This document shows, piece after piece, positions 1 through 55,185 of a stretch of DNA of 55,185 nucleotides (positions are counted from its first letter, which is position 1; each line of letters opens with the position of its first letter). The notes beneath the pieces were generated by a model. That model worked only from the letters and a program-made list of their open reading frames with translations, had not been told where the DNA came from and did no database searches. The position numbers were made by a program, and so were the translations under genes. Source of the stretch: Octopus bimaculoides (lineage: Eukaryota); NCBI RefSeq assembly GCF_001194135.2, contig NC_068988.1, positions 38,265,172 to 38,320,356 on the forward strand. Reading direction: 5' to 3'.

Positions 1-176
1 TGAGAGAGAACATTAACTAATTCTAAATGACAATTAATAATCGTTTCTACAACAATTTATTTTCTTGAATTTAATTTAACTTTTTAGGATTGTATGTATA
101 TCAATAAACATCTACTTGAACACAAAATGCATGAGTACTGGGAAGTTAAAGAGTGAGTACATCTCTTTGGAACACC

Positions 177-255
<79 letters not shown>

Positions 256-569
256 TATATATAACTTGTTTAACATCTCTCAGCAAGAGACTGTGTGTCG
301 ATAGCCAGTTGGAAAAGATGTTTTCCTGGGGCTTAAACAACAGTAACATCGTCCTTTACAGGACTGCCACATTCTGTTAGCAGAGAAACTTTACTATTTT
401 ATATTGTTACTGTATATATCTTACTGAGAGATTTAAAACAAGTTGTTTTTCCCTGTATGAGATCAGCAACTGTGTGTTACTTAAAGAATATATAGTGTTT
501 GCGAGATGTTTTCCCGGGGCTTAAAAAACAGTAACATCATCCTTTATAGGACCGCCACATTCTGTTGGA

Positions 570-670
570 ATCTGGAGAAGTCCCTCAGCTTACCAGCCCT
601 GGTCAAACCATCCAACCCATGCCAGCATGGTCAACAGACATTAAATAATGATGATGATGATGATGATGAT
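570..670 (+). mobile_element. RTE-type LINE 3' end fragment with (GAT)n tail
   Basis: ccagccctggtcaaaccatccaacccatgccagcatgg...ttaaatAATGATGATGAT matches the 3' terminus seen at 26236-26537 and 54300-54432. Confidence 0.75.
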
Positions 671-1395
671 ATACATACATATATNNNNNNNNNNNNNNNN
701 NNNNNNNNNNNNNNNNNNNNNNNNNNNNNNNNNNNNNNNNNNNNNNNNNNNNNNNNNNNNNNNNNNNNNNNNNNNNNNNNNNNNNNNNNNNNNNNNNNNN
801 NNNNNNNNNNNNNNNNNNNNNNNNNNNNNNNNNNNNNNNNNNNNNNNNNNNNNNNNNNNNNNNNNNNNNNNNNNNNNNNNNNNNNNNNNNNNNNNNNNNN
901 NNNNNNNNNNNNNNNNNNNNNNNNNNNNNNNNNNNNNNNNNNNNNNNNNNNNNNNNNNNNNNNNNNNNNNNNNNNNNNNNNNNNNNNNNNNNNNNNNNNN
1001 NNNNNNNNNNNNNNNNNNNNNNNNNNNNNNNNNNNNNNNNNNNNNNNNNNNNNNNNNNNNNNNNNNNNNNNNNNNNNNNNNNNNNNNNNNNNNNNNNNNN
1101 NNNNNNNNNNNNNNNNNNNNNNNNNNNNNNNNNNNNNNNNNNNNNNNNNNNNNNNNNNNNNNNNNNNNNNNNNNNNNNNNNNNNNNNNNNNNNNNNNNNN
1201 NNNNNNNNNNNNNNNNNNNNNNNNNNNNNNNNNNNNNNNNNNNNNNNNNNNNNNNNNNNNNNNNNNNNNNNNNNNNNNNNNNNNNNNNNNNNNNNNNNNN
1301 NNNNNNNNNNNNNNNNNNNNNNNNNNNNNNNNNNNNNNNNNNNNNNNNNNNNNNNNNNNNNNNNNNNNNNNNNNNNNNNNNNNNNNNNNNNNNNN

Positions 1396-1452
<57 letters not shown>

Positions 1453-1994
1453 TATATATATGATGAGCTTCTTTCAGAGTTTTTGGTTTGTCTGAAGTTA
1501 TAGTAAAAGACACTCAGCCAAGGTGTCACTGTGGTTGGGAAGCAAACTTCTTACTATGCGGGATATATGTGTGTATATATATATATACACACATATATAT
1601 CCATATACATATACGCACATACATATATATACACACATATATATATATATACATACATTACACACACATACACACACCACACACATTCATAGAATGTGCT
1701 TGCTAGTAAAAACTACAAACTACAATAAAGAACTCAATACCTATTTAGTGAAGTATAACAAAATTTTCTTATATTGTCTTGACATTAGATGTAGTTGTTT
1801 TGTGCAGAGATCTTAGTCAAGCTCATTGAGTGAAAATATAATTTTCACCCTGGCCAATAGCAGTTGGTGAGGCTGGAATGACTCTGCTGATTGCCATTGA
1901 TGTAGATGACACATATCATTGGAGTATGAGCTTACAGTGCACATGCTATTTCATGTAGAGTATGTGTGTTGGTAGAACCAAGTTTTGATTGAGT

Positions 1995-2530
1995 CTCTTT
2001 ATAACATTCAGATTACCCAGTCAAATGTAAATTCTTGTTTATTCATAATGTTTTGAATTAATTGTGTATTGTTTCAGAGCTTTGAGATTTTGACTGTGAG
2101 ATTCTTTTATCTTTTACTTGTTTCAGTCATTATACTGTGGCCATGCTGGAGTACTGCCTTGAAGAGTTTTAGTTGAACAAATCAGTCCCAGTGACTGAGG
2201 GGAGCAAACACAGACACAAAGACACACACATAGTTATATACATATATATGACAGGCTTCTTTCAGTTTCTGTCTATCAAATCCACTCACAAGGCTTTGGT
2301 TGGCCCAAGGCTATAGTAGAAGACACTTGACCAAGGTACCACACAAAGAGACTGAACCTGGAACCATGAGGTTGAGAAGCAAACTTCTTATTGCACAGCC
2401 ATGCCTACACCTATGTTTATTGACAAATGACATTGTGGTGTAGGTGTGAGAGGCCAGATTGGGCCAGTGTGAACATAAAACAGGTAGATTATTTGGGCCA
2501 GATATGGCCAGCTTAAATGCTAAGGGTTAA
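1995..2530. mobile_element. piggyBac-like MITE interrupted by a SINE (2102-2416)
   Basis: Right end aaatgctaagGG-TTAA (TTAA at 2527-2530) is piggyBac-like; left end degenerate; family recognised partly from memory. Confidence 0.4.
2102..2416 (-). mobile_element. SINE family A (tRNA-derived), internally deleted
   Basis: Same head and tail as the full copy at 46046-46638. Confidence 0.8.
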
Positions 2531-2713
2531 AACAATGATCTAACAATGTCACTGGAATGAGAACCAACAGCAACACCAAGATGCAGCCTGTTGATTTCTA
2601 TGAAAGTGGGTGGTGCAAAAATACAATGCAAGACCCACACCATTCAGCCAATGGAAGGTGCAACTGAAAGAGCTCCTGTACTTTGTAAATGTTGTTAATG
2701 ACTGGAAACTTTA

Positions 2714-2935
2714 AGGCAGCATGCTGGCAGAATCATTAGCACGCCAGGCAAAATGCTTAGTGACATTTCATCTGTTTATATGTTCTGAGTTCAAATTCTG
2801 CAAAGGTCAACTTTATCTTTCATCTTTCTGGGGTTGATAAATTAAGTTCTAGCTGAGTACTGGGGTCGATGTAATTGAATTACCCCTACCCTAAAATTGC
2901 TGGCCTTATGCCAACATTTGAAATCAATGACTGGA
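2714..2935 (+). mobile_element. SINE family B (tRNA-derived)
   Basis: GGCAGCATGCTGGCAGAATCATTAGC head, GAGTTCAAATTC B-box, central tttcatctttctggggttgataaattaag. Confidence 0.8.
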
Positions 2936-3637
2936 AGCTTCAGATCTATTTGTAGAAAGTGTTCCTGTTCGTAAGCCATATTACAACAAAACAACACTCT
3001 GATCTTATGGCATGGTCTGAAATGACCAAAAAAAAAAAAAAAATTGTCTAAAATATTGAGTTGATGGTCCTTTAGGCTGGTGTGAGGACCATATGGTGTG
3101 GTTATATAAACTTAAAAGCCTAAAATAACAAAAAAATTTGGGAATTGTGTAAGAGATAGGAATATCAACATATGATGCTTCCTTAGGATGTACAAATAGG
3201 ATGTTGATGGTTGAGTTAGGGTGCCTTGATGGTGGTGGCGGAGGGAACTATATGGAGTGGGTATATGAAATGAAGTGCCAGAAATACGGAGGAAGGAATT
3301 TGTGAATTGTGTGAGGCTTAGGAATATCAATGTACAGTGATTCCTGTGGGATGTACATATAGAATGTTGAGGATTGATTTTATGCTTTGGGCTGACAATA
3401 TGGAGTGTGGAGTGGGTGTGCTTAAAATATGAAGAACTAAAGGACTTGTGTGAAGTATGAGACAATCAGTGTACAGCAAGTTTCGTGAGAGATACATATG
3501 AGATGTCGATGGTTTGCAGTTAGATTGACCATGTCCTACCTGGTTGGCCTTGGATATAGTAAGGAAAACAGAACCATGATTCATAATCTGGCGTAGGAGG
3601 CAGAAATGCTTTCTTTGTAGATATGGCGAACCCATAG

Positions 3638-3872
3638 AGGCAGTGAGCTGGCAGAAACATTAGCATGCCGGGCGAAATGCTTACCAGTATTTCGTCTGCT
3701 GTTATGTTCTGAGTTCAAATTCCGCCAAGGTCGACTTTGCCGTTCATCCTTTCGGGGTCGATAAATTAAGTACCAGTGGCGCACTGGGGTCAATGTAATC
3801 GATTTAATCCCTTTGTCTGTCCTTGTTTGTGTCCTCTATGTTTAGCCCCGTGTGGGCAATAGAGAAATAAGA
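3638..3872 (+). mobile_element. SINE family B, tail variant i
   Basis: A-box-like TGGCAGAAACATTAGC, B-box GAGTTCAAATTCC, tail tttgtctgtccttgtttgt...gggcaatagagaaataag. Confidence 0.85.
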
Positions 3873-4199
3873 TATGACAAACCCATGAGAAAGAAAGATG
3901 AAGGCCAATAAATAAATAGATAAATAAATAAATTTATAAATAATAACAAAAATAATAATAATCAACTGTTCTATTGGGGATGGCTAGGATTTTAAGATTG
4001 GTGATTGGGTGTTGAGTGTTCTTCCTTGATAAATTAACATCCAGGTACCAAAGCTTACAATTTGCATAAAGAGACCTTGTGAGACCTCTGACAACAGGTT
4101 GCTGTCTGCTCTCACAGTATCGACCAGAGTAAGTAAGCCCGAGAACTCTGAGAAGTAAAGTAATAATGATAATAATAAATACTACTACTAATAAATAAC

Positions 4200-4713
4200 T
4201 CTTTCTACTATAGACACAAGGCCTGGGATTTGAGGGAGGGGGATAGTTGATTACATTGATCCCAGTACTCAACTGGTACTTATTTTATTGACCCTAAAAG
4301 GATGGAAAGTAAAGTTGACCTTAGCGGAATTTGAATTCAGAATGTAGCAGCAGACAAAATACCACTAAGCATTTTGTCCGGCATATTAACAATTCTGTCA
4401 GCTTGCTACCTTAATAATAATAACAACAACAACAACAACAATAATGATGATGATGATGATGATGATAATAATAATAATAATAATAACAACAACAATAATA
4501 ATCCTTTCTACTATAGGCACAAGGCCTGAAATTTTGGAGGAGGGGACTAAATAATTACATCGACCCCAGTGTTTCACTGGTACTTAATTTATCAACCCTG
4601 AAAGGATGAAAACAAAGTCGACCTTAGCGGAATTTGAACTCAGAATGTAGGGGCAGATGAAATACTGCTAAGCATTTCGCTCTGCATGCTAACAATTCTG
4701 CCAGCTTGCCATC

Positions 4714-4808
<95 letters not shown>

Positions 4809-4841
4809 TATTAATAATTAATAATAATAATAATAATAATG

Positions 4842-4882
<41 letters not shown>

Positions 4883-4977
4883 TGATGATAATAGTAATGA
4901 TAATAATAATACTTTATATTATAGGCATAAGGCTTAATGTTTTGGGGGAGGGGTAAGTCAGTTACATCGACCCTAGT
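4200..4977 (-). mobile_element. Head-to-tail array of three SINE B copies (about 4200-4411, 4502-4714, and tail-only 4915-4977) separated by (AAT)n
   Basis: Three reverse-complement copies, each abutting an (ATT)n tail. Confidence 0.85.
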
Positions 4978-5159
4978 GAATGTTACAAGTGTGGGGCTAA
5001 AAGTTTTGGGCATTCTCTGATGACATCAATGTTGCTCGGCAATGTTAGAGGGAGCATTGCAACAGAAGGGGCTGAAATTGTTGAGATCACCAGTTGATGA
5101 CTCATGAAAGCATTGTCTTGTTGTGCAAACTGATTATCACACTAACACAGATACACACA

Positions 5160-5249
<90 letters not shown>

Positions 5250-6944
5250 TATATATGTGTGTGTGAGTGTTTGTGATTGTGTATATAAACTCATAAATCT
5301 TACTATTGGAACATCTGTTTATATAAGTGTGTATATTATAAAGAACACCATTTGTTGTACTGTAATTACACCATCTGATTGGCTGTTACTTTCAGCTGCA
5401 ATGTTTCCTTCACTAAATGTTATTTTTTTTGTTTGCTTTCATCCTCAATTAAAAGTTTTTTTGTTTTTCTTTTTTCTATATAATGACTTCTTTCCTCCGA
5501 CAATTGTTCATAAAGAATAAGAAAAATACAAAAAAAAACCCAGCAAAAAGACACAAATCAAGAATGCCAAGAAAAAAAAAATGCAGCAAAAAAACGTCAA
5601 ATGTACATAAATGTAAGTTGGTACCTTTCTGAAAAGGAACCATTATTCACAGACTTGGCAAGTTTCAGGATAATCAAACGAGCTGTCTGTCAAAAGAAGA
5701 AATACTTATTAAATACCATTACTATTCTATATTATCGTATATNNNNNNNNNNNNNNNNNNNNNNNNNNNNNNNNNNNNNNNNNNNNNNNNNNNNNNNNNN
5801 NNNNNNNNNNNNNNNNNNNNNNNNNNNNNNNNNNNNNNNNNNNNNNNNNNNNNNNNNNNNNNNNNNNNNNNNNNNNNNNNNNNNNNNNNNNNNNNNNNNN
5901 NNNNNNNNNNNNNNNNNNNNNNNNNNNNNNNNNNNNNNNNNNNNNNNNNNNNNNNNNNNNNNNNNNNNNNNNNNNNNNNNNNNNNNNNNNNNNNNNNNNN
6001 NNNNNNNNNNNNNNNNNNNNNNNNNNNNNNNNNNNNNNNNNNNNNNNNNNNNNNNNNNNNNNNNNNNNNNNNNNNNNNNNNNNNNNNNNNNNNNNNNNNN
6101 NNNNNNNNNNNNNNNNNNNNNNNNNNNNNNNNNNNNNNNNNNNNNNNNNNNNNTGTTATCCAGAATATGAATGAGACATTGCAAGCAAGAGGTGTCACTC
6201 CTCTGAACCCGATAAATAATATACATTTCCATTTAATATTTAATACATTAACCCCTTCCTCAGGACAAAAGGAAAGGAATAACAGGAAATGCTGCAGTGA
6301 CAGTTCTCAATACCTTTATACTTGCACTACAGTGGTATTATATAGCTAGCAAGCTTTCTAGATCTGACCTCAAGGGCAATCACCATCATCATCATCATCA
6401 CCATCACCACCGCCACCACCACCACTACCACCAAAGCCACCACCACCACCACCAAAATTGTCATCGCAACCATCATCGTTTCCTCTATGCATAAAAATTT
6501 TCCATTATTTCCCCAAATCATCCAAAGAATCTTGGATTTGTTGTCTGGGAGATTAGACCAGATTCTGAAAGATGAAAAATAATAACGTTAAAACAATTTT
6601 CTGAAAATATGTAACAGGAATCGTGACCAGAATGCTTTTGCTGTGACTCCCAGATTTCAGATGATATAAACGGTTCTCGTGTCAAGCACAATAATCACAG
6701 CTGAGGAATCAAAATTGTTTTGAAAGCTTTTCATATTTGTGAAATATAACATATTTTCTCACATTCCAACACCCAAACCAAAAGAGCCAGTATTCTACAA
6801 TTGGAGTATCTCATTTTGCTCTAAATCAAAACAAAATTGGTATGGTTTCTTTTCTTCTTTTTTTCTGACACTTTTAATAAATAGGTCAGTGTATCTTTTA
6901 GTTAACCACTAACTAACTTTTGGATATTCGTTATTCATCATTTT

Positions 6945-7165
6945 CACATCCACTTTTCCATGCGTGCATGGGTTGGATGGAGTTTATTGGAGAGAGATTT
7001 TCTATGGCTGGATGCTCTTCCTGTTGCCAGCCCTCACCTTTCCAAGGAAAGTAATCTTTCTCTATAGCTAGACATGTTCTCAGAGAATATTGGAAATGAA
7101 TGATACTGCTTGCATAATGGTAATGATTGATTTACAACCATTATGCAATGTCAAGACAAAGAGAC
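6945..7165 (-). mobile_element. RTE-tailed short element (family E)
   Basis: Reverse complement aligns with 15620-15850 and 36760-37050; ends in the RTE-type caacccatgca...gat tail. Confidence 0.65.
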
Positions 7166-7173
7166 ACAAACAT

Positions 7174-7216
<43 letters not shown>

Positions 7217-7409
7217 TATAAATTAAAAGGGTGGCTCATTAGCAATTAGAACTTAAAATTAATAGAGGTCACAAAAGTGACGGAGTGTACTGACTAACAC
7301 TACTTATGCTACCTCTGTTACTCATTAAATATAGTGCTTTAGTGGCTTTGGAGTTAATTTAACTCTTATCTTAGCATAAGCAGTGCTACTCAGCAGTACC
7401 CTCCAACAA

Positions 7410-8083
7410 TGTGAAGAACATTATTTTATTATTGTACAGAATCCACTTTTCATTACAAGTTACAATACGGTCGAGAAATAGATCGGTCTGGTTATGGAGA
7501 AGCGACGAACAAATTTCATATCTGCGCATTTTCTGATTTTCATTCAAATTGTGTGGTACCCATTTGTTGAGCACTTTTTTGATTTTCCAGATGCATGCAA
7601 ATGTTTTCAGGCAGTTTTCTGACTTACTTGAAGTTCTTTTGCCAGCTTTTGAGTGGTTTTATGTGAATCTTTCTCAATGACAGCCTTTAATCGATGACAG
7701 ATGGACATCCACTGCATTCACAATCTTCAAGGTTCAGGTACCCCCTGCAAAATTATTTAAACCATTTTTGAGATGACCACTCGCTGGTCATTTCCTCACC
7801 AAACGTTTCATTGATATCACAAACAGTTTCAGCTGCTTTACATCCCTTTTTGAAGTTGAATAACAAAATTGCTCGAATATCACACTTTGACAGTTCCATC
7901 TCAGATGATTGTAACAGCGGTGACAAAATATCAATGCTAATTTATTGATGCATTTGGGCAAGTGTATGTCTGTATTATCAGACAATTGCCAAAAAAATGT
8001 TTTAAAAGATTCAAAACTCTGCAAAATTCCAGTACAAATTTTGCATGAATCAAAACGTTGCTTACTTTTTACTCAACCTAATA
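7410..8083 (-). mobile_element. mariner transposon, 5' half, decayed (Hsmar1-like TIR)
   Basis: TA + TTAGGTTGAGTAAAAAGTAAGCAACG TIR at 8083; ATG at 7899 gives MELSKCDIRAILLFNFKKG...; motifs WVPHNL and RIVTCNEKWILYNN; stops and frameshifts; 3' half missing. Confidence 0.9.
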
Positions 8084-8511
8084 TATATATGATGGGCTTC
8101 TTTCAGTTTCTGTCTACCAAATTCATTTAGCCTTGGGCTATAGTAAAAGACATTTGTTCAAGTTGCCACAGAGTGAGACCGAACCCAGTACCATGTGGTT
8201 GGGGAGCAAACTTTTTATCATTCCACTACGGCTGCATTTCTGATAATCTGATATTTTTCTCGTTTTTTTTTTTTTCCATCATTTTTTAAATTTTTGGCAG
8301 AGCTATTGGAATTTGGAGAACTTTGTTGTTGTAGTTTAGTTCATGGTCAGACCTGGTCCAGAGACTTATGGTGAAACATGTTCCATCTATGACCACACAA
8401 TCTGTTTTCCATACATAATGTACCCATGTTTGGTAGTAAAAATTATTGGAGGCTTATGTTTGGGGGCATTTTTGTAATATATGTGCATGAGAGATTTAAA
8501 GTTTTTAGAAG

Positions 8512-9200
8512 TACAGAGTGTTCAGGTTAAATTTGGTGGTTTGCATAAAAGGAAAGCAGGACACAATATCCCATCCAAAAATGAAAGTATTTAAAAAATT
8601 CAAAAAATATCAACTAGATTATGGTTGGGAGATAACATTTTACACAAAGTAGCCACTGTCAACTTCCACCATGGCAGGTTTTCTTCACTGTGTCCCTGAG
8701 AAGACCTTCAAACACCTCCAAGATCTTGGTCACCATTTCAGCCTTGATGCTGCAGGCAGAGCATTTGGTGTCTTTCTCAATCATACCCCACACATAATAA
8801 TCTATGGGATTACAAATGGAGGTATTAGGAAGCTGGAAATTAGGGCTGGTGAAGTCGTAGATATTCTCTGACAACCACCTCTAGCTCTTTCTGGAGTTAT
8901 GGCAAGGAACCAAATCCTGCTTCCACACAAATGACTTTCCAGCAGCAGCAATCCTCTTCAACAAGGGTTTGACCACAGTCTCCATCAGCTTCACATAACC
9001 ATCTGAATTGAGTCTATGGCCCTGTTCAAAGATGCTGGGTGACATGACATCACCCTCACTGGAGACACATCCAAAAAACCATTTCAGTTTTGGAGATGAT
9101 GTCCATGTCATGTCCTACAACCTTTACAGTGTTCACAGAACATTGAGCAGTAGTAATGATGTCAACATTTTGATACTCAGTGCAAATCATCATGATACAT
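8512..9200 (-). mobile_element. maT/DD37D Tc1-mariner transposon, internally deleted and decayed
   Basis: FGCVSSEGDVM..FEQG.RLNSDGY, VWKQD (QQD), CNPIDYYVWG (SPDLNPxD-like); TA-CAGAGTG terminal sequence at 8512; upstream AQCSVNTVK N-terminal remnant. Confidence 0.85.
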
Positions 9201-9762
9201 GATATTTGACTTACTGCCCCTTTAAGTCATTGCTCTCTCATCTCTTTCTCACTCGCATCTCATGAATTCCTCAACTTAGGGCTTCCTTGTTATTCTGAAG
9301 ACATACTCATTTATAATCCTAACAATATTTGTTTTTTTGAGGCATATCAGCCAAGATAATGCCATATAATTATTTACGCATGTGCAAAGCTCTTAGCAAG
9401 GAAATTAAACCATTTATCAAATTTACAGTACTTTAAAATATTGGCACATCTAAAATGACGACATTCCCACCTCCCATTACATGCAACTGCGAACATAACT
9501 ATTCTAAACTCCTCTCCCACCACCCAAAACCACCACTCAGCACAACTGCTAACCCAATCACACTCTAAACCTCTTTCACTTTAATTCAGTTTATTTCCAA
9601 AAATAGCATTTGGCAATTGCAAAAATAGAGAAGATAATAAGATTTATCATCAAATTTAATTCTGTAAATGAATTATGGTGAAGGAAAAGGGCTTGAAGGG
9701 CAAGACAAAAGCAAACACAAACAAACAAACAAATAAATAAACAAAAAAATATAGGCAAATTA

Positions 9763-10339
9763 TGTGGTGGAAACAAAAAATAATAGAGCTGATGATTTTA
9801 CTCTTGATGTTGGTGGTGGCAGCAGCAGTGGGAGTGGTGGTGGTGTTTGTGATGGTAGTGGTGGTAGAAGTTATACTCAGAGTGGTGATGAAGGTGTTGT
9901 TAGTGTAGTGTTGATAATAAGGTCATTATGCTGAAGGAGTTGCTGTGGGTGACATTAATGACGATGGTGGTGGTGGTAGTGGTGGTGCTTTTGATTGTAA
10001 AGGTGATGGTGATGCTAGTGGTGATGGTGGTAGTGGTGGTGGCAGTAGTTGCTGCAGTGAAGGTGGTAGTTGTTTTATTAGATATAATCATTGTTCACCA
10101 ATCAGTGGTAAAAGCACCACCACTACCACCACCACCATCGTCATTAATGTCACCCACAGCAACTCCTTCAGCATAATGACCTTATTATCAACACTACACT
10201 AACAACACCTTCATCACCACTCTGAGTATAACTTCTACCACCACTACCATCACAAACACCACCACCACTCCCACTGCTGCTGCCACCACCAACATCAAGA
10301 GTAAAATCATCAGCTCTATTATTTTTTGTTTCCACCACA
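9763..10339. repeat. 230-bp inverted repeat (9763-9992 / 10110-10339), no mismatch seen, 117-bp spacer
   Basis: Arms compared by eye; the ORF track shows identical peptides on opposite strands. Confidence 0.95.
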
Positions 10340-10589
10340 AATAAGCAAAAACACAAAGGCAATTGCAATAAAAATCAATGCCTGATGCCACTACTAGGCA
10401 GCCAAAAAGCACAAGAAGAGATATTGATATTTCGGGCAATTTGCCCTTTATCAAGATAGACAGGCAGAGGAAAATAAAATAAAAATTTTCAGTGCAGAAA
10501 CAAATGTTATGAAACAAGCATGGTTGGTGATAGTCTACTAGAAGGAGCTGTATATCATGGTAGTAGATAGGTTGATAAAATAATGATGT

Positions 10590-10800
10590 TTATATTTGTT
10601 TAACCTCTAGGTCAGTCTTTTAATTAAAGGTATTCCAGATTTGACTATTCCTGCTTTTTCTTTTTTTCAAAATCAGTGCCTTTAGGACTACATTATTCAA
10701 TGTGTCCTTCCTTTTTTAAGACAGTAGGGTGTAATTTTTAGATGATATGGCTGCTATTTTTAGCAAGTTGAGTGACCACCTAGATCCACCCTTGCTGATT
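10590..10800 (-). mobile_element. Interspersed repeat family F (retroposon 3' end with (CAA)n tail); related copies near 19570, 27040, 28310, 30030, 31090, 34750, 38830, 51080
   Basis: Shared gatttggctgctatttctagca and tccaatgtgtcc motifs; sense copies end in AAC repeats (31278, 38990). Confidence 0.7.
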
Positions 10801-10949
10801 TAAGATATTTGTTTGTTTCTTATCATTATCATTATCATCATCATCATTGTTTAATGTCCATTTTCCATGCTGGTATGGGTTGGACAGTTTAGTGTGGAGC
10901 TGGCCAGCTGGGAACTGTCCAGACTCAAATTGTCTATTATTTTTTAATT

Positions 10950-11312
10950 TTTTACTTGGTTTAGCCATTAGACTGTGGCTATGCTGGAGCACCACTTTAA
11001 AAAGTTTAGTTGAACAAATCAACCCCAGTACTTATTTTTTAAGTCTATCACTCCCTTTAGTTGAAACTCGTAAGTTACAGGGATGTAAGCAGATGAACAC
11101 TAGTTGTCAAATAGTGGGAGGAACATACACAAACACACCCACACACAACTAGCTTCTTTCAGCTTCCAATTGCTATATTCACTCACAAGGCATTGATCAG
11201 CCCAGGGCAATAATAGAAAAAAAATTTACCCAAGATATCACACTGTGGTATTGAACCTGAAACCATGTGGCTGCAAAGTGGACTCCATAACCACACGTCC
11301 ATGCCTGCACCT
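10950..11312 (-). mobile_element. SINE family A
   Basis: Diverged full-length copy. Confidence 0.8.
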
Positions 11313-11419
11313 TGTACATATCTTCCTCTGTAATGTCTATAGTGTTCATTTAGGAGCAATGACACATCATGGATTCAGACACAAAAACGTTATAATATGT
11401 AGTTTATAAGCCTCTAGTA

Positions 11420-11767
11420 CAGGGGGTTCTCAACCATTTTTTTTTACCTATGGACCCCTTTCATTACTGTTTTATTCTGGTGGACCCCCATAGCCATTCA
11501 ATGTTTAAAAACTAGTTTTATAGAACTTCTTTCAAAATTCCTATTTTGTTTATCACGCATTCCCTTGTGTAGGTCAAGCTATGTAAAATGTCAGAGAAAG
11601 AAATCTAGCTGTTTCTTTGCAATACATACATCTAAAAGCAAAATATTTTCAGAGGCCCTTAAAATACTGTCATAGATACCCAATTTACTACTTGATTATA
11701 TTGGACCCCTACCCCAAATCTTATATGGATGCTCATGGGCCATGAGGATCCAAGTTGAGAACCACTA
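11420..11767. mobile_element. hAT (Charlie-type) MITE, 348 bp
   Basis: TIRs CAGGGGGTTCTCAAC / GTTGAGAACCACTA; 8-bp TSD ctctagta (11412-11419) / ctttagta (11768-11775), 7 of 8 identical and close to the NTCTAGAN preference. Confidence 0.85.
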
Positions 11768-11892
11768 CTTTAGTACTTGAATTCACATATTGTCCCTTTC
11801 AAGTTTACCTTGAAGTTATGGTTTTAGTCCATGATTTCCCTGACCAAACAGGCTTATTATCAAAGATGTTTCTGCCTTAACAATTATTCTTA

Positions 11893-12545
11893 ACTACTCT
11901 AGGCACAACGCCCAAAATTTTGGGGGAGGGGACCAGTCGATTAGATTGACTCCAGTACGCAACTGGTACTTCATTTATTGACCTCCCCGAAAGGATGAAA
12001 GGCAAAGTCGACCTTGGCAGAATTTGAACTCAGAATGTAAAGACATGAAATACCACTAAGCATTTCACCTGGTGTACTAACATTTCTTATTTCTTTATTG
12101 CCCACAAGGGGCTAAACATAGAGGGGGACAAACAAGGACGGACAAAGGAATTAAGTCGATTACATCGACTCCAGTGCATAAGTGGTACTTTATTTATCGA
12201 CCCCAAAAGGATGAAAGGCAAAGTTGAACTCAGAACGTAACAGCAGACGAAATACCGCTAAGCATTTCACCCGGCGTGCTAACGTTTCTGCCAGCTCACT
12301 GCTTTTGCCTTAACAACTATTAATAACATTAAGGCAATGAGTTAGCAGAATCATTTGCACACCAGGCAAAATGCAATGACATTTCATCTGTCTTTATGTT
12401 CTGAGTTCAAATTCTGTCATGGTCGACTTTGTCTTTCATCTTTTCGGGGTCAGTAAAATAAGTACCAGTTATGTACTGGAATCAATATTATCGACTTACC
12501 CATCCTAAAATTGCTGACCTTGTGCCAAAGTTTGAAATCAATTAT
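11893..12545. mobile_element. SINE B cluster: two minus copies (about 11893-12083, 12084-12303) and one plus copy (about 12330-12545)
   Basis: Head, B-box and central block recognisable in all three; three different tails. Confidence 0.85.
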
Positions 12546-12959
12546 TAATATTTTTATTTTGTTTTCCTTTCATGAGGTGCTGTTTTTTTGTCATTATTTA
12601 ATTTTATAATTAGAGTGATGTTATATTTGACATTTATAAATGGTAGAATGTCCCTTAACCAGGTTAGTAACTTGGAAAGCATGTTTATATATAAAGCCCA
12701 CATTGAAATAAAAAGATATCTAACTGTCTGTCTGTCTGTCTATGTATGTATGTATGTATCTATCTATCTATCTATCTATCCATCGTGGATGTGTTGACAT
12801 CAGCTCCTGTAAGTTGATTGAATTTCTCTTTCTTTATTTGGAATCTTTTCAAATCTTTTGGTCAAGGTGGTTCCTAATAAGCTCTGCTTTGGTCTAATTG
12901 ATTTTTCACTCAAAATTTGCCCTCAACGGGTAAATTTTGGACTTTAAAATATCATTTAC

Positions 12960-26075: not shown

Positions 26076-26235
26076 CTTTACCATCTGTTTGTGAGGCCTT
26101 ATATATCTAGGACTACATTATCCAATCTGTTACTCCAGTTTTAAGATTGTGGTGTGTGATTAACTTTACTGTTAGTGGCTGCATAGATATTCCCTCACCA
26201 GTTTCTTACGAAACAGTTTTTAAAATTATTTTTGA

Positions 26236-26537
26236 TGACCAAGACCTTTTGGCAATATGCCATGCTTGAGAAGAAGACCCATCAAGCCAAGTCAAATCAT
26301 AATTATGGCAGATACTCGTGAAATGTAAGGGGCACCCATGCCAGTGGCTTGTAAAACACCCGTTACACTCTCAGAGTGGTTGGCATTAGGAAGGGCATTC
26401 AGCCGTAGAAACCATGCCAAATCAGACTGGAGTCTGGTGCAACCCTTCAGCTTACCAGCCCCGGTCAAACTGTCCAACCCATGCCAGCATAGACAATGGA
26501 CATTAAATGATGATGATGATGATAATGATGATGATGA
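26236..26537 (+). mobile_element. RTE 3' end
   Basis: End of ORF (gagaagaagacccatcaagccaag), ggcattaggaagggcattcagccgtagaaa, (GAT)n. Confidence 0.85.
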
Positions 26538-26659
26538 ATGCAGAATCTTGGCTTAACTTAGCCACTGTGTTCTTCTCATATTAAGACAGCGGACATGACT
26601 TTTAGGGGGACTTAACTGCTAGTGACAGCATAGTTGCTTCCTTATTGATTTACCTCTAT

Positions 26660-27046
26660 ATTCTTTCTTCTACTTATTTCTATCATTAGATTATGACCAT
26701 GTTGGAGCATCACCTTGAAGGGTTTTAGTCCAACAACTTAAACCAAGAACTTATTTTGTTTTTAAATGCCTACTACTTATTCTATCACCCTCGTTTTGTT
26801 GAACTGCTAGATTATGAGGATGTAAACAAACCAACTCCAGTTGTCAAGCAGTGATGGAGGACAAATACAAAGACACACACAAATATGATGGGCTTCTTTC
26901 AGTTTCCATCTACCAAATCCACTCACAAGGCTTTTGTTGGTCCAAGTCTGTAGCAAAAAGTCGCTTGCCTGAGGTGCCACTTAGTGGAGCTGAACCTGGA
27001 ACCTTGTGGTTGAAAAGCAAACTTCTTACCACACAACCACACCTGT
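26660..27046 (-). mobile_element. SINE family A, full length
   Basis: Aligns with other A copies. Confidence 0.85.
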
Positions 27047-27239
27047 GCATTCATTTTTTTTATAAGACAGTAGTGTGTGATTTGAGGAAGATGGAAGATT
27101 TAGCTGCTATATCTAGCAGGACTAATGCCAGTAAAGAGGCTTTCCTTTCATTGGTCCATCAAAGTAAGTTTAGTTGAGTGAGGTCATTTCTGTTTTCTAT
27201 TTTCATATCTTTAATTTATAGATTGGGTCTGAAAATAAT

Positions 27240-27722
27240 TGCCCTTTCTCCCTTTCCTCACCCTCCTCTTCCTCATCCTCACCTTCCTCATCCTCACCTT
27301 CCTCATCCTCCTTTTCCTCATCCTCCTCTTCCACATCTTCCTTTTCCTCATCCTCCTCTTCCTCATCTTCCTCTCTTTTTCTGTCTCAAAAAAAAGAAAA
27401 ATAGAAGGAAAGAATAAAGGGAAAGAAGAAAGAAAGAAAAAAAAAGAAAGGAAGAAAGAAAGAAAGAAAAGAAGGAAGGAAGAAAGAAAAAAGCAAAGGA
27501 GGAAAAACAAAAAGCAAAGAAAGAAAAAAGAAGGAAGAAAGAAAGGAAGGAAGAAGGAAAGAGAAAACTAAGAAAAGATGAAAGGAAGAAAAGAAGGAAA
27601 GGAGAAAGAAAGAAATGTGTAAATGAATAAATAAATGAATGAATAGAAGGAGAAAGAAAGAAAGAAATATATAAATATATAAATCTATAAATAAGCAAAA
27701 GAGAAGAAAGAGAAGGAAAAAT
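27240..27722. repeat. 15-bp CT-rich minisatellite followed by a (GAAA)n-like purine tract
   Basis: ttcctcatcctcctc units, then A/G-only runs. Confidence 0.9.
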
Positions 27723-28269
27723 CAATTGAAGTCATTCTAAAATTAAGGACATTGAAATGTGTTTCAAGAATGCATTCCTTCATATATTCATGTTATTATT
27801 TGTTTACATATTTATTTATTTATGTTTGTTTGCTTGATTGTTTGTTTGTTTTATTTATTGGTTGGTTGTTAGGAATGATTCATGGGTAAGTTTTTATAGA
27901 TTTCTTTTCTTTGTTGTTGTTGTTGTTGTTTAGTGATACTAACTGCTATAGAGTGTTCTGGGTTCTGGTAACCAGCCAGATTGAGACAAAAAAAAAAAAA
28001 CGACAAACCAAAAGATAACAAAAAAAATGGAAAGAATAACAGAAAAAGGAATTGGAATCACCAGAATCACCAATGTCGTTGTTAGGAGACTTTATGTCAG
28101 ATTTATTTATTTATTTGGCTTTTGTTTTTTTTGCTTGTACTTTTGTTTTTGTTTCCTGTGAAATGTATTGGCTTGGCAAATTTGCATCACAGTAGCAGGC
28201 CCCTTTTATACATCTCATAACTTCAAAATCCCTACCACAACCAATTCCATACTCTCTGTCACCAATACA

Positions 28270-28303
<34 letters not shown>

Positions 28304-28558
28304 AATGAGGAAAGTATCTATGCTATCACTTGGCTTGCAAGAAATAGCAGTTAAATCTCCTTCAAATTATTTCCACTGTCTTACTATGAGAAGGACACTT
28401 TGGATAAGTTAGTCCTAGATTCGACGTAAAAGAGACTGAATGGTAAATGCAGGTGTGGTTGGGTGATAAAAAAAACTTGCTTCCCAACCACATGGTTCTT
28501 GGGCCAACCAAAAAGCCTTGTGAAGGGATTTGATTGAAGGAAACTGAAAGAAGCCTAT

Positions 28559-28589
<31 letters not shown>

Positions 28590-28618
28590 ATATATGTATA
28601 TATATATATATATATATT

Positions 28619-28687
28619 GTTGTACTTGGGGATGGTCATATTGCCAGTTTAGCCAATAAAAACACACGCACTGTATATTTGGTGTTA
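28619..28687 (-). mobile_element. PLE pLTR-like 3' terminus abutting (TA)n, truncated by a gap
   Basis: tgttgtacttggggatggtcat resembles the reverse complement of the 18258 PLE end (tgttgtgtctggggagagtcat). Confidence 0.55.
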
Positions 28688-29085
28688 NNNNNNNNNNNNN
28701 NNNNNNNNNNNNNNNNNNNNNNNNNNNNNNNNNNNNNNNNNNNNNNNNNNNNNNNNNNNNNNNNNNNNNNNNNNNNNNNNNNNNNNNNNNNNNNNNNNNN
28801 NNNNNNNNNNNNNNNNNNNNNNNNNNNNNNNNNNNNNNNNNNNNNNNNNNNNNNNNNNNNNNNNNNNNNNNNNNNNNNNNNNNNNNNNNNNNNNNNNNNN
28901 NNNNNNNNNNNNNNNNNNNNNNNNNNNNNNNNNNNNNNNNNNNNNNNNNNNNNNNNNNNNNNNNNNNNNNNNNNNNNNNNNNNNNNNNNNNNNNNNNNNN
29001 NNNNNNNNNNNNNNNNNNNNNNNNNNNNNNNNNNNNNNNNNNNNNNNNNNNNNNNNNNNNNNNNNNNNNNNNNNNNNNNNNNNNN

Positions 29086-29124
<39 letters not shown>

Positions 29125-29128
<4 letters not shown>

Positions 29129-29785
29129 TTATCATCATCATCATCATCATTTAATATGTCTGCGTTCCATGCTGGCATGGGTTAAACAGCTTGACTGGAA
29201 CTGGTAAGCTGGAGAGCTACATTAGGTTCCAGTCTGAATTTGGTTTGGTTTCTATGGCTGGATGTCCTTCCTAACACCAACCACTCTAAGAGTGTAGTGG
29301 GTACCTTTTATGTGTCACCGGCATGGGTACATTTCTATGTTACCAACATGGATGCTATAACATGTCACTGGCTCCAGCCAGTTGGCTTCACAAGTCATCT
29401 CAAGCACAGCAAATTGCCAAAGGTCTCAATCCCTTGTCATCACCTCTGTGTGGCCCTACATTCAGAGATCATGCTTCTCTACTTCATTCCATGTCTCCCT
29501 GGGTCTACCTCTTCTACAGGTTCCCTCCACAGTTAGAGATCAGCACTTCTTTACACAGCTGTCCTCGTCCATACACATCACATGACCATGCCAGCACAAT
29601 CATCTCTCTTGTACACAAAATCTAATGCCTCTTATGCTCAGCTTTTCTCTCAAGACTGTTACACTGCCGTACATGCACACTGACATTGCACATCTAGCAG
29701 AGCATACTAGATTTCTTTTCTTTCAAGCCTTCACAGGTCCTCTGCTGTCACAGCCAATGTTTCACTGCCATGTAGCATGGCTGTA
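29125..29785 (-). mobile_element. RTE LINE 3' fragment (second subfamily), lying between the halves of a SINE A (28452-28560 / 29786-30030)
   Basis: TAMLHGSETLAV...; C-terminal RTE coding remnant; short 3' UTR and (GAT)n. Confidence 0.85.
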
Positions 29786-29804
29786 TATGTTTGTGTGTGT
29801 TTGT

Positions 29805-29860
<56 letters not shown>

Positions 29861-30314
29861 GTATATTGGTCCCCACCACTACCAGACAGCTGGTATTGGT
29901 GTGTTTCTGTCTCTATAACTTAGTAGTTTGCCAAAAGAAAATGATAGAATATATACCAGGCTTAAAGCAAAATAAGTACTAGGGTTGCTTTGTTTGACTG
30001 GAATTCTTCAAGGTAGTGCCTCTACATGGCCTTTTGATCTGTTGGAAATAGCAGTCAAATCACACCTTTTTGTCCTAAAAATTGGACACACTGGTGAATG
30101 TGATCCTGGATACTCAGTATATGAAAATAACAAGAAATTGGATGGTCATGGCTGGAATAAGGGTGATGACAACAATGCCTATGATGATTATGATGATTAT
30201 AATAATGATTATAATGATGATTTTAATGATCATAATAATTATCATAATTATCACCATCACAGAGCTAAACAACAACAGCAGTCATCATTATCACCCAACA
30301 AGTACACTACCTAA

Positions 30315-30535
30315 TATATTTGTTTCAAATTTTAGCCCAAGGCCAACAGTTTAGGGTAAAGGACTAAAGTCAATTACATCAACCCCAATGTTCAACTGGT
30401 ACATATTTTATTGATCTCAAAAAGATGAAAGGCAAAGTCAATCTCAGTGACATTTGAACTCAGAACGTAAAGACAAATGGAATGCCACTAAGTATTTTTT
30501 CCGATGCAGTAAAGATTTTGCCAGCTTGATGCCTT
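30315..30535 (-). mobile_element. SINE family B
   Basis: Reverse-complement head, B-box and central block. Confidence 0.8.
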
Positions 30536-30695
30536 ATGAATATTGAAATATTGGTTTAAAATTTGGGCACAAGACCAACAATTTCAGGGAAAGGTCTGAC
30601 TTATAATAAAATAATAATAATAATAATAATAATAATGCTTTCAAATTTTGCCACAAGGACAGCAATTTTGAGGGAGGGGATGTTCAACTGGTATT

Positions 30696-30760
<65 letters not shown>

Positions 30761-30762
<2 letters not shown>

Positions 30763-30990
30763 CATAGGAGCTATATCTGGATCCTCAACACTACACACTG
30801 TCCAAAAAATAGCCCTGCTAGAAACTGCTGACATCCTATGCAAGACACTATCAATCCAATAGTACAACCTAAACAAAATAACCCACAAATGCAAAACACA
30901 CTCTATACAGCATTTACCCAGTGAAATAAAACTTCCACCAGTAACCTTGCAAACCAAAGCATTACACACATATTACAAAACATAAAGACA
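30761..30990 (+). mobile_element. R4/Dong-like RLE LINE 3' end, preceded by (AAT)n
   Basis: 30773-30862 reads ISGSSTLHTVQKIALLETADILCKTLSIQ*, matching the QK..LLGTA.ILRK.L C-terminus of R4-clade elements. Confidence 0.7.
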
Positions 30991-32419
30991 GAGACGAAAC
31001 GCTAACGGTTCTGCCAGCTCTTTGCCTTTACATCACCTAATATTACTATCTCGTAATACCACCATCACATATACTAACAAGGCTGCTTCTATGCAGTCAT
31101 TCAGTTTGCTAGAAATAGCAGCTGAATTTCCTTTAAATGACACCTTGCCATCTTAAAAAAATGAGATGGGTAAATTGGATAATGTAGTTCTAAACATAGA
31201 TTATTCTTGAGAAGTTGATGAGGTGGTCATACATGGAACATTTTTCATAATATGAGTCTACTAAATCAGGGCTGAATGAACAACAACAACAACAACTATA
31301 GCAACAGCAGCAACTATGACGACGATGCCTAACATGGCAACCACCAATAACTCTACCACCACCACCACCACCACTATTACAATCACAACTGCCACAAACA
31401 AGAACAACAACAACAACATCAACAACACTTACACCCAACAAGTGCTCCACTATCACCATCACCATCACCACCACCACCACTACCACTACAATCACATAAC
31501 ATTGCTGATTTCTGAAGTCTTGAACCATTCAGCATGCCATAGATTAGTTTGTGCTGTTAACTTCCCCCTCGTCCTGCACCTCCTCATCATCATCACCACC
31601 ACCACAACCAATACCATCATCATCATCATTACTGCCTCTTTCTCTTCCTACCCCTCTCTTTGTTACTCTGCATCAGAGTTCCCTCCCTCTCATATATTAT
31701 TCTCCTCCAATTTGCCCCAAATTTTCCTCTCTATCTCTCTGTCTCTCTTTCTTTCTCAATCTCTCTCTTCAATTTCCTTCTCCTATCACTTTCTCCCCTT
31801 CATTCCCCCCTCCCCATCATATTATTCCCCTCCCTATCTACTCTTCCCTCTTCCCTCTACCCACCATACAATAAGATGCTGGAATATTAATTTCCATTGC
31901 AATTATAGCTGAAAGAAGTAAAAAAAGAAAGCAAATTATCCATCATTGTCTGTTCGTCTGTCTCCCAATTTATCTCTGTGTGCTTGCCTATCTATCTACC
32001 TATCTATCTATCTATCTATCTATATATATATATATNNNNNNNNNNNNNNNNNNNNNNNNNNNNNNNNNNNNNNNNNNNNNNNNNNNNNNNNNNNNNNNNN
32101 NNNNNNNNNNNNNNNNNNNNNNNNNNNNNNNNNNNNNNNNNNNNNNNNNNNNNNNNNNNNNNNNNNNNNNNNNNNNNNNNNNNNNNNNNNNNNNNNNNNN
32201 NNNNNNNNNNNNNNNNNNNNNNNNNNNNNNNNNNNNNNNNNNNNNNNNNNNNNNNNNNNNNNNNNNNNNNNNNNNNNNNNNNNNNNNNNNNNNNNNNNNN
32301 NNNNNNNNNNNNNNNNNNNNNNNTTCCTTTCATCCATATCCCTTTCTTCCCCCGCCCTTCTTACCCTCCCACCTCATAACTTCTTCCCTCAATGGAGATT
32401 AATGTAGTGATAAAATTAG

Positions 32420-32471
<52 letters not shown>

Positions 32472-32684
32472 TAAACCCAATCCATCTCTGATCCAAACAG
32501 ACCTATGATCAAAAGCAGTCCAACCGTGCCCATCATACTATTTCGAGGGATATTTCTAAGACTTATTTTCTATTTTTAAACTTAAAATTTGTATTCATTA
32601 CGTTTTCCTTTTTATCTCTGTCCAGCAAAGTACTGACTCACAAACCATTATTTGGGACCAATGCCAAATCAATTCACTAATCAC

Positions 32685-33085
32685 ATAATGGCTGTGTGGT
32701 AAGAAGTTTGCTTTCAAACTACATGATTCTGGGATTCTTCGGCAAGTGTTTGCTACTGTAGCATTGGGCTAACCAAAACATTGTGAGTGAATTTGGTAGG
32801 CAGAAAATGAAAGAAACTAAAGCGGCGAGTTGGCAGAATCGTTAGCACATAGGACAAAATGCTTAGTAGTATTTCGTCTGACTTTACGTTCTGAGTTCAA
32901 ATTCCGCCGAGGTCGACTTTGCCTTTCATCCTTTCAGGGTCAATAAATTAAGTACCAGTTACGCACTGGGGTCGATGTAATCAACTTAATCCCTTTGTCT
33001 GTCCTTGTTTGTCCCCTCTATGTTTAGCCCCTTGTGGGCAATAAAGACATAAGAAACTGAAAGAAGCCCATCGTATATATACATG
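32685..33085 (+). mobile_element. SINE A head with a nested full SINE B (about 32820-33053)
   Basis: A sequence resumes after B; gaaa(a/c)tgaaagaa duplicated on both sides. Confidence 0.85.
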
Positions 33086-33520
33086 CTAATATATGTGTGT
33101 GTGTTTGTGTGTGTGTGTGTACGTGTGTGTGTGTAAGCCATCTAAAAGTCCATGTCAGGAATATATGCACTTGTATATCTGTCAGTAGAGTAGGTATATT
33201 AATCAAAGGGCACAGTATTATATAGCCATTACAGCTCATCTTACCAATCAGTTTCGCACCAAGGGTTCAGCAGAGTGTTAGGTAACAGTCTGATTATGTA
33301 ACCCTGCGCCGTTATGGAATGAAATATGGCGACTGCCCTCTATTGTAGGAGGTGAACAGACATATCAGATTTGTGGTTGCTGTGAATAGAGATGATGAAA
33401 CGAATTGAGCAGGGGATTAAGTTAAGAGTTATGTCTCTTGGTTTCAAAAACATCAACTCTGGGGGTGGGATGCAGGGGTCAAACCTATATGCAAGGACAA
33501 CCATGCTTTTACTTAGCTTG

Positions 33521-33556
<36 letters not shown>

Positions 33557-34169
33557 ATGTGTGTCTGTGCGTGTGTGTGTGTGCGTGCATGTGTGTGTGT
33601 GTGTGCGCGTCTGTGTGTGTGTATGTTTGTGTTTGGGTTTGTCTTCTGTGACTGCTTGTCAACTAGGATCTGTTGATATCTCTGTAACTTAGCAGTTCAC
33701 CAATTGGGTCGATAGACTAGGTACAAGCTTGGAAATATATATGTAAGTACTGAGCTCAATTCGTTTGCCAAAATACCGTTCAAGGCAGTGCCCCAGCATG
33801 GTTGCAGTCCAGTGACTGAAACAAGTGAACGATGAAAGATATTGCAGAGGCCACATTGCAATCCATAAATTCAACTATCTACTCCTCCTCCACCCCACGT
33901 TAAGGGTGCTGTTAGAGTTGGTAGAAGGAGGAGAAAGCATTGGAGGAAGAGGAAGAATAGTGGAATAGAGCAGTAAGGAAAATACGGCATTGGGAGTGAT
34001 TCTGAGACAGATTTGGCTATGGTTGTGTAGTAAGAAGCTTGCTTCCCAACAACATGGGTTCTGGGTTCAGTACCACTGCATAGCACTTTGGGTGAGTGTC
34101 TTCTACTATAGTGTCTTCTACTAAGCCTTGTGAGTAGATTTGGTAGAGAGAAACTGAAAGAAGCCTGTT

Positions 34170-34209
<40 letters not shown>

Positions 34210-34219
34210 GTATATATAT

Positions 34220-34420
34220 TGCAGCATAAAAGGTGTTTATAAGCCATTTAAAAAACACACAAAACCGTTAGATTCACTTCAACATTTAAATTTAATTTGT
34301 GTCAAAATATTTTCGGCATTTTGAAACCACAACCTGTTCACTGACAATATTTCGTGCAACTGTTTTTGTTCCAGCACATGATCTCAGATCAAGTCGCTTG
34401 CTATGCAAGTTTATCTCCGT
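34220..34420 (-). mobile_element. 200-bp PLE pLTR/retrozyme-like insert within (TA)n
   Basis: Flanked by TA repeats on both sides; carries a hammerhead-like fold; 3' architecture parallels 18130-18258. Confidence 0.6.
34300..34346 (-). ncRNA. Variant minimal hammerhead (G3:C8), weak stem II
   Basis: TGTCA-GTGAACA-GGT(13 nt)GCC-GAAA-ATAT-TT-TGACA. Confidence 0.55.
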
Positions 34421-34885
34421 GTATATATATATATATAACATGTCTATATTTATGCGTGTGTGTGAATATGTGTCTGTGTTTTTCCCTACATCACTGTTTG
34501 ATAACTGGTGTTGGTGTGTTTACATCCCTGTAACTTTGTAACTTATCAGAGCAGCAAAAGAGACCGATAGTATAAGTACTAGTCTTAAGAAATAAGTCCT
34601 GGGGTTAATTTGCTCGACTAAAACCCCTCCAGGTGGTGCTCCAGCATGGCCATAGTCAAATGACTGAAACAGGTAAAAGAATATTTCTTGAAAGTCTAGA
34701 TACTTTATTGAAGCCTTCTTGTTACTTCTGCTGCTTTTTGTTTTTATTGTTGTTCTATCCCAAGTTATCCCTGATTGAGCAAACCTATGATCAAAACCAA
34801 ATTCCATCTATGACTGTCTCTTTCTATCCTCATGCACAGAGATCTAGAACTGGATTATCCAATGTGTCAATTTTATCTTTAAGAC

Positions 34886-35003
34886 ATAGGTACAGGTGTG
34901 GCTATGTGGTTAGAAGTTTGCTTCCCAGCCACATGGTTCCGTGTTTTGTCCCACTATGTGGCACCTTGTGAGTGGATTTGATAAATGGAAACTGAAAGAG
35001 ACC

Positions 35004-35065
<62 letters not shown>

Positions 35066-35200
35066 TCTAGCACCGCCACTCAACGACCAGTGTTGGTGTA
35101 CTGATATCCCTGTAACTTAACAGTTCACCAAAAGAGAATGATAGAATAAATTCCAAACTTAAACGAAAGAACAAAAGTACTAGGGTTGATTCATTTGACT
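34886..35200 (+). mobile_element. SINE A nested in a family F element (34750-34885 / 35260-35320)
   Basis: F sequence continues on both sides. Confidence 0.8.
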
Positions 35201-35767
35201 AAAATAATTCAATAATTAAAACCAATAAAAGATAAACAAAAAAAAATAAGATAGGAACCGAGAAAGATTTGGCTGTTATTTCTAGCAGGATGAGTGACTA
35301 CATACAGGCTTCTTCATTGGGTCTAGTAATATATTTTTCCCTAATAGTGGTGGTGGTGGGCATTACAGAAATGGTTATGGTAAGGATTTACGTGATCATG
35401 CTTAGCGATGCCATCCATATCGTTTTTGTTCTTTTTCTTACAATTCTTCTCTCGGGTTGCTATCAACATTTTAATCCTTCTCTCATTAAGTCTCCTTACT
35501 TCAAATGTTGTCCTTGTTGCTGCTGTTGTTGTTCAGTTGTTGTTGTTGCAGTTACTCTCTGCTGCTACTGTTGTTGTTGTTCTTCTACTATCATAGCTGC
35601 CACCACCATCATCATGGTTGGCGCCACCACAACTACTAAGACCACCACTATCACCACATCGACGACGACGACGATGACGACGACCACCACCACTACCAGC
35701 CCTGCTTGAGCAGCTATAAATATTGCAAAGCCAGTGGCCTGTGAAAAAAACTATGGATGAAAATCAT

Positions 35768-35780
35768 AGGTCAAAGGTCA
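35768..35780 (+). promoter_or_regulatory. Perfect nuclear-receptor DR1 motif AGGTCA-A-AGGTCA
   Basis: Exact consensus in sequence I do not recognise as repeat; function unproven. Confidence 0.3.
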
Positions 35781-36084
35781 TGCATCGCATGCCTTGGTAA
35801 TAATTATTATGCTTTAGTGCTTCAGCCTAGATTCTGCTCTAAGAATGCTGCACATTGGCCACTCTGCTATGGCAATGATTGGTCACGATAGCTGTAGTGT
35901 TGCAGCTGAAGAAATGGTGTATACATAGCTAGATGGTTTAGAAGTTTGCTTTCTAACAACTATATGGCTTTGGGTTTGATTGAATGACATAGAATGTTGG
36001 GTAAGAGCTTTTTGTTATAGTTTCAGGTTGCCCAGTGCTTTGTGAGTAAAGTTTGATAAATGGAAGCAATGCAGTAACCTGTCA

Positions 36085-36445
36085 TAGGCTATAGATCATT
36101 TAAAATACTAGAAAATTCTGACAGTGCTTCATCAGATTTTGCCCATATTATAAAGCAATCTTTTAGGCACCATTTCCATGATGATTCGCTGTGTCAGCTA
36201 AAGTCAATATTGAATTTGATTTCTACTTCCTCGTACAGCTTCTGTTTAAAAAACTCCACACCCAAGGTTGCATAAAAAGGTGCAAATTTTGTACCCATGG
36301 TTATTCCATGAGTCTCAACAAAAAAATGTGTAATTGAAACCGAATATGTTGTGTTCTGGGATAATGGTAGCAGATTCCAAAACAAATTCAAGTGAAACTT
36401 TGTCAGCAATTGTTTACAGCGGCAATACCTAAATCATAAGATATG
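36085..36445 (-). pseudogene. Penelope-like RT fragment
   Basis: NIFGFN.TFF/ETHGITMGTKFAPFYATL..., then CLKDCFIIW (YLDDCFIIW-like) and EALSEFSSILNDL. Confidence 0.85.
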
Positions 36446-36759
36446 TTTGTATAAAGGCTAGTTACTTCTGAATTTACAGAGTGTTTATACATGTAGTAGT
36501 TGACAGATGGGGTTTAAAATCAATGTAAACATGATGTAATATGGCATAAAGACACATTGGTTTCAAAATCAACAAAATTATTTTGATGAGTAAAGCATGA
36601 AGGGCAAACAACTATAATTTCAGACTTAGCAAACGTTTTTTATTTTGATGTATTTGGGCTTTTTGTTTCCTCATTGCATCTTGAATTTCCTTTGTCTCAT
36701 CATTCTCTCTCCATGGTCTCAGCATTGAGATGTTTTCTATGTACTCACACTCTTTTTTT

Positions 36760-37050
36760 CCTTCTTGTCTTGATGTGTGTCCTTGTTTTGCACTGGTTGG
36801 AAATGAGCATCACCATCATATAAGTAGTGTTGTGTGTTTCCAGTCTTCCATGGAAACATGTCCAGCCATGGGAAAATATTACTTAACTTGGAAACAGGTG
36901 AGGGTTGGTGACAGGAAAGGCATTTGGTTGCAGGAAATTCATCTCCACAAATTCTGTCTGTCCCATTCAAGCATGGAAAAATTGGACATTAAAAACGGTG
37001 ATGATAGCAATGATAGTGGTAATGATGGAATGATGATGATGATGATGATG
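36760..37050 (+). mobile_element. Family E RTE-tailed short element
   Basis: Aligns with 15620-15850; (GAT)n tail. Confidence 0.65.
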
Positions 37051-37654
37051 ATAAACCATACAAAATGATGATACTTCTCCAAACTCTTCTATGTGTGTAA
37101 ATTGTAAATTTTTAGCGGACCCTATGTTTTAATCCAATAGGCTCAACTATCTCAAAATCTGTCTTTGCTAAAACGTTCTTTTGTGTGAGTTGCACTAAAA
37201 TATCACCTGGCTCTTCCATTGTACAACTATACCAAAATTACGGTATTTTAGCTTAGAGAAATACAGGTAAATAAGCAGTAAATTCTAGATAAGAACTCAA
37301 GAAAATTGCAATAAGTATGATGCACATTGATAAAAATGTAATATAACTATACTGGATTACAGCTAAAAGAATGTCTGGTGTTCTGTCTATAAGGGATTTG
37401 TTTAAGGTCAAAGCTTACCTGTCTATATGCACTTTATAAATAATGAATTACATGAATCTTTTGCAAAAAAAAATAAATGTTTCCAGTCTAGGTTGAATGC
37501 AGATAGACCAAACATTAGATAGATGAGATATATATAGGAAATATATATAGAGACCTCTACATGTCTGTTTCACAAATAAAAGATGTATACACATTCAGAG
37601 ATACAGACATGTGTGTCTATGATACAATATATCTGTATGTGTGTGTGTGTGTGT

Positions 37655-37703
<49 letters not shown>

Positions 37704-37993
37704 TATGATGCTCATTAAGTAATCAACATGGTAGGATCTTCATAAGATCTCATTTCTTAGCCATTTACTTCTGATATGTAAAAGTTGCTTAATTTTTTTC
37801 TTTTTGAGTTGTTAGAAGCTCTCTGTTTTTATTATTTTGTTATTTACTTCTGCGTCACAATGCTTCAGCAAACTGCAATACTCCCCCCCCACACACACAC
37901 ACACAACACACACACAAACTCTTACACACACACAGATATACATATACACACATACCTACACACACACATATACATACACACACACACACTCAT

Positions 37994-38436
37994 ATGCACA
38001 AACATGTAGAATCTTTAGCTAAATTTGAGAAGAAATTCCAGGTATGGAAACAAAACCTGGAATCAAAGGGCCTTAAAGTTAACTTAGCTAAGACAAAAGT
38101 GGTTGTTAGTAAGAAAGAAGATAAAACTCTCTTTCTGTCAGGTAAATGGCCCTGCTCAATATGTAGGAAATGTGTTGGAAGAAATTCCATTCGCTGCACC
38201 AAGTGTAAACTATGGACACATAAGAGGTGCAGTGGAATCACAGGTAGATTAACAGATAAAGTTGTCTTTGTATGTGGCAGATGTGCAGGAACAATAAACA
38301 TTAAGAGCACATGGGACTTAGATTCTCTCAAATGCCCAGGATGCTCTCTTGAGGTTGTAGATAGTTTATTACCTAGGTGACCAAATTAGCAATGGTGGAG
38401 GATGCTCTGAAAGTATTGTTTCTAAAATAAGAAATT
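37994..38436 (+). pseudogene. RTE RT internal fragment with Cys-rich insert
   Basis: LESKGLKVNLAKTKV...KWPCSICRKCVGRNSIRCTKCKLWTHKRCSG...FVCGRC...LEVVDS. Confidence 0.9.
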
Positions 38437-51706: not shown

Positions 51707-52767
51707 CAGCCATGTGATCTCTACATAGTTGTTGGAGCTGCTAGTATATAATTGAAGATGTTAAATATCTAAACTCATTGTTTAAAAAATGAGGTTAATG
51801 TGTGTCCAGTAACAGCATAAATCACTCTGACATATTTTAAGTTTTCTAACTTAATTTCTCAGTACAGTACTCTGGAGATATTTTCACCAACTCTGTACGG
51901 CAAGATATTTTTTCATATTCTATAAACACATTCATGTCATTCTCTTTGTAGATTTTGTTCACTTTATATTCAACCTTTCATAGCTGAGTATTATTAATAG
52001 CAAGATTTCTCAGTGACATATATCTTTCTAGACCAGATGAAGAAGTTACTAAGAGGAACATCTTGTTAACCTGGAAAGTTTACCATAAGATAAATATAAA
52101 CATACTTTCTTTATATGTATATATTGCAATTCTGCACCACCATCAAGTGAGTTATTTGGTGACCTCACTAGTGCTGGTGTCATGGAAAAAAATTGTACTT
52201 GGTACACTCTGTTAAGTAGGTGGTTGGCATTAGAAAGGGTATCCAGCCATAGAAACCTTGTCAAAGCAGATATTGTTGCTGACACAGCCCTCTGGCTAGT
52301 TAGATCTTGTTGACTGGAATATGCAGCCTTGTTTATGCTCCTTAATTAATGATAATGATGATGATGATGATGATGAATTCTTTCCATTTATCTATTTCGG
52401 ATAGTCATAGAGTAGTCTCAAAGAATAAATGCACCAATTAGACAAATTAAAGTATGTCTTGTGACATTCCTATATGTCTAGGTATCTCACACACACACAC
52501 ACATGTATTGTTATGACACTATTAACCTGAAGTTCTAAGACATTTTGGCATAATCCTAGGCATTGGCACGTTGATGGTGCCCTGTTTACAGGTGCAACCA
52601 CGGTTGGGTTTTTTTAAAAAGTTCACTTTGCAATCATTTGTTTTTTTTGTTGTTCAATCTCACTACATGGCACCATGACACCTTAGGCAAATATCTTTAA
52701 CTAGTTCAGCTAACCAATATTTTATGAGTGAATTTGGTATACATACATACATACACGTTTATGTATA

Positions 52768-53186
52768 AATTATTAAGGCGGCTATTTGCAATTTACAACC
52801 GAATAGCAACAAGTATGATTGTTACTAAAGTGACAGGGGGGGGGGTGCTAGTGAGCACCAGCATTGCTAGAAATAAGAGTCAACATAACTCTTAGCCACG
52901 TGAGAGCATTTTCCTAACGACTGACAAGGGAGACAAGCTCCCCACCTACAGCAAGCGAGATTGAGTCATACCAGCACTGATTTCAGATTTGATTAATCTT
53001 CATCAGTGATCCATTACGCCATCGCCGAGGGTTAAAGAACCTAACTCACCCTGTCAACCTTATTGAGAACACCATAGTAAATATTGACTGATTCCGAAAA
53101 TGGTGAAGGGGGAATTATTAATTATTAAGGTGGCTATTCGCAATTTAAAAACGAAAGGCAACAAGTATAGTCATCACTAAAGTGCC

Positions 53187-53187
<1 letters not shown>
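52768..53187 (-). mobile_element. Retrozyme/PLE pLTR-like unit: 68-bp direct repeats (52768-52835, 53120-53187; period 352) enclosing a hammerhead
   Basis: 56 of 68 bases identical by manual alignment; flanked by (ATAC)n and (TCTA)n. Confidence 0.75.
52961..53016 (-). ncRNA. Type I hammerhead ribozyme, canonical core, predicted GUA cleavage between 52969 and 52968
   Basis: TGGATCA-CTGATGA-AGATT-AATCA-AATCT-GAAA-TCA-GTGC-TGG-TA-TGACTCA. Confidence 0.8.
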
Positions 53188-53226
<39 letters not shown>

Positions 53227-53474
53227 GTCTATCTATCTATCTGTACACACACACACACACACACACACACTTATTTAGATGAAGAATGGTGTTAGAAACT
53301 TTGAAGTTTTGACCTTTTAGCCTTAATCAAACTGTGACATGAAGGCTAGCTGGTCAAAACTTCAAAGTCATCATCGTCACTCTTCTTGTAAAAAGTACAA
53401 TAAATATATACTTTACAAAAAAGTATTGAGTAATACCTTAGTTTAACATAAAATTGTTTTTATTATAGCTAGAC

Positions 53475-54432
53475 ATAAGCTCGCAACAAATGAAGCCAGT
53501 ATGCTCCGATGGATGTGTAATGCCAGTGTGCATACTCAACAGAGTGTAAGTACCTTGAGAGAAAAGTTGGACCTAAGAAGCATCAGATGTGGTGTGCAAG
53601 AGTGACGATTGCGCTGGTATGGTCATGTGGCGAGAATGGATGAGGATAGCTGTGTGAAAAAGTGCCACACCCTAGCGGTTGAGGGAACCTGTGGAAAAGG
53701 TAGAGCCAGGAACACCTGGGATGAGGTGGTGAAGCACGACCTTCGAACATTAGGCCCCACCGAGGCAATGACTAGTGACCAAGACCTTTGGAAATATGCT
53801 ATGCGTGAGAAGACCCGGCAAGCCAAGTGAGACCATTATCCGTGGCCTCTGCTAGGGGTGTAGCCAGCCCACTTATGCATACCTTTCCTTCATTGGACAC
53901 TAAATTCTGCTTGTGAAGACCTGTTGAGGCAAGTAAAATCGAAATCAAACTAAATTTGACGACTGGCACCCATGTCAGTGGAGCGCTGACAGTACCATAT
54001 GAGCATGATCATTGCCAGAGCAGCTGTCTGGTTTCTGTGCCAGTGGCACGTAAATAGCACCATTTGAGCGTGATCATTACCAGCGTCGCCTTACTGGCAC
54101 TTGTGCTAGTGGCACGTGAAAAAACATTCAAGCAGGGTCATTACCAGTACCACTGGACTGGCTCCTGTGCAGGTGGCACATAAAAAACACCATTTGAGTA
54201 TAGCCGTTGCCAGTACCGCCTGGCTGGCACTCGTGCCAGTGGCACGTAAAAGCACCCACTACACTCTCGGAGTGGTTGGCGTTAGGAAGGGCATCCAGCT
54301 GTAGAAACTCTGCCAGATCAGATTGGAGACTTGTGCAGCCATCTGGTTTGCCAGTCCTCAGTCAAATCGTCCAACTCATGCTAGTATACAAAGCGGACGT
54401 TAAAAGATGATGATGATGATGATGATGATGAT
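53475..54432 (+). mobile_element. RTE LINE 3' end with about 64-bp tandem units in the 3' UTR and a (GAT)n tail
   Basis: NEASMLRWMC...RWYGHVARM...WDEVVKHDL...EKTRQAK*; tandem gtggcacgtaaaa units. Confidence 0.95.
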
Positions 54433-54561
54433 ATATATCCCATTTGTAGAAATATTCTTGTATTTTTTTACCACTTTGTCACTTGCCTTTATTTTGCTTC
54501 TCTTAATTTCCTTTCTTTCTCTGTCTCTTTCTCCTCCTCTCACTCTCTCTCTCTCTCTCTC

Positions 54562-55149
54562 TGTTACCCTCCTCGCAATATCACATGACCCATGATGACC
54601 TAAGGCTGTGTCATTCTTTTTCGCATTGTCTTCGACCATACTGGACACCATTTTCTGAGCTTCTCGCTCTACCCCTCCCGTGTATAGACCTTTAGGACAG
54701 TTTTCATTTTTCCTTTCCGTTACCCATTTTTGTCTTGTCTTGCAGCATCAAGGCTTTACGTTGTATATGTATTATCATTATTAATTGTTGTCTTTGTGTG
54801 GCCCCCAAGCCATTATTCTGTTTATTGTTTTGCCCCTCATCCGTCCACTAAAGGTCTTGTCTCAAGCCCGTTTTATTTTGTTATGTTTAGGTCCCATTCC
54901 CCGCAAGTTTCTTGTCGGTGTCACCAGAGTGGAAGCAATATTATCAATAATGACTGAAATTGTGTTTGACCCTCTGGCCAATAACTGATGATGAATCGGT
55001 GACCTTCTGTGTTTTCTTTCCGCCTGTATATTTAGTATATGTTCCTTTGTTTATTTACTACACATTTTAAAAATTATATATATATAGGTAGGTCATGTTT
55101 TCTGTCTGTGGCCTTTTTATTTAATCCTGAAAATATTATTTATGTAACA
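54562..55149. mobile_element. Candidate solo LTR (588 bp)
   Basis: Termini TGTTAC...GTAACA form a 6-bp inverted pair; no TSD visible (left flank is (CT)n). Confidence 0.4.
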
Positions 55150-55185
55150 AACACACTCCTTAATTTTATATATATATATATATAT

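What the first reader, a model, noticed from the sequence alone, without database searches (positions are those of the whole stretch)
52768..53187. Intact-core hammerhead ribozyme inside a 352-bp direct-repeat unit (retrozyme-like)
Seen on the minus strand: CUGAUGA (53006-53000), a 5-bp stem II AGAUU/AAUCU, GAAA (52984-52981), a 4-bp stem III closed by A15.1-U16.1, a GUA triplet, and a stem I of 3 bp + A.C mismatch + 3 bp. The motif sits between 68-bp direct repeats 352 bp apart, i.e. about 1.2 monomers of a tandem unit. Established: metazoan non-LTR retrozymes and PLE pseudo-LTRs are short tandem units carrying type I hammerheads, and retrozymes can yield circular RNAs. Inference: this is a cephalopod retrozyme or PLE pLTR family. 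The core is intact although the flanking repeats differ at 12 of 68 positions.
Basis: partly seen in the sequence, partly recalled or inferred. Interest (0 to 1): 0.85.

Follow-up and report, generated by a model that had tools for sequence, protein, structure and literature searches.

The report
Lone hammerhead-like motif in short repeat
A 424-bp non-coding insertion (1.2 copies of a 352-bp unit) carries one sequence that fits the hammerhead self-cleaving ribozyme on paper. It looks like an old, solitary and probably weak copy of a known kind of small mobile RNA element, but I could not show that it belongs to a family or that it cleaves.

Summary
On the minus strand, 53014-52961 contains CUGAUGA, a 5-bp stem II, GAAA, a 4-bp stem III, a GUA site and a 6-of-7 stem I. 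It lies between 72-nt direct repeats, 82% identical and 352 bp apart.

The motif is unlikely to be chance within this window: none of 2519 decoy cores matched, and a Markov model expects 7.5e-4 per window. A large genome would still hold dozens of chance matches.

Points for a retrozyme-like origin:
- It has a 352-bp AT-rich unit present as a 1.2-mer.
- Its ends sit on microsatellites.
- It forms a minus-strand-specific RNA hairpin (z -4.6).
- It shares UCACUGAUGA and GUA|UG with validated mussel and axolotl retrozyme ribozymes.
- A Penelope-type endonuclease fragment lies in the same window.

Points against:
- No Rfam hammerhead model matches, even at E<=10 in 91 nt.
- Positions 10.1/11.1 are A-U rather than G-C.
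- The hammerhead fold (-2.3 kcal/mol) loses to a 7-bp competing hairpin (-12.0).
- There is only one ribozyme copy, so this locus cannot release a circle.
- No second copy exists in the window, and no collection I could search holds the source genome.

Verdict: partly supported. It is either a decayed solo retrozyme-like copy (about 0.5) or a chance motif in a structured repeat (about 0.4). It is of modest interest.

The parts
53116..53187 (-). 5' terminal direct repeat A (72 nt) of the 424-bp block. It starts directly at the (AGAT)n microsatellite.
   Evidence: the repeat finder family D5, 82% identical to 52764-52835 at spacing 352. BLAST E 9e-15.
52836..53115 (-). Unique 280-nt part of the 352-nt unit. 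It is non-coding, with all open stretches at most 55 aa.
   Evidence: Six-frame translation. No other copy in the window by blastn or nhmmer.
52764..52835 (-). 3' terminal direct repeat A' (72 nt). It ends 9 nt before the (GTAT)4 microsatellite.
   Evidence: The 13 differences from A are 8 transitions and 5 transversions (read).
52961..53014 (-). Type I hammerhead-like motif. It comprises stem I (53013-53007 with 52968-52962), the core CUGAUGA (53006-53000), stem II (52999-52985), GAAA (52984-52981), stem III (52981-52970) and a GUA site with the predicted cut between 52969 and 52968.
   Evidence: Descriptor match with stem II 5 bp, stem III 4 bp and stem I 6/7. Chance estimates. Top hit in the window of a CM built from three validated retrozyme hammerheads, but only 15.2 bits, E about 0.05, in a shifted register. 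No Rfam hammerhead hit.
52975..53008 (-). Competing hairpin. CACUGAU pairs with AUCAGUG on top of stem II and sequesters the CUGAU of the core.
   Evidence: This is the MFE structure at -12.0 kcal/mol, against -2.3 for the hammerhead fold.
52915..53060 (-). Imperfect RNA hairpin of about 145 nt with the hammerhead-like motif at its tip. It is much more stable on the minus strand than on the plus strand.
   Evidence: Minus strand -55.4 kcal/mol, z -4.6. Plus strand -31.2, z -1.6. The fold has 12 G.U pairs and no A.C mismatch, and an arm-to-arm alignment gives 9 G.U-type against 1 A.C-type difference.
53187..53270 (.). Flanking compound microsatellite, (GT)13(AGAT)14 read on the minus strand, at the 5' boundary of the block.
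   Evidence: TRF and sequence.
52739..52755 (.). Flanking microsatellite, (GTAT)4 read on the minus strand, at the 3' boundary of the block.
   Evidence: TRF. Microsatellites cover 12.6% of the window, so both ends lying within 15 nt of one has a chance of about 3%.

Best explanation
The 424-bp block 52764-53187 (minus strand) is one old insertion of 1.2 units of a 352-nt non-coding, highly structured RNA element of the animal non-LTR retrozyme kind. These are non-autonomous passengers of Penelope-like elements. This copy carries a single type I hammerhead.

Inferred life cycle, which is not shown here:
1. At a master locus with two or more tandem units, the transcript cuts itself after GUA.
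2. The 352-nt monomer is ligated into a circle by a host RNA ligase.
3. A PLE reverse transcriptase copies the circle for more than one turn.
4. The cDNA is inserted at a microsatellite.

This copy has since drifted. Its two terminal repeats are 18% different. It has one ribozyme, so a read-through transcript could be cut at most once and no circle can form here.

The ribozyme is probably weak or dead in this copy, for three reasons:
- Positions 10.1/11.1 are A-U.
- The helices are AU-rich.
- A 7-bp competing helix forms first and is about 10 kcal/mol more stable.

What is shown: the motif, the 1.2-mer, the flanks and the strand-specific RNA fold. What is inferred: the family, the cleavage, the circle and mobilisation by a PLE.
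For: - **Motif.** The catalytic core is complete (CUGAUGA / GAAAU / GUA) with all three helices in type I order. It is improbable by chance in this window.
- **Resemblance to validated ribozymes.** It shares UCACUGAUGA and the A2.1-U1.1 and C2.2-G1.2 closing pairs with the experimentally cleaving mussel Mg353 and axolotl Ax353 retrozyme hammerheads. It shares the GUA site and a non-G-C 10.1/11.1 pair with Ax353 (PMC7229834 Suppl. Table 2; section 15). It is the best hit in the window of a CM built from those ribozymes.
- **Unit properties.** The unit is 352 bp with 43% GC. Published ranges are 150-450 bp and below 45-50% GC, and mussel units are 350-390 bp.
- **One insertion.** The two terminal repeats coincide with the ends of the block and abut microsatellites. 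This is expected for a single insertion of a more-than-unit-length cDNA. PLEs form partial tandems and prefer microsatellites (PMC8557442). Circular RNAs are reverse-transcribed as multimers (PMC7761336). Solo monomers are common offspring (bioRxiv 10.64898/2026.07.22.740005).
- **RNA-level structure.** The hairpin is strand-specific and G.U-rich, and it is on the same strand as the motif. The circular unit folds with z -2.4.
- **PLE context.** A canonical PLE endonuclease fragment with a CX4CX2C linker lies at 17038-17514. Its 3' end runs into (AGAT)(GTAT)(GT)n.
Against: - **Rfam.** No hammerhead family matches at gathering score, nor at E<=10 in 701-nt or 91-nt searches. Only weak C/D-box snoRNA look-alikes appear.
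- **My own model.** It gives only 15.2 bits, E about 0.05, and prefers a shifted register.
- **Base of stem II.** It is A10.1-U11.1 instead of the usual G-C.
- **Stability.** The hammerhead fold is -2.3 kcal/mol against -12.0 for the competing hairpin, a gap of 9.7. The gaps for coral, mussel and axolotl are 3.6, 7.4 and 2.3.
- **Copy number.** There is a single ribozyme copy and no second copy of the unit in 55 kb. No relative was found in any collection I could search.
- **Local background.** Microsatellites and other partial tandems of about 300 bp are common in this window.
- **Genome-wide background.** Dozens of chance matches to the descriptor are expected across a whole genome.
Confidence: 0.5

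Rival explanations
1. The hammerhead is a chance look-alike. The region is a structured hairpin inside an unrelated short repeat or a local partial duplication. The tip of that hairpin happens to spell CUGAUGA on one arm, with an internal loop GA/GAA and AUCAG on the other arm. No self-cleavage ever took place.
For: - The motif is the tip of an imperfect palindrome, CACUGAU-GA-AGAUU-loop-AAUCU-GAA-AUCAGUG. Stem II and part of stem III therefore come free with the hairpin.
- No Rfam hammerhead hit, and a weak score on my own CM in a shifted register.
- The 10.1/11.1 pair is A-U, and the hammerhead fold is barely stable at -2.3 kcal/mol.
- About 40 chance matches are expected per 2.7 Gb, and the first stage read an unknown number of windows.
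- No family was found.
- Partial tandems with a period of about 300 bp also occur elsewhere in the window.
Against: - Within this window the expectation is below 1e-3, including on a decoy-core test that keeps the real sequence and its hairpins.
- The motif also falls inside a 1.2-mer of retrozyme-like size whose ends sit on microsatellites. That adds further factors of roughly 0.03 each.
- It shares flanking residues with validated retrozyme hammerheads.
- It lies on the strand that carries the RNA-level structure.
Confidence: 0.4
2. It is the remnant pseudo-LTR of an autonomous Penelope-like element whose reading frame has been deleted or lies outside the block, rather than a non-autonomous retrozyme.
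For: - PLE pLTRs are partial tandems that carry type I hammerheads and insert at microsatellites (PMC8557442).
- A PLE endonuclease fragment exists in the window.
Against: - No RT or GIY-YIG reading frame lies next to the block.
- The only PLE fragment is 35 kb away and shares no DNA similarity with the unit.
- The PLE hammerheads described in the papers are minimal, with a very short helix III. The candidate has 4 bp.
Confidence: 0.05
3. It is a box C/D snoRNA or a retro-copy of one. CUGAUGA would serve as the C box and the CUGA inside AAUCUGAAA as a D or D' box.
For: The only Rfam matches are C/D-box models. The best are snoU2_19 at 26.8 bits (E 0.019 in 91 nt) and snoMe28S-Cm3227 at 20.1 bits. 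A second UGAUGA lies in repeat A and matches SNORD59 at 19.9 bits.
Against: - All scores are far below gathering (39-45 bits), and the alignments delete about 40 model positions.
- The C box starts with C rather than a purine.
- The only CUGA lies 13 nt after the C box, with no second CUGA downstream and no terminal stem (read).
- The SNORD59-like UGAUGA is absent from the other repeat copy.
Confidence: 0.02

Closest known systems
Axolotl retrozyme Rtz_353 with hammerhead HHR_Amex2 (PMC7229834)
   Same: - The repeat unit is about 350 bp.
- The hammerhead is type I, with UCACUGAUGA before stem II.
- The base of stem II is not G-C (U.U there, A-U here).
- Helix III is short and capped by a tetraloop.
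- The cleavage triplet is GUA followed by UG.
- Activity as a single motif is weak (22% cleavage in 1 h).
   Different: - The axolotl family has about 60,000 copies in tandem arrays and is shown to cleave and to form circles. Here there is one copy with no family or activity data.
- The candidate's stem II is AU-rich.
- Its helix III is longer, at 4 bp.
- Its competing fold is much stronger (gap of 9.7 against 2.3 kcal/mol).
Mussel (Mytilus galloprovincialis) retrozyme Mg353 (PMC7229834)
   Same: - The host is a mollusc.
- Units are 350-390 bp and AT-rich.
- The hammerhead is type I with UCACUGAUGA and |UG.
- It lacks most canonical loop-loop contact nucleotides.
- Its hammerhead fold is also well above the local MFE (gap of 7.4 kcal/mol).
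   Different: - Mussel has G10.1-C11.1, GAAAC and a GUC site.
- It has about 5000 copies in tandem repeats and abundant circRNA.
- No sequence similarity to the candidate exists outside the core.
Pseudo-LTR hammerheads of canonical Penelope-like elements (PMC8557442; Cervera and de la Pena 2014, as cited there)
   Same: - They have a partial tandem organisation.
- They insert at microsatellites.
- They carry a type I hammerhead.
- A PLE endonuclease fragment is present in the same window.
   Different: - The block has no adjacent PLE reading frame.
- PLE hammerheads are minimal, with almost no helix III.
- No similarity exists between the unit and the PLE fragment in the window.
Schistosoma Sm-alpha SINE-like repeats with hammerhead (from my own knowledge, not checked here)
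   Same: It is a dispersed non-coding repeat of about 335 nt in an invertebrate, carrying a type I hammerhead.
   Different: Sm-alpha has tRNA-like pol III boxes and a GC-rich stem II with G10.1-C11.1. No tRNA-like part was detected here.

Membership tests
Hammerhead ribozyme, type I | Invariant core: C3 U4 G5 A6 N7 G8 A9, G12 A13 A14, A15.1-U16.1, and H17 (not G) | tested here: met
   CUGAUGA at 53006-53000, GAAA at 52984-52981, U at 52970 and A at 52969. It also fits the CUGANGA/GAAAY/RUH rule used in PMC7229834.
Hammerhead ribozyme, type I | Three helices around the core, with helix I open (type I order) | tested here: met
   Stem II is 5 bp. Stem III is 4 bp including a U.G pair. Stem I pairs 6 of 7 positions, with one A.C mismatch and one U.G pair.
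Hammerhead ribozyme, type I | Match to a curated covariance model (Rfam hammerhead families) | tested here: not met
   No hammerhead family appears at gathering score, nor at E<=10 in 701 nt or 91 nt. My own CM from three validated retrozyme hammerheads gives 15.2 bits, E about 0.05.
Hammerhead ribozyme, type I | G10.1-C11.1 pair at the base of helix II (usual, not absolute) | tested here: not met
   The pair is A10.1-U11.1. A validated exception exists: axolotl HHR_Amex2 has U.U and is weakly active.
Hammerhead ribozyme, type I | The catalytic fold is energetically accessible | tested here: inconclusive
   The hammerhead fold is -2.3 kcal/mol against -12.0 for the competing hairpin, a gap of 9.7. 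The gaps for validated ribozymes are 2.3-7.4. The value is worse than all three controls but on the same scale.
Hammerhead ribozyme, type I | Site-specific self-cleavage after H17 | not testable with these tools
   This needs in vitro transcription or RNA end mapping.
Hammerhead ribozyme, type I | Conservation of the core and covariation of the helices among related copies | not testable with these tools
   No related copy could be obtained.
Metazoan non-LTR retrozyme | At least two consecutive tandem units, each with a complete hammerhead (the criterion for an active retrozyme in bioRxiv 10.64898/2026.07.22.740005) | tested here: not met
   The block has 1.2 units and one hammerhead. At best it is a solo monomer as defined in that paper. 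One caveat: a draft assembly can collapse tandem arrays.
Metazoan non-LTR retrozyme | Unit of about 150-450 bp, low GC, non-coding | tested here: met
   The unit is 352 bp with 42.6% GC. No open frame exceeds 55 aa.
Metazoan non-LTR retrozyme | Multi-copy family in the genome | not testable with these tools
   The window holds no second copy, and no search of the outside collections found a relative of the unit.
Metazoan non-LTR retrozyme | Highly self-paired monomer RNA | tested here: met
   The circular 352-nt unit folds to -93 kcal/mol with 62% of bases paired, z -2.4. The controls give z -3.3 for coral and -0.8 for mussel. The central hairpin has z -4.6 and is strand-specific.
Metazoan non-LTR retrozyme | Expression as a circular RNA of unit length | not testable with these tools
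   No RNA data are available.
Metazoan non-LTR retrozyme | Co-occurrence with Penelope-like elements in the genome | tested here: met
   The ORF at 17038-17514 has a C-terminal GIY-YIG domain (Pfam E 1.4e-3, below the curated cut-off) preceded by CX4CX2C. This is one truncated copy only.
PLE pseudo-LTR | Direct repeat flanking, or continuous with, a PLE RT-EN reading frame | tested here: not met
   No RT or EN frame lies in or beside the block. The nearest PLE fragment is 35 kb away and is not similar to the unit.
Box C/D snoRNA | C box (RUGAUGA) near the 5' end, D box (CUGA) near the 3' end, a terminal stem, and a length of 70-120 nt | tested here: not met
   The best Rfam score is 26.8 bits against a gathering score of 39, with 41 model positions deleted. 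The only CUGA lies 13 nt after the C box, and there is no terminal stem.

The most novel reading that the evidence does not exclude
Its hammerhead naturally uses an A10.1-U11.1 base pair and an AU-rich helix II, switches between a stable rod and the catalytic fold, and produces circular RNAs mobilised by Neptune-type Penelope elements into (AGAT)/(GTAT) microsatellites. This locus would be one solo offspring of that family.
Probability: 0.15. Interest if true: 0.5.

Novelty: new member of a known kind. Interest (0 to 1): 0.3.

Why it matters
If the unit proves to be a family with a conserved core, it would extend hammerhead-bearing retrozymes and their abundant small circular RNAs to a lineage where I found none reported. 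A full-text search for 'hammerhead ribozyme' with 'octopus' returned nothing specific.

It would also add a natural hammerhead with an A-U pair at positions 10.1/11.1. Because its flanks are intact, it would offer a clean example of a more-than-unit-length insertion at a microsatellite, which bears on how Penelope-like elements mobilise circular templates.

If it is a chance motif, it is a useful warning. A complete hammerhead core with three helices can arise at the tip of an ordinary hairpin, so family-level evidence is needed before such a site is called a ribozyme.

Tried and rejected
- **Rfam searches.** I searched the whole window at gathering score, and 701-nt and 91-nt stretches at E<=10. 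No ribozyme family matched. Only sub-threshold C/D snoRNA look-alikes appeared, and I rejected those for lack of a D box and terminal stem.
- **tRNA or SINE head.** ARAGORN found nothing.
- **Family search inside the window.** blastn with word size 9 and nhmmer --max gave nothing beyond the 72-nt repeat and microsatellites.
- **Family search outside the window.**
  - A protein search with the 55-aa ORF of the unit found nothing.
  - A protein search with the PLE endonuclease ORF found nothing.
  - A protein search with the RT fragment returned only relatives at 77% identity or less.
  - The two contigs I fetched from that list (L001, L002) come from other organisms. Apart from one 72%-identical stretch of the RT gene in L002, they share no DNA with the window.
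  - Exact-pattern scans found nothing. I scanned metagenome contigs with two patterns, prokaryotic genome contigs with one and viral contigs with one.
  - Full-text searches of papers for the ribozyme sequence and for the window's repeat sequences found nothing.
  - The source genome is simply not held in these collections.
- **LTR or TRIM reading.** The terminal repeats start with TG but do not end with CA. No tRNA-primer binding site follows the 5' repeat and no target-site duplication is visible (read).
- **Core intactness as evidence of selection.** I rejected this argument. The expected survival of 13 invariant positions at the observed divergence is about 0.26-0.29.
- **First Markov simulation.** It timed out and was replaced by a conditional simulation.
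- **Mis-registered structure string.** One string gave a meaningless +24 kcal/mol for the candidate.

Full report
**1. What is there**

I read the minus strand. The stretch 53014-52961 is AUGGAUCA-CUGAUGA-AGAUU-AAUCA-AAUCU-GAAA-UCA-GUGC-UGG-UA-UGACUCA. A descriptor for type I hammerheads recovers it, and it is the only such site on either strand. A relaxed scan also finds no other plausible site.

The features are as follows:
- Stem II is 5 bp.
- Stem III is 4 bp, counting A15.1-U16.1 and one U.G pair, with loop GUGC.
- The triplet is GUA.
- Stem I pairs 6 of 7 positions, with one A.C mismatch and one U.G pair.

The flanking direct repeats are 72 nt rather than 68. They lie at 52764-52835 and 53116-53187, share 82% identity and are spaced 352 bp apart (BLAST E 9e-15). 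The block is therefore 424 bp, or 1.20 units of 352 bp.

**2. Is it more than chance?**

I conditioned on the 15 CUGAUGA sites in the window. A first-order Markov model then gives 7.5e-4 expected matches per window at the observed stringency.

A second null keeps the real sequence with its hairpins and repeats, and permutes only the two core strings. It gave 0 hits for 2519 decoy cores at the observed stringency. It gave 3 of 2519 and 9 of 2519 at two looser settings.

Within this window the motif is therefore not expected by chance. The same rate implies about 40 chance matches in a genome of 2.7 Gb, a size I assumed. I do not know how many windows the first stage read.

**3. What argues against a working hammerhead**

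- No Rfam hammerhead family matches. This held at gathering score over the whole window and at E<=10 in 701 nt or 91 nt around the site.
- The only matches are sub-threshold C/D-box snoRNA models. They arise because CUGAUGA...CUGA mimics C and D' boxes.
- The base pair under the core is A10.1-U11.1, not the usual G-C.
- The hammerhead secondary structure is worth only -2.3 kcal/mol. An alternative in which CACUGAU pairs with AUCAGUG on top of stem II is worth -12.0. The alternative is simply an extension of the stem II hairpin, so it should also form first during transcription.
- As controls I evaluated three ribozymes shown to cleave in PMC7229834 (sequences from its Supplementary Table 2). 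Their hammerhead folds are -12.2 (coral), -6.7 (mussel) and -6.6 (axolotl) kcal/mol. They lie 3.6, 7.4 and 2.3 kcal/mol above the local optimum. The candidate's gap is 9.7, worse than all three although on the same scale as mussel.

**4. What argues for a genuine, retrozyme-type hammerhead**

Resemblance to validated ribozymes:
- The validated retrozyme ribozymes read (U)CACUGAUGA before stem II and |UG after the cut. The candidate has UCACUGAUGA and GUA|UG.
- Axolotl HHR_Amex2 cleaves after GUA and has a non-G-C pair (U.U) at 10.1/11.1. It is weakly active as a monomer, with 22% cleavage in 1 h. The two oddities of the candidate therefore have a validated precedent.
- I built a covariance model from the coral, mussel and axolotl Ax353 ribozymes. 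It ranks the candidate first in the window. The score is modest, though, at 15.2 bits and E about 0.05 with rough calibration, and the alignment uses a shifted register for helix III.

Context:
- The unit is 352 bp with 43% GC. Published ranges are 150-450 bp and below 45-50% GC, and mussel units are 350-390 bp.
- The two terminal repeats coincide with the ends of the block. The 5' repeat starts directly at (GT)13(AGAT)14. The 3' repeat ends 9 nt before (GTAT)4.
- This is what a single insertion of a more-than-unit-length cDNA should look like.
- The literature describes rolling reverse transcription of retrozyme circles into multimers (PMC7761336).
- It also describes partial tandems and a microsatellite insertion bias for Penelope-like elements (PMC8557442), and frequent solo monomers (bioRxiv 10.64898/2026.07.22.740005).

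The support from context is real but limited. Microsatellites cover 12.6% of this window, so both ends lying within 15 nt of one has a chance of about 3%. Other partial tandems of about 300 bp also occur, for example at 4194-4954.

**5. RNA-level structure**

The motif sits at the tip of an imperfect hairpin of about 145 nt (52915-53060).
- On the minus strand the hairpin folds to -55.4 kcal/mol, z -4.6.
- The plus strand of the same DNA reaches only -31.2 kcal/mol, z -1.6.
- The difference comes from G.U pairs. The fold has 12 of them and no A.C mismatch.
- An arm-to-arm alignment shows 9 G.U-type differences against 1 A.C-type difference.
- Neutral decay of a DNA palindrome should give both kinds equally. 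The pairing therefore looks selected, or at least biased, at the RNA level on the strand that carries the motif.
- The circular 352-nt unit folds with z -2.4. The controls give -3.3 for coral and -0.8 for mussel.

This fits the highly self-paired retrozyme RNAs. It would also fit any retro-copied structured RNA.

**6. Penelope context**

The window holds a 158-aa ORF at 17038-17514. It ends in a GIY-YIG domain (Pfam E 1.4e-3, below the curated cut-off) preceded by a CX4CX2C motif. This is the arrangement of canonical, hammerhead-bearing PLEs of the Neptune type described in PMC8557442.

The fragment is 5'-truncated. Its 3' end runs into (AGAT)2(GTAT)2(GT)n, the same microsatellite types that flank the 424-bp block. 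It lies 35 kb away and shares no DNA similarity with the unit. It shows only that such elements live in this genome.

**7. The family test could not be done**

- The window holds no second copy.
- Protein searches with an ORF of the unit and with the PLE ORF found nothing.
- The RT fragment at 23635-23973 found only relatives at 77% identity or less.
- The two contigs I fetched from that list, L001 and L002, come from other organisms and share no repeats with the window.
- Exact-pattern scans found nothing. I scanned metagenome contigs with two patterns, prokaryotic genome contigs with one and viral contigs with one.
- Full-text sequence searches of papers found nothing.

The cephalopod origin is also unverified. 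The transposon content shows a metazoan. I recall similar SINE sequences from octopus, but that is memory, not a test.

**8. The argument from an intact core**

The two terminal repeats differ at 13 of 72 positions, 8 transitions and 5 transversions. That is about 9-10% change per copy since insertion. At that rate all 13 invariant positions survive unchanged with a probability of about 0.26-0.29. The intact core is therefore not evidence of selection at this locus.

The same drift could explain the A.C mismatch in stem I, since one G-to-A transition at 53010 would produce it. It could also explain the wobble pairs. It does not readily explain A10.1-U11.1, which would need two matched transitions.

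**9. Mechanism and verdict**

The most likely reading, at about 0.5, is an old solo 1.2-mer copy of a retrozyme-like element. The element would have been made by reverse transcription of a circular or tandem RNA and inserted at a microsatellite. With one ribozyme, this locus cannot release a monomer or a circle. The ribozyme in this copy is probably weak or inactive.

The main rival, at about 0.4, is a chance hammerhead look-alike at the tip of a structured hairpin in an unrelated repeat. A pLTR remnant of an autonomous PLE (0.05) and a C/D snoRNA (0.02) are minor.

By the published operational definition, two consecutive units each with a complete hammerhead, the locus is not an active retrozyme. 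If real, it is a new member of a known kind. Interest is modest.

Noticed in passing
window 17038-17514 (+), with 3' flank to about 17640: This is a 5'-truncated canonical Penelope-like element. A 158-aa ORF ends in a GIY-YIG endonuclease (Pfam E 1.4e-3, below cut-off) preceded by CX4CX2C. Its 3' end runs into (AGAT)2(GTAT)2(GT)n. No hammerhead-like motif was found near it.
   Followed up: partly
window 52915-53060 (-): This RNA hairpin of about 145 nt is far more stable on the minus strand (-55.4 kcal/mol, z -4.6) than on the plus strand (-31.2, z -1.6). It has 9-12 G.U pairs against 0-1 A.C mismatches.
   Followed up: yes
window 23635-23973 (-) and 37994-38380 (+): A reverse-transcriptase fragment (RVT_1, E 2.9e-9) and a PHD-finger ORF are present. 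The RT-plus-PHD arrangement also appears in the foreign contigs L001 and L002 and suggests RTE-like non-LTR elements. The best database relatives are only 77% identical or less.
   Followed up: partly
window 53994-54251, 22306-22536, 40399-40534: A dispersed 66-bp minisatellite family (unit containing GCCAGTGGCACGTAAAA) occurs at three places, in both orientations.
   Followed up: no
window 51394-51706: A degenerate interstitial array of telomere-like repeats, (CCCTAA/CCTAA)n with periods of 6, 19 and 37, lies 1 kb from the element.
   Followed up: no
window 4194-4954 and 11919-12217: A SINE-like repeat occurs in partial tandems with periods of about 303 and 219 bp. This shows that partial tandems of a few hundred bp are not unique to the finding.
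   Followed up: no
window 53274-53392: An inverted repeat with 54-nt arms (74% complementary, 11-nt spacer) lies just beyond the (GT)n/(AGAT)n flank of the element. It may be a small foldback or MITE-like sequence.
   Followed up: no
window 47043-47441 (+): A 132-aa ORF of normal composition has no Pfam match. It may be a transposon-derived domain.
   Followed up: no
window 53133-53183 (-): Repeat copy A contains GUGAUGA and gives a weak SNORD59-like match (19.9 bits, E 0.3). The motif is absent from copy A', so it is probably chance.
   Followed up: partly
whole window: This is a draft-quality eukaryotic sequence with 3702 N in many gaps and 37% GC. Microsatellites cover 12.6% of it, in 118 arrays. 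Tandem arrays may be collapsed in such an assembly.
   Followed up: partly
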